Under the pieces are notes generated by a model. That model did not search any database and had not been told where the DNA came from. It was given only the letters and a program-made list of their open reading frames with translations. Both the position numbers and the translations under genes were made by a program. This document shows, piece by piece, positions 1 to 64,000 of a stretch of DNA of 64,000 nucleotides (position 1 is its first letter; each line of letters starts with the position of its first letter). The stretch is from the NCBI GenBank assembly GCA_963842525.1, contig CAWJGT010000034.1, forward strand, positions 1-64,000, in the 5' to 3' direction. The stretch is from an uncultured Holophagales bacterium (GTDB lineage: Bacteria > Acidobacteriota > Thermoanaerobaculia > Multivoradales > UBA5704).

Positions 1-35
1 GGGGACGGCTTTCCGGAAGGTCATCGATGCATCCC

Positions 36-136
36 GCGCCCCGGGTTGACACCCGGGGCTACCCAGTTCCGCCCTCCACCAGGCTCTTCTGAGCCCGGAG
101 GGCGCCATTTGGTAGCCCAGGGTGTGAACCCTGGGC
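36..136. repeat. REP-like nested inverted-repeat element
   Basis: Arms GGGTTGACACCCGGGGCTACC and GGTAGCCCAGGGTGTGAACCC are near reverse complements around an inner CGCCCTCC/GGAGGGCG stem; similar architecture to 21147-21353. Confidence 0.55.
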
Positions 137-175
137 GTGGGCTTTCGACCTCGCCTCGAACGCTCCGCCTGCGTT

Positions 176-228
176 CCCCCTCTCCCGGGGGCAGGGGGGG
201 CGATGGGAGAGGGGGCCAGGGGGTGAGG
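176..228. repeat. REP-like palindromic repeat (CCCCCTCTCCC...GGGAGAGGGGG-CAGGGGGTGAGG family)
   Basis: Same motif recurs at about 689, 2218, 11610 and 13984. Confidence 0.85.
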
Positions 229-230
229 TC

Positions 231-662
231 TCACAGCTCGTCGAGCAGCCGGATCCGCCGCTCGTGGCGGCCCCCTTCGAACGGGGTCTCCAGCCAGATC
301 CGGACGATCTCCAGGGCGAGGTCCAGGGGGATCAGTCGCTGGCCGAGGGAGATCATGTTGGCGTCGTTGTGCTGGCGGGCAAGCCGGGCGGACTCGGCGC
401 TCCAGCAGAGGGCGCAGCGGACCCTCTTCACACGGTTGGCCGCCATGGCCTCGCCGTTGCCCGAGCCGCCAAGGACGATGCCGCGCTCGCAGGCGCCGTC
501 CGCGACAGCCACCGCGGCCGGATGGATGAAGACCGGGTAGTCGACCGACTCCTCGGCCTGCGTCCCGAAGTCCTGGACCTCGTGCCCCTGCGCGGCCAGG
601 AAACACTTGATCTCTTCCTTGTACCGGTACCCGGCGTGGTCCGAGGCGATGGCGATCTTCAT
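231..662 (-). CDS. rpiB: Ribose-5-phosphate isomerase B
   Basis: MKIAIASDHAG start, DYP, GGSGNG, ARQHNDAN and FEGGRHERRI motifs. Confidence 0.95.
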   Translation of the reverse strand: MKIAIASDHAGYRYKEEIKCFLAAQGHEVQDFGTQAEESVDYPVFIHPAAVAVADGACERGIVLGGSGNGEAMAANRVKRVRCALCWSAESARLARQHNDANMISLGQRLIPLDLALEIVRIWLETPFEGGRHERRIRLLDEL

Positions 663-688
663 TGGCGCGGTATTAGAGCACACCTTAT

Positions 689-744
689 CCCCCCGTCTCC
701 CGGTCGGGGGGAGAGCGATGGGAGAGGGGGGTCAGGGGGGTGAG
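689..744. repeat. REP-like palindromic repeat
   Basis: GATGGGAGAGGGGGGTCAGGGGGGTGAGG copy overlapping the 3' end of the TrmH gene. Confidence 0.8.
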
Positions 745-1517
745 GATTTTCGGCGGGCCTCGAACAGCACGAGCGCCGCGGCCACGGTCGCATTGAGCGA
801 CTCGACCGGCGGCTCGAGAGGAATGGTGAGCCGCAAGGCCGTGCCGTCCAGGAAGTGGAGAAGCCCCGGCGAGAGGCCCGGTCCCTCGGCTCCGATGGCC
901 AGGATGAGAGTGCCTTCGAGCGGCGCATCCCAGAGAGTCTCGCCGCCGCGGGGCACGAGGGCGGCCCAGCGCGGATGCACCGCGGCGAGATGGCCGGCGA
1001 GCGCCTGGGGCTCGACGCCGGCGGCCACGGGCAGGCGGAGCAGGCTCCCTGCCGAGGCCCGCAGAGCCCGCGGGTGGTTGGGATGGGCACAGCCGGGGGA
1101 GAGCGCCAGGCCGGCGGCTCCGGCGGCCTCGGCGACTCTTGCCAGGGCGCCGAGGTTGCCCGGGTCCTGCAGGCCGTCCAGGTAGAGATAGGGCGTCCTC
1201 GCGCGGACCGGCAGCGCCTCGACCCCGGAGCGGGGGAGGTGCGCAACGGCGAGGATGCCTCGAGGGGAGTCGGCATCGGTCAGGCCGTCGAACAGGTCCG
1301 GGGCGACCTCCAGGGGCGCCGAAGGGAGGGCGCGGGCGATCCGCCGCCCCTCGGGAGAGGCCAGAAAGTCGGGTGTGGCGAGCACATTATCGAGCGCCAG
1401 ACCCGCCGCGAGCGCCTCCTCCACCAGGTGCGTCCCTTCGAGCAGCGCATGGTCGCCTTTACTTCGCCGCAGCCGCCGAATATCCTTGAGCCCTTGATTT
1501 TGGCGACTGGAGATCAT
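732..1517 (-). CDS. TrmH/SpoU family RNA methyltransferase
   Basis: MISSRQN start, LDGLQDPGNLGALAR, IGAEGPGL and VESLNATVAA SPOUT motifs. Confidence 0.92.
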   Translation of the reverse strand: MISSRQNQGLKDIRRLRRSKGDHALLEGTHLVEEALAAGLALDNVLATPDFLASPEGRRIARALPSAPLEVAPDLFDGLTDADSPRGILAVAHLPRSGVEALPVRARTPYLYLDGLQDPGNLGALARVAEAAGAAGLALSPGCAHPNHPRALRASAGSLLRLPVAAGVEPQALAGHLAAVHPRWAALVPRGGETLWDAPLEGTLILAIGAEGPGLSPGLLHFLDGTALRLTIPLEPPVESLNATVAAALVLFEARRKSSPP

Positions 1518-2109
1518 GAGCAACGATCTTAAAAGTTTCTGGCAACGACTCCAAACGGGCGTCGAGGTGGCAGTGGCGGGGACAAGCTCCGAAGCCCTGC
1601 TCGGGGTGCGCGACGCCATCCTCCGCTATTTCCACGACGGCCACGACCGGACGGTCTCGGTGGCCGTGGTGCCGCAGCCGGTCGAGCCCGCGCCGGTCGG
1701 CCTCCCGTTCAGCGACGAGGAGATCCTCAAGCTGGCGCGGCGCCGCGTCGCGGAGATGCAGGAGCGGCTCGGCGACACCTACCACTTCTACATCGCCAAC
1801 GAGGCGGGCATCCAGTCCGTGGAGCTCGACGGATCGCTGCGGTACTTCATCCGCACCTGGGCGGTGATCCGCGGCACCCTGGGCGAGGCCTGGGGCGCGA
1901 GCGGCGCCGTACAGATCCCGGACCGGATCGTCTCCGGCCTCGACACGGCACAGATCCCTTTCGCCGTCCCGGGGACCCGCCGCAGCGGCGGCATGATCAG
2001 CTCCCTGACCGGCGGCCTCGAGACCCGGCGCAGAGCGATCTCCCTCTCCACGTTGAACGCCCTCTCGACCCTCTTCTACGGCGTCCTCGACAGCCGGCCG
2101 GTGCGCTGA
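1516..2109 (+). CDS. DUF84/YjjX-like inosine/xanthosine triphosphatase family protein
   Basis: VAVAGT..., LPFSDEEI..ARRR, NEAGI, GMISSLTGG.ETRR resemble the DUF84 pattern; GGAG upstream. Confidence 0.7.
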   Translation: MSNDLKSFWQRLQTGVEVAVAGTSSEALLGVRDAILRYFHDGHDRTVSVAVVPQPVEPAPVGLPFSDEEILKLARRRVAEMQERLGDTYHFYIANEAGIQSVELDGSLRYFIRTWAVIRGTLGEAWGASGAVQIPDRIVSGLDTAQIPFAVPGTRRSGGMISSLTGGLETRRRAISLSTLNALSTLFYGVLDSRPVR

Positions 2110-2111
2110 AA

Positions 2112-2281
2112 GCCCCCTCCCCGACCCTCCCCCGCGCGTCCATCAAACCACCCGCCCCGAGCGGGAGAGGGCGCCCCCATCCAACCGAATTTCTCCTCTG
2201 TTGGCTGCCGCAGCATTCCCCCTCTCCCGTTCGGGGTGGAGGGTCGGGGGACGCACGGGAGAGGGGGTCAGGGGGTGAGGG
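2112..2281. repeat. Inverted pair of REP-like repeats (REPIN-like)
   Basis: CCCCCTCCCCGACCCTCCCCC...GGGAGAGGG at left; CCCCCTCTCCC...GGGAGAGGGGGTCAGGGGGTGAGG at right. Confidence 0.75.
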
Positions 2282-2285
2282 CGGT

Positions 2286-2315
2286 TTGACCCTTCTCCCC
2301 CTCTGTTGCTAGCAT
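2286..2315 (+). promoter_or_regulatory. Putative sigma70 promoter of metK
   Basis: TTGACC-N18-TAGCAT with extended -10 TG. Confidence 0.55.
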
Positions 2316-2410
2316 GCTTCGCCAGCCAACGAGGGGACATAGGGATCCCTTTGTCTTTTTTGCGCCATGACTGAGCTGACCCCGCTGGTCGAGGGGGCCT
2401 TTTTCGAGGT

Positions 2411-3598
2411 ATGAAGATGAGCGAACACGAAGCCCACCTGTTCACGTCCGAGTCCGTGACGGAAGGGCACCCGGACAAGATCGCCGACCAGATCTCCGAC
2501 GCGATCCTCGACGAGGTGCTCCGTCAGGACCCGACCGGACGTGTGGCCTGCGAGACCATGGTCACCACCGGCGTCGTCTTCCTGGCCGGCGAGATCACCA
2601 CCAAGGCGTACGTCGACTTCGCGGGGACGGCCCGCCGGGTGATCCTCGATATCGGATACAACGACGCGTCCTTCGGTTTCGACGGCGCGAGTTGCGCGGT
2701 GCTCTCGGCCATCGATCCCCAGTCGCCCGACATCGCCCAGGGCGTCGACACCGGGGGCGCCGGCGACCAGGGGCTGATGTTCGGCTTTGCCTGCCGGGAG
2801 ACCGCGGAGCTGATGCCGCTGCCGGTCATGCTCGCGCACGGCCTGACCCGCCGCCTCGCGGCAGTGCGCCGCTCCGGCGTGCTCGACTGGCTGCGGCCGG
2901 ACGGCAAGAGCCAGGTGACCGTCGAGTACGAGGGCCACCGACCGGTGCGCGTCCATACCGTCGTCATCTCCACCCAGCACGCGCCCCACGTCTCCCAGGA
3001 CGAAATCCGCCACGGGGTCATCGAGGAGGTCATCAAGCCGACGGTCCCCGGGTCGCTGCTCGACGAGCGGACGATCTACCACATCAATCCGACCGGCCGG
3101 TTCGTCATCGGCGGCCCGCAGGGCGACTGCGGCCTGACCGGCCGCAAGATCATCGTGGACACCTACGGCGGCTGCGGCCGGCACGGCGGCGGCGCCTTCT
3201 CGGGCAAGGATCCGACGAAGGTCGACCGCTCGGCCTGCTACATGGCACGCTACATCGCCAAGAACATCGTGGCCGCCGGCCTCGCCGAGCGCGTCGAGGT
3301 GCAGGTCGCCTATGCCATCGGCGTGGTCGAGCCGGTCTCGGTGCGCGTCGACACCTTCGGCACCGGGGCCATCGGGGACCGCCAGATCGAGCGCCTGGTC
3401 CGCGAGCACTTCCCGCTGTCGCCGCGCGGGATCATCGAGTACCTCGACCTGCGCCGGCCGATCTATCGCAAGACCGCGGCCTACGGCCACTTCGGCCGCA
3501 CCGAGGACGAATTCAGCTGGGAGCACACCGACCGCGCCGGCGACCTGCGCGCCGCGGCCGGCCTCGAAAGCGTCGAGACCCTGGCAGCCTCCGCCTGA
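2411..3598 (+). CDS. metK: S-adenosylmethionine synthetase
   Basis: [28 protein letters not shown]. Confidence 0.99.
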
Positions 3599-3610
3599 TC
3601 CGCGACACCT

Positions 3611-3638
3611 GACAGGGCGCAGCCTGCTGCGCCCTGTC
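3611..3638. terminator. Hairpin downstream of metK
   Basis: GACAGGGCGCAGC-CT-GCTGCGCCCTGTC, 13-bp perfect inverted repeat, no U tract. Confidence 0.5.
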
Positions 3639-3772
3639 GAGGCGCGCCCCACCAAATGTAACCGGTTTCAAAGAGGGTGAGGGGAACCTCCCGGGGGATT
3701 CGTTCGTCTGATGACCGGGAGGGCCCCCGGACGCCTGTCCGGAGACTCCCGAACGACGGTTGTGGAGGACCC

Positions 3773-4231
3773 ATGTCAGCGCTTCTTCTACCCCCGGGGG
3801 AGGGGAAGTCGGTCTCCTTCCGGGGAGTGACGGTCACTTGCAAGATCGGTGTGGAGGCGACCGGCGGTGCCTGGTCGCTCTTCGAGCACATCACCCAGCC
3901 GGGGGCTGCCGAGCCTCCGCCACACTGGCACCAGAACACGGACGAGTCCTTCTATGTCGTCGAGGGGCGCGTCCGACTGCGAGCGGGAGACCGGGTGGAG
4001 ATGTTGACGCCCGGCGCCTGCGCCCACGTCCCGCGGGGGACGCTGCACACCTTCGCCAACGCGGGGGACCAGCCGTCCAAGATCCTGGTGCACGTCGCGC
4101 CAGGAGGTCTCGAGGGGTATTTCGTGGAGGTCCTGGACCTGGTCGGCAGCGAAGGCCTCTGGCCGCCCTCCGACCGCCCGCGCTTCCTCGCGCTCCTCGC
4201 CCGCTACGACACTCACCTTCCACCGCGGTGA
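3773..4231 (+). CDS. Cupin domain protein
   Basis: PPPHWH..TDESFYVVEG and VPRGTLHTF cupin motifs; GGAGG RBS. Confidence 0.88.
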   Translation: MSALLLPPGEGKSVSFRGVTVTCKIGVEATGGAWSLFEHITQPGAAEPPPHWHQNTDESFYVVEGRVRLRAGDRVEMLTPGACAHVPRGTLHTFANAGDQPSKILVHVAPGGLEGYFVEVLDLVGSEGLWPPSDRPRFLALLARYDTHLPPR

Positions 4232-4386
4232 GGTTTCCCATGCCATCTCCAGGAGGGGGCGCCGTTTGTCCCCTCCCGTCTTTTCCTCTATCCTGTCCCC
4301 AGCTCTGTTGCGTTCTTTTTCACATTGGCGTAGAGTAATAAGCTATACACCCCTGGCGCAGTCGGTCACTCCCGAGGGGGGAGATC

Positions 4387-4737
4387 ATGCAGCAGCGTCC
4401 TCTCAACACGACCCGCCGTTTTCCCCGTGCCTTTTCCACGCACCCGATCCGTGTCCGCGTGCTGAGCGAGCGGCGTCCCGACCAGCTCACCCAGACCCGG
4501 ATCATCAGCCCGGGCGGCTGCATGCTGGTCAGCGAGAGCTCCATCGGTTTCGGCTCTCTGCTGGAGCTGATGATCACGCTCGACGGCCGCCTGCTGCGCG
4601 CTGACGGCCGGGTCGCCTGGGAAAGGCGGACGGGCCAGGCCGAGCACGAGGTCGGTGTCGAGTTCCTGCGCATCAACCGCCGGGATCGCGACGTCCTGGC
4701 GCAGCTCGTCGCCACCAAGCTCAGCCCGGCAGCTTAG
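4387..4737 (+). CDS. PilZ domain protein (c-di-GMP-binding fold)
   Basis: RRFPR motif, ISPGG (degenerate D/NxSxxG), GRVAW, VGVEF. Confidence 0.75.
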   Translation: MQQRPLNTTRRFPRAFSTHPIRVRVLSERRPDQLTQTRIISPGGCMLVSESSIGFGSLLELMITLDGRLLRADGRVAWERRTGQAEHEVGVEFLRINRRDRDVLAQLVATKLSPAA

Positions 4738-4834
4738 GGCGTCCCCGCAGACCTCACGTTGATAAGATGCCCCCCGTGCCGGGCGCAAGGGGCCAGGGCG
4801 GGTGCCCGGTCGTCCTCCTCCGGCGGAGGGGTCC

Positions 4835-5590
4835 ATGGCCGATTTCGAGCGATACATCGGGGTCCGCTACTCGGGGCGCAGGGAGCCGGGTGAGCGGATC
4901 AAGCTGATCAAGGTCTTCTCGGCGCGCGAGGACCACGAGCCCTATCTGGAGCCGAACCCTGCGGATGGAGACGGCCGCTGGAGCCGCCGCGAGCTCGCCG
5001 AATGGCTGCTCGCCGAGCTCGACCAGGACGTGCCGACCGTCGTCGCCCTCGACCACGCCTTCTCGTTCCCGCAGACCTACATGGACCGCAACAGCCTGAA
5101 GAGCTGGGACGAGTTCCTGGACGATTTCGAGGGGCACTGGCCCACGGACCGGTTCAAGGTCCGCGATCTGCTGCCTGGCAATCCCCGTTCGGGCGACCCG
5201 GACGAGCACCGCCTCACAGGCCGCTGGACCGCCTTCCCGCGCAGCGTCTTCGAGTTCGATATCCAGGACAGCCCGGCCAAGGCCTCCCATGCCGGCCTGC
5301 CCTGGCTCGCCTACCTGCGCCGCTCGGGCGACCACGTCCACTTCTGGCCGTTCGACGGCTTCGACGTCCCCAAGGGGCATTCAGTCGTCGCCGAGGTGCG
5401 GCCGGCCCGTTTCCGCCACCGCTATACGAAGGAGGAGCTGAGCAAGGAGGAGCAGGACGCCTACGCCACGTGCGCCTGGCTCCAGGAGCGCGACCGGCTG
5501 GGCCTCCTGCGCCCCTACTTCACGCCCCCTCTTTCCGAGCACGAGCAGGAGCGGGCGCGTCTGGAGGGGTGGATTCTGGGAGTTTCGTAG
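4835..5590 (+). CDS. Hypothetical protein, DUF429/RNase H-like nuclease-related
   Basis: YIGVRYSG, LDHAFSFP, FWPFDG, VVAEVRP, QDAYA pattern; GGAGG RBS. Confidence 0.55.
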   Translation: MADFERYIGVRYSGRREPGERIKLIKVFSAREDHEPYLEPNPADGDGRWSRRELAEWLLAELDQDVPTVVALDHAFSFPQTYMDRNSLKSWDEFLDDFEGHWPTDRFKVRDLLPGNPRSGDPDEHRLTGRWTAFPRSVFEFDIQDSPAKASHAGLPWLAYLRRSGDHVHFWPFDGFDVPKGHSVVAEVRPARFRHRYTKEELSKEEQDAYATCAWLQERDRLGLLRPYFTPPLSEHEQERARLEGWILGVS

Positions 5591-6689
5591 GCAAGCCCCG
5601 CCCGGTGACCAGATAGGTGGCGAAGCTCCCCAGCCAGTGCCCCCCTTCGTAGTGCTCGCCGGTCACGGCCTGCAGGCCGGACTCCCGGTGGGCTGTTGCG
5701 GCGGCACGCAGCGACGGCCGGCGCGGGTCGTCCGCCGGCAGGCCGGCTTCGATCCCTTCCAGCATCCAGGCGCGGCTCAGGTTGAGGCCGTCGAGGTGGG
5801 CAAGCTTGCCGTCCGTGGGATCGGTGACCACGCCGGGCGTGAGCCAGTCCCTCCGGCCGTCGCGCGGGATGTGGGGGAGGAAGGCGCCCAGCCAGGCGGC
5901 GAAGTCCTGCGGGGCCAGGATGCGGCGGACGAGATCGGCCTCTCCCAGGCAGGGAGACAGGAAGTCTTCGCCCGAGGGCTCGTACTCGATCGGACAGTCC
6001 TTGTCCTTCAGATAGAGGTCGCGGACCCGCGATTCGAGGAGCGCGGCGGTCTCGCGGTCGCCGGCCACCCGGGCCCAGTCGAGGATCAGGCCGAAGCCGA
6101 AGGCGGTCTGGTTGTGCTCGCCGATGCGGATCGGGTTGGAGAGCTTGGGGGCCCAGGTGCGGATACGGGCCGCCGAGGCCTTGGCAAGCGGCTGGAGCGC
6201 TGCGGCCCAGCGTTGTGCCTGGGGATCACCCCACTCGCGCAGCTCCGCGTCGAGCTGGAGGAGCCAGGCGAGGCCGTAGGGGCGCTCGAAGGTGTTCCGT
6301 CCCGGGGTCTCCAGATACCTGACCTCGGCCGCGATGTTTTCCGGCGTGAGGCTCCTATCCAGGGCTTCCCGCGCCTTGGCGGCGAACGGTTCGTTCGGAA
6401 ACTGGCGGGCCAGCCGGGCGAGCAGCCAGTGCCCGTGCACGGCCGAGTGCCAGTCGTAGCAGCCGTAGAAAGCCGGCGTCAGCTCATGCGGCGCTTTGAC
6501 GTCCGCTGCGCCGTTCAGCACGTGGGCGATCTTGTTGGGGTACTCCTTGTGCACGCAGGCCAGCGCCAGGCCGGCGAAGCGCGCCGCCGCCGCCGCATCC
6601 ACCCGCGGTGAGGAATTGTCGGCGGCGTGAGCGGAGAAGGGGAGAGCGAAGGCCAGGATCGAGACCAGGACGAGTCGGCGCGCGATCAT
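5520..6689 (-). CDS. DUF2891 family secreted protein
   Basis: Signal peptide; EYPNK, PAFYGCYDWHSAVHGHW, FERPYGLAW, HLDGLNLSRAW, YEGGHWL. Confidence 0.9.
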   Translation of the reverse strand: MIARRLVLVSILAFALPFSAHAADNSSPRVDAAAAARFAGLALACVHKEYPNKIAHVLNGAADVKAPHELTPAFYGCYDWHSAVHGHWLLARLARQFPNEPFAAKAREALDRSLTPENIAAEVRYLETPGRNTFERPYGLAWLLQLDAELREWGDPQAQRWAAALQPLAKASAARIRTWAPKLSNPIRIGEHNQTAFGFGLILDWARVAGDRETAALLESRVRDLYLKDKDCPIEYEPSGEDFLSPCLGEADLVRRILAPQDFAAWLGAFLPHIPRDGRRDWLTPGVVTDPTDGKLAHLDGLNLSRAWMLEGIEAGLPADDPRRPSLRAAATAHRESGLQAVTGEHYEGGHWLGSFATYLVTGRGLPTKLPESTPPDAPAPARARKEGA

Positions 6690-6739
6690 GGCGCGGAGGA
6701 TAGCACCGGCCCGACGGCCGCGGCGGTGTACCATTACGC

Positions 6740-7414
6740 ATGGCCGAGCCGAACGGACTCCCCCTCAGGCCCCCGGCAGCCCTTCGCTCCTACACACGTG
6801 CGGAAGAGATCGCCCACTGGCTCACGCACGGCGTTGGGGTCGTGCTGGCCATCGCCGGCCTCGTCGCGCTGGTGGCGGTGGCCTGTCGGAGCGGGGATGT
6901 GCGGCGGGTGGTGGGCTTCAGCATCTTCGGCACGACCCTGCTCCTCCTCTACGTGGCCTCCACCCTTTACCACAGCATCCCCGTCGGCCGCGCGAAGCCG
7001 GTGCTGCAGGTGCTGGACCATTCGGCCATTTTCCTCCTTATCGCCGGCACCTATACGCCGATCGCGCTGGTGAGCCTCAAGGGCGCCTGGGGGTGGGGCA
7101 TCCTCACCGCCATCTGGACCCTCGCCGTCCTCGGCATCGTGCTGGTGAGCACGCCGCTGCGGCGCCATCGGGCGCCGGCCATCGTCCTCTATCTGGCCAT
7201 GGGCTGGCTCATCCTGGTGGCGCTGGGGCCGCTGATGCGCTCCCTGGAGCGGGGAGGTCTCGTGCTCCTCGTCCTGGGCGGGATCGTCTACACCTCCGGG
7301 ATGATCTTCTATGGTTGGCGGCGGCTGCCGTACCACCACGCCGTCTGGCACCTGTTCGTGCTCACGGGGAGCGTCCTCCACTTCTTCGCCGTCCTGCTCT
7401 ACGTCCGTCCCTGA
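6740..7414 (+). CDS. Hemolysin III / PAQR family membrane protein (TrhA/YqfA-like)
   Basis: EEIAHWLTHG, STLYH, LDHSAIFLLIAGTYTP, HAVWHLFV. Confidence 0.93.
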   Translation: MAEPNGLPLRPPAALRSYTRAEEIAHWLTHGVGVVLAIAGLVALVAVACRSGDVRRVVGFSIFGTTLLLLYVASTLYHSIPVGRAKPVLQVLDHSAIFLLIAGTYTPIALVSLKGAWGWGILTAIWTLAVLGIVLVSTPLRRHRAPAIVLYLAMGWLILVALGPLMRSLERGGLVLLVLGGIVYTSGMIFYGWRRLPYHHAVWHLFVLTGSVLHFFAVLLYVRP

Positions 7415-7477
7415 GCACCACCTGCGAAACAATCCGCCGGTTTCCTCCGTCTTAGGCATGGACAACGAGGAGGAACC

Positions 7478-9268
7478 ATGCGTTTTCGACCCTTTCAACT
7501 TTTCGCGATCCTGATCCCCCTGCTGGCCACTCTGGCTGTGGCCGCCGAAACCCAGACGTCCGACCTCCAGAAGCGGCGCGACGCCCTGAATGCCCTGCTC
7601 GCCGAGCAGTGGGACTACAACCTGTCCACCGCACCCGAGTTCGCCTCGATCCTGGGCGACAAGCGCTGGAACGACAAGACCTCGGACTTCTCCCAGGAGG
7701 CGCATCGACAAGAGCCTGGCCAAGGCGAAGGACTTCCTGGCACGCTTCGAGGCGATCGACACGACCGGCTTCCCGGAGCAGGAGACCCTCAACAAGACCC
7801 TGATGGTGCGCGACCTCCGCCAAGCGCTCGGAGGGCGCCCGGTTCAAAGAGCTGGCTGATGCCGGTGACGCAGATCTCGGGCATCCACCTGATGGCCCCC
7901 CAGTTCCCGCCGCTGCTCAGCTTCGCCAGCGTCAAGGACTACGACGACCTGATCACCCGCTACAAGCAGTTCCCGAAGCTCTTCGACCAGACCATCGCGC
8001 ACATGCGCAACGGCATGGCGGCCGGCCTGATGCCGCCGAAGTTCCTCCTCGAGAAGGTGGTGGGCCAGATCGAGGGGATCGCGGCCATGAAGCCCGAGGA
8101 CTCTCCTTTTGCCGAGCCGCTGCAGCGGTTCCCGAAGGGGGTCCCGGCGGCCGAGCAGGAGCGCATCCGCGACCGAGATGATCGCCACGATCCGCGACCA
8201 GATCCTTCCGGCCTACGCCCGCTTCGGCAGGTTCGTCAAGGAAGAGTACGTGCCCAAGGGGCGGACCGAGGTCGGCATGTGGACCCTGCCCGACGGCGAG
8301 GCCCGCTACGCCTTCGCCGTGAAGGGCTCGACCACCACCGACCTGCCCCCGGAGGAGATCCACCAGATCGGCCTGCGCGAGGTGGCGCGGATCGAGGGTG
8401 AGATGCTCCAGATCGCGAAGAAGCTCGGTTATGCCGACCTGAAGAGCTTCAACGCCGCCCTGGAAAAGAACGCCGATCTGAAAGCGAAGTCGCGCCAGCA
8501 CATCCTCGACCTCTACAAGCAAGTACACCGACGCAGATGTACACGAAGCTGCCCGAGCTCTTCGGACGGCCTGCCCAAGGCTAAGGTGGAGATCCTGCCG
8601 ATCGAGGAGTTCCGGGAGAAGGAGGCGTCCGGAGCCCAATACAACCAGGGGACGCCGGATGGCTCACGGCCGGGCCGGGTCATGGTGAACACCGGCGAGG
8701 CCACCTCGCGCAAGATCATCGCATACGGAGTCCACCGCCTACCACGAGGGCGTGCCCGGGCATCACATGCAGATCTCCATCGCAGCAGGAGCTGCCGACT
8801 CTGCCGCCGTTCCGCCAGCAGGGCGGCTACACGGCCTACGTCGAGGGCTGGGCGCTCTACTCGGAGCGGCTCGGCAAGGAGGTCGGCTTCTATCAGGACC
8901 CGTACAGCGACTACGGCCGCCTGCAGGACGAGATGCTGCGGGCCATCCGCCTGGTGGTGGACACCGGCCTCCACTACAAGCGCTGGACCCGCGAGCAGGT
9001 CGTGCAGTTCTTCCACGACCACTCGGCCATCGACGAGGTCGACGGTGCAGAGCGAGACCGACCGCTACATCGTCTGGCCCGGCCCAGGCGCTCGGCTACA
9101 AGATCGGCCAGCTCAAGATCCTGGAGCTGCGCGAGCGGGCGAAAAAGGAGCTGGGCGAGCAAGTTCGACATCCGCCAGTTCCACGACGAGGTCCTCGGCG
9201 CCGGCGCGCTGCCGATGGACATCCTGGAGGCGCGGATCGACAACTGGATCCAGGCGAAGAAGGGGTAG
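7478..9268 (+). CDS. DUF885 family secreted metallopeptidase-like protein (several frameshifts)
   Basis: Signal peptide; EEIHQIGL.EVARI, HEG.PGHH.QI, EGWALYSE, RLVVDTGLH, GQALGYKIG spread over frames. Confidence 0.88.
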
Positions 9269-9355
9269 AAAAAAGAGGACATCAAGGACAACAGGGACGA
9301 CAACGACCTCTTTTGTCGTCCTTGGCTGTCCTTTGAATCCTTGTCGTCCTTTTTC
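9269..9355. terminator. Imperfect palindrome of AAGGAC/GTCCTT units between convergent genes (probable bidirectional terminator)
   Basis: AAAAAGAGGAC...AAGGAC...AGGGAC vs GTCCTT...GTCCTTT...GTCCTTTTT. Confidence 0.55.
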
Positions 9356-11409
9356 TAGGGAGCCAGATACCGCTCCAGCCAGCCGAAGAATTCCTTCCAC
9401 CACAGCAGCGCCGCCTGGGGCTTGAGCACCCAGTGGTTCTCCTCCGGGAAGACCACGATCCGCGCCGGCACGCCCTTGCCCTGAAGGACGCCGTAGAGAT
9501 TGATCCCCTGGGTCACCGGCACGCGGTAGTCCTTTTCGCCGTGGAAGACCAGGGTCGGGGTAGCGAAATCCTTCGCGAAGCGGCTGGGGGAGTAGAGGTC
9601 GACCCGGGCGGGGTCGGTCCAGGGCGCGGCGCCGTAGTTGCTCGGCCGGCCCCAGGTGTCGTCGGAGGCGAACTGCCCCATCAGGTCGTAGACCCCCGCG
9701 TGCGAGATCAGGGCGGCGAAACGGTCGGTGTGGCCGAGGATCCAGTTCACCAGGTAGCCGCCATAGGAGCCGCCGGCCGCGGCCATCCGCTTCTCGTCGA
9801 TGTAGCCCTGGGCGAGCAGCCAGTCGGTGGCTTTCATGACATCGGTGAACGGCTTGTCGGCGTGGTTGCCGAGGATCGACTCGGCGAAGGCCTGCCCATA
9901 GCCGGTGGAGCCATGGAAGTTGATCAGGGAGACGACGTATCCCTGCGAGGCGACGAGGGCCGCGTTCCAGCGGTAGTGGAAGTCGTCTGGGAAGGCGCCG
10001 TGAGGGCCGCCGTGAATCAGGTGGACCAGCGGCCATTTCTTCTTCGCGTCGAACCCCGGCGGGAAGACGAGATGCATGTGGACCGGATCGCCGCCGGCTC
10101 CCTCGAAGGTCGCCTCGCTGGTCGTCGGCAGGTCGAGCTCGGCCATGCGCGCGGTATTGAAGGAGGTGAGGCGCCGCGGCTCCTTTCCCTCCAGCGCCAT
10201 GGTGAAGACCTCGGCCGGCGCGGTGAGGGACTGCCGGGTGAAGGCGATGCCACCCGGTCCTGCGTCCACGCTGCCGGTCACGCCACCACGGGCCACGAGG
10301 CGCGGCGTCCCCGAGCCCTCGAACGGTACGGCGTAGATGTTCGTCCTGCCGCGCTCCTCGGCGTGGAGGACCAGGGTCTTGCCGTCCGGCGTGAACACGG
10401 GGTTGCTCGGCTGGTTGTCCCAGGCGTCGAAGAGCCCGCGGACCTCACCGGTCTTGCGGTCGTACCGCGCCAAGCGGGCGAAGTCGGGATCGATGTCCGG
10501 CCGGCGGGTGCGGCCGAAGACGATCGAGCGGCCGTCCGGGGCATAGACCGGCGAGCCGTCCGAGGCCGGGTTGTCCGGCGTGATGTTGCGCGCCTCGCCC
10601 GGCCGGCCCACGGGTTGGATGAAGAGATCGAAGTTGATGGTCGTGTAGGGCGGCTCGGTGACGTTGACGCTATAGGCGATTTCCTGGCCGTCCGGAGCGA
10701 GGTCCCAGCCGTCTTCACGAGAGAAGAAGTCCATCTCGCGCTTCAGGCCGGGGGTCAGGTCCTCGACCTTGCCGGTGGCCACGTCGGCGGCGAAGATGTG
10801 ATGGACCTGGCCGGTGGTCCGGTACTCGTCCCAGTAGCGCAGCAGGCGGGTGTCGCCGACTTTGGCCTGGACCTTGTCGGCCTTCTGATCGTCGAGCCGC
10901 TTCTTGACCGCATCCCAGTCGGCGTCCAGGTCGGACCAGGTGCTCGCCAGCAGGGCGATGCGGCGGCCGTCCGGGAACCATCTAAAGTCCTCGACCGCCA
11001 CCGGTAGCCTGGTGACCGGCTGGGCCTCGCCGCCTTCCGGGCTCATCGGGAGCAGGTAGAGCTGCGGCGGAGGGTCGCCCCGCTTGGAGAGGAAGGCGAT
11101 GCTCTTGCCGTCCGGGCTCCAGGCGGGCGAGCTGTCGGACCCCGGGTTCCAGGTCAGCCGCCGGGGCGGCGCGCCGCCGTCGGCCGGCACCAGCCAGAGG
11201 TCGCTGTCGCTCTTGTTGTCCGCGATCGAGTAGCGAGTCATGGAAAAGACCACCCACCTGCCGTCCGGCGACAGCGCCGGGCCGGCCACGCGCTCCATCG
11301 CCCACAGGTCCTCCGCGGTCATGGGGCGTTTCGCGGCCTGGGCGGGGAGCGCGGCAAGGGCGAGGAGGAGGGTGGAGCAGAGGAGCCTGCGCGGCAACGG
11401 CTTGGACAT
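9355..11409 (-). CDS. S9 (prolyl oligopeptidase/acylaminoacyl peptidase) family secreted peptidase
   Basis: Signal peptide, WD40/PD40 repeats (WSPDG), IHGGP, GGSYGG nucleophile, DYRVP, EENHW. Confidence 0.95.
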   Translation of the reverse strand: MSKPLPRRLLCSTLLLALAALPAQAAKRPMTAEDLWAMERVAGPALSPDGRWVVFSMTRYSIADNKSDSDLWLVPADGGAPPRRLTWNPGSDSSPAWSPDGKSIAFLSKRGDPPPQLYLLPMSPEGGEAQPVTRLPVAVEDFRWFPDGRRIALLASTWSDLDADWDAVKKRLDDQKADKVQAKVGDTRLLRYWDEYRTTGQVHHIFAADVATGKVEDLTPGLKREMDFFSREDGWDLAPDGQEIAYSVNVTEPPYTTINFDLFIQPVGRPGEARNITPDNPASDGSPVYAPDGRSIVFGRTRRPDIDPDFARLARYDRKTGEVRGLFDAWDNQPSNPVFTPDGKTLVLHAEERGRTNIYAVPFEGSGTPRLVARGGVTGSVDAGPGGIAFTRQSLTAPAEVFTMALEGKEPRRLTSFNTARMAELDLPTTSEATFEGAGGDPVHMHLVFPPGFDAKKKWPLVHLIHGGPHGAFPDDFHYRWNAALVASQGYVVSLINFHGSTGYGQAFAESILGNHADKPFTDVMKATDWLLAQGYIDEKRMAAAGGSYGGYLVNWILGHTDRFAALISHAGVYDLMGQFASDDTWGRPSNYGAAPWTDPARVDLYSPSRFAKDFATPTLVFHGEKDYRVPVTQGINLYGVLQGKGVPARIVVFPEENHWVLKPQAALLWWKEFFGWLERYLAP

Positions 11410-11453
11410 GGATGACCTCCCGGGATCGTCGATGGCGCCGCGATGGTAGCAAA

Positions 11454-11664
11454 CCTCACCCCCTGTCCCCCTCTCCCATCGCCCCCCCACCGACCGGGAG
11501 AGGGGGGACGCATGCGGAGCGACTGAGACAAGGTCCATCGGATTTCTTTCCAACCAAGTCTTCCGATCCCAATCCGCTCTCGGTCCGTCGCACAGAGCCT
11601 GCTCTACGTCCCCCCTCCTCCCGGAGGAAGGGGGGGCGATGGGAGAGGGGGACAGGGGGTGAGG
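11454..11664. repeat. REPIN/MITE-like element with terminal inverted repeats
   Basis: CCTCACCCCCTGTCCCCCTCTCCCATCGCCCCCC at left and its reverse complement at right, each with an internal hairpin. Confidence 0.85.
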
Positions 11665-11728
11665 TATAGGATCGCCGCCACGGACGGAATCGAGCCCTGC
11701 TCCGTATGCTTGCCCGGGAGATCGATCC

Positions 11729-12997
11729 ATGACCGAACATATCCGCAACCCCGAGCTCGACCAGCTCGTCCGCGACCTGAACCGCCAGAACGCCGGAGCC
11801 GCCGAGGCCGGCCTGGAGGCCCCTATCCCGATCCTCCGGCCGAGCGGGATCGAGGCGCCTCCGGCTGTCGAGGTGCTCGACCTCCCCTCCCAGGTCCGGG
11901 TGGAGGAGGGAGAGCCGCTCGACCACCTGCTCCTGGAGATGATGCGGCAGGGAGCGAGCGACCTGCTGCTGATCGCCGGCATGCCTCCGGTCTTCCGCCT
12001 CGACGGCCGCCTGGTCCGGGTGGACGCCGAGGCCCTCGACAGCGACGAGCTCGGCCAGATGTTCCGTTCCCATCTGGGTGCGCGGACACGGCGCTTCCTC
12101 GACGAGACCGGCGCGGCCGACTTCCCCCTCCGCTTCGCGCCGGGCCGGGAGCTGGACGACGCCGGCGCCGCGGCCTACCGCTTCCGGGTGAACCTCCACC
12201 GGCAGCGCGGCCAGCTCGCGGCGGCGATCCGTTCCCTGCCGCTGGAGATCCCGGCGCTGGCGGGGCTCAATCTACCGGCCGTCCTTGCCGAGCTCGTGCG
12301 GCCGAGCCGCGGGCTCGTGCTGGTCTGCGGCCCGACCGGCTCGGGCAAGTCGACGACCCTGGCCGCCCTGGTGGGGGAGATCAACCGCACCCGGACGAGC
12401 CACGTCATCACCATCGAGGACCCGGTGGAGTACGAGCACCGCTCGAACAAATCGGTCGTCGAGCACATCGAGGTGGGGCGCGACGCCCGCTCCTTCCACG
12501 AGGCCCTGCGCTCGTCCCTGCGCCAGGACCCGGACGTCCTGCTGGTAGGGGAGATGCGCGACCTGGAGACCGTGGCGACCGCGCTGACCGCGGCCGAGAC
12601 CGGCCACTTGGTCCTCTCGACCCTGCACACCAACGACGCGGCCCAGGCGGTGCACCGCATCGTCGACGTCTTTCCGCCCGAGCGCCAGGCGCAGATCCGC
12701 CACCAGCTCGCGCTCGCCCTGCACGCCATCGTGGTCCAGCAGCTCGTCCCGCGGGTGGACGGCCGCGGGCGCGTCCCCGCGGTGGAGCTGCTCCTGGCCA
12801 CCTATCCGGTGCGCCACCACATCCGCAGCGACCACCTCCAGAAGCTCTACAACGAGATCACCCTGGGCAAGCGCCACGGCATGATCTCCCTGGAGCAGTC
12901 GCTGGCGCAGCTCGTCCGCGAAGGCAAGATCGACCTCGAAGAGGCCCAGGTGCGGGCGAGCCATCCTGAAGAGCTGGAAGCTTTGCTGCGGGGATAG
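11729..12997 (+). CDS. pilT: PilT/PilU family type IV pilus retraction ATPase
   Basis: GPTGSGKSTT, ITIEDPVE, LRQDPDVLLVGEMRD, AETGHLVLSTLHT. Confidence 0.9.
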   Translation: MTEHIRNPELDQLVRDLNRQNAGAAEAGLEAPIPILRPSGIEAPPAVEVLDLPSQVRVEEGEPLDHLLLEMMRQGASDLLLIAGMPPVFRLDGRLVRVDAEALDSDELGQMFRSHLGARTRRFLDETGAADFPLRFAPGRELDDAGAAAYRFRVNLHRQRGQLAAAIRSLPLEIPALAGLNLPAVLAELVRPSRGLVLVCGPTGSGKSTTLAALVGEINRTRTSHVITIEDPVEYEHRSNKSVVEHIEVGRDARSFHEALRSSLRQDPDVLLVGEMRDLETVATALTAAETGHLVLSTLHTNDAAQAVHRIVDVFPPERQAQIRHQLALALHAIVVQQLVPRVDGRGRVPAVELLLATYPVRHHIRSDHLQKLYNEITLGKRHGMISLEQSLAQLVREGKIDLEEAQVRASHPEELEALLRG

Positions 12998-13009
12998 AAT
13001 CACGAGGCC

Positions 13010-13490
13010 ATGCGACGCCCGCTCGTCCTCCCGGTCCTGCTTCTGTCCCTTTTCGCCGTCCTGCCGTGGACGGCGGCGGCCCGGCCCAGGCCGGAGCCGA
13101 GCGCGACCGCCCCGCCGATCAATGTCACGCACATCTTCGAAGGCGAGATCAACAGGAAGGGGCGGCCGGTCGGCTTTCATGCCCGGCCCGGAGGCAGGAA
13201 CCCGGCGGAGCGCGCGGGTCGTACGGATCGTGGACGGCCCCAACCGCCAGGGCGTCTATGTGGCGGAGGTGGAGATCCGCAATAGCGGCGGCCGCTGGCT
13301 CGGGAAGACTTCGACCTTCTATCCCGACCGGCTGAGCCGGCGGGAGGTGATCGACGCGGTCCTCCAGGCGTTCGAGAAGCGGACGGGGAGGAGGGGAGAG
13401 AAGTTCCGCGGCCCGTCCGGGCTCGGCTTCACGATCGAGGGATATTTCCAGAACGGCCGGATCAACACGGCCTGGCCGGTCTTCCAATGA
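13010..13490 (+). CDS. Secreted bacterial EndoU-domain nuclease (one frameshift near 13210)
   Basis: Signal peptide then HIFEGEINRKGRPVGFH...GVY...KTSTFYP...INTAWP, the bacterial EndoU pattern. Confidence 0.75.
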
Positions 13491-13507
13491 CCAGGAAGGG
13501 AGCTTCG

Positions 13508-13837
13508 ATGGCGCTCCGGTTCTTCCGCGATGAGTCGGGCGACCCCCGGGTACGGAACGCGGACCACGACCCGCTGGCGGACTTCCTGGAGAGCGACATC
13601 CAGGGGAGCGCGGCCTATGCCTGGGAGCTTCTCGCCGTGGTGGACCGCCTTCTCGACAACGACCTCGAAGAGTGGGCGCGGGGCGGGAACTCCTACTATC
13701 TGACCCTGACGCCGGAGCACGCCGTCCTCGAGGCCGGGCACGTCGATGGGCCGGCCCACGAAGTGCCGCTCCAGGCCTTCCGCGATACCGTGGCCGGCTG
13801 GCTCGATTTCCTGGAGAGCGGCGGCCGGCCGAGCTGA
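13508..13837 (+). CDS. YacL/UPF0231-like small acidic protein
   Basis: LRFFRD.SG start, W.R.GNSYYLTL, F...VAGW.DFL end resemble YacL; alternative start 13487 overlaps the upstream stop (ATGA). Confidence 0.6.
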   Translation: MALRFFRDESGDPRVRNADHDPLADFLESDIQGSAAYAWELLAVVDRLLDNDLEEWARGGNSYYLTLTPEHAVLEAGHVDGPAHEVPLQAFRDTVAGWLDFLESGGRPS

Positions 13838-13839
13838 GG

Positions 13840-14041
13840 CCTCACCCCCTGGCCCCCTCTCCCATCTCCCACCCTCCCATCCCCGGGAGAGGGGGAACGT
13901 CGCTGAGGCGGTATCCGCGAGTCCTTCTAGCGACCTGCCGGTGGAATTCTTGCCTTGACCTTGTCCCGAACGCTCCGCCTGCGTCCCCCCTCTCCCGGCG
14001 GGGGGCGGAAGGGAGATGGGAGAGGGGGCCAGGGGGTGAGG
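13840..14041. repeat. REPIN/MITE-like element with terminal inverted repeats
   Basis: CCTCACCCCCTGGCCCCCTCTCCCATCTCCC at left and its reverse complement at right; lies between convergent genes. Confidence 0.85.
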
Positions 14042-14043
14042 AC

Positions 14044-14694
14044 TCAGCTCACCAGCAACGGCGGGAGGTCCAGGCGGAGCATCTCGCCGGGGCCGGCCAT
14101 CAGATTGAGCAGGACGTCCTCGAGCTCCAGCAGGCTCGGCGTCTCCATCAGCACCTGCCTCTCGGCGGGGGAGAAGGGGCAGGCGTGGGCGAGGGCGGTC
14201 ACGATCTCGGTGCCGGCCATGCCGTCCATGATCGTCGGATCGAGGGGCGAGCCCTGGTTCTCCAGCCGCACGCGCACCAGATCCTTGAGCCGGGTGAAGT
14301 CGAGATCCTCCACCTGGGAGAGGTCGTCCAGGAAGTCCCCGTAATCCACATGCAGCCGGAGGTAGCCGCCGTCGTCCCGCTCCTCGCCGACGATGCGGAA
14401 GCGGACCACGCCGCCGACCAGGACGTGCAGCTCCGGCTCCTCCTCCTCGACTTCGCCGATCGTCCCCAGGCAGCCGACCGAGAAAAGGTCGGCGCTCGAC
14501 GGCTCCACCGCTTCCGGATCGATCGGCTGGACCACCGCGACATAGGACTCCGGGGACTCCGACGCCATCGCGTCTTCGAGGAGGCGGCGCTGCCAGGGCT
14601 CGACGGCGGCCAGCCGGACCACGGTCCCGGGCAGGAGGAGCGGCGCCGGCAGGGCGAAGACCGGTACGACGGTGGGCAGATCTTCAGGGCTCAT
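14044..14694 (-). CDS. LON peptidase substrate-binding domain protein
   Basis: LPTVVPVFAL...LLPG, VGCLG.I, GVVRFRI, PFSPAERQVLME. Confidence 0.85.
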   Translation of the reverse strand: MSPEDLPTVVPVFALPAPLLLPGTVVRLAAVEPWQRRLLEDAMASESPESYVAVVQPIDPEAVEPSSADLFSVGCLGTIGEVEEEEPELHVLVGGVVRFRIVGEERDDGGYLRLHVDYGDFLDDLSQVEDLDFTRLKDLVRVRLENQGSPLDPTIMDGMAGTEIVTALAHACPFSPAERQVLMETPSLLELEDVLLNLMAGPGEMLRLDLPPLLVS

Positions 14695-14842
14695 CTGGAT
14701 TCCGCCATCTTTTCAGATTCGCGGGCTGCCCACAATGACTTCCGAAGGACTCCGCAGCTCCGGAAGGCCCGACTTGACGTGTTCCCGAGGAGCCGTATAT
14801 AGAAAACTCCTGCCCTCTCTCATATCCTGTGGCAAGAAAAGC

Positions 14843-17515
14843 ATGGAGCAGCCCCAAACAACAGCGACCGTGAATTCCGGAATGGCGCTCCCGCCGCCGG
14901 TCCAGGTCCTCGCTCCGGGGACCCCGATTGGCGAGCGCTACGAGATCCGGTCCCTGCTGGGGACGGGCGGATACGCCGTGGTCTACCGGGCCCTGGACCG
15001 GGAGCTGAAGCGCGAAATCGCTCTCAAGGTCCTGCGCCACGAGCGCGTCTCGGCCGAAGGACTGGTCCGGTTGCGGCGGGAGGCGGCCCTGGCGCGCGAC
15101 GCCGCGAGCCCGCACATCGTCCGCGTCTTCGACATCGGGAGCGCCGGTCCTTTCGTCTTCCTGTCCATGGAAGCCGTCGAGGGCGAGTCGCTCAAGGAGC
15201 GTTTGCTCCGGGGGCTGCTCCCGGTGCGCGAGGCGATCCGCCTGGGTCTCCAGATCCTCGCCGGCCTCCAGGTGCTGCACGGGCTCGGCATCGTCCACCG
15301 CGACCTCAAGCCGAGCAACATCCTCCTCGCGGCGGACGGCAGCGTGAAGCTCGCCGATTTCGGCCTCGCCCGGCGCCTCGACGCCGAGGAGACACGGCTC
15401 ACCACCACCACGGCGCTGGTCGGCACGGTCGAATACCTTGCCCCGGAGCAGATCCTCGGGCGTGAGGTGGACCGCCGGAGCGACCTCTACGGCTTCGGCG
15501 TGGTGCTCTTCGAGATGCTGACCGGACGGCTCCCGTTCACGGAGGGGTGCTCTCTCGCGACCCTGGTGGCCCATGTGCAGCGCCGGGCACCCGCCCTGCG
15601 CCGGTTCCGGCCCGAGGCCCCTCGCTGGCTCGCCGCTCTGGTGGCGCGCCTGCTCGAAAAGGACCGCAAGCTGCGCTACCCCTCGGCCGCCGCCGTGCTG
15701 GACGACCTACGGAGGGGGAGGGGCCCCGTGCTGCGCCGGCTCGGCAGGAGGACCGGACCCTGGCTGGTAGCCGGGCTGGTCCTGGCAGCCGGCGCCGCGA
15801 CCGTCATCTGGAAGGCCGACGAGCTGCGGTTCGCCCGCTTCGTGGCGGACGGCGAGGGAGGGGTGGTCGCCTCCAGCCGGGACGGCACGAGGCTCTGGCA
15901 GTTGCCCGGGGTCGATCCCGAGGTGGCCTCGCGGTTCGTCCGCGCCCGTTTGGAAAGGAACGGCCCGCGGCTCCTCGCGGGCTTTCTTCATCGCAACGAC
16001 GACCTCGATCCGCAGAAGGTCCAGACGCTCGTCTTCTGGGGCCCGCAGAGCGGAGCGGCCGTCCATCGCGTGACGCTTCCCGGCCCCGGCGCCCACTTCA
16101 GCGAATTCTCGGACCAGTTCCGGCCCGACCACCTGCGGGCCCTCGACCTGGATGAGGACGGCATCGACGAGATCCTGGTCACCTACATCCACGTTCCGGA
16201 CGCGCCTTCCTACACGGTGCTCTACGAGCCGCGGAGCAACCGGCCGCGGGTGGTCTTCTCCGGCTCGGGGCACCATCGCATCGCCGGAGCGGTCGACCTC
16301 GACGGCGACGGCCGGAAGGAGATCCTCCTGGCGGGGATCAACAACCGCCTGGGATACGTCAACGCCCTGGCGGCTGTCCGGCTGAAGGCCTGGATCGACG
16401 AGGACGCGACTGGTCTGGAGACGGCGGTCTCCCCCGATCTCGGCTCGTGGCCGCTCGAAGAAACGTTCTGGTACGCGCTCCTCCCGCGGGGCATCCTCGC
16501 CAGCCCCGAGGGCTGTGTGACGGCCGACTCTGCGCGGCAGCTCCTGATGATCGCCTATGCGGACAGGCGCCCGCACGTCCTCCAGTACGACGGCTTTCCT
16601 CCCGCGGACGGGCCGCAAGCAGAAGAGGCGAGGCGCGGCATCGATCGGCAGGCGAGCTTCCGGCTGCTGCGCGACGCCCTGATCCTGCTCGGGTCCCAGT
16701 CTCCTGGTGATGCTGGCGACGCTGCCAACCCTGCCGACACTGCCGGCGCCCTGGTCCTGCTCAGTCGCGCCATGAAGCTGGCCCGGCGGTCTGGAAGCCC
16801 TTTCCTCCCCGACGTCCTCCAGGCCGTCCTCGGCCGGGCTCTGGTGGCCGCAGGCCGGACGCGCGAGGCGGAGTCTCTCTTCGCGGGGCTCGCCCGGAAA
16901 TCGGGATGGGGCGCCGAGGCCGCCTTCGTGGCCGCCGAATCGTTCCATCTGCGGGGAGACGTCCGGCAGGCGATCGACTGGTACGGCAGGGGCCTCGTCC
17001 TGAGCGGAACCGGGGGAGCCGGCCGGCGGAAACATGAGTACCTCCAGGGGCTCACCCTGGCCTATGCCGAGCGCAGAGACTGGACCCAGGGCCTCGATGC
17101 GCTCGACCGGTTCGGCACCGCCTTCCCGTCCGCGTTCGACTCCCGCTTCTACACCGAATACCTGCGCTGGAGGTCCGGCGAGGTCCCCGATCCCGAGGGC
17201 CTCTCGGCGTCCGTGGACGCCTCCGACTTCCTGCGCTATTGGCTGCTCGAATTCCGCCTTGCGCGCGGCGAGCCTCCGCTGAGGCTCCTGGCCGCTGTCG
17301 ACCTCGAGGTCCCCCGCTCCTGGGAGAGCCGCGGCGCCCTGCGCTCGCTGCAGGCCGAGCTGTTCGACCGCATCGGCCGCCGCCGTGAGGCGGTAGCGAC
17401 GGCGCGCAGCGCGGTCGACTGGCTGCAGGCCCGGCGCTGGCGCAGCACCTTCGCCCGCGGCCACCTCGGCCTCGCGCAGGAGCGCCTGAAGCGGCTGGAG
17501 GCCCGGCCCTTCTGA
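14843..17515 (+). CDS. Membrane Ser/Thr protein kinase with extracytoplasmic FG-GAP-like and TPR-like regions
   Basis: LGTGGYAVVY, IALK, HRDLKPSN, DFG, YLAPE; TM segment; DLDEDGIDEI and DLDGDGRKEI Ca-binding loops; helical C-terminus. Confidence 0.92.
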   Translation: MEQPQTTATVNSGMALPPPVQVLAPGTPIGERYEIRSLLGTGGYAVVYRALDRELKREIALKVLRHERVSAEGLVRLRREAALARDAASPHIVRVFDIGSAGPFVFLSMEAVEGESLKERLLRGLLPVREAIRLGLQILAGLQVLHGLGIVHRDLKPSNILLAADGSVKLADFGLARRLDAEETRLTTTTALVGTVEYLAPEQILGREVDRRSDLYGFGVVLFEMLTGRLPFTEGCSLATLVAHVQRRAPALRRFRPEAPRWLAALVARLLEKDRKLRYPSAAAVLDDLRRGRGPVLRRLGRRTGPWLVAGLVLAAGAATVIWKADELRFARFVADGEGGVVASSRDGTRLWQLPGVDPEVASRFVRARLERNGPRLLAGFLHRNDDLDPQKVQTLVFWGPQSGAAVHRVTLPGPGAHFSEFSDQFRPDHLRALDLDEDGIDEILVTYIHVPDAPSYTVLYEPRSNRPRVVFSGSGHHRIAGAVDLDGDGRKEILLAGINNRLGYVNALAAVRLKAWIDEDATGLETAVSPDLGSWPLEETFWYALLPRGILASPEGCVTADSARQLLMIAYADRRPHVLQYDGFPPADGPQAEEARRGIDRQASFRLLRDALILLGSQSPGDAGDAANPADTAGALVLLSRAMKLARRSGSPFLPDVLQAVLGRALVAAGRTREAESLFAGLARKSGWGAEAAFVAAESFHLRGDVRQAIDWYGRGLVLSGTGGAGRRKHEYLQGLTLAYAERRDWTQGLDALDRFGTAFPSAFDSRFYTEYLRWRSGEVPDPEGLSASVDASDFLRYWLLEFRLARGEPPLRLLAAVDLEVPRSWESRGALRSLQAELFDRIGRRREAVATARSAVDWLQARRWRSTFARGHLGLAQERLKRLEARPF

Positions 17516-19341
17516 TGCTCCGCCTCGTCATCACCTGTGCCGACCGCATCGTGCGCGTCCCCGTGCCGGCGGGAGAGGCGCGCCTCGGCTCGGCCGCGGA
17601 CAACGACCTCGTCCTGCCGTTCCCCGGGGTGTCGCGCCACCATGCCGTAGTGCGTCCTGTGCCGGGCGGCCTGCTCCTGCTCGATCAGCATTCGAAAAAC
17701 GGCCTCGTCGTCGCAGGGAAGCGCAGGACGGAGGTGCTCCTGGAGCCCGGGGAGAGCGTCCAGATGGGGCGTGCAGTCGTCATGCTCGAACATATCGCCT
17801 CGTCCGACGCCGAGATCGCGCTGGCGCTGGGTTCCCTGCCGGGGTTGACCTCCGCGCGGGGCGGAGTGCGTCAGACCGACGCGCTGTCGGCGGGAGAGGG
17901 CGTCTCCTCGCCGACGCGGGCCCTCCAGCTTATCCGAGACCTCGAGAACCTCGAACATCAGGGGCTCACCCAACCGCGCAACGAGGTGCTCCGCGAGGCC
18001 GCTGCCGTCCTCGGCGCCGAATCACTCCTCGTCTTCTCGCTCAACCGGAGCCAGGAGATCTCCACCATCATCGACCTGCATGGTCCCATGCCCGACGAGG
18101 CCCAGGCCCGCGCGCTGGTCCACTCGGCCCGCAGCCTGGCCCGCGGCGGCGCGCCGGAGCCGCCGCTCCTCCTGACCGCCTCGGCGGACCGCGAGCGCTT
18201 CCTGGCCGTCCGGCTCGGCCCCTGGATATCCGACACCAGCGGGACCGGCTCCTGGCGCGAGGCCTTCCTCGAATACCTGGGCAGCAAGCTGCTGGGCACG
18301 ATGGAGGCTGCCGGAAGCGCGGCACCAAGGGCACTGCCGGAGGCCCTCACCTTCCCGCCCGGCATGGTGCCCGGCAGCTCGCCCGTGATCCAGGCCGTCC
18401 TGGAACGCTTGCGCGCCACGGTCCGCAGCCGCCTCGACGTCCTCCTGCTCGGCGAGACGGGCACCGGCGAAGAGCTCTTCGCCCGCCTGATCCATGCCTC
18501 GGGCCCGACGGCCGGCGGACCGTTCGTGGCCCTCAATTGTGCTGCCATCGCCGGCGACCTCCTCGAAGCCGAGCTGTTCGGCGTCCTCGGCCGGGTCGCC
18601 ACCGGGGTGGATGCCCGGCCCGGGCTCTTCGTCCAGGCCGAAGGCGGCACGATCTTCCTCGACGAGATCGGCGACATGCCGGCCCGGCTCCAGGCCAAGC
18701 TCCTGCGCGTCCTCCAGGAGCGCGAGGTGCTGCCCGTCGGCGGCAGCACGGCCCGCAAGATCCAGGTGCGCGTGGTCTCGGCCTCGAACCGCGATCTGCT
18801 CCTGATGGTCGGGGAGGGGAGCTTCCGGGCGGACCTCTACTACCGGCTGCGCGGCGTCGAGGTCCGCATTCCGCCGCTGCGCCAACGGCGCGAGGACCTC
18901 CCCTTTCTGGCCCTGTCCTTCGCCTCCCGGGCCGCGGACAGATACGGCAAGAGCATCCGCGGCATCAGCCGCAAGGCCCTCCGCCTTCTACTCGGCCATC
19001 CCTGGCCCGGCAACATCCGGGAGCTCCAGTCGGTGGTGGAGGAGGCCGTCCTGCGCTGTCCCTCCGGCGGCACCCTGGAGAGCGAGCATCTCGACCTGGG
19101 AAGCGGTCCCCCTCTGCCGGCCCGGGACGCCCTGCCGCCCGAGACGCCCCCGGCCGCCGCGCCGGCGCCGGAAGCCGGCAGGTTCCCCTCTCTCCAGGAA
19201 CGGGTCGAGACCGTCGAGCGGGAGGCCATCCTGGAGGCCCTCCAGGCGACCAAGGGGCGCAAGACGACCGCCGCCAAGCTGTTGGGCCTCACCCGGCAGG
19301 GATTGACTCTCAAGATCGCACGTTTGAAGATCGAAATCTAG
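17515..19341 (+). CDS. FHA-domain sigma54-dependent activator (bEBP) with Fis HTH
   Basis: FHA (LGS..ND...VSRHH...SKNG), AAA+ (GETGTGEE, LEAELFG, FLDEIG, QAKLLRVLQ, FRADLYYRL, WPGNIREL), C-terminal HTH; start overlaps the kinase stop. Confidence 0.93.
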   Translation: MLRLVITCADRIVRVPVPAGEARLGSAADNDLVLPFPGVSRHHAVVRPVPGGLLLLDQHSKNGLVVAGKRRTEVLLEPGESVQMGRAVVMLEHIASSDAEIALALGSLPGLTSARGGVRQTDALSAGEGVSSPTRALQLIRDLENLEHQGLTQPRNEVLREAAAVLGAESLLVFSLNRSQEISTIIDLHGPMPDEAQARALVHSARSLARGGAPEPPLLLTASADRERFLAVRLGPWISDTSGTGSWREAFLEYLGSKLLGTMEAAGSAAPRALPEALTFPPGMVPGSSPVIQAVLERLRATVRSRLDVLLLGETGTGEELFARLIHASGPTAGGPFVALNCAAIAGDLLEAELFGVLGRVATGVDARPGLFVQAEGGTIFLDEIGDMPARLQAKLLRVLQEREVLPVGGSTARKIQVRVVSASNRDLLLMVGEGSFRADLYYRLRGVEVRIPPLRQRREDLPFLALSFASRAADRYGKSIRGISRKALRLLLGHPWPGNIRELQSVVEEAVLRCPSGGTLESEHLDLGSGPPLPARDALPPETPPAAAPAPEAGRFPSLQERVETVEREAILEALQATKGRKTTAAKLLGLTRQGLTLKIARLKIEI

Positions 19342-19401
19342 GAATCACTCTCTTGATGTGTAGCTCCTTGCCGCAACGCCAAGCTGGCTTGCGCTTCGGG
19401 T

Positions 19402-19416
19402 GTCAAGATCGTTGAC
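19402..19416. promoter_or_regulatory. Candidate upstream activator site (palindrome)
   Basis: GTCAA-N5-TTGAC, with CAAGC-TG-GCTTG at 19380-19391, upstream of a sigma54 promoter. Confidence 0.45.
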
Positions 19417-19459
19417 GTTGCGGTCAAGACTCTCCCGGGGGCCGGAGAGCCCTCCGGCC

Positions 19460-19475
19460 TGGTACGTTGCTTGCT
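19460..19475 (+). promoter_or_regulatory. sigma54 (-24/-12) promoter
   Basis: TGGTACG-TTGC-TTGCT matches TGGCACG-N4-TTGCW with exact GG-N10-GC spacing. Confidence 0.75.
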
Positions 19476-19542
19476 GAAACCCCTCCTGCATCACCTGAAG
19501 GTCGGTCGTTTGCCTGGCGCCGCCTACCCCTTTTGGAGGGAC

Positions 19543-20161
19543 ATGTCCTTGCGTTCCAAGCCACGCGGTCGCAGAGGCTCGGGCTGCGCGCCCGGGGGTG
19601 GTATGGGGCCGGAAGAAAACTTCCGGCAGATCTTCGCGGATAACTACAGGAAGGTCTTCCTCTTCTTCGTCCGGCGCGGGTTTTCGGACGACGAATGCGA
19701 GGACCTCGCGCAGGACGTTTTCCTGCGTGTCTTCAAGCACTTCGACACCTTCCGCGGCGAGGCCCGGATGGAAACCTGGCTGTTCCAGATCGCGGCGAAC
19801 CTCTATCGCAACACCCTCCGCGGCCGGGCCGCCCTCAAGCGCCATGTCCTGGAGGTCACCCTCGACGAAACCGTCCACGAGGCCGTTTCGTCCGAGCTTC
19901 CGGTCCATGACACGGCCGAGCCTGGACCGTTCGAATGGGTGCTGTCGCGGGAGCGGTCGAAAATCCTGCACGGCGCGATCGAAGAGCTCCCCCTGCCAGA
20001 TGCGCCGGTGCCTCCTCCTGCGCGTCGACCAGGACCTGAAGTACCGCGAGATCGCGGAGCTCCTGCGGATCTCCATCGAGACCGTCAAGGCCCATCTCTT
20101 CCAGGCCCGCCAGCTCCTCCGGGTCCGGCTCGAGACCGATTTCGCGGAAGAGCGGTGGTGA
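19543..20161 (+). CDS. ECF sigma factor (frameshift near 19990)
   Basis: EDLAQDVFLRV, ETWLFQIAAN; region 4 LKYREIAELL.ISIETVKAHL; GGAGG RBS. Confidence 0.88.
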
Positions 20162-20243
20162 GGAAGCTCTGCCGGAGGATTGGCGCGAAATCATTCCTCG
20201 CTGGAAGACATCTCTTCCTGGAGGACTGAATACATGCAGCTCC

Positions 20244-20879
20244 ATGCCAGCCGAGCCCGGTGGGAAGCCGCAGGAGGCCTGCGAGTCGACCTGTGAGTCT
20301 GGAGAGCGGTGGATCGAGCAGTGGAGAAGGGGGGGCGACCGCGACGAGTGCCTGCGGCAGCTCTTCACGGCCCACTTCCGGAAAGTCTTCACCTTCTTCT
20401 CCGGGAAGGGCTTCCCGGAGGAGGAATGCCACGACCTCGCCCAGGAGACCTTCCTCCGGGCCTTCACCCGCCTCGAAACCTTCCGCGGCGACGCGCGCTT
20501 CACGACCTGGCTGTTCCAGATCATGGAGAACGTCCGCCGCAACGCCCTCCGCGACCAGACGGCCCAGAAGCGCCAGGGCCAGGAAGTGCCGCTCGAGGTC
20601 TTCGCCGATCCGGAATCGCCCGCCGAGATGGCCCGGATCCTCGCCATCGACGAGCCCGGCCCCCTCGAACGCATCCTGGCCTGGGAGCGGTCGAGCCGCC
20701 TCCGCGAGGCCATCCAAGGGCTCCCCAACCAGATGCGCCGCTGCGTCGAGCTCCGGGTCGAGCAGGACCTCAAGTACCGTGACATCGCCGATGTCCTGGA
20801 AGTCTCGATCGACACCGTGAAAGCGCATCTCTTCCAGGCCCGCCACATCCTGCGCGGCGAGCTTGGCGATCCGGCATGA
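20244..20879 (+). CDS. ECF sigma factor (paralog of the upstream gene)
   Basis: DLAQETFLRA, TTWLFQI, LPNQMRRC, LKYRDIA..L.VSIDTVKAHL. Confidence 0.92.
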   Translation: MPAEPGGKPQEACESTCESGERWIEQWRRGGDRDECLRQLFTAHFRKVFTFFSGKGFPEEECHDLAQETFLRAFTRLETFRGDARFTTWLFQIMENVRRNALRDQTAQKRQGQEVPLEVFADPESPAEMARILAIDEPGPLERILAWERSSRLREAIQGLPNQMRRCVELRVEQDLKYRDIADVLEVSIDTVKAHLFQARHILRGELGDPA

Positions 20880-20890
20880 CCCATCGAGAA

Positions 20891-21075
20891 GGGCAGTAAC
20901 CGCCCATCGTCAACACCGCGGCCGGTAGGTTGGGCAATGGCTGCCCTTCGTTAAGACTTCGCCCCTTAAGGTTGGGCAGTGACTGCCCTTCGCTAAGACC
21001 TCACCCTTTAAGATTGGGCAGCGACTGCCCTTCGCTAACGGTAGGGCTGTTGGTGAAGGGCACAGACTCCCCTGA
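20891..21075. repeat. Degenerate 42-bp tandem repeat (about 4.5 copies) with internal hairpin
   Basis: GGGCA[G]-N3-CTGCCC-TTCG units start at 20891, 20932, 20974, 21016, 21058. Confidence 0.8.
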
Positions 21076-21146
21076 CAGACCGGGGAGCCTACAGTCCGGA
21101 GCAGATCTGCAGGAGGAGCCGGACAAGTCGGGGGACGGCCCTGGCT

Positions 21147-21353
21147 CAGCCCCGCAGGGGCGGTCGGAATTAGCCCGGGATTTCAATCCCGGGAATCGGG
21201 TGCATCCCCAAACCCCCGGAGCCCCGGCAGGGGCGACAGGAAATCCGGCTGGCGAATCTCCTGCCGCCCCTGACGGGGCTGAATAGAGAGGGGTGGGCCT
21301 TTGCCCCGGGATTGAAATCCCGGGCTAATTCCGACCGCCCCTGGCGGGGCTGA
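21147..21353. repeat. Nested inverted-repeat element (second REP/MITE family)
   Basis: About 47-bp arms CAGCCCCGCAGGGGCGGTCGGAATTAGCCCGGGATTTCAATCCCGGG and its reverse complement, inner GCCCCGGCAGGGGCGACAGGA stem. Confidence 0.85.
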
Positions 21354-21367
21354 ATTCCAAACACCCT

Positions 21368-22292
21368 CTAAGGGTGACCTGGGGCGCCGCATAGAGCTAC
21401 CACCATTGCCAAGCCGACGATGGCGTAGAGCGTGCGGTAACGTGCTTGCAGGCGGCGGATGCTCGGGTAGGTGAGGCCCTCGGCCAGAGTCTTGAGCGAC
21501 CAGAGCAGGTGAATGGGGTAGAGAGCGACGAGGGCTGCCAGGGGACGGGGGAGGATGCCCTGGAGGGCTAGGAGGAGAAGGAGGGCGTGGGCCAGGGTGA
21601 AGAGGACCAGGCTGGCGACGAAGGTGCGGCGCTGGCCGAAGGCCACCGCGTTGGTCCTGATGGCGTTGAGGACGTCGCCTTGATGGTCGCGGATTTCCTG
21701 GGTCAGATGGCCGGCGGTGAAGGTCAGGGCGAAGAAGGTGGCCGTGGCGAGGCCGCGACGGTCGATGGTGTTCCCCAGAGAGTAGCCGAGGAGGAAGTGG
21801 AGGGCGCCGCCGGCCAGGTGGGCCGCGGAGCTGAGGAGCGGTCTGCCTTTCCAATTGAAGCGGGGCAGGGAGTAGAGGGCGCTCAGGGTGGCGATTGCCA
21901 GGGCCAGGCAGAGGGCGCTTGGGCCGAGGCGGCTGAAGAGGAGGAGACTCAGGGCGAGCAGGCCGGCCGTCAGACCGCCGATCTCCCTGCGGCCTACACC
22001 TCTGGCCGTGAAGACGCTGGCGGCCTTGTTCGGGTCGGTGAGGTCGGCGGTCAGGCCGGACCAGTCGTTGAGCAGGAAGATGTGCGCCACCAGGCAGACG
22101 TTGGCGACGAGTGAGGATCGCCAGCGGCCCCACGTTCTCCGCCGCCGGGTGGCGGATCGCGAAGGCGGCGCCGAGCAGTGGCGAGCCCTGGAGAACGAGG
22201 ATCTCCGGCAGGCGCAGGCAGGACAGGTAGCGCACCGCGGCAGCTTTAGCCGCCGAGATGGGCGCCGGGATGGGGATGCTCGAGGTGCTCAT
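21368..22292 (-). CDS. UbiA family prenyltransferase (frameshift near 22110)
   Basis: Multi-TM; LNDWSGLTAD..PNK, YS.P.FNWKG.P, QEIRDHQGD..AIRT Asp-rich motifs; start overlaps the upstream stop. Confidence 0.85.
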
Positions 22293-25200
22293 GTTCCGTC
22301 ATAAAGCCTTAGCCAGAGCGCGTAGCCGACGTCCTCCGACCAGTAGTATCTAGGGACCGTCGCGGTGAGATCGTTGTGGTAGAGGAGCGGCGGATTCTTT
22401 CGCACAAGGGCAAAGTCGTCCTTGGCAAGCTGGCGCAGCACCGCCTGGATCTCCGCAGCGTCGGCCGGTGGGCCTCCGGGCGTCCGCCTGCGCCCCAGCA
22501 GCCGGGCGACGGACACCCAGATCTCCTGGCCTGGCACCGGCGTCCGCATCCGTGACTCGGGCAGCTCCAGCTCGCAGCCGGCGCGCTGGAGGTCGGTCAG
22601 GCGCAGGATCGGGACCAGCGGCGCCATTCGATAGTAGACCCAGACCCGATCCTGGTCGACAACCGGGCGGAGAGCTTCGCAGAGCGCACGGCCGGCCGGC
22701 GGCTGCACCTCGGCCAGCAGCAGCAGCAAGTGCATCTGGATGGCGATGTCGGCAGGGTTCGGATCGCTGCCCGGGTCGAGGCACTGGTAGGCCTCGCGCG
22801 GCGCGAGCCAGGTGCGGTAGAGGCCCTCGCGGGTGCGATATCGGTCGATGGTCGCCAGGGCGGCCGGCAGCCGCCGGCGGTCGTGGCCGGGAGCGAGCCT
22901 CCAGACGAGCGCCGTGTCGTCGGTATCGGGCGTGATCGCGCATCCCAGGGTGCCGATGCCAGGAGCGTCTGGCAGGCCATGGTAGCGCACCAGTCCGCCG
23001 GCCTCGATCTGGCCGGTGAGGTGCTGGCGGGCGCGCTGCAAGCTGTCGCCGAGACTGGCCGGTGGCCGCCAGCGGATCGAGCAGATCGAGCAGGAGAGCG
23101 GTGAGGAAGGTGTTCATCTCCGGGCGCGGCTCCTGGAAGTGCGGCGCGGTCGTGTGAGGCGGTGAGCCAGTAACCCGGCCCCTGCTGGTGCGCACGAAGC
23201 CGCGCCGCTGCCGTCCTGAAGCTGTCGTCGAGGTCCTCGCCGCCCGCCGCCGGTGCCATCCGCACGGTCAGCTTGCGCTCCCCCAGGTAATGTCCCTCTC
23301 CCTTTTCGAAGGCCCAGGCGAAGGCGGTCAGACGGTGCTCGCCGGGAGCGAGGCCGGCCGTGCTGAGCGGGATGCGCCAGCCGGCGGGGCTCGCCTCGTG
23401 CAGCGCATTGCGGACGTCGGGCCGGTCGAAGAAGGTGCGGGAGACGACGGTCTGCCGGCCATCGATGACGACCGCCACCTGCCAGGGGGTTGCGTGGCCG
23501 GCCAGCGCCCAGCCGGCGGCGGCGACCTCCTGGCCGGCGGTGACAGCGGAGATCGGGCGGCCGCCGGCCTCGATGGCGTCGAAACTGCCGCGTGTCCCGG
23601 CTACGGTCAGCTTGCGCTCCGCCAGGTAATATGCCTCTCCGTTCTCGGAGGCCCAGGCGATGGCGGCCAGATGGTGCTCGCCGGGAGCGAGGCCGGCCGT
23701 ATCGAGCGGGATGCGCCAGCCGGCGGGGCTCGCCTCGTGCAGCGTACCGCGGACGTCGGGCCGGTCGAAGAAGGTGCGGGAGGTGCCGGTCTGCCGGCCG
23801 TCGATGGCGATTGCCACCTGCCAGGGCGTTGCGTGGCCGGTTAGCGCCCAGCCGGCGGCGGCGACCTCCTGGCCCGCGGTGACTTCGGAGGTCGCGCGGC
23901 CGCCGGCCTCGATGGCGTCGAGATTGCCGCGCATCTCGAGCATCAGCTCCGCCGGCGCGAGGCCATGCTGTAAGGGAGCGACGAAGGGTGCGTTCCGCCA
24001 GTCCCACGCGGCCCGCATCGGGTGGGGACCGCTGGCGACGGCGAAGATCGCGCTGTCGGTCGCGCCGGTGTACCAGAAGGCGCCAATGGCTTCGATGGCG
24101 ACCGCGGCGCCGACCGCAAGCAGGAAGCACACCCGGCCGAAGCCGCGCAGTGCGGCGACCACCGGCACCAGCATCCACACGAGCAGCGGCAGGAGGTCGG
24201 TCAGGTAGCGCGGCCCCCAGGAGATGCCGGCCCGCCAGTCGGTCTTGGCATAGAGCAGGATCTGGAGGACGACGCCGGCGCTGATCGCCAGGGTGAGGCC
24301 GCGCTCGCCGCGCTCCCCGCGGTCACGCGGCAGGTGCCGCCAGGCCAGGACGAGGAAGAGCAGGAAGGGGGAGAAGACGAACAGCCCCCGCGTCGGGCTG
24401 AACAGCAATCCGCCGAGGCCGGAAAGCAGGTCGTGCTGGAAGAAGGTGGCCTTGCCCACCAGCCCGTAACCTCCGGCGAAGTGGCCGGCCACGCCGAGGT
24501 TGTAGAGCAGCACCAGGCCCATCGGCAGCGCCGCCGCCGCGACGAGCAGCGCCGCCCGGCGGCCGGCCCAGAACAGTCCGTAGGCGCCCAGCGCCGCCGC
24601 GAGGATGACATCCGGAGGGCGGTTGCCGGCGATGAGCCCGCACAGCAACCCCGCCGCAAGCGCCCGCGGCGCGGTGCACGGCCCGGTGAGGAGCAGCAGG
24701 GCGCCGATCACCAGCAACTGAGCCATCCCATGCTGCCACAGAGCCTGGCTGCTGATCACCCAGGTGGTGGTGCCGAAGGCATACGCCAGGGTGAGCAGCA
24801 GTGCGGTCGGCGCCGTCGCCCGGCGCCGCAGCAGCAGATAGAGGAGCGACGCGGAAAGCGCCGCCACGAGCGAGGCGGAGAGCTTCTCCATGACCCTCGC
24901 CATGTGGTCCAGCCGCCAATCCGTCCAACCCCGCAGGTTCAGGTAACCGACCGCGGGGAGGTAGAGCGGCGCGATGAGCACCGGCAGCACCACGGGATAC
25001 AGAGAGATGGTGTGGCCGTCGGGCGTAGACACCATCCAGAACGCCGTATCGCCTCGCCCCTGGGCGGTGAGCGGCGCGATCGGATCGAGAAGGAGGCTGT
25101 GGTGCTGCCAGATCGCGAACGGCAGGTAGCGTGCCGGGTAGGTGTCGCCGGCGCTGATCGCCCGCCCGTTGGCGTTGTAGACCAGCAGGCAGCAGAGCCC

Positions 25201-25314
25201 GATGAGCAGGCTTGCCCACAGCTCGCGCCGGCCGCGCAAGAAACGTCGGGCTTGCCCACGGTCCTCGGGCTGAACGGCGGGTGCAGACCGCCTGCCGCCG
25301 AGGACCGGGGTCAT
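22289..25314 (-). CDS. Large fusion: polytopic GT-C-like membrane domain + two Ig-like repeats + class II terpene cyclase-like domain (two frameshifts near 23060-23160)
   Basis: N-terminal about 10 TM with GDT.P, SQALWQHG, LLFSPTRGLF, WGPRYL; 113-aa duplication; C-terminal QQGPGYW and PDTDDTA. Confidence 0.7.
23250..23930 (-). repeat. Intragenic direct duplication, period 339 bp
   Basis: GCCGGGAGCGAGGCCGGCCGT at 23341 and 23680; repeated peptide GWAL.GHATPWQVA..IDGRQT..SRTFFDRPDVR..GWRIPL. Confidence 0.9.
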
Positions 25315-25405
25315 GGTTTGATGCTCACGTGCGCTGCTTCCTACGGGGTCCTGCTCCACGGGGGGTCCGGCGTACAAGTCCGTGTGCCGGTGGTAGACTT
25401 TCACT

Positions 25406-25687
25406 ATGGCTGAGCTGAGCGTTGAATTCAAGCTTCCTCGAGAGCTTGTGTCCGCGCTGAACATCCCCGAATCGGATCTCGGGCGCCGGGCCAAGGAGTG
25501 GATGCTTCTTGAGCTCTTCCTGGAAGGTGAGATCTCGACCGGCAAGGCGGCGGAGGTTCTCGGTATCTCGAAGGCTGCGTTCATCGAGCTGCTGAACCAG
25601 CGGAACCTCCCTTATCTCGACGCAGGCCTGCAAGAGCTGGAACGCGAGGTCGCTGCGGCCGAGGCTGCTCTCAGCACCCGTGGATAA
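25406..25687 (+). CDS. UPF0175 family protein (putative antitoxin)
   Basis: LFLEGEISTGKAAEVLGISK..FIELL. Confidence 0.85.
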   Translation: MAELSVEFKLPRELVSALNIPESDLGRRAKEWMLLELFLEGEISTGKAAEVLGISKAAFIELLNQRNLPYLDAGLQELEREVAAAEAALSTRG

Positions 25688-25717
25688 CGAACCGGAAAAT
25701 GACACCGAGAGGCTAGA

Positions 25718-25945
25718 ATGACGACTCAGCACTTTCATGTCTTGCTTGAATGGGATCCCGACTCGGCGGCCTGGGTGACCTATGTTCCGACGCTGAATGG
25801 CCTGTCGACTTTCGGGGAGACCAGGGAAGAAGCGCTCGCCAACACTCGGGAGGCGATTCTCGGGTATCTTGAGGCAGCAGAAAAGGAAGGGATTTCCGTC
25901 CCCGGGCCCGCGGAGTTGGTGGATGTCGAGGTGGCCGTCAGTTGA
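25718..25945 (+). CDS. hicB: HicB family antitoxin
   Basis: VPTLNGLSTFGETREEALANTREAI..YLE. Confidence 0.9.
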   Translation: MTTQHFHVLLEWDPDSAAWVTYVPTLNGLSTFGETREEALANTREAILGYLEAAEKEGISVPGPAELVDVEVAVS

Positions 25946-26169
25946 ATCGCCTCCCACCGGTGAGCGGCAGGGCTGTCCTTGCGGCTCTCCAGCGTAAGGG
26001 TTATATCCTCACTCACGTCCGCGGCAGTCATCACTATTTACGAAAGCCCAGCGTCACTGCTCTCGTCGTAGTGCCGGTTCACGGGAACCATCCTCTGCCC
26101 GTCGGGACGCTCCGGTCGATTCTCCGGCAGGCGGGTCTGACTGCGGCCGAGCTCCAGGAATCGCTTTAG
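25942..26169 (+). CDS. hicA: HicA family toxin
   Basis: RGSHHYL, VVVPVH, LPVGTLRSILRQAGL. Confidence 0.92.
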   Translation: MNRLPPVSGRAVLAALQRKGYILTHVRGSHHYLRKPSVTALVVVPVHGNHPLPVGTLRSILRQAGLTAAELQESL

Positions 26170-26211
26170 AAGGACAGTCTGGCTGACAAGATCGGGGTAT
26201 CCTTTTACCCC

Positions 26212-28390
26212 GTGAGCCACTTCTTCATCAGCTACACCCAGGCCGACCAGCCCTGGGCGGAGTGGATCGCCTGGGTGCTCGAAGAGGCCGGATTCGAGAC
26301 GAAGATCCAGGCCTGGGATTTCCGGCCGGGGAGCAACTTCGTCGTCGAGATGTAGCGAGCCTCGGCCGGGTCGGAACGGACGCTTATCATCCTATCGGCC
26401 GACTATCTGGGCTCGCGCTTCGGTATGGCCGAGTGGGCCGCCGCCTTTGCGCAGGATCCGACAGGCGAGAAGGGCAAGCTCCTGCCGTAGGGGAGACCGC
26501 CGCCATTGGCCAGATCGCCGCCGCCACCGGGCTGGGAGGCATCGGCAAGACGCAGCTCGCCTGTGAATTTGTCCACCGGTATGGCCGCTTTTTCGAGGGA
26601 GGCGTCTTTTGGATGAGCTTCGCGGACGAGGCCGCCGTGCCCGCCGAGGTGGCCGCCTGCGGCCAAGGCCTGGGGCTCCATCCTGCCTCTCGACCAGCAG
26701 GTCCGCCTAGTGGAGGAGGCCTGGCAGAGCCCTCTGCCGCGCCTGCTCGTCTTCGACAACTGTGAGGACCAAAAGCTGCTGGATCAGCGGCGCCCGCGGT
26801 CTGGGGGAGCTCGAGTGCTCGTGACGAGCCGGCGATCGCGTTGGGATCCGGTCCTCGGGGTGAAGACGCTGCCACTGGATACGCTGGAGCGTCCGGTGAG
26901 CGTCGAGCTCCTGCGCCGCTTCCGGCCGGATGTGCCCGCCGGTGACGCGGCTCTTGGCGGGATCGCGGAGACGTTGGGGGATCTCCCTCTCGCGCTCCAC
27001 CTCGCAGGGAGCTTCCTCGCGCGGTACAAGGACGCCTCTTTCGGCCAGCCGGCAGCCTATCTGGATCAGTTGCGGCGGGGAGACCTGCTCACCCATCCCT
27101 CGCTCCAGGGCAAGGGCTCCGAGATCTCGCCCACGGGGCACGAAGCCCATGTGGCTCGCACTTTTGCGCTCGGCTACGAGCGCCTGGATCCGGCCAATCC
27201 GATCGATGACCTGGCTCGAAAGCTCCTGGCTCGGGCCGCACACTTCGCGAGCGGCGAGCCCATCCCCCGTACGCTACTCCTTGCAACGCTCGGTCTTGCC
27301 GAGGGGGACGCGGACGCGCTCTTTGCTGCCGAGGACGCGCTGGACCGGCTGATCGGCACGGGGCTTCTGGAGAGTGGAGAAGGGGGACGGTTGGTTCTCC
27401 ATCGGCTCGTGGCGATCTTTGCCCGCGGGAGGGAAGAGGAGGGCGAAGCCCGCGAAGCCGTTGAGGAGACGCTCTTCGAGGAAGCGAACCGGTTGAACCA
27501 AGCGCGCTATCCAGCTCCGCTTCTTGTTTGGCAGCCTCACCTCAGATCTGTGACCGACGCCGCCCGGAAACGTGATGATCCCATGGCAGCGAGACTGTGC
27601 TGCGCTTTGGACTACCACCTTGCGATGATCGGTGATTTTGCGGGGGCGCGGCCGTACAGTGAGCGAGCGTTGGCGGTCCGGGAAAAGATCCTCGGCCCGG
27701 AGCACCCGGACACAGCCCAAAGCCTGAACAGCGTGGGTTTCCTCCTTAGAGCCCAAGGCGAATCTTGCGGGAGCGCGTCTCTGCTACGAGCGGGCGCTGG
27801 CGATTCGGGAAAAGGTCTTAGGCCCGGAGCACCCGGACACGGCCCGAAGCCTGAACAACCTGGGGATTCTTCTCCAGGATCAGGGCGACTTTGCGGGCGC
27901 GCGTCCGTACCACGAGCGGGCGCTGGCGATTTCCGAAAAAACCCTCGGCCCGGAGCACCCAGACATGGCCCATTGCCTGAACAGCCTGGGGGTTCTCCTC
28001 CAGGATCAGGGCGATTTTGCGGGCGCGCGTCCATACCACGAGCGGGCGCTGGCGATTCGGGAAAAGGTTCTCGGCCCGGAACACCCGGACATGGCCCGTA
28101 GCCTGAACAACCTGGGACGACTCCTCGAAGCCCAGGGCGATCTTGGGGGTGCGCGCCCGTACTTCGAGAGAGCACTGGAGATCAAGAAAAAGGCCCTCGG
28201 CCTGGAACACCCGGACACGGCCCGCAGCCTGAGTAATCTGGGTTTCCTCCTCCAAGCCCAGGGCGACCTTGGGGCAGCGCGTCCGTACTGCGAGCGGGCA
28301 CTGGCAATCTTCGAGGCGCGCCTCGGGCCGAATCACCCGGACACCAAGATCGCGCGGGAGAATCTGGAGAGCCTGTCCGCCCCGGATTGA
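26212..28390 (+). pseudogene. Disrupted TIR - NB-ARC - TPR (NLR-like) gene
   Basis: GTG start MSHFFISYTQADQPWAEWIAW..LE..G...QAWDFRPGSNFV (TIR); in-frame TAG at 26353 and 26488; GLGGIGKTQLA P-loop; LLVFDN, VLVTSR, LGDLPLAL; 42-aa TPRs. Confidence 0.85.
27630..28380 (+). repeat. 126-bp TPR-coding tandem repeats (about 6 copies)
   Basis: Recurrent GGCCCGGAGCACCCGGACA..GCC....GCCTGAACA (GPEHPD.A.SLNNLG). Confidence 0.9.
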
Positions 28391-28420
28391 CACAGGGGAC
28401 GGAGGGCGCCCTGGGATTCG

Positions 28421-28849
28421 TCAAGCGTTGGGCATTGGCAACATCGTGAGAAACCCTGCCTGCTTGAAATGCCCGTCGTTCGTAAAGGCTTCTTGGACCC
28501 CGTGCTTTTCCATCACCACGAAGCTTGCACAATCGACCAAGCCCCAACTCTTGTCCGGTCGTGCGGCGTAACGTCGAAGCGCCTGTTGGAAGAGGTCCTC
28601 TGTCATCGTAATCCACTCGACCCTGGGGCTTGAGCGGACCAGCTCGACAGCACTCGCGAAGCGTACTCGCGCCGGTGTGCGTGCCAACCCGTTGCCTGTC
28701 TCTGCAGCGACCCAGTCCGTGATGAAAACGGTATAGCCCTGCCGGCTGAGGTCCGTCCAGAGCCTGAGCGCCACGCTGTGGAGAGAATCGGACGAAATCA
28801 GTAGGGCAATCCAGCCATTCGTGTCGAGGAAGACCCTTCTACTGGGCAT
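28421..28849 (-). CDS. PIN domain (VapC-like) toxin
   Basis: VFLDTNGWIAL, TDWVAAE, WGLVDCASF, AFTNDGHF.QAGF. Confidence 0.9.
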   Translation of the reverse strand: MPSRRVFLDTNGWIALLISSDSLHSVALRLWTDLSRQGYTVFITDWVAAETGNGLARTPARVRFASAVELVRSSPRVEWITMTEDLFQQALRRYAARPDKSWGLVDCASFVVMEKHGVQEAFTNDGHFKQAGFLTMLPMPNA

Positions 28850-29063
28850 CAGACGCGCGCGGATGTCCGTAGAGGTAGTGGTCGATGTTGGTTGCCAGAT
28901 CAGTGGTTCCGATGTCAACCGCCAACTCGGTCATCTGGAGCAGCGGATCCACCCCAGGTTCCTCTTCCGGTACGAGCTCAATCCTCACGACGGCTCCCTC
29001 GGGTAGCTCCGCGCCTGGCTCTACGACGATTGCACCTCGTTCCACTCGACCTCTATAGACCAT
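28839..29063 (-). CDS. Putative antitoxin of the PIN toxin
   Basis: YRGRVERG...LPEG..V; DLATNIDHYLYG C-terminal motif; overlaps the toxin start. Confidence 0.75.
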   Translation of the reverse strand: MVYRGRVERGAIVVEPGAELPEGAVVRIELVPEEEPGVDPLLQMTELAVDIGTTDLATNIDHYLYGHPRASDAQ

Positions 29064-29172
29064 GTCAAGCTCTCCTCCGTACTTAGAATTCTACCCCGAA
29101 CTGGCCCAGGCGGCGCTGACATACCGTCCCGGGTTGGCTCCCGGGGCGGACAGGCTTGGGAGGATGCACCGT

Positions 29173-31815
<2,643 letters not shown>

Positions 31816-31842
31816 GTTGGGTAACCCCCCGGTGTTATTTCG

Positions 31843-32820
31843 TCATGTTCGTGCGCGGAACTCCGACTCCTCCGCGAGCTGCTCGAACAAAGCGCGCTCG
31901 CGGTCGGAGAGATGGTCCGGAACGACGATCCGGATCTCTCCGAGAAGATCGCCCTTCTCACCCTTGCCGGCCGAGAGGCCCCGGCCGCGCAGCCGGATCT
32001 TGCGGCCCGACGACGACCCTGCCGGGACACGCACACGGACAGGTCCGGTTGGGGTTTCGACTTCAGCCTCGCCGCCGAGCGCGGCCTCCCAGGGGGTGAC
32101 CGGGACGGTGGTGTGGAGGTCGGAGCCCTCGATCCGGAAGCGCGAGTCCGGCTGGATGTCGACCTTCAGGAAGAGGTCCCCTCCCTGCGAGCCGTTCGGC
32201 CCCGGTTGCCCCTGACCGGCGAGCCGGATCTTCTGCCCGGGCCGGATGCCCTCGGGGATGCGCACCGAAAGGGTCCGGCGCTGCCCGCTCGCGGGATCGA
32301 CCAGCGTGATTTCACGGTTGCCGCCGCGGGTCGCCTCTTCGAGGCTGAGCGAAATCTGTGCCTCGGTGTCCCCTCCGCTTCCCCCACCCCCTGGAGCACC
32401 GCGGCCTCCGAAGCCGCGCGCCGAGCGCCGGCCTGCACCACCGGGACCACCGCCGCCGAAGAGCATCTCGAAGAACGAGCTGAACCCTTCGGGGCCGCCG
32501 CTGCCGCTGAACCCACCGAAATCGAAGCCCTCGAAACCCTGTCCGAAGGGCATCCCTCCTTCCCAGCCGGGCGGAGGTGAGCCGCCACCCTGCTGTGCGC
32601 GCTTCCAGGCGGACCCATACTGGTCGTACTTTTTGCGCTTGTCCGGGTCCTTGAGAACCTCATAGGCCTCGCCGATCTCCTTGAACTTCATCTCGGCGGC
32701 CGGATCCTTGTTGACGTCCGGATGGAGCTTGCGCGCCAGCTTGCGATAGGCCTTCTGGATGTCGTCCTGAGACGCATCCTTTTTGACGCCCAGGTTGGCG
32801 TAATAGTCCTTGTATTCCAA
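31843..32820 (-). CDS. DnaJ class B / CbpA-like chaperone
   Basis: J domain with HPD, G/F-rich linker, C-terminal domains, no Zn finger; TTG start after GGAGG. Confidence 0.93.
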
Positions 32821-33019
32821 CGGGTCTCCTCCTCCTGGATGACAGCATATGCCCCGACAACCCAGAAGGTTGAGTGGTCGGCACTCATATTGTAGAACGG
32901 AGGCTCAAATTCTTCCATTCCCGGGTCTCACTCCCTCCCGCCCCGTTCTGCCTTGCGCGTCTCTTCGGCGTGGGAGAGAATCATCTCCACCCGGTCGCAC
33001 ACCGGCATTTTCACCCCGC

Positions 33020-35668
33020 ATGATCGATACGCTTCCCCAACCGACGAAGGCCCTGCCGTACAGCGAGGAGTCCGAGCGGGCTGTCCTCGGCGGCATCCTG
33101 CTCGACCCGGCCGTGCTGCCCCTGATCTCGGGCCGGCTGCGGTCCGAGGACTTCTACCAGGAGCGCCATCAGGCCCTTTACCGGGCCATGCTCGACCTCC
33201 AGGAGGAGCAAGTCGAGGTCGACCTGCGGACCCTCCAGGCCAAGCTGGAGCAGCAAGGCCAGTTCGACACCATCGGGGGCATCGCCTACCTGGCCACGCT
33301 GGACCTCGACCTGCCCGACATCGGACGGATCGACCAGTACGCCGAGATCGTCAAGGAGCGCTCGGTCCGCCGCCGGCTGATCCAGGCCTCCAGCCAGATC
33401 ATCCGCGACTGCATGGACGGCGGGCTGGCCGCCCAGGAGGCCCTCGGCCGCGCCGAGCAGGCCATCCTCGGTCTTGGCGAGGAGGCGATCCAGCGCGGCT
33501 TCGTCCTCCTGTCCAACGTCTTCCATTCGACGCTGGAGGACCTGGAGGAACGCTCCGGGAGCCTCCTGACCGGCATCCCCACCGGCTTCACGGACCTCGA
33601 CCGGCTCAGCCACGGTTTAAACCGCGGCAACCTCATCATCGTCGCGGGCCGCCCGGGCATGGGCAAGACCAGCTTCGCTTTGAACGTCGCCTCCAACGTG
33701 GCTGTCCGCGAGGGCAAGACGGTCGGCGTCTTCTCGCTGGAGATGAGCCAGCAGGAGCTCGCCCTGCGCATCCTCTGCTCGGAGGCCGACATCTCCTTCA
33801 GCAAGCTGCGCGGCGCCCACCTGTCGTCCAAGGAGTGGACCAAGGTGTTCCAGACCGTGCGGACGATCGGCGACGCGCCGCTCTTCATCGACGATTCGCC
33901 GAACCCGTCGCTGCTGGAGGTGGGCTCCAAGGCCCGCCGCCTCAAGGCGGAGAAGGGGCTGGCCGTCCTGGTCCTCGACTATCTCCAGCTCATGCAGGCA
34001 GGCGGCAAGTACGAGAACCGCAACCTGGAGATCGCGGCCATCAGCCGGGGCCTGAAGCAGCTCGCCAAGGAGCTCGAGATCCCCATCATCGCCCTCTCCC
34101 AACTCTCCCGGCAGCCCGAGCGGCGGGGGAGCGATCATCGGCCGCAGCTTGCGGATTTGAGGGAAAGCGGGTGTCTCGCGGGGGATACATTGGTGACCCT
34201 GGCCGATTCCGGGCGCCGGGTTGCCATCCGGGATCTCGCCGGACAGGCGGGATTTGCGGTATGGGCCCTGAATTCACAGACCCTACAGATCGAGCGCAGC
34301 CTGGTCTCCAAAGCTTTCTGCACGGGGACGAAGAAGCTCTACCGGCTGAGTACACGCCTGGGAAGGGCGATCCGCGCCACGGGGAACCATAAGTTCCTGA
34401 CAATCCAGGGTTGGACGAGGCTGGACGCACTTGTGGAAAAGCAGTTCGTGGCGCTCCCTCGCCGGGTCCCCGCAGCGGGCCGGCAAACGATGACAGACGC
34501 GGAGCTGGCTCTCTTGGGACATCTCATCGGCGATGGATGCACTCTGCCTCGCCACGCCATCCAGTACACCACGCGTGAGGAAGATCTGGCCGCGACCGTG
34601 GCCGGACTTGCCTCCGAAGCCTTCGGATCGGAGGTCCGGCCCCGCATCCAGCGGGAGCGTCAATGGTTCCAGGTCTATCTCTCCTCGACGCGGCACCACA
34701 CCCACGGTCGCCGGAGCGCGATTGCCGAGTGGCTCCAGGCTCTAGATGCCTGGGGCCTGCGGTCCTACGAGAAGCGGATCCCAGCCAAGGTGTTCGAACA
34801 GCCGGAGACGGCGATCGGTCGTTTTCTGCGCCATCTCTGGTCGACGGACGGCTGCATCCACTTGCGGCGCGGCCGGAAGCCCTACCCGGCGATCTACTAC
34901 GCCACGAGCAGCCCGGCCCTCGCGCAAGACCTGCAAGCGCTCCTCCTGAGACTGGGCATCCAGTCCCATCTAGGGATCTACTCCCAAAAGGGGAAGGGAC
35001 GCGATCAGCTCCACGTCAAAATCAGTGGAAAACCCCAAATCCTGCGCTTTGCTGAGAAGGTCGGTGCCGTCGGAGCCTACAAACAGGCGTCTCTACAAGA
35101 GGCAGTTGCCTTCTTGTTAGAGCGGGGGGAGAACACCAACCGCGATGTGATTCCCAAGGATGTGTGGGATCTGCACGTCAGACCAGCCATGAGGGCAAAC
35201 GGAGTGACCCACCGCCAGCTCCATGTGGGCATTGAAACTGCCTATGCGGGCTTGACGATTTTCAAGCAGAACCTGAGCCGGGAAAGGGCTCTGCGAGTCG
35301 CTCTCGTGGCGGGCTCGGAAGCCCTTCGGACTCTAGCTGAGAGCGAAATCTATTGGGACCAGATCGCCACGATCGAAGAAGATGGGAGCGAAGAGGTCTT
35401 CGACCTGACGGTACCCGGGCCTCACAACTTCGTCGCAAATGATCTCTTCGTGCACAATTCCATCGAGCAAGACGCAGACATGGTTGCCTTCGTCTACCGT
35501 GACGAGATGTACAACCCGACCGACGAGAACAAGGGACTGGCCGAGCTGATCATCGCCAAGCACAGGAACGGCGAGACCGGCACCGTGGAGCTGGTCTTCA
35601 TCGGCGAGACCACCAGCTTCAAGACCCGCTCGCATCATGACTACGGGGCCGCCGCCGCTCCCTTCTGA
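33020..35668 (+). CDS. dnaB: Replicative DNA helicase, intein-containing
   Basis: ESERAVLG, GRPGMGKT, DYLQL, LSQLSR, DLRESG/SIEQDAD split by an intein. Confidence 0.97.
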   Translation: MIDTLPQPTKALPYSEESERAVLGGILLDPAVLPLISGRLRSEDFYQERHQALYRAMLDLQEEQVEVDLRTLQAKLEQQGQFDTIGGIAYLATLDLDLPDIGRIDQYAEIVKERSVRRRLIQASSQIIRDCMDGGLAAQEALGRAEQAILGLGEEAIQRGFVLLSNVFHSTLEDLEERSGSLLTGIPTGFTDLDRLSHGLNRGNLIIVAGRPGMGKTSFALNVASNVAVREGKTVGVFSLEMSQQELALRILCSEADISFSKLRGAHLSSKEWTKVFQTVRTIGDAPLFIDDSPNPSLLEVGSKARRLKAEKGLAVLVLDYLQLMQAGGKYENRNLEIAAISRGLKQLAKELEIPIIALSQLSRQPERRGSDHRPQLADLRESGCLAGDTLVTLADSGRRVAIRDLAGQAGFAVWALNSQTLQIERSLVSKAFCTGTKKLYRLSTRLGRAIRATGNHKFLTIQGWTRLDALVEKQFVALPRRVPAAGRQTMTDAELALLGHLIGDGCTLPRHAIQYTTREEDLAATVAGLASEAFGSEVRPRIQRERQWFQVYLSSTRHHTHGRRSAIAEWLQALDAWGLRSYEKRIPAKVFEQPETAIGRFLRHLWSTDGCIHLRRGRKPYPAIYYATSSPALAQDLQALLLRLGIQSHLGIYSQKGKGRDQLHVKISGKPQILRFAEKVGAVGAYKQASLQEAVAFLLERGENTNRDVIPKDVWDLHVRPAMRANGVTHRQLHVGIETAYAGLTIFKQNLSRERALRVALVAGSEALRTLAESEIYWDQIATIEEDGSEEVFDLTVPGPHNFVANDLFVHNSIEQDADMVAFVYRDEMYNPTDENKGLAELIIAKHRNGETGTVELVFIGETTSFKTRSHHDYGAAAAPF
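34172..35458 (+). mobile_element. DnaB intein (429 aa) with LAGLIDADG homing endonuclease
   Basis: Starts CLAGDT after RESG, TGNH block B, LGHLIGDG and FLRHLWSTDG endonuclease blocks, ends VHN before S; lower GC. Confidence 0.96.
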
Positions 35669-36911
35669 TCCTCTCCCGGTGACGGAGCTCGCCCCGGAGG
35701 TCGAGGACCTCGCGGCGGCGCTGCGCCCCGCCTGGGTGGACGTGGACCTCGGGGCCCTGGAGCACAACCTGCGGGTGATCCGGGAACGGATCGGTGGCCC
35801 CGGGGTGCAGACGATGGCCGTGGTCAAGGCCGACGCCTACGGCCATGGCGCCGTGGGGGTGAGCCGGGCCCTCGAAGCCTCCGGAGTCGAGTGGCTCGGC
35901 GTGGCGCTCCTCGAAGAAGGGGCCGAGGTCCGCCGCGCCGGCGTCGAGCTGCCGATCCTGGTGCTCGGCACGGCGCGGCCGACCAAGGTGTCGCTCTACC
36001 GCCGCTACCGTCTCGTCCCGACCGTGTCGAGCCTCGCCGAGCTGGCCATGTGGCGCGAGTGGACCGCCGGCGGGGACGATCCGCAGCCGATCCACCTCAA
36101 GGTGGACACCGGCATGGGCCGGCTCGGCGTGTCGCTCGACGAGGTGGCTGGTGCTCTGGAGATGTTGCGCCGCCATCCGCGGCTGCGCCTTTCCGGCCTC
36201 CTCTCGCACCTCGCCGAGGCGGACGACCTGGAGAGCCCGCGCAACGATGTGCAGGAGTCTCGCTTCTCCGAGGTCCTGGGCCTGTTGACCGCCAGGGAGC
36301 GCGAGGGTCTCCTCATTCACCTGGCGAACAGCGCCGCCGCTCTCCACCGGCCGGGCAGCCGGTACGATCTCGTGCGCCTGGGGCTCGCGGTCTACGGCCT
36401 CGACCCCGCGGACAAGGGGGATCGCGAGGAGGCGGAGGAGCGGACCCCGGTCCTGCCTCCGGACCTGCGGCCGGTGATGTCGGTGCGGGCGCGCATCGTG
36501 CAGCTCCGGGAGGTCCCGGCGGGCACTCCGGTCTCCTACGGCGGCCGGACCGTGACGCGGCGGCGCAGCCGCATCGCGGTCGTCCCGGTGGGCTATGCTG
36601 ACGGCTACGCGTGGCGCCTGACCGGCAAGGCCGAGGCGCTGGCGCGGGGGAGGAGGGTCCCGGTGGCCGGCTCGGTGACGATGGACATGACGCTGCTCGA
36701 CGTGACGGAGGTTGGGGCCGAGCTGGGGGACGAGGTGGTCCTGCTCGGCCGCCAGGGAGACGAGGAGATCTCGGCCCTGGAGCTCGCCCGGCACGCCGGG
36801 ACGATCTCGTGGGAGATCCTCTGCCATCTCGGCCTGCGCCTGCCGCGGCGCTACGTCCGCAACGGCCGGGCGGAGGAGCTGATCTCGCGCTTCTCGCGGG
36901 AGGAGGGGTGA
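35637..36911 (+). CDS. alr: Alanine racemase (start uncertain)
   Basis: AVVKADAYGHG, HLKVDTGMGRLG, GYADG, MDM. Confidence 0.95.
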   Translation: MTTGPPPLPSDPLPVTELAPEVEDLAAALRPAWVDVDLGALEHNLRVIRERIGGPGVQTMAVVKADAYGHGAVGVSRALEASGVEWLGVALLEEGAEVRRAGVELPILVLGTARPTKVSLYRRYRLVPTVSSLAELAMWREWTAGGDDPQPIHLKVDTGMGRLGVSLDEVAGALEMLRRHPRLRLSGLLSHLAEADDLESPRNDVQESRFSEVLGLLTAREREGLLIHLANSAAALHRPGSRYDLVRLGLAVYGLDPADKGDREEAEERTPVLPPDLRPVMSVRARIVQLREVPAGTPVSYGGRTVTRRRSRIAVVPVGYADGYAWRLTGKAEALARGRRVPVAGSVTMDMTLLDVTEVGAELGDEVVLLGRQGDEEISALELARHAGTISWEILCHLGLRLPRRYVRNGRAEELISRFSREEG

Positions 36912-37666
36912 TGAAGATGCCCTCCTGGCTCGAGCGGTTCTTCACCGATTTCGGACGTTTCCTCCAGATGGCCGGCCGCGTGTTCGCCTGGACGCCGCGT
37001 CCGCCGTACGACTGGCGCGAGCTCTTCCGCCAGATGGTCAAGGTGGGGGTGGGCTCGGTTCCGGTGGTCCTCCTGACCACCCTGTTCACCGGCGGGGTCA
37101 TGGCCCTCCAGACGTTCACGGTGCTGCGCCGCATCAACGCCGAGAGCTTCGTCGGCTCGGGCGTCGCCCTCTCCATGGTCCGCGAGCTGGCGGCGGTCCT
37201 CTCGGGCCTGATCGTGGCCGGCCGCGCCGGCTCGGCCATGGCGGCCGAGCTGGGCACGATGCGGGTGACCGAGCAGATCGACGCCCTGGAGGTGATGGCC
37301 ACCGACCCGGTGCACTACCTGGTCGTGCCGCGCGTCTGGGCGACCACGATCACGCTCCCGCTGCTGGTCATCATGGGCTGCGGCGTCGGCATCGCCGGGG
37401 GGTACCTGGTGGCCGTGGTCCTGATGGGGGCGAACCCGGTGTCCTATATCGATCGCTCGTTCCAGTTCATGGACGTCAAGGACCTGTTCTCCGGGGTCAT
37501 CAAGGCGGCGATCTTCGGGTTCCTGCTCGCGGCCATCGGCTGCCAGCAGGGTTTCTACACGAGCGGGGGAGCCGAGGGGGTGGGGCGGGCCACCACGTCC
37601 GCGGTCGTGGTGGCGAGCATCGCCATCCTGGTCTCGGACTTCTTCCTCACCAGGCTGCTCTTCTGA
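36911..37666 (+). CDS. mlaE: MlaE family ABC permease
   Basis: AGRAGSAMAAELGTMRVTEQIDALE, GGAEGVGRATT. Confidence 0.95.
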   Translation: MKMPSWLERFFTDFGRFLQMAGRVFAWTPRPPYDWRELFRQMVKVGVGSVPVVLLTTLFTGGVMALQTFTVLRRINAESFVGSGVALSMVRELAAVLSGLIVAGRAGSAMAAELGTMRVTEQIDALEVMATDPVHYLVVPRVWATTITLPLLVIMGCGVGIAGGYLVAVVLMGANPVSYIDRSFQFMDVKDLFSGVIKAAIFGFLLAAIGCQQGFYTSGGAEGVGRATTSAVVVASIAILVSDFFLTRLLF

Positions 37667-38463
37667 TGAGCGAGCCCCAGGCAGAGGGACGGCCCGCGGT
37701 CAAGATCCGCATCCGCGGCCTCTTCAAATCGTTCGGTCCCAAGAAGGTGCTCGACGGCATCGACCTCGACGTCGCGGCGGGGGAGTCGCTGGTCATCATC
37801 GGCGGCTCGGGCACCGGCAAGAGCGTGCTCCTGAAGCACGTCACCGGCCTGCTGCGGCCGGACACCGGCACTGTGGAGGTCGACGGCACCGCGGTCGAGA
37901 CGCTGGGAAACCGGGCGATCACGGAGTTCCGCCGCAAGTTCGGGATGGCGTTCCAGGAGGGGGCGCTCTTCGATTCGATGACTGTCTGGCAGAACGTCGC
38001 CTTCCCCTTGCAGCGCATGACCCGTATGTCACATAGCGAGATCGACGAGCGGGTGCGCGAGTGCCTGGCCATGGTCCGTCTCCAGGCCGTGGAGGACAAG
38101 CCGCCCTCCCAGCTCTCGGGCGGCATGCGGCGCCGCGTGGGGTTCGCCCGCGCCATCGCCCACAAGCCGGAGATCCTCCTCTTCGACGAGCCGACGACCG
38201 GGCTCGATCCGGTGATCACAGCGTTGATCGACGAGGTGATCGTCGATCTGAACGACCGCATGAAGACCACGACGGTCACCATCACGCACGACATGGAGAG
38301 CGCCTTCCGCATCGGCGACCGGATCGCCATGCTGCACAAGGGCAGGATCATCGCCTCAGCACCGCCAGAGGAGTTCCGGCGCCTGGAGGACCCGCGGGTG
38401 CAGCAGTTCATCCACGGCCGGGCTGAGGGCCCTCTTTCGGAGGAGCCCGCCGCAGCACGGTGA
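37666..38463 (+). CDS. mlaF: MlaF family ABC ATPase
   Basis: GGSGTGKS, FQEGALFDS, LSGGMRRR, DEPTTGLDP. Confidence 0.93.
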   Translation: MSEPQAEGRPAVKIRIRGLFKSFGPKKVLDGIDLDVAAGESLVIIGGSGTGKSVLLKHVTGLLRPDTGTVEVDGTAVETLGNRAITEFRRKFGMAFQEGALFDSMTVWQNVAFPLQRMTRMSHSEIDERVRECLAMVRLQAVEDKPPSQLSGGMRRRVGFARAIAHKPEILLFDEPTTGLDPVITALIDEVIVDLNDRMKTTTVTITHDMESAFRIGDRIAMLHKGRIIASAPPEEFRRLEDPRVQQFIHGRAEGPLSEEPAAAR

Positions 38464-40592
38464 GGCTTCCCAGGAAGATCAACGCCGTGGCGGAGAGGAT
38501 CCAGCCCGCCAGGCGGTCCCAGCGCATTTCCTGGAACCGGAAGCTCACTCTGCGCTGGCCCGCGGACACCTCGGCCTGGAGGACCCCGTCGGCCGTCGGC
38601 CGGACCTCCTGCCAGCCGGCGGGCGTACGTACCTGCCAGCCCGGAAAATACTGCTCCAGCACGATCACCCGGCCCGGGCGCCCCTCAAGGTCGACCCGGA
38701 TCGTACCGGCGCTGCGCTCGAAAGGCAGGGCTCGAGGTGGGAGGTCTTTCCGCGCGGACCGCCAGGTGGCATAGGGCCGCGCCGTAAGGCGTACGAGCGG
38801 TCGATGGTAAGAAGCGATCAGGCCAACTCCGGCGCGGGCGAGCTTGTGCGGCTCGACCCCCTCGAAGAAAGCATGGTGGGCGAGGGGTGTCGCGTACTCC
38901 GGATAGACCCAGTGGAACAGGGAGACGTCGGGCGCGAGGTCCGGCGGCGGCAGGAAGACGCCTGCGACCCGCAGAGGATAGGGACGACTCCACCTTCACA
39001 TGCTCCAAGCATCCCCATCGCTCCGATTCCGGACGGCACCCCGGATGATGCCGGAGATAGCCAAAGCCTTCGTAGGGAGGCAGCCAGTCCGGCGCGCCGG
39101 TGTAGGGAGCGGCGTCAACCACGAGCAGGGTCGCGAGGGCACCCGGGACCGCCCAGACCCAGCGGCGGGTCTGCCAGGCCGCGAGCAGGCGGGCCACCGC
39201 AAACCCTGCCGCCGCCGCCGCTCCACACGAGGCGATCGAAAGGAACCGCCAGGGGAAGTAGAGGGAGGTGAGCGGCGGGAACAGGAACTCGGCCGCGGCG
39301 GCCAGCGGGTGGATGGACAGCAGCAGGGTGCCGAACGTGGCCGCGAGCAGGCCCCGCGGCAGGCGGTGTGCTTCGCCGAGACGGTTGCAGGTTCCGCGAC
39401 TGGTCTGCCGGAATGCGGCCGGCGCCCGCTGCGAGCGGCATCAGGCCGAGGAGGACCAGGCCGAAGTAGAAGGGCATCTCCTCGCCCGCGGCCTCGTGCA
39501 GGCTGCCTCTCGGCTCGCTCAGATGGATCCGGCTCCACTCCTGCCGGCGGAGGAGGTCGTCTGGCGCGAGCCCGTGCAGCGCGAAACGGGTGCTCGCCTG
39601 GCCCGAGGCATAGCCGGAGAGCCGGGTGTAGCGTAGCTCGGCGGCGAACGGCAGGGTGTAGAAGCCAGCCAGCGCTCCCCCCAGTGCCCAGACCGCGCCG
39701 ATCCGGAGCGCGCGGGTCCGGAGGAGCCTTCCACCCGGAGGACCGCCATGGGAAGGTCTCGGCGGCAAGCCAGAGCCCGAGAGCGCAGACGGCCATCATG
39801 GCTGTCAGGGGGTGGGCGGCGATCAGCAGAGGCCGTGGCGAACGCGGCGAGCACGAGCCGGCGGCGACCGCTTCCGGGGCTTCCGCGGGCGACCTCGACG
39901 GCGCCGAAGAGGACGAGCGGCAGGAGAGCCATGGCGGTGCTCTCTCCCAGGGCCACCCGGTAGTTGCTGTCCAGCAGGCGGTAGGGAGCGAACGCGTAGG
40001 CCGCCGCCGCGACCAGGCCGGCCCGCCGGTCGCCGGTCCAGCGGGCGACCACAGCGTACATGGCCATGGCCGCGATGGCTCCGAGGGCCAGGAACCCTGC
40101 CGAGAGGGCCCGGGCCGAGCTCAGGCCGGCCAGCGAGAAGGGGAGCATGGCGAAGAAGCCCGCGGGTCCGTAGAACTGGAGCAGGGGCTCGCCCATCCCC
40201 ACGTGGTGCAGCCAGCGTGGGAAGAGGTCGCCCGCCTGGACCTCGCGGAAGGCCGCCCAGCTCCCCCAGAGATGGGAGATCGTGTCGTGCCCGTACGGCA
40301 GGCCCGGCGCGAAGAGCAGATGGCCCGCCGCGAGGCCCAGCACGGCGGCCAGAGGAAAGTCGATCCAGCGGCGCGGCCGGCCACCTCCCGGCCCGGCGAG
40401 GAGGGCGAAGAGCAGGGCGGCACCGGCGAGGACCGGCAGCCGAGGATGGATGGCGACCTCGTCCTCTGTCAGGGCGAAGGCCAGGCCCAGGGCGAGAAGC
40501 GGCAGGACCACCGGCAGGGCGGAGATCCAGTGCAGGCCGGGGATCCTCAGCGGCATCGTGAAGGCAAGTCTACTGTTAGACTGCGGCTGCAT
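38408..40592 (-). CDS. Polytopic GT-C-like membrane protein (PTPS-related/YfhO-like), multiple frameshifts
   Basis: GHD..SHL, LFPRW, G.GEPLLQFYGP, AYAFAPYRL..SNYR.ALGE; C-terminal LEQYFPGWQV and final TM. Confidence 0.7.
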
Positions 40593-40624
40593 GGAGTCCG
40601 GGCGATTCCCGGGCGGAGGCGGTG

Positions 40625-42086
40625 ATGAGTCAAGTGGTGAAAGTAGGGATCTTCGGGGCGGTCTGTCTGGTCGTCCTCGCCGTTCTGATCTGGAAGATCG
40701 AAGACATCAACCCCTTTGCGGAAGACGTGCAGCAGGTGGACGCCGTCTTCGATTCGGTGGCCGGGCTCGACGACAAGGCATCGGTCCGGGTGGCGGGCGT
40801 GCGCATCGGCCAGCGTCGACGGCGTCGAGCTCGACGGCCGCCGGGCCCGCGTCACGCTGCGCCTCGAAAAGCCGATCCCACTCACGAAGGGCACCTTCGC
40901 CCGCATCGCGAGCCTCGGACTGCTCGGGGAGAAGTACATCGAGATCGTCCCCGGCCCGCCCGGCGCGCCGCCGCTGACCGGCGAGATCGTGCTGGCGGGC
41001 GAGACCCCGGCCGGTTTCGACGAGGCGATGGCCAAGCTCAACCAGATCGGCGATTCGATCCAGCAGGTCACCGGCTCGCTCTCCGGCCAGGACATCGGCG
41101 GCTCCATCAACCGCCTGATGACCGACCTCGAGCTGACCAGCCGCGAGATCCGGCTGCTCGTGGCCGAGAACCGGGCGAACCTGAATTCGACGATCCGCAA
41201 CTTCGACGTGGCGAGCGCCGCTCTGGCCCGCGAGCTGCCCCGCCTGGCCGAGCAGATGAACCGCACCCTGGCGCAGATCGAAGGGGTGCTCGCCGAGAAC
41301 CGCTCCAACGTCGCCGGCAGCACCGAGAACGTCCGCGAGATCACCACCAAGCTCCAGACCTCGGTCGACAACCTCAACCGCATCTCGGACAAGATCGCGA
41401 GCGGCGAAGGGACGATCGGCAAGCTGATCAACAGCGACCAGGCCCACGACGAGCTGGTGTCGACCCTCGACAGCATCCAGGGAGGCGTCGAGAGCCTGAG
41501 CGGCACCCTGGGAGCGATCAACCGCTTCAAGATGGACCTCGACATGCAGGGCTTCTACCTGCCCGACCAGGAGGAATCGCAGACCGGCTTCCACCTCGAC
41601 ATCGACCCGCAGGACGGCCAGCGGCTCTATCGGGCCGGCATCGCCAGCACGCCGAGCGGCAAGCGCAAGGAGAAGACGCAGACGGTGACCGTCACGGCCC
41701 CCGACGGGACCAGCCAGACGACCACGATCACCAACGTGAGCGAGGAGAAGTCCTACGTGGCCTCGGCGCTCTTCGGCTACCAGGCGCCGCGCGACCTGCG
41801 GCTGTGGGCGGGCCTCATCGAGAACAGCGGCGGCGCACAGATCGACTACCCCCTCTTGGACCGCCGCTTCTGGCTCTCCTTCCAGGCCTTCGACTTCAAC
41901 CGGCCGGAAGACCTCGCGCCGCACCTGCGGCTGACCGGCCGCTGGCAGTTCCACCCCAACCTCTATCTGGTCGGCGGCTACGACGACTTCCTGGAGGAGA
42001 GCGAGGATTCGCTCTTCCTGGGCGGCGGCATCCGCTGGAACGACGAGAACATCAAGTACCTGCTGGGGGCGATTCCGAAATTCTAG
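40625..42086 (+). CDS. mlaD: MlaD/MCE family protein with long helical region (frameshift near 40812)
   Basis: N-terminal TM, SVAGL...VRVAGV.IG, GLLGEKYIEI.PG, GEGTIGKLI. Confidence 0.85.
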
Positions 42087-42553
42087 TGGCCATGCCCCTG
42101 GCCCTCTTCGGCCCAGGTCTTGCCGTATTTGAGGACGTCGTGCTTGAGCAGGTCGAAGTCGCCCTGCCTCGGGCCGGGCCGCGCGTCGCGGTACACCGTA
42201 TCGCAGCGGTAGCAGACGACCGCGTCCTTCAGGCGGCGCCAGAGCCAGAGGTCGACGAGACCGAAGGCCGGCAGGGACAGGCCGAACGTCCAGGGCACCA
42301 GCGCAGCCCCCACGGCCACCAGGGCACAGCCCAGGGCGCGATTGAAGTCGCGCTGACGATACAGATGACGGCAGCCGCAGAGGGGGCAGACCTCGACGTG
42401 CGCCGCGGGGCCGTCCTTCCACCCCTCGGCCGCCACGGCGCGGGCGGCGCCGCACTGGGGACAGGAGAGCTTCCCCGGAGCGTCCGCGGAAGGGGGCTCG
42501 ATGACGGCGCCGAACGGGAGACCGCAGGCGCGGCACTGCGTCCGGATGCGCAT
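42083..42553 (-). CDS. Hypothetical zinc-ribbon membrane protein
   Basis: Four CxxC pairs (CRAC, CPQC, CPLC, CYRC) around a hydrophobic hairpin. Confidence 0.7.
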   Translation of the reverse strand: MRIRTQCRACGLPFGAVIEPPSADAPGKLSCPQCGAARAVAAEGWKDGPAAHVEVCPLCGCRHLYRQRDFNRALGCALVAVGAALVPWTFGLSLPAFGLVDLWLWRRLKDAVVCYRCDTVYRDARPGPRQGDFDLLKHDVLKYGKTWAEEGQGHGH

Positions 42554-42558
42554 GCTGC

Positions 42559-43374
42559 TTACACCGGCACGCCGGTCGTCATGCTCAGGTAATAGCCGGT
42601 GATCTCGCCGATGAACGTGCCGACGACCACGACGTAGAGGATGCCCGTGGCAGACTGGTTCGAGCGTTGCCGCGCGCAGTGGAGCGACATGGCGGCGAGC
42701 GGCAGGACGATGGCCAGCCCCCAGAGCAGCCGGAACCAGAAGAAGATCCCCTGCCCCCCGAAGCCGGCGAGGAGGCGCAGGGGATGGGGCTCGACCAGCT
42801 CGTCCACCCCCGCGGCCACGGCCAGGCTGGCTCCCACCGCGGCGAGCCGCAGGAGCGCGGTGCCCAGCAGCACCCAGCAGAAGACCGTGAGATGCCGGAA
42901 GTTGAGCTTCGGAGCCACCAGGTACCAGTGGCCGAGAAGCATGGTAATCAGCGACCACCCGAGCAGGAGGGCCGAGGTCAGCAGGCTTGTGACCGCCAGC
43001 GCCCGCTGGTGGGGGAGCGGGGCGAGCGGCGCGATGAGGTGCGGACCCGCGGTGAGGAGAGTCCCCAGACAGCCGGCCAGCGCGAGCGTCAACGGCCAGC
43101 GGCACAGCCGCCAGCGCTCCCGCCAGATCGCGGCGTAGTAGAGGAGGCTTCCCACCAGCGCGACAGCGAGCGAAGCGGTCCCGAACGCCCGGAGGTCGCC
43201 GAACGGCCGGAATGGGTGGAGCCAGACGACTGCGACGGCGAGCGCGAGCAGGCCCAGAACCACCAGCGCGTTCATCTGGAAGTAGCCGCGCCCGAGGTCG
43301 TCTTCGGGGATCCAGTACAGGGTCGACAGCGAGCCCACGCAGAGGGCCAGGAGGAACAGCAGGAAGATACCCAT
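42559..43374 (-). CDS. Conserved hypothetical polytopic membrane protein
   Basis: About 8 TM segments; MLLGHWYL..P and NQSATGILY motifs. Confidence 0.75.
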   Translation of the reverse strand: MGIFLLFLLALCVGSLSTLYWIPEDDLGRGYFQMNALVVLGLLALAVAVVWLHPFRPFGDLRAFGTASLAVALVGSLLYYAAIWRERWRLCRWPLTLALAGCLGTLLTAGPHLIAPLAPLPHQRALAVTSLLTSALLLGWSLITMLLGHWYLVAPKLNFRHLTVFCWVLLGTALLRLAAVGASLAVAAGVDELVEPHPLRLLAGFGGQGIFFWFRLLWGLAIVLPLAAMSLHCARQRSNQSATGILYVVVVGTFIGEITGYYLSMTTGVPV

Positions 43375-43486
43375 GGGGGGTGCAATCTTAGCAGCTCGAC
43401 CGGCGTTACGCGGGATGAGGGAAAACAAGCCTCCGCTTCGTGTTTTCCACATCATGCGAGCCCTGGAACGCAACGCGTCTTTGATC

Positions 43487-43515
43487 TGGACAGGGGGCGA
43501 GCAGGGTGCTAGCCT
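43487..43515 (+). promoter_or_regulatory. Putative promoter of ECF-TPR module 1
   Basis: TGGACA-N17-TAGCCT with extended -10; paralleled at 45906-45934. Confidence 0.5.
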
Positions 43516-43546
43516 ACCCGGAGTCAGCGGACGACATCTCGGCGAT

Positions 43547-44095
43547 ATGGCAACTTTGGATCATCCTGAACTGCGGGAATCGCTCAACAATCTACTGAAG
43601 ACTTCCCGTCCCAGGCTGGAACGGGTTCTCAGGAACTTCGAGGTGCCTCCGGAAGATGCAGAAGACATCCTCCAGGATGCGCAGTTGACCCTGCTGTACA
43701 AGTGGGACAAGGTGCGCAGCCCCGAGAGCTGGCTGGTCGGGACGGTCAAGAAGAAGTGCATCATGTACTGGCGCAAGCGCCGGGGCAGCCTCTGCGAGGC
43801 TGTGGACACGGCCATCCTCGACCTGCTCGCCATGCCCCAGGCGCCCGACCAGGAGAAGACCGAGCTGACCTGCGACCTGAACCGGGTGCTGTCGAAGCTG
43901 TCGTCGCGGTGCCGTTCCCTCCTGAAGCTCCGGTATGGGCTGGGATACGGCCCGACCGAAGTGGCGGAGCAGATGGGATACCAGACCTCCAGCATCCGCA
44001 AGGTCACCAACCGCTGCCTGGCAGCCCTGACCCGCCAGCTCCTGGCCGTCGGATTCCGGGGTGAGCCAGAGGAAAAGCCCGAAAAAGATGCGTGA
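43547..44095 (+). CDS. ECF-type sigma factor (module 1)
   Basis: PPEDAEDILQD, WLVGTV, LSSRCRSLLKLRY..G.GPTEVAEQMG. Confidence 0.88.
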   Translation: MATLDHPELRESLNNLLKTSRPRLERVLRNFEVPPEDAEDILQDAQLTLLYKWDKVRSPESWLVGTVKKKCIMYWRKRRGSLCEAVDTAILDLLAMPQAPDQEKTELTCDLNRVLSKLSSRCRSLLKLRYGLGYGPTEVAEQMGYQTSSIRKVTNRCLAALTRQLLAVGFRGEPEEKPEKDA

Positions 44096-45434
44096 GCCGC
44101 ACCCGATGCACCCGATGCACCCGAAGACCGCCAAGCTGCTCGAGCTCGGCCAGGGGCGTGTATCGCGCCGCCAGGCCCGCAGGATCGTGCGCCACCTCCT
44201 CGCCGGCTGCGAAGCCTGCAGCGAATTCCTCGCCCGCATCCTGCCGGTCTCCAATCCTGCCGGAACCGATTATGCCCAGGCTTTCGAAGCCGCGCAGCGC
44301 AACGTTTCGGCGCGGGCCGCAGCGATGGCCGCGGAGCGCGCCGAAGCCCGCGAGCTGCTGCGCGAGCTCGCCGTCCAGCCGCTCTACCGCCAGCGGATCC
44401 TGGTGACCGATCAGCCACGGTTCCAGACCTGGGGGCTGTGCGAGCTGCTCCTGGAGGCCTCCCGCGAGTGGGGATTCCAGGACCCCGGCCGCGCCCTGGA
44501 GACGGCCCGTCTCGGGACCAAGCTGGCCGACCGGCTCGACCACGAGACCTATGGCGAGGCCCGGGTGAACGACATGCGCGCTCGCGCCGGGGCCATCCTG
44601 GCCAATGGCGAGCGGATCCTCTGCGACTTCCGGGCGGCGGAGAAGAGCTTCGCGAAGGCCGAGGGCCTGCTGAAGAGTGGCACGGGCGACCCCTTGGAGC
44701 GCGCCGGCCTGCTCCTCCTCAAGGCCTCCCTGTACGGCCATCGGCATCGCTTCAAGGAGGCCTTCCGCCTGCTGGACCGCGTGGTCCTCACCGCCCGCCG
44801 CTGCAACGATCTCCACCTGTGCGGCAAGGCCCTGATCACCAAGGGCTTCCTCGCCGGGATGGATCACGAGCCCGAGCTGTCCATCCGGCTCCTGCAGGAG
44901 GGCGCTCCGCTCGTTGATCCGGCGCTGGAGCCGCGGCTCCTGGTCGCCGCCTACCACAACCTCATCCTGGGGCTCAACGAAGCGGGCCGGCCGCAGGATG
45001 CGGGCGGCCTGCTGGAGCAGACGCGCGCTCTGTACGTCCACGTCGGGGACCGCATGAACCTGATCCGGCTCGGCTGGCTGGAGGGCAAGATCGCCCTGGC
45101 GCTCGGCCGCCTCGAAGAGGCGGAGACGCTGTTCCTGGCAACCCGCCGCGAGCTGATCGACCGCGAGCTCGCCTACGACACGGCGCTGCTCTCGCTCGAC
45201 CAGGCGCAGGTCTACGCCCGGCAGCAACGCTGGCCCGAGATGCGGCGCCTCGCCGAAGAGATGCTCCCGATCTTCCAGTCGCGCCAGATCCAGCGCGAGG
45301 TCGTCTCGACCCTCATCGTCTTTCAGCGGGCGGTGGCCCTGGAGAGGGTCACCGTGGGGATGCTCCAGGAGCTGGCCGAGTACCTCGAAGAGAGCCGTAC
45401 CACCCCCGGGCTGCAGCCCCGGGATCCGTTCTGA
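44088..45434 (+). CDS. Zinc-finger anti-sigma-like N-terminus + TPR protein (module 1)
   Basis: HP...RHLLAGCEAC then helical TPR-like repeats; overlaps the ECF stop. Confidence 0.8.
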   Translation: MREPHPMHPMHPKTAKLLELGQGRVSRRQARRIVRHLLAGCEACSEFLARILPVSNPAGTDYAQAFEAAQRNVSARAAAMAAERAEARELLRELAVQPLYRQRILVTDQPRFQTWGLCELLLEASREWGFQDPGRALETARLGTKLADRLDHETYGEARVNDMRARAGAILANGERILCDFRAAEKSFAKAEGLLKSGTGDPLERAGLLLLKASLYGHRHRFKEAFRLLDRVVLTARRCNDLHLCGKALITKGFLAGMDHEPELSIRLLQEGAPLVDPALEPRLLVAAYHNLILGLNEAGRPQDAGGLLEQTRALYVHVGDRMNLIRLGWLEGKIALALGRLEEAETLFLATRRELIDRELAYDTALLSLDQAQVYARQQRWPEMRRLAEEMLPIFQSRQIQREVVSTLIVFQRAVALERVTVGMLQELAEYLEESRTTPGLQPRDPF

Positions 45435-45640
45435 CGGGCGATCCCCGCCGCCCTCCGCAGTCCGCAGTCTTCCACGGGCGAGGGTGATCCCCCGCCCTTC
45501 CCTTGATCTCACGGCGCGAGCGTCCGCGCAAAAATCCTTGTCTCTGGCTCTTCAGCAGCGGCAACCTTACCTTGGAGCCAGTGTGCTCAACCGCCCCGCG
45601 GTCCGCCACCGCGGAAGGCAGCTTGAAAAGGAGAAGCTTC

Positions 45641-45853
45641 ATGTCCCAGCCCTCAGCTCGCCGGTTTGCCGCGGTGCTCTCCCTCGCCGCCGCCCTCTTC
45701 TTCCTTCCGGTGTCGGATTCGCAGGCCGCGCAACGCCGGCCGCGTGGAGAGTCCGACGTTCTGGACCGCGTCGAGATCCGGGTCCACTCGCTCTGGCGCT
45801 CGATCGTCAGCGTCTGGCAGATGGTCGGTGTCCGGATCGACGACAACGGGTAG
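45641..45853 (+). CDS. Small secreted peptide precursor (70 aa) ending VGVRIDDNG
   Basis: AAGGAG RBS; RR + hydrophobic h-region + SQA|A signal peptide; GC-rich third codon positions. Confidence 0.78.
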   Translation: MSQPSARRFAAVLSLAAALFFLPVSDSQAAQRRPRGESDVLDRVEIRVHSLWRSIVSVWQMVGVRIDDNG

Positions 45854-45905
45854 GGCAGGGTCCAGGGCGTAAGGCTCTCTGAAATCCCCGAGGAGGGGCA
45901 GGTGC

Positions 45906-45934
45906 TGGACTTGGGTCCAGAAGGGTGGTAGTGT
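45906..45934 (+). promoter_or_regulatory. Putative promoter of ECF-TPR module 2
   Basis: TGGACT-N17-TAGTGT sharing AGGGTG-S-TAG with module 1. Confidence 0.5.
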
Positions 45935-45963
45935 GTCAGCCGCTGAAGATCCTCCCTCGGAAG

Positions 45964-46503
45964 ATGAGCGCACTGGATCACTCTCAGGTCGAAGCCTCGC
46001 TCGAAGGTTTTCTGAGGAACGTTCGCCCCCGCTTGAAATCGCTGTTCCAGCGCTACAGCATCCCGCCCCAGGACACGGAGGACATCCTCCAGCAGGCCCT
46101 GCTGGCCTTCCTCTACCAGCGCCGGAGCATCCGGGATCCCGAGGCCTGGCTCCTCGGAACCGTGAGGAACAAGTGCCTTCTGTTCTGGAGGAGCCACCGG
46201 CGGCAGCTCTACCAGACCGTGGATGCGGCCGTGCTCGAGTGCATGGCCGCCCCTCTGCCGCCGGAGCAGGAGACCTCGGACCTGCGCCGCGATCTGGCGA
46301 GCGCCCTCGAGGCATTGCCGGAGCGTTGCCGTTCCCTCCTCTGGCTGCGCTACAACTATGGCTACGAGCCGCCCGAAGTTGCCGATCGCCTCGGTTATAG
46401 TCCAAGCAGCATCAGCAAGGTCACCCAGAGATGTCTCGCCGCCCTGACACGACGTCTGGTGCTCAGGGGTGTTCTACGACGCGGGAAGATGGACCCCACA
46501 TGA
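45964..46503 (+). CDS. ECF-type sigma factor (module 2)
   Basis: Paralog of 43547: RPRL, PPQDTEDILQQ, WLLGTV, LPERCRSLL.LRY. Confidence 0.88.
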   Translation: MSALDHSQVEASLEGFLRNVRPRLKSLFQRYSIPPQDTEDILQQALLAFLYQRRSIRDPEAWLLGTVRNKCLLFWRSHRRQLYQTVDAAVLECMAAPLPPEQETSDLRRDLASALEALPERCRSLLWLRYNYGYEPPEVADRLGYSPSSISKVTQRCLAALTRRLVLRGVLRRGKMDPT

Positions 46504-47870
46504 CACAAGACCATCCGACACAGGAAGTCTTGGAAAGCTTCGTCCACGGCCGGCTTTCGCCTGTCGAGATGAAGCGGGTGTCTTGTCACCTCCTGTCCGG
46601 TTGCACCTACTGCCGGTCGAACGCGTCTCGGTTCTGGGAAGCTGAAGAAGGGGGACGCCGGATACGCGGGAGACCTTCCCGAAGCGAGGGAAGAGCGCGA
46701 CGGCTATGACGAGGTCTTCGATCGCGTCTTCCAGAAGGTGTCCCTCCGGGAGAGCGATCTGAGCCGGGAGCGAGCAGCGGCGCGGCATCTCTACGACGAG
46801 CTCATGCAGCATCCCGTCCCTCGCCAGCATCTCCTCGTCGCCAACAGCACCCGTTTCCGCAACCCGTCGCTCTGCGAGCTCCTGATCGAGGAGAGCCATG
46901 ATGCCGGGTTTCAGGACCCGTCCCGGGCTTTCGAGCTGGCCCGTCTCGGCACTGCGGTCGCCGAGCTGCTGACCAGAGAGACCTGCGGCGGGCTCGGAGT
47001 CTTGAACAGTCTCCGGTGCCGGGTCTGGGCCCAACTGGGTAATGCGCTCCGGATCCAGGGCAAACTCGCCGCGGCGGAAAACGCCTTCGCGACAGTCCAG
47101 GAGTGGATCGAAGAGGAGGAGGTCGACACTCTCGGCACCGCGCGCGTGCTCGACCTCAAGGCCTCCTTGCGCAGAGATCAGAGACGCTTCGCCGAGGCGG
47201 GTGCAGCCTGGATCGGGTCATCTCCATCTATCAGGGTCTCGGGCAATGGAGCCTGCTCGGGCGTACCCTGAAGCAAAAGTCGATGGTCTGTGGTGAGACC
47301 GGGGACCTGGAAGAGGAGATGACGCTCTTGCGGCGAGCTCTCGAGATGCTCGATCCGGAGGAGGAGCCACGGACCTTCCTGGCAGCCCGCCACAACCTCA
47401 TCGTCTCGCTGAACGAGGCCGGCCGCTCCCGCGAAGCCTATGCGCTCCTCTTTCACACCCGCCCCCTCTATCTGAAGATGGGGGACAAGATGACCCTGCT
47501 CCGCCTGCGCTGGCTCGAAGGCGATGTTGCGAGCGGCCTCGGCCGGGTCGAGCAGGCCGAGGTGGCGTTCCGCGAGGTTCGCAAAGCTTTCCTTGACCTC
47601 GGTCTCGATTACGATGCCGCCGTCGCCTCGCTCGACCTCGCAGAGGCTTACGTCCTGCAGGGCAAGACGGCCGAGGTCCGATGTCTGGCGGAGGAGATGC
47701 TCGACGTCTTCCAGGCCCGCGACATCCATCGCGAAGCCTTGGGGGCCCTCGCTGTCTTCTGTGCCGCGGCCCAGATGGAAAACGCAGGGGTCGGCCTGAT
47801 CCAGGAGGTCTCCAGCTTCCTGAAGCGGGTGCGGAACAATCCGGACCTTCACTTCACACCGCCCTCATGA
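46500..47870 (+). CDS. Zinc-finger anti-sigma-like N-terminus + TPR protein (module 2; frameshifts near 46670 and 47205)
   Basis: ATGA overlap with the ECF; DHP...CHLLSGCTYC; LCELL.E.S..GFQDP, EPR..L.A.HNL, RLRWLEG, YD.A..SLD shared with module 1. Confidence 0.8.
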
Positions 47871-47903
47871 ACCGGTGGTCGCCGGATTGCATGACAAGGC
47901 GGC

Positions 47904-49149
47904 ATGGCGGATGCTCCCAAGCTCCTGGTCCTCGGATGCGGTTTCGGCGGTTACTCCCTGCTGGCGAACCTGAAGCGCAGGCACTGGAGCATCACCCTCC
48001 TCAGCCCGCGGAACTACTTCCTCTTCACCCCTCTGCTCCCTTCAGCCGTCAGCGGCAGCGTCGAGTTTCGCAGCATCCTGGAACCGGTCCGTCGCCGGCT
48101 CCGCGACGTCCGCCTGATCGAGGGGTACGCCGAGTCGGTGGACTGGGAGACCCGGACCGTCTCCTGCTCGGCCGCCGTCGGAGAAGAACGGTTCAGCCTG
48201 CCGTATGACGTCCTGGTCCTCGCCGTCGGCGCGGCGGTGGGGGACTACGGAGTGCCGGGCGTCGCCGAGCACGCCCTGAAGCTCGCCAGCGTGGAAGACG
48301 CCCAGGCGATCCGGCGGAGGATCCTGGAGCAGATCGCCAGAGCGGAGGTCCCGGCCCTCACCCCGGAGCAGATCCGCGAGCGTCTCACCTTCGTCGTCTG
48401 CGGCGGGGGGCCCACCGGCGTCGAGGCGGCGGCGGAGATCCACGACCTGCTGGACGAGGAGCTGCACCTCCAGCTTCCCCGAGCTCGCCCCGCAGGCCCG
48501 GGTGGTCCTCGTCGAAGCGCTCGAGCGCCTCCTCACCAGCTTCGACGAGGCGCTGGCGCAGTACACCCTGCGTCATTTCGCCCGCGAAGGGATCGAGGTG
48601 CGCACGCGGACCAAGGTGACGGCGATCGAGCCCGGCGCCGTCGTCCTGGAGGATGGAGAGCGCATCCGCTGTGGCCTGGTCCTCTGGGCGGGGGGCAACG
48701 CGCCCGTGCCGTTCCTCCGCGCCCTTGATGGCGTGGAGCTCGACCGCCGCGGCCGGCTGCGGATCGACGACCATCTCCGCATCCCGGGCCGGCTCGACGT
48801 CTATGCTCTCGGCGACTGTGCGGCGGTGGGGGAGCCGCCGCTGCCGGCCACGGCCCAGGTGGCGCAGCAGCAGGGGAAGTACCTCGCCCGCGCCCTCGGT
48901 CATCGGCGCGAGGGACGCGAGGGGCGGCCTGTCGCGCCGTTCCGATTCAAGGCCTCCGGCATGCTGGCCTACATCGGCGGCGGCCAGGCGCTGGCGGATC
49001 TGCCACAGGTCAAATGGAGCGGCCGGGCCGCCTGGCTCTTCTGGCGCTCCGTCTACCTCACCAAGCTGGTCAGCCCGGCCAACAAGATCAAGGTCCTCTT
49101 CGACTGGATGAAGGCGAGGCTCTTCGGCCGCGACATCAGCAGGTTCTGA
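47904..49149 (+). CDS. ndh: Type II NADH dehydrogenase (frameshift near 48470)
   Basis: GCGFGG, FLFTPLLP, GGGPTGVE.AAE, ALGDCA, PATAQVAQQQG. Confidence 0.92.
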
Positions 49150-49155
49150 GATCGC

Positions 49156-51570
49156 TCACGTCTTGACGCCGAGGAAGAGATAGCCGGCGAGGATCGCGAA
49201 GACCGTGCCGGGGCTCCACACCGCGACGGCGGGGGGCAGAGCCCCGGTCTCGCCGAGGGTCGTGAAGAAGGCGTAGACGCCCAGGAACACCATCCCCAAA
49301 ACAACCGAGACGCCGATCCCGTAGAGCGCTCCCTGCCGGCCGAGGCGGAAGGCGAAGGGGAGGCCCACCAGGGCCATGATCAGCGAGACGACGGGAAAGG
49401 CGATCTTGTTGTAGAGCTGCACCTTGAGCTCGGGCACCGGCTGGCCGCTTCCTTCGAGCTCCTGGATGTACTCCCTGAGCTCGCCATAGCGCATCTGCTC
49501 CGGTGGCCGGATCTCGGAGTCGAAGTAGTCCGGCGTCTCCGGATAGCGGACGATCTTCGGCGTCTCGAAGCGCTGGTAGTCCGTCATTTCGACGCCGTCG
49601 ACCGTGCGGGCCCAGCCGTTGGAGAACACCCAGGCATCCCCGATGTACTGCGCTGTCTCGGCAAAGAGCCGGCGGGTCAGACGGTGGCTCGCGTCGAAGT
49701 CGAACACCTGCAGGCGCTGCAGCGTTTGCTGCTTGCGGGTCGTAGTGGATGTAGTTGTAGATGTAGCGCCCCTGCCCGAACAGCCATTGCCGGTCCGCCC
49801 GCCGGTACGTCCGCACCGTCTCCTTGCCGCGGATGCGGTCCTTGAGCTGCGCCACCTTCTCATTGGACGCGGGGAGCACCTTGGTCTCCAGATAGGTGCA
49901 GAAAAGCGACACCAGGAGCGCCGCGGCAAGAGCGGGGACCGCCAGCCGGTAGAGGCTCACTCCCAGCGCCTTGGCGGCGGTGATCTCGTTGGTGCGGGAA
50001 AGGAGGCTGAAGGTCATCAGAGTTGTCACCAGCACCACGACCGGCGCGATCTCGTAGAACATCTGGAGCGAGCCGTACTTGTAGTAGTTGAGGACCAGGA
50101 GCTTGGGCACCTTGTTCTTGAAGATCTCGTCGATCGTCTCGCCCAGGTCGAAGATGATGAAGAGCGAGACGCCCGAAAGCACCACCAGCAGGAAGACCAG
50201 CGAGAACAGGCGCACGACATAGCGGTCCAGCAGGTTGGGGAAGGCGAGGCGCACGCGGGCGATCGGCCGCGGGATGCGGAAGACGAGCTCCTCCGGCGCG
50301 AAGCCCGGGCCTCCCGGGATCGCTGCCGCTCCTCCCGCCGCGCCACGCGCTCGCGGATCCGCTCGCGCCGCTTCTCCCGGCGCATCCCCCGGAGCACCAG
50401 GAGGCCGCCCCAGACGTCCTCCCGCACCCAGCGGTCCAGCCGGCTCATCAGGAGGCTCTTGTCACGATTGCGGCGGATCAGCAGGAAGACGCCGGCGACG
50501 GCAGAGGACAGGTTGGGCGAGCCACATGCCCAGCCAGCCCGGAACGCGGCCGAAGCGCGCCGCCTCCTCGCCGTTGTTGAGCAGCAGGTAGTAGACGATG
50601 AGCACGCCGATCGAAAGGGCGAACCCCGAGGTCTTGCCACCGCGCTTGTTGTTGATCCCGAGGGGCAGGGCGAACAGGCCGAAGACCATGCAGGCGACCG
50701 GGATCGAGAACTTCTTGTGGATCTCGACCTCGGCCAGGTTGCGCTGCTCGTCCGAGGCGGTCGGGTCGTGCTGGAGCTCGCGCAGCTCCTTGAGCGTCAG
50801 CTCCCGGACGCCTTTCGAGACCGAGATCTTGGCCTTCTGCTCGCTGGTGAACTGGTCCTCCAGGACAAGGTCGAGCTCGCGGTGCCGGCTGATCTCGTAG
50901 CGGTCCGGGGCGTTCAGGTCCACCTTGTGGCGGGCGGCGTTGAACAGCCGGAGGACAACCTTCTCGCCGGTCGGGTCGACGAGCACCTCACCCCAGTCGG
51001 CGATGGTGACCTGGCTGGTCGGCTCGCGGACTCGGCGAGGAAGACCCCCTTCCAGCGCTTCTCGCCCGGCGGCACCTCGAAGACGTAGACCACCTTGCCC
51101 TCCCATTCCTCGTAGAAGACCCGCGGCTGCGACCTGCTGCGAGACTGCTCTGGGTGAGGATCTCGAGCCGGAGCTGCTGGAGGGACTGGTTGCCCCACGG
51201 CAGCGCGTAGACCATCAGCACGATGTTGAGCAGCCGTGAAGAGGGCCGAAAGCAGCAGGATGGGGCGGTAGAGGGTGAGGAGGCTGATGCCGCTGGCCCG
51301 CATGGCAATCAGCTCGCTGTCGGACGACAGCCGGCCCACGGCGATCAGGATGCCGAACAGGAGCGACATCGGCAGCGTGAGGACGACGATGTTCGGCAGG
51401 GTCAGCACCAGCAGCTCGCCGACGATCGAGGCCGGCAGCCCGCGGCGGATGATCATCTCCGCGGACTGGAACAGGAACCGGAGGAGCAGGAGGAAGGTAT
51501 AGACTAGGAACCCGAGCCCGAGCGGGCCCAGGATCTCCGTGAGGATGTAGCGATCGAGACGCTTCAGCAC
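49156..51570 (-). CDS. Fused LptF/LptG LPS export permease (frameshifts)
   Basis: Two LptF/G halves: LDRYIL.E...RLSSDSELIAMRASG and LDRYV...LSRTNEITAAKALG. Confidence 0.88.
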
Positions 51571-51581
51571 GGCGCCATTCT

Positions 51582-52032
51582 ATGGACCCGCACGGCTCGT
51601 CACAACCTCGCCGCCTCCGCCTTCAGCGCCGCTATCGTTTCAGCGCCAGCCATCTCTACCGGCGTCCCGAGTGGTCGGAGGAGGAGAACCGCCGGCGGTT
51701 CGGCAAGTGCGCCAACCTGCCGGGGCACGGCCACAACTACCGTCTGTGGGTCACCGTCGAGGGGACCGTCGATCCCGCGACCGGTTTCGTCGTGGACCTG
51801 GGAGCCCTGGACGCCCTCGTCCCGGAGCGCGTGATCGAGCGCCTCGACCACCAGCATCTGAATTCCGCGCTGCCCGAGATTCGGAGAAGGGCAGTCGATC
51901 CCCTCCAGCGAGAACCTCGTCCGCTGGATCCACGGTCAGCTCGACGGCCATCTGCCGAACGGCGCCGACCTCGCCGGCCTCCGTCTGGAAGAGGACGAGG
52001 ATCTGGGCGCCGAGTGGCAGAGATCCTTCTGA
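51582..52032 (+). CDS. queD: 6-carboxytetrahydropterin synthase (frameshift near 51880)
   Basis: FSASH, FGKC.N..GHGHNY, LDH.HLN, PSSENL. Confidence 0.88.
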
Positions 52033-52160
52033 CGGACGAACCGATGTACGCCGCGGGAACGCGCACACGGAGGCGCGTTAACATAATGTGTCTTATGAGA
52101 CTGGACGCACGGACGCTGATCTCGCGGGGAAGATCGCCCGAGGACAGCCAGGATGGCTAC

Positions 52161-53044
52161 CTACGTGTGCGCGGTGCGCAGGTCGGCCAGGATCTGCTCC
52201 AGGGCGCGGATCAGATCGTCGCTTGTCGACCTCGCTCTGGCGGAACGCCAGGGACAGACTGTAGCTCCGGTCCGGCGACTTGAACCGGAACACATAGGGC
52301 TTGCGGCGGCCGGGCTTGCCTCCTTGTCGACCCGCCGCAGGCGCTGGCGCAGGTCGTCGCGGTTGAGGCCGCGGCGGGCCACCTCTTCGAGCAGCTCGAT
52401 CATCTCCGGCTCGTTGCCGGCCTTGAGCACCTCCAGCAGCAGCGACTTCGAGGTGATCCCCAGGGCCTGCACCGTGTCGCGGACCCGGGGCGGCATCTGC
52501 AACAGCGAAAGGCTCTCGGTGATCACCGTCCGGGACTTGCCGACCGCCGACGCGATCTCCTCGTGGGTGTAGCTGTGGTTCTCGGCCAGCATCCGGTAGC
52601 CTTCTGCCTCTTCGAAGGGCGTCAGATCCTTCCGCTGCAGGTTCTCGATCAGGGCGATCTCGAGAGCTTCCTGCTCTGAGACGTCCATCTCGATGACCGG
52701 CACCTCGTAGAGCCCGGCCTCCTGCGCGGCCCGGTAGCGGCGCTCGCCGGAGATGATCCGGTACAGGACGCCGGCCGGCCCGGCCGGCCCGTCCTCGATC
52801 GGCCTCCGGACGGGGCCGGACCAGGATCGGCTCCAGCACCCCCTTGTCCCGGATCGAGGCCACCAGCTCGTCGAGGTCTCCCATGGTCGAGCGCGGCTGG
52901 TTCGGGTCGGGCTCGATGGTCGACAGCGGGATCATCTTCCCCACCGGCGTTTCGTGGCGGGCGGTGAGCTCCTCGACGAAGTGGGTGTCGTGGCGCATCT
53001 TCACGCGCATGGGGCAGACCGCGCTTGCGGGCAGGCTCAGACAC
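52161..53044 (-). CDS. parB: ParB family partition protein (frameshifts)
   Basis: PDPNQPR, GVLEPILVR, ISGERRYRA, ALIENLQRKDL..FEEA, HTH. Confidence 0.9.
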
Positions 53045-53799
53045 GGCTCAACACCTCCTCGGAAAGCCGGTAGTACTCGTAGGCTCCCGTCGACCGCGGC
53101 GCGAAGGTGAAGATCGACTCCCGGTAGGCAGGGCTCTCCTCCAGGCGGACGCTCTTCGTGATCACCGTCTCGAAGACCTTGTTCCCGAAGACCTGTCTGG
53201 ATCTGCTCGTAGATGTCCTTGGCCAGCAGCGTCCGCTTGTCGTACATGGTGATCAGCGCGCCCAGGATCTGCAGCTGCGGGTTGGCCCGGACCTTGATCT
53301 TGTCGATCGTCTCCAGCAGGTCGTCCGTCCCTTCCAGGGCGAAGTAGCTGGCCTGGATGGGGATCAGCACGTGGCTGGCTGCCACCAGCGCGTTCACCGT
53401 GATGATCCCCAGGGTCGGCGGCGTGTCGATGATGATGTAGTCGTAGTCGTCCTGGACGCTGCTGCAGCTCGTCCTTCAGCCGGTAGTGGCTGTCGAGCTC
53501 GCCGATCAGCTTGGCCTCGATCTTGGCGAGGGCGATCGTGGACGGGGCGATGAAGAGGTTCGCGACCTTCTCCGCCGGCCGGATGATGTCGGACAGATGG
53601 AGGTCGTCCTCGCGTGAGGGCGTCGTACATCGAGAGCTGGAAGCTCGTGGATGTCGAGGAAGGACATCGAGCTGTTGGCCTGGGGATCGAGGTCGACGAT
53701 CAGGGTCCGGATGCCCTTGCTGGCCAGGGCCGCGGCGAGATTGATAGCGGTGGTGGTCTTGCCGACTCCACCCTTCTGGTTGGCGATCGCGATGATCAT
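53037..53799 (-). CDS. parA: ParA family ATPase (frameshifts)
   Basis: [33 protein letters not shown]. Confidence 0.92.
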
Positions 53800-53810
53800 G
53801 AGAGATCGGC

Positions 53811-53840
53811 AGTCTAAGGGATGCACTCCGGCGGGGTCAA
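53811..53840 (-). promoter_or_regulatory. Putative sigma70 promoter of parAB
   Basis: TTGACC-N18-TAGACT on the minus strand. Confidence 0.6.
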
Positions 53841-53862
53841 GGATGCCGCTCGCGGGCCGCGA

Positions 53863-53886
53863 CGAATGTCGGCGCGCCGACATTCG
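53863..53886. repeat. 24-bp perfect palindrome
   Basis: CGAATGTCGGCG|CGCCGACATTCG. Confidence 0.9.
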
Positions 53887-53932
53887 CCGCTAAGTCTCGG
53901 AAATTGCGCCACTTAGAGGGCAGAACCGCAGC

Positions 53933-54437
53933 TCACATCGTGTACTTGCCCAGCTCTTCCGGGCTGATCTCTTCGAGCCAGCTTCTTGAGCTTCTCCTCG
54001 TCGCTCACCTGGGTCGCCAGGTCGGCCGCCTGCGCCTTGTCGAGGACCGCGCGCAGGACGAAGATCGGAGCATCGGTGCGCAGGGCCAGGGCGATGGCGT
54101 CGCTCGGCCGGGCGTCGACGGTCGACCGGGTCGCTCCTGGTGTTGGACATGGATGCAGGGCGAAGAAGGTGCTCTCCCGCAGGTCGGAGATGACGATCTT
54201 CTCGACCGTGGCGCCGAGCTGCTCGACCACGGGCGCAGGAGGTCGTGGGTCATCGGGCGTGGCGGCTCCACCCCCTCGATCCGCAGGGCGATGGCGTTGG
54301 CTTCGAAGACGCCGATCCAGATCGGCAGGAACAACTGGCTCTCGGGTGTCGCGGAGGATGACGATCGGGACGTTGGAGGCAGGGTCGAGCATCAGGCCCT
54401 TGATTTCTACCTGGAGCTCGTCGTTGGGGTCGCTCAT
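53933..54437 (-). CDS. Bifunctional nuclease (DUF151) family protein (frameshifts)
   Basis: [32 protein letters not shown]. Confidence 0.9.
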
Positions 54438-54467
54438 GAAGCCTATTCTGAGCGCCGCCGGGACAGG

Positions 54468-55844
54468 TCAAGGCGATCTCGGAGACGAGCGCGTCCGGAG
54501 CGGATGAGGCTGATGCGCCGAGCAGGCTGTGAGCTGAGAGCCGCTGCACCTGGACCGGGTGACGCTGCCCAGCGGCGCCGGCTCGGGGCCGGCCTGGAAG
54601 TGGACGATCCGGTGGCAGGGGGTGCGGCCGGTCTGCAGTCCCCGGCTGCTTGCCCCCAGCCGGTCACCACGACGTCGAAGTCCTCCCCCACCAGGCTCCT
54701 CGTTGATCTCGCGCTGGATCCCCTCCTGGACGGCGAAGAGGCGCTGCAGGCGCTCGGAGGCGACTGCCGGAATCGACCTGCGCCGTCGAGCCGCGGCGCC
54801 GCGGTCCCCGGCCGCGGCGAGTACTTGAAGGCGAAGACGGCGCCGAAAGCGGACCTCGCGGACCAGGTCGAGCGTCTGCTGGAAGTCCTCTTCGGTCTCG
54901 CCCGGGAAGCCGACGATGATGTCGGTCGAGAGCGCCAGGCCCGGCCGCGCACGACGGAGCTGCGCCGACGAGGTCGAGGTACTCGGCGCGCGTGTAGCCG
55001 CGCCCCATGCGCCGCAGCACGCGGTCGGACCCCGACTGCACCGGCAGGTGGAGGTAGGGGCAGATGTTGGCGTGGCGTCCCCACCTGCTCCACCATGCGC
55101 GGCGTGAAGTCGCGCGGGTAGGAGGTGACGAAGCGCAGGCGCTGGAGACCCGGCAGCGGTCGCCACGGCTTCCAGCAGGTCGGCGAAGTCGAGGTCGCCT
55201 CCCGGCTCGCGCCAGTGGTTGACCGTCTGCCCGAGCAGCTCGATCTCCTGGAAGCCATAGTCGAGGAGGTGCCGGACCTCGCGCAGGACCTCTGCCAGGG
55301 GACGGCTCCGCTCCGGCCCGCGGGTCTGCGGCACGATGCAGAAGGTGCAGTTCTTGTCGCACCCCTCGATGATGGTCACCATCCCCTTGTATTCGCCCTG
55401 CCGGGAGATCGCGTCGATGTCGTACGTGCCGGTCCTCCGGAAAGCCGGTGGCCACGACCCGCTCGCCCGCCCGGCGCCGCGCGAGGACCTCCTGCAGCTC
55501 CCCGACCCGCGCGGGTCCGAGGACGAAGTCGAGGTCGGGCACCCGGCGCGAGAGCCTGCTCCCCTTCCTGCTGGGCCACGCAGCCGCAGAGGCCGATCAG
55601 GAGGTCCTCGTCGCGTCCGCTTGAGCAGGCGGTATTCGCCCAGGCGCGAGTAGACCTTCTGCTCGGCCTTCTCCCGCACGCTGCAGGAGTTGAGCAGGAT
55701 GATGTCCGCCTCTTCCGGCTCCCGGGTCGGCAGGATGCCCTGCTGCATGAGCTGGCCGGCCATGCGCTGGCTGTCCAGCTCGTTCATCTGGCAGCCCCAG
55801 GTCTCGATGAAGACCCGGCGCGGTTTTTTGGAAGGCGGGGTCAT
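54468..55844 (-). CDS. miaB: tRNA-2-methylthio-N6-dimethylallyladenosine synthase (frameshifts; 3' end approximate)
   Basis: [31 protein letters not shown] radical-SAM motif, [12 protein letters not shown]. Confidence 0.93.
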
Positions 55845-55855
55845 TCATGTCGTCC

Positions 55856-56689
55856 TCACCTCATCGGGGGCGGCTCTGACGGGACGTAGACCGGAGGCTC
55901 GATGGGCTGGTGCTGGCGCCGGGCCCCATCTTCTTCCTCTCGGCCTTCGGGCTCCAGCTCCGCTCCTTCGCGGAGCCAGCCGGGCAGGGCTCCCGTCCCG
56001 GCGGCCTGTCTCCTCCAGAAGTCGGCGAGCTCCTTCTTCGCGGCTTCGACCTCGTCCCGCGCCTCGTCCAACCGGTCGAGCACCCGGTCCCATTCCGGCT
56101 TGACTCTGGTGTCCCGGACGTAGGGGTCGTCCTCGGCGTAGAAGCGGCGACGCAGCCCGGCGGCGCTCTGCCTCCAGCTTCTTGACCTCTTCGGCCGTAC
56201 GCTGCCAGCGCGCGCGGATCTCCCGGCTGCGGCTGCGCCAGTATTGCTCGTCGTGGACCGGCTCGGCCTCGTCCGGTATCGCCGGCGTCGCCGGCGCGGC
56301 CGCCTGCGGCTTCTTTCTTCGGGTCGGCGACGGTGATCTGCCCCTTGGCGTATCTTCGCGAGGGTCTTGTCCGTGATGACGGCCACGGGATGGCCCGAGC
56401 GGGCCCGGCGCTCCGTCTCGGCGCGGCCGGCCTCGGCGAGGCTCACCGGAGCCTTCTCGCCACCCGGATCGACGACGACCTCGACGCCCTCCGGTTTTTC
56501 GTTGGGTGCGGCGGCCTCGGGCGCGGGGGTGGGCGCCGGCTCAGCTTCCGGCGTGGTGTCCGGCTGGGCGGCGGGCGGCGGGGGCTCCTGGGCCTTCGCC
56601 TTGGGGGCCGGCGGCGCGCCGGCGCAGCCCGCGGCGGCCAACAGGGCCCAGAGCAGAGCGCCGCATGCCAGGGGCCTAGGCCCGGCCAT
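55856..56689 (-). CDS. Hypothetical lipoprotein (frameshifts)
   Basis: LLAAAGC lipobox, Pro/Ala linker, coiled coil, GALPGWLR end motif. Confidence 0.6.
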   Translation of the reverse strand: MAGPRPLACGALLWALLAAAGCAGAPPAPKAKAQEPPPPAAQPDTTPEAEPAPTPAPEAAAPNEKPEGVEVVVDPGGEKAPVSLAEAGRAETERRARSGHPVAVITDKTLAKIRQGADHRRRPEERSRRRPRRRRRRYRTRPSRSTTSNTGAAAAGRSARAGSVRPKRSRSWRQSAAGLRRRFYAEDDPYVRDTRVKPEWDRVLDRLDEARDEVEAAKKELADFWRRQAAGTGALPGWLREGAELEPEGREEEDGARRQHQPIEPPVYVPSEPPPMR

Positions 56690-57031
56690 AGCGATCTTCC
56701 AGCCGGACCACGTCGTGCGAGCTCCGGGGTGGAGACCTCGATGATGTCGCAGCCGTTCTCTCCCGCGACCATCCGATGCTTCGTGTACGGCATGATGCGG
56801 TACGAATCGCCGCCGCGCAGGACCCGTGGTGACCATGTCTCCGTCCTCCTCCACCACCAGCTCGACCTCTCCTTCGGAGAGGTAGAGGGTCTCGTCCTTG
56901 ATCTCGTGGTACTGCAGCGAGAGGGCCTGGCCGGCGTTGACGTGCAGGATCTTCCCCACGTAGCGGTCGGTATGGGCGAAGATCAGCTCGTAGCCCCAGG
57001 GCTTCTCGACTCGGCGAATCGGAGACTGCAT
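56676..57031 (-). CDS. Cupin (mannose-6-phosphate isomerase type II C-terminal-like) protein (frameshifts)
   Basis: VEKPWGYE, LSLQYHEIKDET, EVSTPE, DVVRLEDRYGR. Confidence 0.85.
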
Positions 57032-57057
57032 CGGCACTCCTTCCTTCAACCTTATTC

Positions 57058-58837
57058 TCAAGGACGACGGCTCGCGCACCGCAGCAGTCGAAGAAGCTGT
57101 CCAGGTGCTGCTGGACTTCCGCGGCGGTGGAGAGCTCGAGGCAACGGTTCGGCCAGCTCGGCGAGCTCGGCCGCGGACTGCTCGCGGATCCAGCGTCTTG
57201 ACCTCGGGGATCTGGCGCGGGCTCATCGAGAGCCGCCGCAGGCCCAGGCCCACCAGCAGCAAGGCGTAGCGCGGATCCGCGGCCATCTCGCCGCAGAGGC
57301 TGACCTCGATGCCCTGCCGCCTGGGCGCTGTCGATGACGAAGCGTAGCATGCGCAGAATCGCGGGATGAAGGGGCTGGTAGAGGTCGCCACGTGCTCGTT
57401 GTTGCGGTCGACGGCCATGCGAGTACTGGATCAGGTCGTTGGTGCCGATCGAGAAGAAGTCGACCTCGCGGGCCAGCACGTCGGAGATCATCGCCGCCGC
57501 CGGCACCTCGATCATGACCCCCAGCCGCACGTCGCGGCGGAACGGCACGCCCCTCCCGCTCCAGCTCCCCCATCGACCTCGTCCGCGAAGGCGCGGAACT
57601 GCCGCACCTCCTCGAGCGTGCTCACCAGCGGCAGCATGACCCAGAGGTCGCCGTAGAGGCCGGCGCGGTAGAGCGCCCGGATCTGGGTGCGGAAGACCTC
57701 GGGCCGCGCCAGGGTCAGGCGGATGCCGCGCAGCCCCAGGACCGGGTTCTCCTCCTCGCGTCGCCATCATCTCGCGCGCCAGCTTGCGGCCGCCCAGGTC
57801 GTAGGTGCGGATGATCGCCGGGTGGGGCGCCGCCGCCTCGATGAGCCGGCGGTAGATCTCGAGGTGCTCCTCCTCGGTGGGCAGGCTCGGGCTCTTCTCG
57901 ATGTAGAGGAACTCGCTGCGGTAGAGGCCGACCCCGGCGGCGCCGAAGCACGGCGACCTCGTCGATCTCCTCGGGAAGGTCGATGTTGGCCATCAGCTTG
58001 ATCTCGACGCCGTCGCGGGTCACCGGCCGCGAGCTCGCGCGTGGCCAGCAGGTCGCGGTCGCGCCGCTCGAGTCGGCCTTGCGGGCGCGGTACGGCTCCA
58101 GGACCTCGGCGTCGGGGTGGACGATGACCGTCCCGGTCTCGCCGTCCACGATGATCGGGGCTTCGTCGTCGCACCAGCTCGGTGACGCCCGATCAGGCCG
58201 GCCACGGCCGGGATGTTGAGCGAGCGGGCGATGATCGTGGTGTGCGAGGTGCGGCCGCCCGATCTCGATGGCGAAGCCGATCACCTTCTCGCCGGCCGAG
58301 GCGGATGGCGTCCGACGGGGTCAGGTCGTCGGCCACGATGACGACGTCGTCGCGGCATCTCGGAGAGCTCGTGGTGCGGCAGATCCCCTGGAGGCTGCGC
58401 AGCAGATGGCGGCTGACGTCGGTCAGGTCCTCGCTGCGCTCGCGCAGGTAGGCGTCGTCCATGTGGGCGAAGCGGTCGTCGAGCTCCTCGGCCGTCTTGT
58501 GGACCGCCCACTCGGCATTGACCTGCTGGGTGCGGATGCGCTCCTCGACCCGGCCCAGGAACTTGGCGGTCGGAGAGCAGCAGCACGTGGGCGTCGAAGA
58601 TCGCGGCCAGGTCGTCGCCCAGGTCCTCCCCGCCTGGCGCGGGTGCGCTGCAGCTCGACGCGCGGCATGCCGGCCGCCTTCGTGCAGGCGGGCGACCTCC
58701 GCTTCGACCTGGTCTTCGGGGAGGTGGAGCCGGAAGATGTCGGGACCGCGGGTCTCGATGCACGACCGCGCGGCCGATGGCGATGCCGCTCGGAGACCCC
58801 CAAGCCCTGCAACGACCTGCATTTCGGCTCCAGGCAT
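57058..58837 (-). CDS. ptsI: PTS enzyme I (frameshifts; 3' end approximate)
   Basis: TSHTTI.ARS, G.GLYRSEF, IRTYDLG, NPVLGLRGIR, MIEVP, IGTNDLIQY, CGEMA. Confidence 0.93.
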
Positions 58838-59108
58838 CAGCTCTCCTCGTCGAAGCGGTTGGCGATCAGCGTCGCGTGACGGCCCGCAGGCCTCTTCCTC
58901 GTCCTGCCCGTCGCAGCGGATGACGACCTGGCTCCCCTGGGCCGCAGCCAGGAGGAGGATGCCGAGGATGCTCTTGGCGTCGACCTCTTCTCCGTCCTTG
59001 ACCACCGTGACCCGGCTTTGGAAGCCGCCGGCGGTGTGCACGAGCTTCGCCGCCGCCCGCGCATGCAGACCGAGCCGGTTGACGATCGTCCGCCTCCCGC
59101 TCGATCAT
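58837..59108 (-). CDS. ptsH: HPr phosphocarrier (frameshifts)
   Basis: NRLGLHARAAAKLV, VDAKSILG. Confidence 0.9.
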
Positions 59109-59551
59109 CGGCTCTTGGGCTACCGGTCGCAGGACCGCGCACTTCGGCGGGCTGACCATGTCGCCGCGCCAGGCAGAGGCTCCGCTGCCCCTTGCCCTGG
59201 AGCCAGCGCGCCAGCTCTTCGACGATCGCTGCGGCTCCTCGGCCTGGCAGGCCAGGCGCAGCACCATGGGCAGGTTGACCCCGGTCAGGACCTCGACCTT
59301 CCCCGGCTGAAGGAAGGTCATCGGCCATGTTCAGGGGGTGCCGCCGTACATGTCGGTGAGGATGAGCACGCCCTGCCCTTCGTCGAGCCGCTCGATGGCG
59401 GCACGGCACCTTGGCCCGGGCTTCGTCGAAGCTGTCGCTCCAGTCGAGGGCCAGATGCCTCGAAGCCGGCCAGGCGGCCGGAGATGATCTGCGCGGCCGC
59501 CAGCAGCTCGCGCGCAAGGCCGCCGTGGGTCAGAATGAGTTTGCCGATCAT
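59105..59551 (-). CDS. PTS mannose/fructose-type IIA component (frameshifts)
   Basis: [22 protein letters not shown]. Confidence 0.88.
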
Positions 59552-59599
59552 GGGGGTATGGTAAACGACGAAAAGGACGAAGGGACGTCCTTTCAGGCG

Positions 59600-60470
59600 C
59601 TACCGGGCAATATCCCGGTGGATCACCCGAGCCGGCCAGCCCCTGCTCTTCCAGCCGGGCCTTGAGCCGCTCGGCGACGGCCACCGAGCGGTGCCGGCCT
59701 CCGGTGCAGCCGATCGCCACCGACAGGTAGCTCCGGTTCTCGCGGCGGTAACGCGGCAGCAGATAGAGCAGCAGGTCGGTGATCCGCTCCACCAGCTCGC
59801 CGAAGTCCGGCTGCCGCTCGAGGTAGTCGAGCACCGCGGCGTCCTGCCCCGTCTGCTCGCGCAAGCCCGGGGACGAAGTGCGGGTTCGGAAGGAAACGCA
59901 CGTCGAACAGTAGGTCGGTGCCGTAGGGGATGCCGTGCTTGAAGCCGAAGCTGACCAGGGAGACGACCATCCCCGGCTCTTCGCCCGGGGTGGTCGGCGA
60001 ACTCCCGGTAGACCTGGGTGCGGATCTCGTGGATCGACCACTCGCTGGTGTCGAGCACCATGTCGGCCCGGCCGCGCAGGTCGGCCAGGATCTCGCGCTC
60101 GCGCCGGATCCCCTCGATCACCGGCAGGTCGGGCGCCAGGGGATGGGGGCGCCGGGTCTCGGAGAACCGCCGCACCAGCACCTCGTCCGAGGCCTCGAGG
60201 AAGAGGAGCGTCAGCTCTTCGATCCGCTCGCGGTCGATCTCGGCGATCAGCCGCGGCAACTCCTCGGCGAACCCCGGCGCGCGCACGTCGGTCACCACGG
60301 CGATCCGGTCGTTGCCCGCGCACCAGCTCGAACGGGTTGTCGAGGAACTGGCGCAGCAGCGGCAGCGGGAGGTTGTCGACCGTGTAGTAGCCGAGGTCCT
60401 CGAAGCACTTGGCGACCACGCTCTTGCCGGAGCCCGAGAGGCCCGTGATGAGGACCAGCCTGGTGGTCAT
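59600..60470 (-). CDS. rapZ: RNase adapter RapZ (frameshifts)
   Basis: [43 protein letters not shown]. Confidence 0.94.
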
Positions 60471-61457
60471 GTCTCCGCCGGCTCCTTGGGCGGTGTTCCG
60501 GTTTCGCTCAAGCTGCGCCTCGAGCTTGCGGGCGAACTCCCGGGCGGAATGGTGCCCCTGGAGCTTCAGGACGTGATTGCGGGCGGCGATCTCGACCAGG
60601 ATGCTCGACGTTGCGCCCGAGGGCGACGGGCATCCGGATGTAGGGGCACGGGGTCTCCAGGATGTTGAAGATCGTCTCGTCGAGGCCCAGGCGGTCGTAC
60701 GGCGGCCGCTCTGCCAGTGCTCCAGCTCGATGACGAGGTCGATCGTTCGTCCGCTCGCGCACCGAGGCCAGGCCGAAGAGGTCCTGGACGTTGATGATGC
60801 CGATGCCGCGCAGCTCCATGTGGTGGCGCAGCGGCCCCTCGCTGAAGCCGACCAGCTCGCCGTTCGGGTAGCGCTTGACCGTGACCCGGTCGTCCGCCAC
60901 CAGGCTGTGGCCGCGGGTGATCAGGTCGAGCGCCGACTCGCTCTTCCCCACTCCGCTCTCGCCGATCAGGAGCACGCCGAGGCCGTAGATCTCGAGCAGC
61001 ACGCCGTGCAGCGAGGTCGACGGGACCAGGTGGTCCTCCAGGAAGTAGCTGATCCCCTTGATGACGGTCGACGACAGGCTCGGACGAGGAGAGGACCGGC
61101 ACCTCCCGGCTCTGGCACAGCGTGAGGAACCCCGGCAGCGGAGCGATCCCCTTGGTGATGACGAACACCGGCACGGGCAGGCCGGTGATCGTCTCCAGCC
61201 GCTCGCTGGCGCTCCTCCTCCTCCAGGGTCTTCAGGTACTCGGTCTCGCTCTCGCCGATGATCTGGACGCGGCCCGGCTTGATGTAGGCGTAGTAGCCGG
61301 CGAAGGCGAGGCCGGGCTTCTGCACCCGCGGATGGGTGATGCAGTTGTCGAGGTGCGACTCGCCGGAGAGGACCCGCAGGTGCAGGTAGCCAAGCTCCTC
61401 GCTCAACAGCTCGGCCACCCGCACGCAAGGGCCCGTGTCCGGTTCCATGCTCGTCAT
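60467..61457 (-). CDS. hprK: HPr kinase/phosphorylase (frameshifts)
   Basis: [42 protein letters not shown]. Confidence 0.94.
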
Positions 61458-61912
61458 CCCCCTTCCTTCTGCAGGAAGTCGTAGATCGCCTGCGGGTCGC
61501 GCAGCTCGCGGAGGACGCTCGGCATGCCGGTCGGCCTTGATCCAGCGCGAGATGCGCGGCGAGGATCTGCAGGTGCTCGGCCGGCGACTCGCTCGGGGAG
61601 ACGACCAGGAAGAAGAGATCCGACCGGCAGGCCGTCGGCCGCGCCGAAGCTCACCCCCTCCCGGGTGAGCCCGACCGCCACGACACCCCGGGCCAGCCCC
61701 TTGAGCTTGCAGTGCGGGATGGCGATGCCGCCGCCGATCCCGGTCGAGCCGAGCTGCTCGCGCTCCCAGAGCTTGTTGAACAGGTCCTCGGCAGTCGGCG
61801 CCAGCCCGCTCCCGGCGATCCGTTCGGCAAGCGCGCGCAACGCCCCCTGCCGGTCCGTGGCCGGCAGGTCCGTGAAGATCAGGTCCGGCCGAGTCAACGA
61901 AGCGAGACGCAC
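61454..61912 (-). CDS. ptsN: PTS IIA-Ntr (frameshifts)
   Basis: REQLGSTGIGGGIAIPH, F.A.DG.PV. Confidence 0.9.
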   Translation of the reverse strand: MRLASLTRPDLIFTDLPATDRQGALRALAERIAGSGLAPTAEDLFNKLWEREQLGSTGIGGGIAIPHCKLKGLARGVVAVGLTREGVSFGAADGLPVGSLLPGRLPERVAGRAPADPRRASRAGSRPTGMPSVLRELRDPQAIYDFLQKEGG

Positions 61913-61938
61913 AGCCGGGCTTCCCCTCCCTGCCGACC

Positions 61939-63394
61939 TCAGAAGATCTGCTTGCGGTCCGTCGAAGAGGGGATGCTCAGCTCGTCGCGGTACTTGGCCA
62001 CCGTGCGGCGGGCGATCTGGATCCCCTCGCGGTTCAGGATCCGCATCAGCTCGCTGTCGGACAGCGGGCGTTTCGGGTCTTCGGCCTGGATGAGCTGCTC
62101 GATCTTCCGCTTCACCGTCAGCGAGGAGATGTTGTCGCCGTACTCCCGGTCGATGCCGCTGTGGAAGAAGAACTTCATCGGGAAGAGGCCGCGGTGGGTG
62201 TGCATGTACTTGTTGGACACCACGCGGCTGACCGTCGACTCGTGCATGCCGATGTCCTCGGCGACGTCGCGCAGCACCATGGGCCGCAGGTGCTCGATCC
62301 CCTTGTCGAGGAACTCCCGCTGCTGGCGGACGATCGAGGCCGCGACCTTGTAGATGGTGCGCTGGCGCTGGTCGAGGCTCTTGATCAGCCAGACCGCCGA
62401 GCGGATCTTGTCCTTGATGAATTGCTGCGCCTCGGACTGCCGCCCTTCGCTGCGCATGCTCTGCAGCATGCGGCGGTAGGCGCGGCTGACCCGCAGCCGC
62501 GGCAGGCCGTCGTCGTTGAGCTGGATGACGTACTCGTCGCCGACGCGGCGGACGAACACGTCGGGCTCGATGTAGTGCGGCCGGTCGGTGCTGAACTTGC
62601 GGCCGGGTTGGGTCTCGAGGCTCTTGATCAGCTCGAGCGCCTCTTCGAGCTCGGCGAGCTCGACGCCCAGCTTCTTGGCCACCGCCGGGAACTGCCGCCG
62701 CAGGAAGAGGTCCCAGGCCTCGAAGATCATGCGGCGGGCCAGGGCGTCCGGGCGCAACGTCGAGCTGGTCCATCTGCCGCAGCAGGCTCTCCTGCAGGTT
62801 GCAGCAGGCGATGCCCGGCGGGTCGAAGCTGCGCACGAGGGCGAGGGCGTCCTCGACCTCCTCCAGGGTGTACTGCCGCTCCTCGGCCTCGCCCATGGTC
62901 GAGGATCTCTTCGGGCGTCGCCACCAGGAAGCCGTCGGGGTTCAGGTTGCCGATGATCAGCTCGGCGATCTCGCGCTGGCGAGCTTCGATGTCCGCCATG
63001 TGGAGCTGCCAGAGGAGGTGGTCGTAGAGGTCGGGCTCGCGGGTGAGGCTGTTCTCGATCGGCGGCTCGTCCCGCTCCTCCATCATCGAGGAGTGGCCGG
63101 AGCCCTCCCAGTAGTCGCCGAAGTAGGCGTCGAGGTCGATGTTCTCCATCGACTCCGTGTGATCGAGCTCCTCGCCGTTGGTCGGCTTCGGGACGCTCTT
63201 CCTCCGCGCGGCGGCACCTCGTCCTCGATGACCTCGCTGCTCTCTTCGAGCACCGGGTTCTCCACCAGCTCCTGGGTGAGGAGCGTATCGAGCTCCATGC
63301 GGGTCATCTGCAGAAGCTTGATCGCCTGCTGGAGAGAAGGCGTCATCACCAGCTTCTGGGCCAGCCTCAGGGAAAGTTTCTGCTCTAACGCCAT
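61939..63394 (-). CDS. rpoN: RNA polymerase sigma-54 factor (frameshifts)
   Basis: MTPSLQQAIKLLQ, HESTVSR, ARRTVAKYR RpoN box. Confidence 0.97.
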
Positions 63395-63406
63395 TCGGAA
63401 CCCGCT

Positions 63407-64000
63407 CTACAGACTGAAGTCTTCGCCGAGGTAGATTTTTCGTACCTGGGGGTCCGTCGAAAGCTCCAGAGGTGTGCCGGAGCGCAAGATCTCGCCGTTG
63501 TTGATGATATAGGCCCGGTCGGTTATTTTCAATGTTTCCCGCACGTTATGGTCGGTGATGAGGATGCCGATCCCCATCGACTTCAGATGCCGGACGATGC
63601 CCTGGATGTCCAGGACCGCGATCGGGTCGATCCCCGCGAACGGCTCGTCCAGGAGGATATACCACGGGTTGATCACCAGCGCACGGGCGATCTCGACCCG
63701 GCGCCTCTCGCCGCCCGACAGGGTCTCCCCCCGGCTCTTCCGTACTTTCGACAGACCGAAGTCCGAGATGAGCTGCTCGATGCGCCGCTCCTGCTCGGCG
63801 TGCGCCAGGTCCAGGGTCTCGAAGATCGCCCGCAGGTTGTCCTCCACGGACATGCGGCGGAAGACCGACGGCTCCTGCGGCAGGTAGCTGATCCCGCGCT
63901 GCGCCCGCAGGTACATGGGCAGCTCGGTGATGTCCTCCTCGCCCAGGGAGACGCTGCCGGAATCCGGGGTGGTCAGGCCGACCACCATGTAGAAGGTGGT
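63407..64000 (-). CDS. lptB: LPS export ABC ATPase (5' end beyond the window)
   Basis: [43 protein letters not shown]. Confidence 0.96.

Follow-up and report, generated by a model that had tools for sequence, protein, structure and literature searches.

A conserved cassette of Acidobacteriota pairs a UbiA prenyltransferase with a GT-C-like membrane protein ending in a class II terpene cyclase-like toroid

The window, i.e. the whole stretch of 64,000 nucleotides that we analysed, contains a cassette of two overlapping genes. With a probability of roughly 0.9, the first encodes a fusion of a GT-C membrane domain, Ig-like spacer(s) and a class II cyclase-like toroid, linked to a UbiA gene. The cassette is a strongly conserved two-gene operon of Thermoanaerobaculia-type Acidobacteriota, and the pairing of UbiA with a GT-C-like protein that ends in a predicted exported cyclase-like domain is a combination without prior description. 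The fusion architecture is not due to chance, because the N-terminal part matched 1709 proteins at E<=0.001 (among 8000 candidates scored) and PD.D..A, the toroid motif pattern, is present in 117 of the 119 non-self matches listed.

Gene structure and synteny of the cassette

Table 1. Features of the cassette, in positions of the window
Feature	Coordinates	Strand	Remarks
Fusion gene	22246..25314	-	~1021 aa after discounting three 1-nt insertions
GT-C-fold membrane domain, polytopic	23995..25314	-	about residues 1-440; AF2 model pLDDT 83.4
Ig-like beta-sandwich domain 1	23599..23952	-	strands at residues 461-572 in AF2 model
Ig-like beta-sandwich domain 2	23254..23595	-	tandem duplicate of domain 1
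Beta-only class II terpene-cyclase-like alpha/alpha toroid	22249..23247	-	~330 aa; broken by three insertions
HQQGPGYW, QW-like (Q-x3-G-x-W)	23167..23190	-	after first toroid helix
DTDDTA motif, putative general acid	22910..22927	-	helix N-terminal cap, starts helix 111-120 in model
UbiA-superfamily intramembrane prenyltransferase gene	21368..22292	-	~307 aa after discounting one insertion
UbiA first Asp-rich motif	22034..22069	-	variant NDWSGLTADLTD (N-D-W-x-G-L-x-x-D-x-x-D)
UbiA second Asp-rich motif	21674..21697	-	EIRDHQGD; E195, R197, D198, D202 invariant in alignment A3
Insertion 1	23157	-	frame 0 to 1; window CACCGCC[T]CACACGAC, L028 CACCGCC-CACACGAC
Insertion 2	23058..23062	-	frame 1 to 2; exact base ambiguous within 5 nt; from nucleotide alignment
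Insertion 3	22296..22297	-	extra G, TATGAC[G]GAACATG; relatives read on as ..LYDEHAHLGHPHPGAHLRG
Insertion 4	22111	-	within UbiA; CCTCA[C]TCGTCGCC

Three-frame translation places the fusion gene in frame 0 (25314-23155), frame 1 (about 23156-23054), frame 2 (23071-22298) and again in frame 0 up to a TAA at 22248-22246. The intact relatives used to establish this reading frame (P0003, P0004, P0006, P0013, P0020 and P0111) encode a single uninterrupted ORF of 873-1033 aa and carry the same ...HQQGPGYWLTA-HTTA..FQEP..NTFLTALLLDLLDPLAATG-.LGDSLQRAR...TPDTDDTALV... run; the true C-terminus of the window protein runs on as EHEHLEHPHPGAHLGG, matching these relatives, to the TAA. The single protein of about 1000 aa proposed in an earlier, sequence-only reading of this DNA thus stands, but not its count of two frameshifts: a three-way nucleotide alignment with L028 (~92% identical over the cassette) and L033 revealed four window-specific 1-nt insertions, of which the first three fall in the fusion gene and the fourth in UbiA. 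Insertion 3 also gives rise to the false TGA stop ('acATGAgc') that was taken for the end of the fusion gene. The two genes do overlap as proposed, but by 47 nt rather than 4, with the UbiA ATG at 22292 lying inside the fusion gene.

A UbiA match adjoins the fusion gene in 62 of 66 loci, and three of the other four stop at a contig edge, so that the domains are fused and UbiA-linked, as expected by the earlier reading, in 62 of 63 informative loci. Sixty loci have UbiA immediately downstream in the same orientation; L066 has the reverse gene order, with a 4-nt overlap, and L065 a convergent pair. The UbiA start falls 17-56 nt within the fusion gene in 49 of 57 loci, and the two genes are probably translationally coupled. 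Among the flanking gene families, none is common to more than 7 of the 66 loci.

Domains of the two proteins

The UbiA assignment was borne out, the C-terminal piece in the window scoring above the gathering threshold of PF01040 (E 4.3e-17, 62.7 bits versus a cut-off of 34.2); the divergent L065 copy reached 72.1 bits. The N- and C-terminal pieces are contiguous and in one frame in relatives, and AfUbiA (4tq3) was matched in the PDB with E 5.4e-4. Members of the superfamily carry two Asp-rich motifs, NDxxDxxxD and DxxxD. In the first motif, all 14 orthologues compared share N71, D72, W73, D79 and D82, and a Gly conserved to at least 90% in 45 sequences takes the place of a consensus Asp.

For the membrane domain of the fusion protein, which has an Arg-rich N-terminus, the nearest structures in Foldseek were ArnT (5f15/5ezm, E 3-4e-4, TM to target 0.43-0.45) and AftA (8if8, E 4.3e-4), with STT3 (6ftg) also matched (range of the three, E 3e-4 to 1e-3), in agreement with the GT-C-like N-terminus suggested before. 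No Pfam GT-C family matched this domain; the NCBIfam model for the putative glycosyltransferase LA_3751/LA_3752 did so with E 2.7e-15 and 56 bits, below its 200-bit cut-off (NF047440, 46.7-59.7 bits versus 200). The first outer loop is NANGRAISAGDTYPARYLPF, in which Asn, Arg, Asp, Arg and Pro are invariant in 15 full-length relatives. Its Asp, D36 in the loop NANxRxIxAGD (15 of 15 proteins), may be catalytic. The Ig-like region that follows gave tandem Fn3/Ig matches in Foldseek (3pdd, E 9e-6), and its two domains are identical at 89 of 110 residues (81%). Among the 119 relatives listed, counted with the F.DR.DV motif as a proxy, nine have two Ig-like copies, 99 have one and 11 have none.

The toroid was modelled with AF2 from the sequence of a 92%-identical orthologue (L017:9642-10634), with a pLDDT of 93.5 and a pTM of 0.93. 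This high-confidence model is an alpha/alpha toroid, as the earlier reading required, and class II cyclases top its Foldseek list: 8pak with E 6.7e-6, AsDMS with 1.6e-5 and MstE with 5.6e-5. At E<=0.001 there are 21 PDB matches, and each is to 8pak/8paj, a drimenol or drimenyl-PP synthase, MstE or the unnamed 6ij1, the similarity to cyclases amounting to TM-scores of 0.47-0.63 at an rmsd of 6-10 A. Non-cyclase toroids rank lower (GH88 3wiw, 1.1e-3; alpha2-macroglobulin, 3.4e-3; MmpH, 5.5e-3). At the sequence level, the family profile matched 8pak (E 1.5e-4) and SHC 1gsz (E 2.2e-3) in the PDB, aligned on the DxDDTA motif (PpDaDdTaLv versus PADADSTANV and YPDVDDTAVV), and the nearest ESM Atlas clusters having a Pfam family belong to SQHop_cyclase_C or AstC-like_C. 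None of 42 family members matched Pfam SQHop_cyclase_N/C, Prenyltrans or AstC-like_C at E<=1, nor did the toroid pieces of the window match the Pfam terpene-cyclase models. Judging from the modelled fold, the toroid may cyclise an isoprenoid.

The PDTDDTA motif proposed from the sequence is indeed encoded, its Pro lying at 22930-22928, and is well conserved, D110, D112 and T114 each to at least 90% in the 42 sequences of alignment A1, which extends down to 25% identity. Asn replaces the third Asp in seven of the 57 loci in which the C-domain was read (L012, L038, L044, L045, L047, L053 and L058), and the motif Thr is Met in L011; among the 117 motif-bearing proteins listed, five have DTDNTA and one has DADDMA. 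MstE is reported to use DxD, not DxDD (PMC12414744). Of the two QW-like segments noted earlier, HQQGPGYW holds, as it fits Q-x3-G-x-W, is aligned by the family profile to QW repeats in both 8pak and SHC and contains the nearly invariant G28 (alignment A1), whereas GQIEAGG has no Trp, the conserved pattern there being QIExxGLVRY. Many of the nearly invariant residues of the toroid are polar (N166, D169, Q243, H293, D295, S306 and R316), which would fit a pocket for sugar or phosphate no less than a cyclase.

An extracytoplasmic location of the C-domain, likewise suggested earlier, gained support. Free-standing versions of the toroid have signal peptides or lipoboxes, which indicates that the domain is exported: of 32 representatives of these 300-420 aa proteins, 28 begin with a hydrophobic signal or anchor and seven have a strict lipobox. 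In one fusion (P0165), a cytoplasmic GT2 domain is followed by one TM helix and the toroid. The C-terminal soluble domains of GT-C enzymes are periplasmic. To our knowledge, and within our literature search, the class II cyclases characterised to date do not include an exported one.

Possible function and competing explanations

We propose that UbiA, working at the cytoplasmic face, would link a head group to a polyprenyl chain, giving an isoprenoid-anchored lipid that GT2, GT4, sulfotransferase and methyltransferase enzymes may decorate in some lineages. The lipid would then flip to the periplasmic face, where the fusion protein, its N-terminus in the cytoplasm, would act on it: the GT-C module by a glycosyl transfer dependent on polyprenyl-phosphate sugar, the toroid by taking up the isoprenoid chain, so that the central Asp of the motif could protonate a C=C bond and initiate cyclisation. 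Such a cyclisation would be feasible outside the cytoplasm because the reaction needs no cofactor. What the data show are the gene structure, the domain folds, the motif conservation, the export and the UbiA linkage; substrate, cyclisation and glycosyl transfer are inferred, and the scheme as a whole is tentative, at somewhat below even odds. Several points speak against it: the lack of matches to Pfam cyclase models and, in the profile search, to MstE, the modest TM-scores to cyclases, the variation at the third Asp and the Thr of the motif, the polar invariant residues, the lack of a characterised exported class II cyclase, the Ig-like spacers, which would keep the toroid off the membrane unless folded back, and the glycosyltransferases that recur as fusions and neighbours.

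The GT2 to which P0165 joins the toroid matches, best of all NCBIfam models, AglJ (E 2.6e-30), PpgS (5.5e-17) and ArnC (4.7e-13). All three are polyprenyl-phosphate sugar synthases, an enzyme of this type being a functional analogue of a donor-making UbiA. Another protein (P0124) has 830 extra N-terminal aa in front of the GT-C-toroid part, 42-44% identical to giant sulfotransferase-GT2-GT4 proteins, which themselves are encoded divergently upstream in L038, L039, L043, L050 and L053. Nor does it help the proposed cyclisation that no prenyl-diphosphate synthase or aromatic-acid gene was found in the cassette. A glycoconjugate with an isoprenoid anchor is what the rare fusions and the neighbours (GT2, GT4, sulfotransferase, methyltransferase) point to. 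As to the meroterpenoid or lipid-tailoring pathway put forward in the sequence-only reading, none of the three refuting conditions named there came true, but the GT2/GT4 fusions fit a glycoconjugate at least as well.

The same fusions also fit a lipid-linked sugar donor pathway without cyclisation, which is possible, though with the balance tilted against it. Here, UbiA would, like decaprenyl-phosphate phosphoribosyltransferase, load a sugar phosphate onto polyprenyl phosphate and the GT-C domain would transfer the sugar to an envelope acceptor. The role of the Ig-like and toroid modules would be limited to binding, either of the carrier lipid or of the acceptor glycan, and the DxD would serve this binding or be a relic. 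Polyprenyl-phosphate sugars are the donors of GT-C enzymes, mycobacterial aftB adjoins ubiA (Rv3806c), and both the GT2 of P0165, nearest to polyprenyl-phosphate sugar synthases, and the N-terminal extension of P0124 are in line with such a pathway. The UbiA orthologues of L044 and L064 match decaprenyl-phosphate phosphoribosyltransferase models (E 8.7e-6 and 2.5e-4), but the scores with the DPPR synthase equivalog models of NCBIfam (13.9-24.9 bits, cut-off 207) are lower than those with the generic prenyltransferase model PRK12875 (50-58 bits, itself well below the 205-bit cut-off), and no phosphatase or epimerase genes were found in the cassette. Nor does a donor pathway account for a D-x-D-x-T that is near-invariant down to 25% identity, or for the nearest structures all being cyclases.

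A bolder reading makes the toroid the first known class II terpene cyclase family to be exported, as periplasmic proteins or lipoproteins. Soil Acidobacteria would use it on a glycosylated envelope lipid made with UbiA, cyclising the isoprenoid tail; we regard this specific assignment as doubtful. If true, cyclisation would take place on the outer face of the inner membrane, by a cyclase tethered to the GT-C enzyme handling the same lipid, and proton-initiated terpene cyclisation would have been recruited outside the cytoplasm. The products would be a new class of cyclic isoprenoid glycolipids in abundant soil Acidobacteria, possibly new sedimentary biomarkers.

It is improbable that the toroid is glycoside hydrolase- or lyase-like, trimming or releasing a polysaccharide made by the GT-C domain, in the manner of the periplasmic alpha/alpha-toroid enzymes found beside exopolysaccharide synthases. 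Alpha/alpha toroids include glycosidases and polysaccharide lyases (PMC12414744), and Foldseek also returned GH88 and the methylmannose polysaccharide hydrolase MmpH (7qsj), but any hydrolase lags behind the cyclases by about two orders of magnitude in E-value. The acidic, polar and aromatic residues conserved at helix N-termini, the recurrent glycosyltransferase neighbours and the UniRef name 'Pectate lyase' of a Dokdonella soli relative (P0337) would suit such an enzyme; against it, the sequence-level PDB matches below E 0.1 are cyclases only, GH88 was touched by one of 42 members (E 0.25), and DxDDTA aligns with the SHC signature residue for residue.

The four insertions, finally, are most likely assembly errors, because they are absent from the intact relatives and reading-frame breaks occur all along the window. 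Over the 64 kb, the GC3 phase track has 84 abutting frame switches, for 42 of which no suitable stop codon lies within 60 nt, and housekeeping genes of the window cover their Pfam models in part (PEP-utilizers_C 212-286 of 293, Radical_SAM 2-61 of 166, LptF_LptG 161-352 of 353). That the window copy is a true pseudogene pair with genuine frameshifts, dead in its host, is very improbable: the four insertions do lie within ~1.05 kb (23157-22111), with none in the 2.1 kb upstream, but the breaks extend to housekeeping genes, all four events are single-base insertions, the frames stay open past each of them with no further stops or deletions, and the window pieces gave tblastn matches of up to 94% (C-domain) and up to 90% (UbiA C-terminal piece) aa identity.

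Comparison with known systems

MstE of Scytonema, a monodomain class II meroterpenoid cyclase (PDB 6SBB and others), resembles the toroid in being a single alpha/alpha toroid of ~330-350 aa without a gamma domain and in having its acid motif ~110 residues in, DxD being described for MstE (PMC12414744) and D-x-D being the invariant part here. Structurally, the two match with Foldseek E-values of 5.6e-5 to 1e-3 and TM-scores of 0.49-0.57. The substrate of MstE is a prenylated aromatic acid of the kind UbiA-type enzymes make, and its gene cluster reportedly includes a UbiA-type enzyme. Unlike MstE, the toroid is predicted to be exported, behind a GT-C domain and Ig-like spacers, and its conserved pocket residues are largely polar; the likeness is structural only, as MstE was not among the family-profile matches in the PDB even at E<=10.

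8PAK and 8PAJ (361-365 aa; Cystobacter fuscus and Archangium gephyra), deposited as 'squalene-hopene cyclase', are of equal size and single-toroid build. 8PAK is both the best structural and the best profile match, its DADST aligned with DxDDT, but identity is 16-17% and the deposited chains begin directly at the toroid. Our literature search found no paper describing these structures. SHC (1GSZ/2SQC), ent-CPS (5BP8), SsDMS and AsDMS share the fold and, near the N-terminus, a QW-like motif, and the DxDDTA of the toroid aligns with the D374-D377 region of SHC, whereas the Pfam SQHop_cyclase models do not detect the toroid. SHC and the bacterial class II di- and sesquiterpene cyclases have a beta-gamma or beta plus HAD build and are cytoplasmic or monotopic at the inner face.

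A Streptomyces protein (WP_031517753.1), candidate 8 in PMC10924467, is a Tat-exported, tail-anchored 'terpene cyclase/mutase family protein'. By this description, it is like the toroid an exported bacterial protein annotated to that family and differs in phylum, in its Tat signal and C-tail and in having no GT-C fusion.

On the glycosyltransferase side, ArnT (5F15, 5EZM) and AftA (8IF8) share with the fusion protein the polytopic fold, a first outer loop with a conserved Asp and an extension at the C-terminus that is periplasmic. The fusion protein differs in its low TM to target (0.35-0.45), in the missing Pfam GT-C match and the below-cut-off LA_3751/LA_3752 score, and in the extension itself, which consists of Ig-like domains and the cyclase-like toroid instead of a carbohydrate-binding module. 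A counterpart in gene order is mycobacterial AftB-UbiA (Rv3805c-Rv3806c), where, as in the cassette, a UbiA-family gene adjoins a GT-C gene.

Gene structure and origin of the frame breaks

The fusion gene and the UbiA gene both lie on the minus strand. According to three-frame translation and the raw sequence, the fusion gene is a single long coding region with frame changes, the same residues forming one unbroken ORF of 873-1033 aa in intact relatives that a search with the N-terminal 720 aa retrieved. The two frameshifts repaired in the sequence-only reading are two of four: nucleotide alignment with L028 and L033, the two closest relatives with two Ig-like domains and our references here, gave four 1-nt insertions present only in the window (near 23157, 23058, 22297 and 22111). 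The TGA previously taken for the end of the fusion gene is a product of the third insertion. The true end is the TAA at 22248-22246, which gives an overlap of 47 nt with UbiA (ATG at 22292). The insertion near 22111 falls within the UbiA gene; in relatives the N- and C-terminal pieces of this gene follow one another in a single frame.

Features of the cassette and its surroundings
Feature	Position	Strand	Remarks
FHA-domain sigma-54 activator	17515-19341	+	adjoins the cassette, opposite strand
Two tandem ECF-type sigma factor genes	~19471-20229, 20244-20879	+	after the sigma-54 activator; the first also appears frame-broken
42-bp tandem repeat	20927-21038		2.7 copies, 88% matches; intergenic, ~330 nt beyond the UbiA stop
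UbiA gene	22292-21368	-	
Fusion gene, frame 0	ATG at 25314 to near 23155	-	MTPVLGGRR... to ...HQQGPGYWLTA; three-frame translation
Fusion gene, frame 1		-	HTTAPHFQEPRPEMNTFLTALLLDLLDPLAATG; three-frame translation
Fusion gene, frame 2		-	LGDSLQRARQHLTGQIEAGG... via ...TPDTDDTALV... to ...ALWLRLYD; three-frame translation
Fusion gene, frame 0 again	TAA at 22248-22246	-	EHEHLEHPHPGAHLGG, then TAA; three-frame translation
UPF0175 protein	25406-25687	+	directly upstream of the fusion gene, divergent
HicB-like antitoxin	25718-25945	+	4-nt overlap with HicA
HicA toxin	25942-26169	+	overlaps the HicB-like antitoxin
TPR-repeat protein, P-loop-like GGIGKT start	26262-28400	+	split over several frames; probably a single STAND/NB-ARC-TPR gene disrupted by similar indels
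DnaB replicative helicase with LAGLIDADG intein	32843-35665	+	Intein_splicing E 1.6e-33, LAGLIDADG_3 E 1.9e-21

A GC3 phase track gave 84 abutting frame switches across the whole window, 42 of them without a suitable stop codon within 60 nt. Their number rises toward the 3' end (5, 3, 5, 8, 5, 13, 23 and 22 per 8-kb bin), and switching is densest at 40000-64000. Open frames of the window match housekeeping Pfam models in fragments only, for example at model positions 212-286 of 293 (PEP-utilizers_C), 2-61 of 166 (Radical_SAM), 161-352 of 353 (LptF_LptG) and 166-291 of 291 (Pyr_redox_2); genes matched in this way are PtsI-like, MiaB-like radical SAM, LptF/LptG, NDH-2 and ParB. The assembly of the window seems to contain numerous single-base indels. 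Since frame breaks occur window-wide, the cassette frames remain open past each shift, and the cassette has ~92% nucleotide identity to L028, we conclude that its four insertions are most likely assembly errors and not pseudogenisation. Programmed frameshifting could be ruled out, L028 and L033 lacking all four insertions and the relatives being uninterrupted.

Domains of the fusion protein

AlphaFold2, run on the window's own N-terminal 720 aa with 17 relatives aligned, modelled a polytopic helical domain that extends to about residue 440, with beta-sandwiches behind it at 461-572 and 574-685 (pLDDT 83.4). In Foldseek searches against the PDB, the membrane part matched ArnT (5f15/5ezm, E 3-4e-4, TM to target 0.43-0.45), AftA (8if8, E 4.3e-4) and STT3, and the sandwiches matched tandem Fn3/Ig modules (e.g. 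3pdd, E 9e-6). No Pfam family was found for the N-terminal two thirds, and the only NCBIfam match of the N-terminal part, the LA_3751/LA_3752 putative glycosyltransferase, stayed below its cut-off. The loop after TM1 reads NANxRxIxAGDxxxARYLP, in which Asn, Arg, Asp, Arg and Pro do not vary among 15 full-length proteins. Ig-like copies 1 and 2 are 81% identical; among the 119 relatives listed, 99 have one copy, nine have two and eleven none, with occurrences of the motif F.DR.DV taken as a proxy for copy number. Topology was assigned by analogy to GT-C enzymes and from the signal peptides of relatives, a Kyte-Doolittle scan being too crude for counting TM helices.

Among 1.84 billion proteins, the C-terminal piece encoded at 23071-22289 matched 186 representative clusters (E<=0.001), the relatives being either fused (~900 aa) or free-standing (340-380 aa). 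An alignment of 42 C-domain sequences, reaching down to 25% identity, has D110, D112, T114, L116 and W118 (the DxDDTALxW block) nearly invariant, as well as the segments GLYxTW, NPxD, YHxD, YWS and ALWLR. For a 92%-identical orthologue (L017:9642-10634), AlphaFold2 predicted an alpha/alpha toroid in which the DxDDTA motif caps helix 111-120 (pLDDT 93.5, pTM 0.93). All 21 PDB matches of this toroid at E<=0.001 (Foldseek) were to 8pak/8paj (myxobacterial 'squalene-hopene cyclases' of 361-365 aa), drimenol/drimenyl-PP synthases, MstE and the unnamed 6ij1. Non-cyclase toroids rank lower (GH88 1.1e-3, alpha2-macroglobulin 3.4e-3, MmpH 5.5e-3), and the E values for ent-CPS and SHC were 3.1e-3 and 6.4e-3. 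Searched against PDB sequences, the alignment profile retrieved 8pak (E 1.5e-4) and SHC 1gsz (E 2.2e-3) with the motifs aligned together. Two results count against membership in the class II cyclases: none of the 42 family members matched a Pfam cyclase model at E<=1, and MstE was absent from the sequence matches of the profile. Of the 30 nearest ESM Atlas clusters, 26 are unnamed hypothetical proteins and the other four include members with AstC-like_C or SQHop_cyclase_C.

Among 117 motif-bearing proteins, the motif takes the forms DTDDTA (68), DADDTA (42), DTDNTA (5), DADDMA (1) and DSDDTA (1). The third Asp is not invariant, D.DN being found in seven loci. MstE is reported to use DxD (PMC12414744), and the variable third Asp fits such usage.

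Hydrophobic signals or anchors begin 28 of 32 free-standing representatives (300-420 aa), and the remaining four appear to be N-terminally truncated; a strict lipobox is present in seven of the 32. In the relative P0165, a GT2 domain is followed by one TM helix and the toroid, and C-terminal soluble domains of GT-C enzymes are periplasmic. On the strength of these signals, the P0165 layout and the GT-C precedent, we predict that the toroid is almost certainly extracytoplasmic. Two further relatives, P0141 and P0142 (558-609 aa), consist of an N-terminal TM anchor, HEAT repeats and the same toroid. The cultured gammaproteobacterium Dokdonella soli has a free-standing copy (P0337, 57% identical), named 'hypothetical protein' by NCBI and 'Pectate lyase' by UniRef, which may offer an experimental handle on the toroid. 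For Streptomyces, PMC10924467 notes exported proteins annotated as terpene cyclase/mutase family, to which no function is attached.

UbiA partner and gene neighbourhood

The genome scan yielded 66 loci, nearly all of them in MAGs of Thermoanaerobaculia or other Acidobacteriota, and a UbiA match adjoins the fusion gene in 62 of them (62 of 63 informative loci). L023, L048 and L049 are cut short by a contig edge, and L063 has neither toroid nor UbiA. In 60 loci UbiA directly follows the fusion gene on its strand, and in 49 of 57 loci its start lies 17-56 nt within that gene; the two genes stand in the opposite order in L066, overlapping by 4 nt, and L065 has a convergent UbiA that is 49% identical. 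The UbiA gene matches Pfam PF01040 above its cut-off. Among NCBIfam models, generic prenyltransferases fit it best (PRK12875, 50-58 bits), at scores far under their cut-offs, and DPPR-synthase models scored 14-25 bits. AfUbiA (4tq3) was the only PDB sequence match of the single UbiA sequence, and a profile of 14 orthologues found nothing among PDB sequences at E<=10. Of the two Asp-rich motifs, the first has a variant form that is conserved (NDWxGLxxDxxD) and the second, RDxxGD, is canonical. Complex prediction for the GT-C domain (residues 1-445) with UbiA scored 0.00 and 0.00, which we weighed neither way.

Beyond this pair nothing else is conserved, the commonest neighbouring family occurring in just 7 of 66 loci, and the window's nucleotide similarity to relatives ends exactly at 21366 and 25359, so that a larger conserved cluster is ruled out for its clade. 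The cassette keeps 85-92% nucleotide identity across many species-level genomes that share no flanks with the window, a pattern that very strong constraint could explain, as could lateral movement within the class. Three C-domain proteins had no matches in a plasmid collection (tblastn).

The GT2 domain of P0165 (AglJ E 2.6e-30, PpgS 5.5e-17, ArnC 4.7e-13) is, judged by these matches, of the polyprenyl-phosphate sugar synthase type. In another relative, P0124 (1757 aa), the GT-C-Ig-toroid part is preceded by 830 aa with 42-44% identity to giant sulfotransferase-GT2-GT4 proteins, which are themselves encoded divergently upstream in five loci (L038, L039, L043, L050 and L053). A SAM methyltransferase gene separates the fusion gene from the giant gene in L038 and L053; in L044 and L045 it is found upstream of the fusion gene, and in L066 just downstream. 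P0165, P0124 and these neighbours thus associate the toroid with makers and users of polyprenyl-linked sugars.

Possible function of the cassette

UbiA, GT-C and PpgS/ArnC-type GT2 enzymes have a polyprenyl lipid in common, and such a lipid is also the natural ligand of the class II cyclase fold. We propose that UbiA would make an isoprenoid-anchored lipid, which the fusion protein would glycosylate at the periplasmic face, cyclising its isoprenoid chain; to this model as a whole we assign a probability of about 0.4. The main alternative, somewhat less likely in our view, is that GT-C and UbiA belong to a pathway for a lipid-linked sugar donor, in which the toroid would be a binding module that does not cyclise. 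A hydrolase- or lyase-like toroid is improbable, ranking below both. Least likely is a true pseudogene, given the open frames.

At least 1709 proteins match the N-terminal part, concentrated in Thermoanaerobaculia, a common soil lineage that is almost uncultured. The family is large, widespread and unannotated (no Pfam terpene-cyclase model), tightly linked to UbiA and conserved in its acid motif. A literature search found no description of a GT-C-Ig-toroid fusion with UbiA. To our knowledge, every characterised class II terpene cyclase acts inside the cell, and we know of none fused to a glycosyltransferase. An active toroid would place terpene cyclisation in a new compartment and give it a new class of substrate; an inactive one would still be a periplasmic module, so far uncharacterised, with ties to the assembly of polyprenyl-linked glycans.

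Follow-up and report, generated by a model that had tools for sequence, protein, structure and literature searches.

A soluble TPR protein with a zinc anti-sigma domain as a candidate peptide receptor beside an ECF sigma factor in an acidobacterium

Introduction

Could a small secreted-type peptide, encoded between two sigma/anti-sigma gene pairs, be the signal that controls them? The question is raised by a locus in the 64,000-nucleotide stretch of DNA analysed here (the window), which comes from an uncultured Holophagales bacterium and for which an earlier note had proposed a peptide-signalling circuit with receptors of the RRNPP type. The best reading of our analysis is that the locus encodes a peptide-responsive soluble anti-sigma factor that would work like an RRNPP receptor, membership of RRNPP not being implied. 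Literature searches found no description of an architecture combining a zinc anti-sigma (ZAS)-TPR protein with a secreted peptide.

Results

Inspection of the open reading frames in the window places five genes on one strand in the order ECF1-TPR1-peptide-ECF2-TPR2, as the earlier note had it. ECF1 (43547-44095, + strand) encodes an ECF-type sigma factor of 182 aa with matches to Sigma70_r2 (E 2e-10), Sigma70_r4 and TIGR02937 (63 bits, cut-off 42.9), and its orthologs in relatives are 87-91% identical. ECF2 (45964-46503, + strand; 179 aa), recognised by family profiles and by similarity to ECF1, is a second ECF-type sigma factor. The two modules are paralogous, as claimed, with 50% identity between ECF1 and ECF2 (E 4e-62) and 34-43% between TPR1 and TPR2 over their full length. 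The overlap described between each ECF gene and the start of its TPR gene is present in the second pair, where ATGA at 46500-46503 joins the TPR2 ATG to the ECF2 stop. In the first pair it depends on the choice of start: starting at the first TPR1 ATG (44088) gives an 8-nt overlap with the end of ECF1, whereas alternative in-frame ATGs at 44106 and 44115 would leave a gap of 10-19 nt.

The TPR genes had been described as a pair encoding soluble proteins of about 450 aa. TPR1 (44088-45434, + strand) is indeed intact, at 448 aa, but TPR2 (46500-47870, + strand), identified by its similarity to TPR1, is split over three frames in the window. Its first piece (46500-46652) starts at the ATG that overlaps ECF2 and holds the zinc anti-sigma domain (HP...CHLLSGCTYC), its second (46699-47199) lies in a different frame, in a region where the ortholog from a same-genus genome (G004) is continuous, and its third (47208-47870) returns to the first frame and resembles TPR1 and the G004 ortholog. 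The first frameshift falls somewhere within ~46634-46699 and the second is a one-base gap relative to G004 at ~47199-47208; both sites lie outside the coverage of the public sequencing runs that we found. We regard it as quite improbable that TPR2 is a decaying pseudogene here, with a dead second module and only ECF1-TPR1 and the peptide active. Two frameshifts in one gene would fit such decay, as would the 7 of 31 near-full-length paralogs that lie in more than one frame, as expected of a quickly turning-over family. However, both neighbours are split as well, NDH-2 into halves matching Pyr_redox_2 profile positions 2-166 and 169-291 and LptF/G, normally essential in diderms, into halves matching profile positions 1-162 and 161-352. 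In addition, G004 has intact TPR2 (457 aa) and NDH-2 genes and, shifts aside, all three TPR2 pieces are 53-70% conserved relative to that genome. Since TPR2 and the adjacent NDH-2 and LptF/G are all broken, the frameshifts are likely to be assembly indels.

The layout of TPR1, drawn from an AF2 model (pLDDT 87.6, pTM 0.79), conserved ligands and a family profile, comprises a ChrR-like zinc anti-sigma domain (residues 1-51), a long helix (62-95) and a TPR superhelix (99-438). In the model the N-domain forms three short helices and a long fourth, and we found no signal peptide or membrane segment in the protein. The HP...H-x4-C-x2-C motif noted earlier is present, with H11, H36, C41 and C44 at least 90% conserved among 44 relatives. 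The zinc anti-sigma assignment is also upheld, as homology at family level to the solved structures of ChrR, RslA and DdvA. The best solved-structure match of the family N-domain profile (A4) is ChrR (2q1z_B, E 4.6e-4), onto whose zinc ligands the H/H/C/C residues are aligned, and RslA (3hug_B, E 0.0025) and DdvA (8rlz_A, E 0.005) are matched too. The zf-HC2 family (PF13490) is above cut-off on two paralogs and matches 5/12 paralog N-domains (best 2.8e-8); a zf-HC2 search of TPR1 alone gave no match, so the ZAS similarity is a property of the family rather than of this one member. TPR1, TPR2 and most paralogs have an H-x4-C spacing as against the canonical H-x3-C, which a few paralogs share. 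Judged by these comparisons the N-domain is a ChrR-like zinc anti-sigma domain whose zinc and sigma binding are putative. The TPR part matches generic TPR families only in Pfam, and Foldseek ranks LGN/Pins first (3ro2_A, E 3.6e-7, TM 0.53/0.68), with RapJ (4gyo_A) and RapF (3ulq_A) placed 42nd and 45th (E ~3e-4, TM 0.39-0.47).

The peptide gene, PEP (45641-45853, + strand), was recognised by its homologs in relatives and by an AAGGAG 8 nt before its ATG. It encodes a 70-aa pre-peptide whose N-terminus resembles a signal peptide; such N-termini were recognised by visual inspection and a simple rule that asks for a basic N-region, 10 or more hydrophobic residues and an A-x-A-like site. The pre-peptide also has an amphipathic, Trp-rich segment, and it closes with GVRIDDNG, which runs straight into the stop codon. 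Homologs (E <= 5e-5) occur in eight other genomes, and across nine aligned sequences the tail keeps its D, N and G without exception; the chain ends directly after DDNG or DGNG in five of them, the window's PEP included. The conserved frame, conserved C-terminal motif and N-terminus bear out the idea of a small secreted-type peptide gene, for which Pfam and NCBIfam searches returned no family. Upstream, a block TGTC-N-GCGGCAAC-CTTACCTTGGAG (45539-45579, + strand) is the sole conserved stretch in eight aligned orthologous upstream regions and is possibly a promoter with an ECF-like 'GGAAAC' element; a search of the region upstream of PEP found no sigma-70-type promoter.

The symmetric picture of the peptide flanked by two modules did not survive comparison with relatives, which keep the peptide upstream of ECF2-TPR2 with or without TPR1. 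This position is retained in 10 loci, in which ECF2 orthologs (59-78% identical) lie directly 3' of PEP, and the ECF1-TPR1 module has a peptide gene of its own in other genomes. Gene order across these genomes indicates that the window peptide belongs to the ECF2-TPR2 module. One peptide shared between two equal modules was ruled out, its position in relatives being tied to ECF2-TPR2. Nor are the two modules a private pair: they are 2 of ~93 TPR paralog loci in this 9.95-Mb Thermoanaerobaculia-like genome.

A scan of the surroundings of TPR homologs, which the earlier note had suggested, found small signal-peptide ORFs as proposed. Thirty-one small ORFs encode a signal peptide and the end x-I/L/M-D-P-N-G, and for 29 of these a TPR paralog locus is found no more than 2 kb away, when 4.7% of the genome is that close; most sit just upstream of the locus and share its strand. 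The recurring unit runs peptide, ECF, ZAS-TPR or, more often, peptide and ZAS-TPR without the sigma factor: about 30 cassettes are ECF-less, and in about 25 there is nothing but a peptide gene and a receptor gene. The pro-peptides of the ECF-less cassettes hold 1-4 near-identical copies of x-x-G-x-x-[ILM]-D-P-[ND]-G. At least two motif units are present in 20/31 precursors, 19/31 end at the motif G, and repeat units share 3.46 of 5 variable residues within a precursor versus 1.29 of 5 between precursors. Many family members also have Cys pairs around the motif, suggesting disulfide loops suited to an extracytoplasmic setting, which counts against a cytoplasmic receptor, and there are long proteins with 11-15 motif repeats (P0244, 731 aa). 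On 22 TPR paralogs of the genome the N-terminal domain is instead an XRE-type HTH (HTH_31), and none of these (0/22) has a motif peptide gene beside it; a crude screen found no peptide ORF at 19 ZAS-type loci.

Placement directly after an ECF sigma gene holds for TPR1, TPR2 and their orthologs and fails for most paralogs. In the window's genome only the window pair (2/93 TPR loci, or 4 of 114 tblastn HSPs) lies within 1.5 kb of a Sigma70_r2 match and five further loci adjoin an 80-aa sigma2-only ORF, leaving the anti-sigma domain of most paralogs without an obvious partner. Among 20 TPR loci in five other genomes, chosen by TPR similarity alone, nine have an ECF or sigma2-like gene directly upstream. 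These nine include 3/3 TPR loci of a distant genome (G106), where the ECF is a different one and no peptide gene was found at any of the three.

A model of a TPR domain with the C-terminal peptide, another step named in the earlier note, has the tail docked in a conserved groove. For G004 TPR2 (residues 60-457) and PEP (residues 30-72) the predicted complex reached an ipSAE of 0.72 (runs 0.75, 0.70 and 0.72), with a best value of 0.00 for three controls. This mark is reached by 58/80 solved complexes and 2/110 mismatched pairs, a calibration that is only rough because our own alignments were used in the prediction. Because solved structures include many TPR-peptide complexes, the high score may partly reflect examples that the predictor had learned. 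At least 66% of contacts recur between runs, and these would involve only the last nine residues of PEP (64-72); the peptide's own fold is uncertain (partner pLDDT 48-50). Conserved groove residues are N180, R183, S222, N299, R335 and W338. Peptide-linked paralogs have R/K255 in 17/17 and H298 in 12/17, while among the seven HTH-type paralogs without a peptide gene two have R255, none has K255 and none has H298. The suggested test of receptor-peptide co-variation gives a signal: peptides resemble one another in step with their grooves, over and above similarity elsewhere in the domain (partial Mantel r 0.28, reached by 17/5000 permutations), but the signal rests largely on one close-paralog clade (C29, C32, C3:155391), whose members, as kin, are not independent.

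Discussion

We propose, with about even confidence, that PEP-ECF2-TPR2 is a sigma/anti-sigma module in which the anti-sigma factor is a cytoplasmic receptor for a peptide that is exported, trimmed and re-imported. The ChrR-type zinc N-domain would hold the co-translated ECF sigma factor, the C-terminal TPR superhelix is predicted to bind the tail x-G-x-R-I/M-D-D-N-G of the peptide from the head of the operon, and occupancy of the groove would alter how tightly the sigma factor is held. Given the Sec-type signal peptide, the precursor would most likely be exported, cut down to a short C-terminal piece and taken up again, by analogy with Rap/Phr, PlcR/PapR and AimR/AimP. The genome encodes three Opp/Dpp-type binding proteins (SBP_bac_5), which would permit the last step. 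ECF1-TPR1 would be the same kind of module, and the receptor-peptide logic would be repeated in the ECF-less cassettes.

Two other accounts explain much of the same evidence. It is unlikely, in our estimate, that the groove serves a secretion-coupled feedback in which it binds the free C-terminus of the unexported pre-peptide and export frees the receptor, changing its hold on the sigma factor without re-import or cell-cell signalling. Such a scheme would resemble the binding of C-terminal tails by PEX5 or Hop and of substrates by the TPR class II chaperones of type III secretion. It would suit a motif at the extreme C-terminus, with which most precursors and five of the nine PEP sequences end, and predicted contacts confined to the last nine residues; synthesis of the receptor and of the precursor also takes place in one compartment, and Cys-flanked motifs would be reduced and unconstrained before export. 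The internal repeats, however, are not C-terminal and are mainly sensible if cleaved out. Sequence does not distinguish this feedback from re-import.

We attach a similarly low probability to co-regulation without binding, whereby the small proteins are exported regulon products, perhaps D-P-N-G peptides that form disulfide loops or bind cations, or else bacteriocin-like or matrix peptides, and the TPR anti-sigma factor senses something else. ECF operons often begin with target genes, so adjacency could reflect a shared operon, and D-x-N/D-G turns are typical of cation-binding loops. The G106 pairs and the 19 ZAS-type loci lacking a peptide gene, the latter by a crude screen, point the same way, as do the long repeat proteins. 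Against this stand the complex prediction with its clean controls, the class-specific groove residues R/K255 and H298, which track the presence of a peptide, and the many cassettes with no ECF between peptide and receptor genes.

Returning to the peptide-receptor proposal, the genome of this acidobacterium would contain dozens of peptide-receptor cassettes, of which the window's pairing is one, with binding as predicted by the model. A bolder extension, which we offer tentatively and think rather doubtful, is that a large private peptide language operates in Thermoanaerobaculia and related Acidobacteriota, made up of thousands of multi-copy pro-peptides and cognate cytoplasmic TPR receptors, with output via the zinc anti-sigma domain onto ECF sigma factors. 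Each pro-peptide would then yield a short x-x-G-x-x-[ILM]-D-P-N-G signal in several copies; in the receptor groove a fixed clamp would take D-P-N-G and a variable part the residues before it. The sigma target would be reached in cis, as in the window, or else in trans, through a small number of orphan ECFs or sigma2-only mini-proteins. As a diderm example of RRNPP-like cell-cell signalling this would be a first, as would an anti-sigma factor gated by a gene-encoded peptide.

The claim of an RRNPP-type receptor stands as regards the adjoining signal-peptide-type pro-peptide gene and not as regards the effector, the N-terminal HTH or Rap-type domain being absent and a ZAS domain present instead. 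As in Rap/Phr, NprR/NprX, PlcR/PapR and AimR/AimP, a cytoplasmic TPR-type receptor adjoins a small pro-peptide gene whose C-terminal part is the (here predicted) ligand, many paralogous receptor-peptide pairs occur per genome, and 22 paralogs have an XRE-type HTH. Here, however, a zinc anti-sigma domain replaces the HTH or Rap three-helix bundle as output domain, the peptide gene lies upstream rather than downstream, the peptides share a fixed D-P-N-G end, often in tandem copies, the HTH-type paralogs lack a motif peptide gene, and the fold similarity to Rap is generic only. The host is a diderm acidobacterium, whereas the RRNPP_detector paper treats RRNPP systems as Firmicutes systems (PMC10075063).

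ChrR-RpoE of Rhodobacter is alike in that ChrR is a soluble two-domain protein that lacks a membrane segment, joins an H/H/C/C zinc anti-sigma domain at its N-terminus to a sensor domain at its C-terminus, and is encoded directly after its ECF sigma factor. It differs in its sensor (a cupin, against a 9-10-repeat TPR superhelix here), its H-x3-C spacing and its signal, which is singlet oxygen where a gene-encoded peptide is proposed here. DdvA of Myxococcus xanthus, paired with the ECF sigma factor DdvS, likewise combines a zinc anti-sigma domain, which our family profile matches, with a TPR-containing sensor; DdvA, however, is a single-pass membrane protein with a periplasmic TPR-CHAT part of ~900 residues, thought to act via regulated proteolysis (PMC11506125), whereas the proteins here have neither membrane segment nor CHAT domain. 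ECF42-type sigma factors also tie TPR repeats to sigma regulation, as proposed here, but through a C-terminal TPR extension fused to the sigma factor, with no anti-sigma factor (PMC7826278), whereas here the repeats are on an anti-sigma protein of their own. LGN/Pins, whose fold the TPR part matches best, has an extended peptide lying in the inner groove of its superhelix, as is predicted here; this protein acts in eukaryotic cell polarity, identity to it is 16-18%, and the likeness is a structural analogy only.

Organisation of the ECF-TPR locus

The locus consists of five genes on the forward strand between positions 43547 and 47870, in the order read from the sequence at the outset: an ECF sigma gene (ECF1, 43547–44095), a gene for a protein with an N-terminal zinc domain and TPR repeats (TPR1, 44088–45434), a small pre-peptide gene of 70 codons (PEP, 45641–45853), a second ECF sigma gene (ECF2, 45964–46503) and a second zinc-TPR region (TPR2, 46500–47870). 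The overlap of each sigma gene with the start of its TPR partner, described in the earlier note, is clear for the second module, where the TPR2 ATG overlaps the ECF2 stop codon; for the first it depends on the first ATG of TPR1, which overlaps the ECF1 stop by 8 nt, two later ATGs being possible starts as well. ECF1 and ECF2 are 50% identical and TPR1 and the TPR2 region 34–43% identical end to end, so the two modules are indeed paralogs. The window forms the opening 64 kb of contig C34. The assembly spans 9.95 Mb in 34 contigs at 67% GC, close homologs of the window proteins are labelled Thermoanaerobaculia, and the adjoining MlaD and LptF/G genes fit with a diderm host. A tandem pair of further Sigma70_r2 matches is found at 19633–19830 and 20361–20561 (+ strand) of the window.

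Of the two proteins of about 450 residues originally proposed, TPR1 is intact but TPR2 falls into three frame pieces in this assembly; in G004, a genome of the same genus, TPR2 (457 aa) and the neighbouring NDH-2 gene (411 aa) are both intact. The second TPR2 break corresponds to a one-base gap relative to G004 and the first lies in an indel-rich stretch. Two neighbouring genes are also split: NDH-2 (47904–49149, +) is shifted at about 48406–48479, its pieces covering Pyr_redox_2 profile positions 2–166 and 169–291, and LptF/G (49136–50254, −) is shifted at about 49732–49737, its pieces covering Pfam profile positions 1–162 and 161–352. With four shifts in 3.8 kb, including one in a gene that is normally essential, local assembly indels are more probable than decay. 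The matching public runs are two soil-metagenome contig sets (5–9% of words), with no RNA run listed; their contigs match 45500–45759 and 46708–46858 exactly, spans that exclude both TPR2 frameshift sites. The count of long ORFs is uninformative as a gauge of assembly quality at 67% GC.

The N-terminal domain resembles zinc anti-sigma domains

Searched as a single sequence, TPR1 gave only a weak TPR_12 match and none to the zinc-binding anti-sigma family zf-HC2 (PF13490). For the family as a whole the similarity is clear. A profile of 12 N-terminal domains matched ChrR (E = 4.6e-4), RslA (0.0025) and DdvA (0.005), and aligned H11, H36, C41 and C44 of TPR1, each at least 90% conserved among 44 relatives, with ChrR positions that we take to be its zinc ligands. 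PF13490 itself scores above its cut-off on two paralogs and matches five of the 12 N-domains. On the strength of these conserved ligands and matches, the reading of the N-domain as a putative zinc anti-sigma (ZAS) domain stands, with H-x4-C as a spacing variant. In the AlphaFold2 model of TPR1 (pLDDT 87.6, pTM 0.79), three short helices and a long one precede a TPR superhelix that spans residues 99–438; there is no membrane segment.

A large family of ZAS-TPR proteins

The window pair is not a lone duplication: a search of the genome with TPR1 gives 119 matches, which merge into 93 loci. A ZAS-type motif is found at the N-terminus of 42 of these, 23 with an upstream peptide ORF, a fused XRE-type HTH_31 domain at 22, none with a peptide ORF, and an unclear or truncated N-terminus at 29, ten with a peptide ORF; these counts are approximate because the regex screens are crude, sought the ZAS pattern in all three frames and missed the peptide gene of the cassette at C1:440621, which is present in the motif-based ORF set described below. 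The genome contains 51 Sigma70_r2 matches, and only at the window's two loci do any fall within 1.5 kb of a TPR locus. At five loci, an upstream ORF of 78–89 aa separates the peptide gene from the TPR gene; it is homologous to sigma2 of ECF1/ECF2 and lacks sigma4 (C32:4563–4937(−), C3:154777–155271(+), C9:1148920–1149528(+), C6:228851–229231(+) and 5' of C29:23570). By eye, the C32 and C6 copies resemble each other for most of their length, so they are possibly functional mini-proteins and not remnants.

Of 201 genomes sampled from the class, 81 contain matches to the family profile; three of these genomes are unpublished. Among 20 loci in five other genomes, chosen by TPR similarity alone, nine are directly preceded by an ECF or sigma2-like gene and nine have a motif-bearing small ORF. 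In G007 and G038, a separate peptide gene precedes the ECF1-TPR1 orthologs. All three loci of the distant G106 have a different ECF gene upstream, and none has a peptide gene. Judged by these upstream ECF and sigma2-like genes, G106 included, ZAS-TPR proteins are a predicted ECF-associated anti-sigma family, expanded and tied to peptide genes in the window's taxonomic order. The unit is a peptide gene, then optionally an ECF gene or sigma2 stub, then a ZAS-TPR gene, and the window holds one instance of a very large family.

Two other candidate arrangements were rejected: HTH-type paralogs do not share the peptide (0 of 22), and none of the four other ECF1-like sigma genes in the genome has a ZAS-TPR partner beside it. 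The 22 HTH_31-TPR paralogs (for example C3:1044422–1045856, C31:16632–18026, C9:1444849–1446261 and C14:51918–55365) have a classical RRNPP-like build in an acidobacterium, with a groove that differs at positions 255 and 298. Thirteen of the 93 TPR loci have a small stand-alone HTH_31 gene no more than 900 nt away on the other strand, against roughly three expected (a rough estimate from 102 hits in 10 Mb); examples are C24:111715–111891, C25:114097–114270 and C3:1755262–1755435.

Peptide genes are conserved and linked to TPR genes

PEP has a Shine-Dalgarno sequence and an N-terminus resembling a signal peptide, with homologs in eight other genomes at E ≤ 5e-5. Its position about 110–170 nt 5' of ECF2 orthologs is kept in 10 loci, with or without TPR1. 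Conserved features of the orthologs are the signal peptide, an amphipathic stretch rich in Trp and a G-x-R-I/M-D-D/G-N-G end, after which the stop codon usually follows directly. A TPR homolog is present in 22 of the 29 loci found in relatives by weak PEP similarity. Several relatives carry a third ECF sigma gene (about 37–53% identical to ECF1/ECF2) between ECF1 or TPR1 and the peptide gene (loci L013, L014, L015, L016, L017, L019, L022 and L066); it is absent from the window, and some of the relatives that have it lack TPR1.

Across the genome, 31 small ORFs have both a signal-like N-terminus and a [ILVMFT]-D-[PDH]-[NDH]-G motif at the C-terminus. A TPR paralog is found within 2 kb of 29 of the 31 (4.7% of the genome is that near), with the small ORF nearly always 5' of it on the same strand. 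Two to four units are present in 20 of the 31 precursors, and units have 3.46 of 5 variable residues in common within one precursor vs 1.29 of 5 between precursors, a pattern of multi-copy pro-peptides.

Of 1.84 billion representatives, a profile of 21 peptides matched 4013 at E ≤ 1e-3 and, at the stricter E ≤ 1e-10, 677, mostly of 85–160 aa; those read have the same build, often with Cys on either side of the motif. Searches of Pfam and NCBIfam returned no family match for the peptides, and an ESM Atlas search returned unnamed Acidobacteriota clusters only. Three long proteins, P0244 (731 aa), P0246 (783 aa) and P0266 (669 aa), have 11–15 profile matches each, and P0244, the sole one whose sequence was read, contains many x-D-P-N-G-R repeats; the motif is thus not restricted to small precursors.

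The peptide tail is predicted to dock in the TPR groove

Complex prediction for G004 TPR2 (residues 60–457) with PEP (residues 30–72), each with its own alignment, gave an ipSAE of 0.72 (runs 0.75, 0.70 and 0.72) vs 0.00 for the best of three controls. Among solved complexes 58 of 80 reached that mark, and among mismatched pairs 2 of 110. The runs agree in at least 66% of their contacts, and the partner pLDDT is 48–50. Confident contacts involve PEP residues 64–72 (VGSRMDDNG), which run along the inner groove and contact one or two residues in each repeat. The model supports predicted binding of the peptide tail in the TPR groove, as the earlier note had anticipated, a result to be read with the prevalence of TPR-peptide complexes in the PDB and our use of our own alignments in mind.

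Residues N180, R183, S222, N299, R335 and W338 are conserved in all paralog classes. The peptide-linked class is marked by R/K255 (17 of 17) and H298 (12 of 17); among seven HTH-class paralogs, two have R and none has K at position 255, and H is absent from position 298. Peptide-unit similarity follows groove similarity over and above the remainder of the domain (partial Mantel r 0.28, reached by 17 of 5000 permutations), in a signal driven largely by one clade of close paralogs.

Comparison with known systems and a possible mechanism

Signalling by peptides that bind TPR receptors in the cytoplasm is considered characteristic of the Firmicutes. For ECF anti-sigma factors, the known routes of inactivation are proteolysis, a change of redox state or conformation, and partner switching; we know of none inactivated by a dedicated gene-encoded peptide. 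In a Foldseek search, LGN/Pins TPR-peptide complexes came top (E = 3.6e-7, TM 0.53/0.68), with Rap proteins only at ranks 42 and 45, and the effector domain fails the RRNPP definition. The RRNPP-type receptor initially suggested is thus retained as a likeness in working, with membership at most a possibility. On the anti-sigma side ChrR is closest, being likewise soluble with a zinc domain and a sensor domain. DdvA, whose TPR-CHAT part is periplasmic (PMC11506125), is a more distant likeness; in ECF42 the TPRs are carried on the sigma factor itself (PMC7826278). The papers listed by the literature searches, supplementary tables aside, reported neither a soluble ZAS-TPR anti-sigma factor paired with a peptide gene nor a D-P-N-G peptide family; related anti-sigma factors may appear in table S7 of PMC11506125 and in the ECF-group tables of PMC7826278. 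Searches for literature on Thermoanaerobaculia sigma factors, or on zf-HC2 with TPR, found none.

The original observation is largely upheld, with the TPR2 frameshifts as a caveat, and its interpretation is supported in part and has become sharper. Sequence comparison and computation show the homology of the N-domain, the conservation and linkage of the peptide genes and a predicted docking of the tail. A mechanism built on these would comprise putative export of the peptide, its presumed processing, its re-import or else its capture by the receptor before export, binding of the sigma factor by ZAS-TPR, and a presumed direction of regulation by the peptide. We consider the chances of a peptide-gated anti-sigma factor to be evenly balanced, and a full cell-cell signalling system to be rather doubtful. 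If the prediction holds, the ZAS-TPR family would join the fields of RRNPP-type peptide signalling and ECF anti-sigma factors, supply a ligand open to testing for soluble anti-sigma factors that otherwise form an orphan class, and account for the very large expansion of paralogs, with about 93 receptor loci in one genome and 4013 peptide clusters among public sequences, all within a soil phylum that has been little studied. The constant D-P-N-G end and variable head offer a simple handle on specificity and a route to orthogonal peptide-controlled sigma switches.

Candidate promoters and neighbouring features

A consensus scan of 43300–48000 found no sigma-70-type promoters and no intrinsic terminators. 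GC-rich hairpins precede many peptide genes; that of the window is nothing special (fold z-score 0.03, equally stable in 97 of 200 shuffles). Of 27 non-redundant regions upstream of peptide genes in the genome, 6 contain the hexamer ACTCTT (often as CACTCTT), with 0.18 expected, and in five of the six it lies at about −70 to −79 from the peptide-gene ATG. Orthologs of the window's peptide have TGTC-N17-GCGGAAAC-TCT in common at the same place (45539–45579 in the window). Together these elements may represent a shared promoter, possibly of ECF type. One of three Opp/Dpp-type substrate-binding protein genes in the genome (C9:403765–404823, −) lies about 3.3 kb from the cassette at C9:408120–409858.

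Follow-up and report, generated by a model that had tools for sequence, protein, structure and literature searches.

Between two sigma-factor/TPR gene pairs of the window (the whole 64,000-nucleotide stretch of DNA analysed) lies a 70-aa open reading frame (ORF). It raises the question of what such a small, apparently exported protein does at this position and which part of it is active. The features of the locus are as follows.

43547..44095, + strand: sigma1, a paralogous ECF-type sigma factor (Pfam Sigma70_r2, 2e-10; TIGR02937, 61.8 bits)
44106..45434, + strand: TPR1, ZAS-type anti-sigma domain plus TPR (TPR_12; database form 442 aa)
45539..45569, + strand: conserved block TGTCTC-N17-CAACCTTA, candidate promoter of the unit (alignment of five upstream regions)
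45628..45633, + strand: ribosome-binding site AAGGAG, 7 nt 5′ of the ATG (read from the sequence)
45641..45853, + strand: peptide gene, putative 70-aa exported pro-peptide, stop included (ORF, translation, relatives, GC by codon position)
45641..45727, + strand: signal-peptide-like N-terminus, residues 1–29, ...SDSQA↓A (by inspection)
45761..45823, + strand: amphipathic Trp helix region, L41–M61, with W52 and W59 (gapless family alignment)
45824..45850, + strand: tail V-G-V-R-I-D-D-N-G, putative mature ligand (conservation, complex prediction of the G004 ortholog)
45964..46503, + strand: sigma2, ECF-type sigma factor (Pfam Sigma70_r2, 4e-9; Sigma70_r4_2, 1.4e-7)
46500..47870, + strand: TPR2, ZAS-type anti-sigma domain plus TPR (tblastn, G004 ortholog, TPR_12)

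The peptide gene and its surroundings

The earlier note had described a 70-aa precursor behind a strong ribosome-binding site, laid out as signal, basic linker, W-rich helix and polar tail. The translation (MSQPSARRF...VGVRIDDNG, then the stop) matched exactly, the AAGGAG stands at the spacing listed above, and the layout was seen by inspection of the sequence. The N-region of the peptide contains two Arg followed by a hydrophobic stretch from residue 11, with a maximum Kyte-Doolittle value of 2.62 (12-residue window). A cleavage-type site, S-Q-A↓A, follows residue 29 and is itself followed by the basic linker (by inspection). The amphipathic stretch with W52 and W59 precedes the C-terminal tail. 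The GC content by codon position was 0.70/0.48/0.86 in the peptide gene, compared with 0.75/0.45/0.90 in the neighbouring TPR gene. The peptide matched no Pfam or NCBIfam family. A soil-metagenome contig was identical to the window over 45495–45759.

Relatives of the peptide were present in 3/5 same-genus genomes, with 34–49% identity outside the tail, and two metagenome proteins showed 73–74% identity. Because the genome orthologs are only 34–49% identical, synonymous sites are saturated. In a seven-row alignment of the mature parts of the peptide and its close relatives, W (W52 of the peptide), R, D and G were invariant, and R-x-D-D-N-G followed by the stop ended 6/7 rows; this makes the tail the best-conserved part of the peptide. 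A lack of conservation of the ORF or its tail had been named as grounds for giving up the claim, and the result went the other way for both. In the contig search, an Arthrobacter record matching the peptide proved spurious, with similarity in the signal peptide only. Two further metagenome scans for orthologs with DNA gave nothing and then one spurious partial match. None of the 150 other genomes of the phylum sample matched at E ≤ 1e-6; because 50 candidates per genome were scored, this means "not found in those searched".

It is extremely unlikely that the peptide ORF is open by chance or is what remains of a pseudogene between the genes of a GC-rich genome. Long spurious frames are common in such genomes, the adjoining genes contain frame breaks, and the family profile that excludes the window protein scores it at E=11. 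Against this reading stand the ribosome-binding site and the coding-type GC pattern, as well as a frame that is open and co-linear at four loci in three same-genus genomes. The frame is also open in the two metagenome proteins, the tail and stop are conserved, and so is the position 5′ of sigma2. Judged from its sequence, the peptide ORF is a real gene.

The gene order peptide, ECF sigma factor, TPR protein was found in the window and at 4/4 loci of the relatives, and the genome G004 repeats the whole five-gene locus. The start of sigma2 (MSALDH, chosen by ortholog comparison) lies 110 nt 3′ of the peptide gene; the start of sigma1 was set by comparison with the G004 ortholog. Sigma2 scored 62.5 bits against TIGR02937 (cut-off 42.9) and contains only regions 2 and 4, as in the ECF superfamily, and no named ECF subgroup model matched it at or above its own cut-off. 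No terminator-like site was found between the peptide gene and sigma2, and the stop of sigma2 overlaps the ATG of TPR2 (ATGA). TPR2 is read in three frames in the assembly (tblastn pieces 46494–46634, 46675–47199 and 47208–47864), and none of the soil-metagenome contigs compared spans the frame breaks. The G004 ortholog of TPR2 is intact (457 aa). The arrangement indicates that the peptide gene belongs with the downstream sigma2/TPR2 pair.

Upstream of the gene, TGTC and a G..G.AAC..T block were invariant in five upstream regions (the window and the four loci of the relatives), and the relatives carry AACTCT at the position of the upstream block of the window. This conserved block may be the promoter of the peptide-sigma-TPR unit. 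The hexamer CACTCT occurs upstream of 15/59 paralogs of the peptide gene (see below), compared with 1.5 expected. No sigma-70-type promoter was found in 45300–46100. A first reading of the block as an ECF-type GGAAC/TCAA promoter was abandoned, and the block stays a candidate. The two-block motif TGTCC-N16–20-CACTCT was rejected as a shared promoter because it is too rare: at least 10/11 matches were reached in just 4/59 upstream regions. Its background was 9/3000 random windows, which leaves some enrichment upstream of the paralogs.

The DPxG family and its TPR partners

The genome (9.95 Mb) contains 59 curated genes of an unnamed peptide family, characterised by a signal peptide, a W-x3-[LIV]-x3-W helix and 1–5 copies of G-x-x-[ILM]-D-P-x-G. 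A signal-like layout of Arg and a hydrophobic stretch was seen in 58/59 members (by inspection and Kyte-Doolittle). Many paralogs have 2–5 motif copies with linkers between them, many terminate exactly at the motif Gly, and many have Cys-flanked loops, C-x-[IL]-D-P-x-G-x-C. A family profile of 19 rows (the window protein and 18 paralogs) was compared with 1.84 billion representatives; 715 of them matched at E ≤ 1e-3, of which 99 reached E ≤ 1e-10. All 150 of those listed are 65–170 aa long and have the module about 30–70 residues in. No description of the DPxG peptide family was found in the literature searched.

The window protein fits gaplessly into the register L-x3-W-x2-L-x3-W-x3-G-x2-[IL]-D-x2-G of 18 paralogs and matches it at W, [IL], W, G, [IL], D and G. 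It departs from the family motif in Pro to Asp and Cys to Val; the DDNG subfamily has Asp where D-P-x-G has Pro. A same-genus relative of the window protein (E 2.6e-4) carries the tail R-I-D-P-D-G. The profile of the 58 other family members gave the window protein 9.8 bits (E=11 over 133,640 frames) and was unusable as support for membership. Because this score is not significant, the membership of the window protein rests on register, context and the I-D-P-D-G relative. By these features, the window peptide appears to be a diverged member of the large DPxG family. At the motif level, its DDNG tail is a variant of the far commoner D-P-x-G.

The genome contains 95 paralogous soluble TPR loci, and 56/59 family genes lie less than 1 kb from one of them. 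The peptide gene is upstream on the same strand in 39 of these 56 pairs, convergent in 12 and otherwise placed in 5. Random placement (2000 trials) gave a mean of 1.8 pairs and never more than 7, compared with the 56 observed. When the 548 GC3-filtered ORFs lying up to 6 kb from the 59 peptide genes were all compared with one another, the TPR family alone recurred (46 members at 43 loci), the next family having 6 members. The window peptide gene follows this pattern: TPR1 ends 206 nt upstream, and TPR2 starts 647 nt downstream beyond sigma2, both within 1 kb. Nine loci of the family from nine other genomes all hold a TPR homolog as well (9/9), and the TPR homologs in public databases carry the label Thermoanaerobaculia. 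The earlier note had placed similar small proteins ending in IDPNG or DPDG beside TPR genes in Thermoanaerobaculia-like genomes, and these counts bear this out.

The TPR proteins and the predicted tail complex

The N-terminus of the TPR proteins resembles a zinc-binding anti-sigma domain. H5, H30, C35 and C38 of TPR1 were nearly invariant in 44 homologs, and H5, P6, H30, L31, C35 and C38 were invariant across eight TPR-protein N-termini. The N-terminus of TPR2 reads H..HLLSGCTYC. The top five PDB matches of a profile of the eight N-termini comprised the anti-sigma factor DdvA (8rlz, E 1.7e-4; 8rot, 1.8e-3), ChrR (0.013) and Mycobacterium tuberculosis 3hug chain B (0.062). The conserved His/Cys motif and the profile matches to DdvA, ChrR and RslA assign the N-terminus to the ZAS type. 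The spacing of the zinc motif is H-x4-C-x2-C in most copies; the classic ZAS motif is H-x3-C-x2-C. Pfam zf-HC2 did not match the TPR proteins of the window at E ≤ 0.1. The anti-sigma N-terminus is missing from the downstream TPR ORF, as read, of two relatives (G001 and G002). From the gene order and the ATGA overlap, TPR2 is a candidate anti-sigma factor of sigma2.

The model of TPR1 (pLDDT 84) is an all-helical superhelix, and no signal or membrane-type segment was found in the protein. With its TPR_12 match, superhelix model and predicted solubility, TPR1 corresponds to the cytoplasmic C-terminal TPR receptor of RRNPP systems. Its best fold matches are TPR-peptide complexes, namely LGN (E 3.8e-6) and kinesin light chain. 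RapF and the Rap-peptide complex 4gyo follow at ranks 44–45, behind generic TPR proteins. An HTH_3 domain was found at the N-terminus of 2/10 TPR paralogs scanned, and tblastn detected at least 6 HTH-TPR genes in the genome, most of which are transcribed divergently from Cys-type peptide genes. The HTH-TPR homologs numbered 421 at E ≤ 1e-20, and most among the matches listed combine PF01381 with TPR. The PDB sequence matches of TPR1 and of an HTH-TPR paralog included no RRNPP chain. Neither the PDB sequence search nor the fold search linked the HTH-TPR paralogs to RRNPP receptors; their matches were generic TPR and XRE proteins, with Rap at fold rank 17.

For complex prediction, the intact TPR2 of G004 (457 aa) was paired with the G004 mature peptide (43 aa), in place of the window TPR2. 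The pair scored 0.74/0.73/0.74, and the best of three controls scored 0.01. The score mark was reached by 116/157 solved complexes and 2/215 mismatched pairs, counts that hold roughly here because custom alignments were used. The pass may also reflect likeness to known structures, because solved TPR-peptide complexes exist. The runs agreed in at least 28% of contacts. The pLDDT of the peptide partner was 46–54 (at least 45), and its own fold is uncertain. The confident contacts of the G004 peptide were F32 and residues 35–43 (V-G-S-R-M-D-D-N-G), and the Trp helix lay outside the predicted interface. On the G004 TPR2 side, the groove contacts were F135, N180, S222, K/R255, H298, N299, R335, W338, D372 and D379. 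These groove residues occur in both the TPR1 and the TPR2 clade, although identity between the two is about 38%. Positions 184, 218, 219, 258, 259, 262, 292, 295 and 342 of the G004 TPR2 groove vary, as do, in the peptides, the two residues preceding [ILM]-D and the x of D-P-x-G. The conserved tail is thus predicted to sit in the TPR groove. A C-terminal G-x-x-I-D-x-N-G had been proposed as the active part of the peptide, and the prediction, with the last nine residues in the groove, agrees with this.

Interpretation of the locus and known systems

We propose that the locus is a peptide-gated sigma/anti-sigma switch working like RRNPP quorum sensing, and we see the chances for and against this proposal as evenly balanced. 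The ORF would encode a Sec-exported pro-peptide and be the first gene of a unit of peptide, ECF sigma factor and anti-sigma factor. The anti-sigma factor would be a soluble protein with a ZAS-like sigma-binding N-terminus and a C-terminal TPR superhelix as sensor, and the tail V-G-V-R-I-D-D-N-G would be the ligand of its groove. The precursor would be exported, its tail cleaved off outside the cytoplasm and then re-imported. The tail would bind the TPR domain and alter the hold of the anti-sigma factor on sigma. Sigma-dependent transcription, probably including that from the promoter of the unit itself, would then track the peptide concentration.

The genome contains three Opp/Dpp-type binding-protein genes (SBP_bac_5). 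Such genes would be necessary for re-uptake of the tail and insufficient alone, and no observation links these three to the window peptide. An outer membrane is presumed because LptF/LptG genes are present. With an exported peptide, a cytoplasmic TPR protein and an outer membrane, the signal would therefore have to cross two membranes twice. No diderm case of such a signal was found in the literature searched, which included RRNPP in Gram-negatives, nor was a paper joining RRNPP with Acidobacteriota.

We speculate further, leaning slightly towards doubt, that one family of Thermoanaerobaculia runs dozens of parallel private peptide channels per genome, each with an exported D-P-x-G pro-peptide and its own cytoplasmic TPR receptor. 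In this tentative picture, the receptors would fall into three or more output types: some with an XRE-type HTH, some with a ZAS anti-sigma domain for ECF sigma factors, as at the window locus, and some with neither motif.

If the TPR anti-sigma factor instead bound the tail of the precursor before export, the pairing, the gene order, the domains and the predicted contact of the tail with the groove would be equally expected. Sigma activity would then reflect how much precursor is in the cytoplasm, as product feedback or export stress, and neither an extracellular signal nor re-uptake would be involved. Such binding avoids the return across two membranes, the weakest point of the switch proposed above, and the genes of the outer-membrane LPS pathway are present. 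We nevertheless consider it unlikely: the 2–5 motif copies with linkers in many paralogs resemble a multi-copy precursor for cutting, many paralogs stop exactly at the motif Gly, and a signal peptide is odd on a purely cytoplasmic ligand. It is quite unlikely that the peptide is a secreted effector (membrane-active, bacteriocin-like or surface/cation-binding), merely regulated by sigma and a TPR protein that senses another cue. The near one-to-one pairing with soluble TPR genes (56/59) is unlike that of bacteriocins and immunity genes, and no immunity-like membrane protein, exporter or protease recurs near the 59 genes. The tail, moreover, is the conserved part in close relatives and is docked by the prediction in a conserved groove. 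An effector would fit the conserved amphipathic Trp helix outside the predicted interface, and the Cys-flanked loops would suit stable extracellular disulfide loops. A large, rapidly diverging set of paralogs, such as this one, is typical of antagonism genes, too.

A RiPP-like product had been offered as an alternative by the earlier note. The D-P-x-G or D-D-N-G core would then be modified enzymatically (for example, to an Asn-Gly succinimide) or cyclised. Short core motifs are repeated behind a leader-like region, and a terminal Asn-Gly is chemically labile. G004 TPR2 gave a weak NCBIfam match to a cyclophane RiPP biosynthesis TPR protein (E 3.8e-4), but its 18.7 bits are far under the cut-off of 1125 and the match spans the TPR repeats alone. 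On inspection, the leader is of the Sec signal-peptide type. In the 6-kb surroundings of the 59 genes, no family of maturases, peptidases/proteases or transporters recurs. Since no maturase recurs beside the family genes, the RiPP reading is not supported, and we regard it as very unlikely.

Signalling by a peptide pheromone and an intracellular TPR receptor is regarded as characteristic of Firmicutes and their phages. The peptide-gated switch, if real, would mean that a diderm soil phylum, on which there is little bench work, evolved or retained the same signalling logic. It could then be the first RRNPP-type quorum-sensing superfamily outside Firmicutes, a claim we would rate at rather less than an even chance. 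With the same reserve, it might provide the first case of an anti-sigma factor controlled by a peptide that the cell makes itself. It would also be a new control route for ECF sigma factors, with the anti-sigma factor switched by a genome-encoded peptide. Hundreds of "hypothetical" TPR proteins in Thermoanaerobaculia would be explained, together with at least 715 small-protein clusters, which had no curated Pfam or NCBIfam match in those scanned. With 95 receptor loci and about 60 peptides, this one genome would be a natural system for the diversification of signalling specificity. Direct tests of the switch need no more than short synthetic peptides, soluble receptors and a reporter of sigma-dependent transcription.

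The locus shares with RRNPP(A) systems (Rap-Phr, NprR-NprX, PlcR-PapR, Rgg-SHP, AimR-AimP) a gene for a putatively exported pro-peptide beside that of a predicted cytoplasmic TPR receptor, and numerous paralogous pairs per genome. The adjacency and the signal-like N-terminus expected of a pro-peptide are present, and the tail at its C-terminal end is predicted to be the ligand and active part. Paralogs in the genome have the XRE-type HTH plus TPR layout, and Rap structures are among the fold matches of its TPR models. To our knowledge, the D-P-x-G motif is unlike known RRNPP pheromones. According to PMC11343458, some RRNPP propeptides carry the pheromone in tandem copies, and PMC10075063 and PMC9765709 describe RRNPP as a Gram-positive/Firmicutes system. 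The phylum here, in contrast, is Acidobacteriota (class Thermoanaerobaculia by homolog labels), with LPS-export genes. The output of TPR1 and TPR2 is an anti-sigma domain and not an HTH or a Rap-type bundle. Neither sequence nor fold indicates homology to RRNPP receptors: the sequence searches did not match them, and generic TPR proteins head the fold matches. The scale, with 95 TPR loci in one genome, is also far larger.

The ZAS anti-sigma factors (RsrA, ChrR, RslA and Myxococcus DdvA) have the same N-terminal helix pair with His...His-x-Cys-x2-Cys. In addition to the profile matches to DdvA, ChrR and 3hug chain B, the TPR2 gene directly follows and overlaps an ECF sigma gene. The sensor differs, being a TPR superhelix for a predicted peptide instead of a redox-active zinc site, a cupin or a CHAT domain. 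Most TPR paralogs of the genome also lack an adjoining sigma gene (7 sigma loci compared with 95 TPR loci). TPR domains are coupled to ECF sigma control in ECF42, with a C-terminal TPR extension, and in ECF267, with a TPR-bearing FecR-like anti-sigma factor (PMC7826278). In the locus studied here, the TPR domain is on a separate, presumably soluble ZAS-like candidate anti-sigma factor, and the unit begins with a gene dedicated to a putatively exported peptide. The parts of PMC7826278 consulted do not mention such a peptide-headed soluble ZAS-TPR arrangement.

The eukaryotic proteins LGN/Pins (with NuMA, Frmpd4 and Inscuteable) and kinesin light chain (with Trp-acidic motifs) are the best fold matches of both models, at 13–20% identity, from which we claim no evolutionary or functional link; their solved complexes may be why the complex prediction is confident. 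In these proteins, too, an extended peptide lies in the concave groove of a superhelix that winds around it.

Conservation of the peptide gene and its family

The peptide gene occupies 45641-45853 (+ strand) and encodes 70 residues ending in V-G-V-R-I-D-D-N-G before the stop codon, exactly as the earlier note had read it. The ribosome-binding site AAGGAG was read on the same strand 7 nt 5′ of the ATG, which we take as the start codon because a TTG six codons further upstream would place AAGGAG within the gene. The GC content at the codon positions was 0.70/0.48/0.86, and the neighbouring genes showed a similar pattern. By inspection, residues 1-29 are Sec-signal-like, with two Arg, a hydrophobic stretch and S-Q-A|A. 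The Pfam and NCBIfam scan of the 70-aa protein matched no model.

A search among 5.8 billion proteins returned two relatives of 70-71 aa with 73-74% identity, whose tails are G-G-R-I-D-D-N-G and G-L-R-W-D-D-N-G. Four more relatives (33-50% identity) were found in three of five same-genus genomes; three have the tails S-R-M-D-D-N-G, A-R-W-D-D-N-G and P-R-M-D-D-N-G, and the fourth has V-R-I-D-P-D-G-N-P. The 7-row alignment of the mature parts showed only W, R, D and G to be invariant, three of the four within the tail. Both the ORF and the tail, on whose conservation in related genomes the earlier note had staked its proposal, are conserved.

Starting from weak self-matches of the peptide within its genome, we identified many small ORFs that follow a common plan: a signal-like N-terminus, a helix [LF]-[LF]-x2-[LI]-W-x2-L-x3-[WF], and 1 to 4 copies of G-x-x-[ILMV]-D-P-x-G, frequently in the form G-C-x-I-D-P-N-G-x-C. 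These proteins often terminate directly after the motif Gly. A regular expression combined with a rough filter for signal peptides yielded 67 candidates, of which 8, among them a glyoxalase-like protein, were removed by eye as chance matches, leaving 59. Identical peptide genes with the same TPR neighbour occur at C9:4061-4408 and C18:2594-2941, and at C10:32938-33249 and C8:904-1215 (C, contigs of the same genome); each pair probably reflects a single repeat that the assembly placed at the ends of two contigs, and a few of the 59 are accordingly duplicates.

The window's peptide aligns in gapless register with 18 members at W, [IL], W, G, [IL], D and G, and departs from the family by Asp at the Pro position and Val at the Cys position. 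The profile of the other 58 members scored it at just 9.8 bits (E = 11 over 133,640 frames). We therefore call it a diverged family member on the basis of register, context and the same-genus D-P-D-G relative, not of score. With a 19-row profile, matches were obtained in each of 12 further genomes from the genome's own taxonomic family, in 2 of 8 taken one from each of eight other families of the order, and in none of 150 other genomes across the phylum (E ≤ 1e-6, 50 candidates scored per genome). Among 1.84 billion cluster representatives, 715 matched at E ≤ 1e-3 and 99 at ≤ 1e-10; all 150 listed were 65-170 aa long, and the ten examined share the family plan. Scans of further members gave no Pfam family for 12 of 12 and no NCBIfam family for 4 of 4.

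Pairing with TPR genes and the window locus

A tblastn search with the window's TPR proteins found 95 TPR loci in the genome. Of the 59 peptide genes, 56 have a TPR locus within 1 kb (in 39 cases the peptide gene is directly upstream of it on the same strand, in 12 the two are convergent, and 5 are other); 2000 random placements gave a mean of 1.8 such genes and a maximum of 7. A peptide gene accompanies 52 of the 95 TPR loci, and all nine loci from nine other genomes, chosen by peptide match alone, carried a TPR homolog. At C9:424000-438100, at least 7 peptide genes alternate with TPR genes on one strand; their peptides carry the single motif G-[PS]-C-I-D-P-x-G-x-x-x-P-x-C, and two upstream regions of this array share TGTCCCGCTTT-N-CACACTCT.

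Genes of the window locus
43547-44095, ECF-type sigma factor (sigma1)
44106-45434, TPR protein (TPR1)
45641-45853, + strand, peptide gene
45964-46503, ECF-type sigma factor (sigma2)
46500-47870, TPR protein (TPR2)

Genome-wide, the peptide gene as a rule precedes its TPR gene, which points to the downstream sigma2/TPR2 pair as the partner of the window's peptide. All four loci of the relatives likewise show the order peptide, sigma2-like gene, TPR gene, and two of the four have an upstream TPR gene; the same-genus genome G004 carries the complete five-gene locus as well. The sigma2 stop and TPR2 start share ATGA, and no terminator-like site was found 3′ of the peptide gene. An invariant block, TGTC-N19-G..G.AAC, lies upstream of all five peptide genes (window and four relatives). 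Another contig carries a second module of like gene order with a Cys-type peptide.

The longest frame of sigma1, which takes in 43373-43546, overlaps a 304-aa membrane-protein-like ORF without a Pfam match on the minus strand (42559-43473); the MATLDH codon at 43547, which also starts the G004 gene, is the likelier start. The same-genus genome G001 has an additional sigma gene ahead of the peptide gene. The TPR genes after sigma2 in G001 (L024, C282:4636-5910) and G002 (L025, C71:4281-5741) lack the His/Cys anti-sigma N-terminus as read, and align to TPR1 only from about residue 71. Upstream of the 59 peptide genes, CACTCT and GTAGGG were each enriched (15 regions, versus 1.5 and 1.8 expected), sometimes spaced as CACTCT-N5-6-GTAGGG; the window's orthologs read AACTCT at the equivalent place. 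These could form a family-specific promoter element.

TPR2 spans three frames in the assembly: one shift lies between 46634 and 46675 and a second near 47199-47208; the ortholog in G004 is unbroken. In tblastn, several further TPR paralogs of the genome were likewise split. Within 4 kb after TPR2, three genes each consist of two overlapping frames with complementary Pfam halves.

Genes split in two frames
47904-48728 and 48502-49149, NDH-2
49136-50254 and 49156-49929, minus strand, LptG
50462-51106 and 50914-51570, minus strand, LptF

As three successive housekeeping genes are broken, the breaks at 47904-51570 point to insertion/deletion errors of the assembly rather than decay. None of the metagenome contigs matching the window spans the frame-break sites.

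TPR proteins and predicted peptide binding

The TPR protein was modelled as a superhelix made up entirely of helices (pLDDT 84), and no membrane-type segment was found in it. The top solved fold matches were peptide-wrapping TPR domains, namely LGN/Pins (E 3.8e-6) followed by kinesin light chain, with RapF and the 4gyo Rap-peptide complex at ranks 44-45. In the N-terminal 45 residues, H5, P6, H30, L31, C35 and C38 were invariant among 8 N-termini, and H5, H30, C35 and C38 were nearly invariant across 44 homologs. The five best PDB matches of the N-terminal profile were the anti-sigma factor DdvA (1.7e-4, 1.8e-3), ChrR (0.013, 0.014) and 3hug chain B (0.062), which we take to be RslA of M. tuberculosis. 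On these grounds TPR1 and TPR2 are soluble proteins of anti-sigma type whose sensor is the TPR part.

The His/Cys motif occurs in 16 of 38 paralog ORFs. An HTH_3 (XRE-type) domain replaces this N-terminus in 2 of 10 scanned paralogs, and in at least 6 by tblastn. At E ≤ 1e-20 this HTH-TPR architecture has 421 homologs, which carry the label Thermoanaerobaculia wherever they are named.

HTH_3-bearing TPR paralogs in the window's own genome
C7:92850-94388 (locus L032)
C9:1870552-1872000 (locus L033)
C1:45550
C6:178224
C25:404848
C32:23476

These genes mostly stand in divergent orientation to Cys-type peptide genes (repeats of G-C-x-[ILV]-D-P-x-G-x-C), and often a second TPR gene lies convergent on their other side.

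Complex prediction used the intact G004 pair, TPR2 of 457 aa (32-row alignment) and the mature peptide of 43 aa (7-row alignment). The scores were 0.74, 0.73 and 0.74, and the best of three controls reached 0.01; among solved complexes, 116 of 157 attain that mark, as do 2 of 215 mismatched pairs, counts that are only rough here as our own alignments were used. Contact agreement between the runs was at least 28% and partner pLDDT at least 45. Since solved TPR-peptide complexes exist, the score may reflect mere likeness to them. On the peptide side, the confidently predicted contacts are made by F32 and by residues 35-43, V-G-S-R-M-D-D-N-G, the equivalent of the window tail singled out by the earlier note. 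The predicted TPR-side contacts repeat every ~36-40 residues along the groove; those common to the TPR1 and TPR2 clades include F135, N180, S222, K/R255, H298, N299, R335, W338, D372 and D379.

Likeness to RRNPP systems and proposed switch

The paralogs that combine HTH and TPR domains and adjoin a small exported-peptide gene have the layout of RRNPP (peptide/TPR-receptor quorum sensing), but the receptors of this genome cannot be demonstrated by sequence or fold to be homologs of RRNPP receptors. The peptide/TPR system would function like RRNPP without being a demonstrable member. PMC10075063 and PMC9765709 present RRNPP systems as Firmicutes systems. In the literature searched, which included PMC7826278, PMC9765709 and PMC10075063, we found no description of the D-P-x-G family, no RRNPP-type system from Acidobacteriota or any other Gram-negative group, and no TPR anti-sigma factor that binds a peptide.

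The reading with the best support is a sigma/anti-sigma switch gated by the peptide and following RRNPP logic. The precursor would be exported and its tail released and re-imported; the tail would then bind the TPR groove and alter sigma sequestration. Re-entry across the outer and inner membranes is the weakest step; LptF and LptG genes are present, and the genome encodes three Opp/Dpp-type binding proteins. Because of this two-membrane return, the main rival is that the TPR protein binds the peptide precursor ahead of export. Less likely, the peptide would act as an effector or be a RiPP, the latter an alternative in the earlier note. In an all-against-all comparison of 548 ORFs lying no more than 6 kb from the 59 genes, TPR was the sole recurring family (46 members at 43 loci; the next family had 6 members). 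The unit is therefore peptide plus TPR protein, without maturase, protease or exporter. Two of the three Opp/Dpp-type genes (C9:403765-404823 and C1:375359-376348) are only a few kb away from loci of peptide and TPR genes (C9:408120-409873, and the TPR gene at C1:372271-373192), which may be chance.
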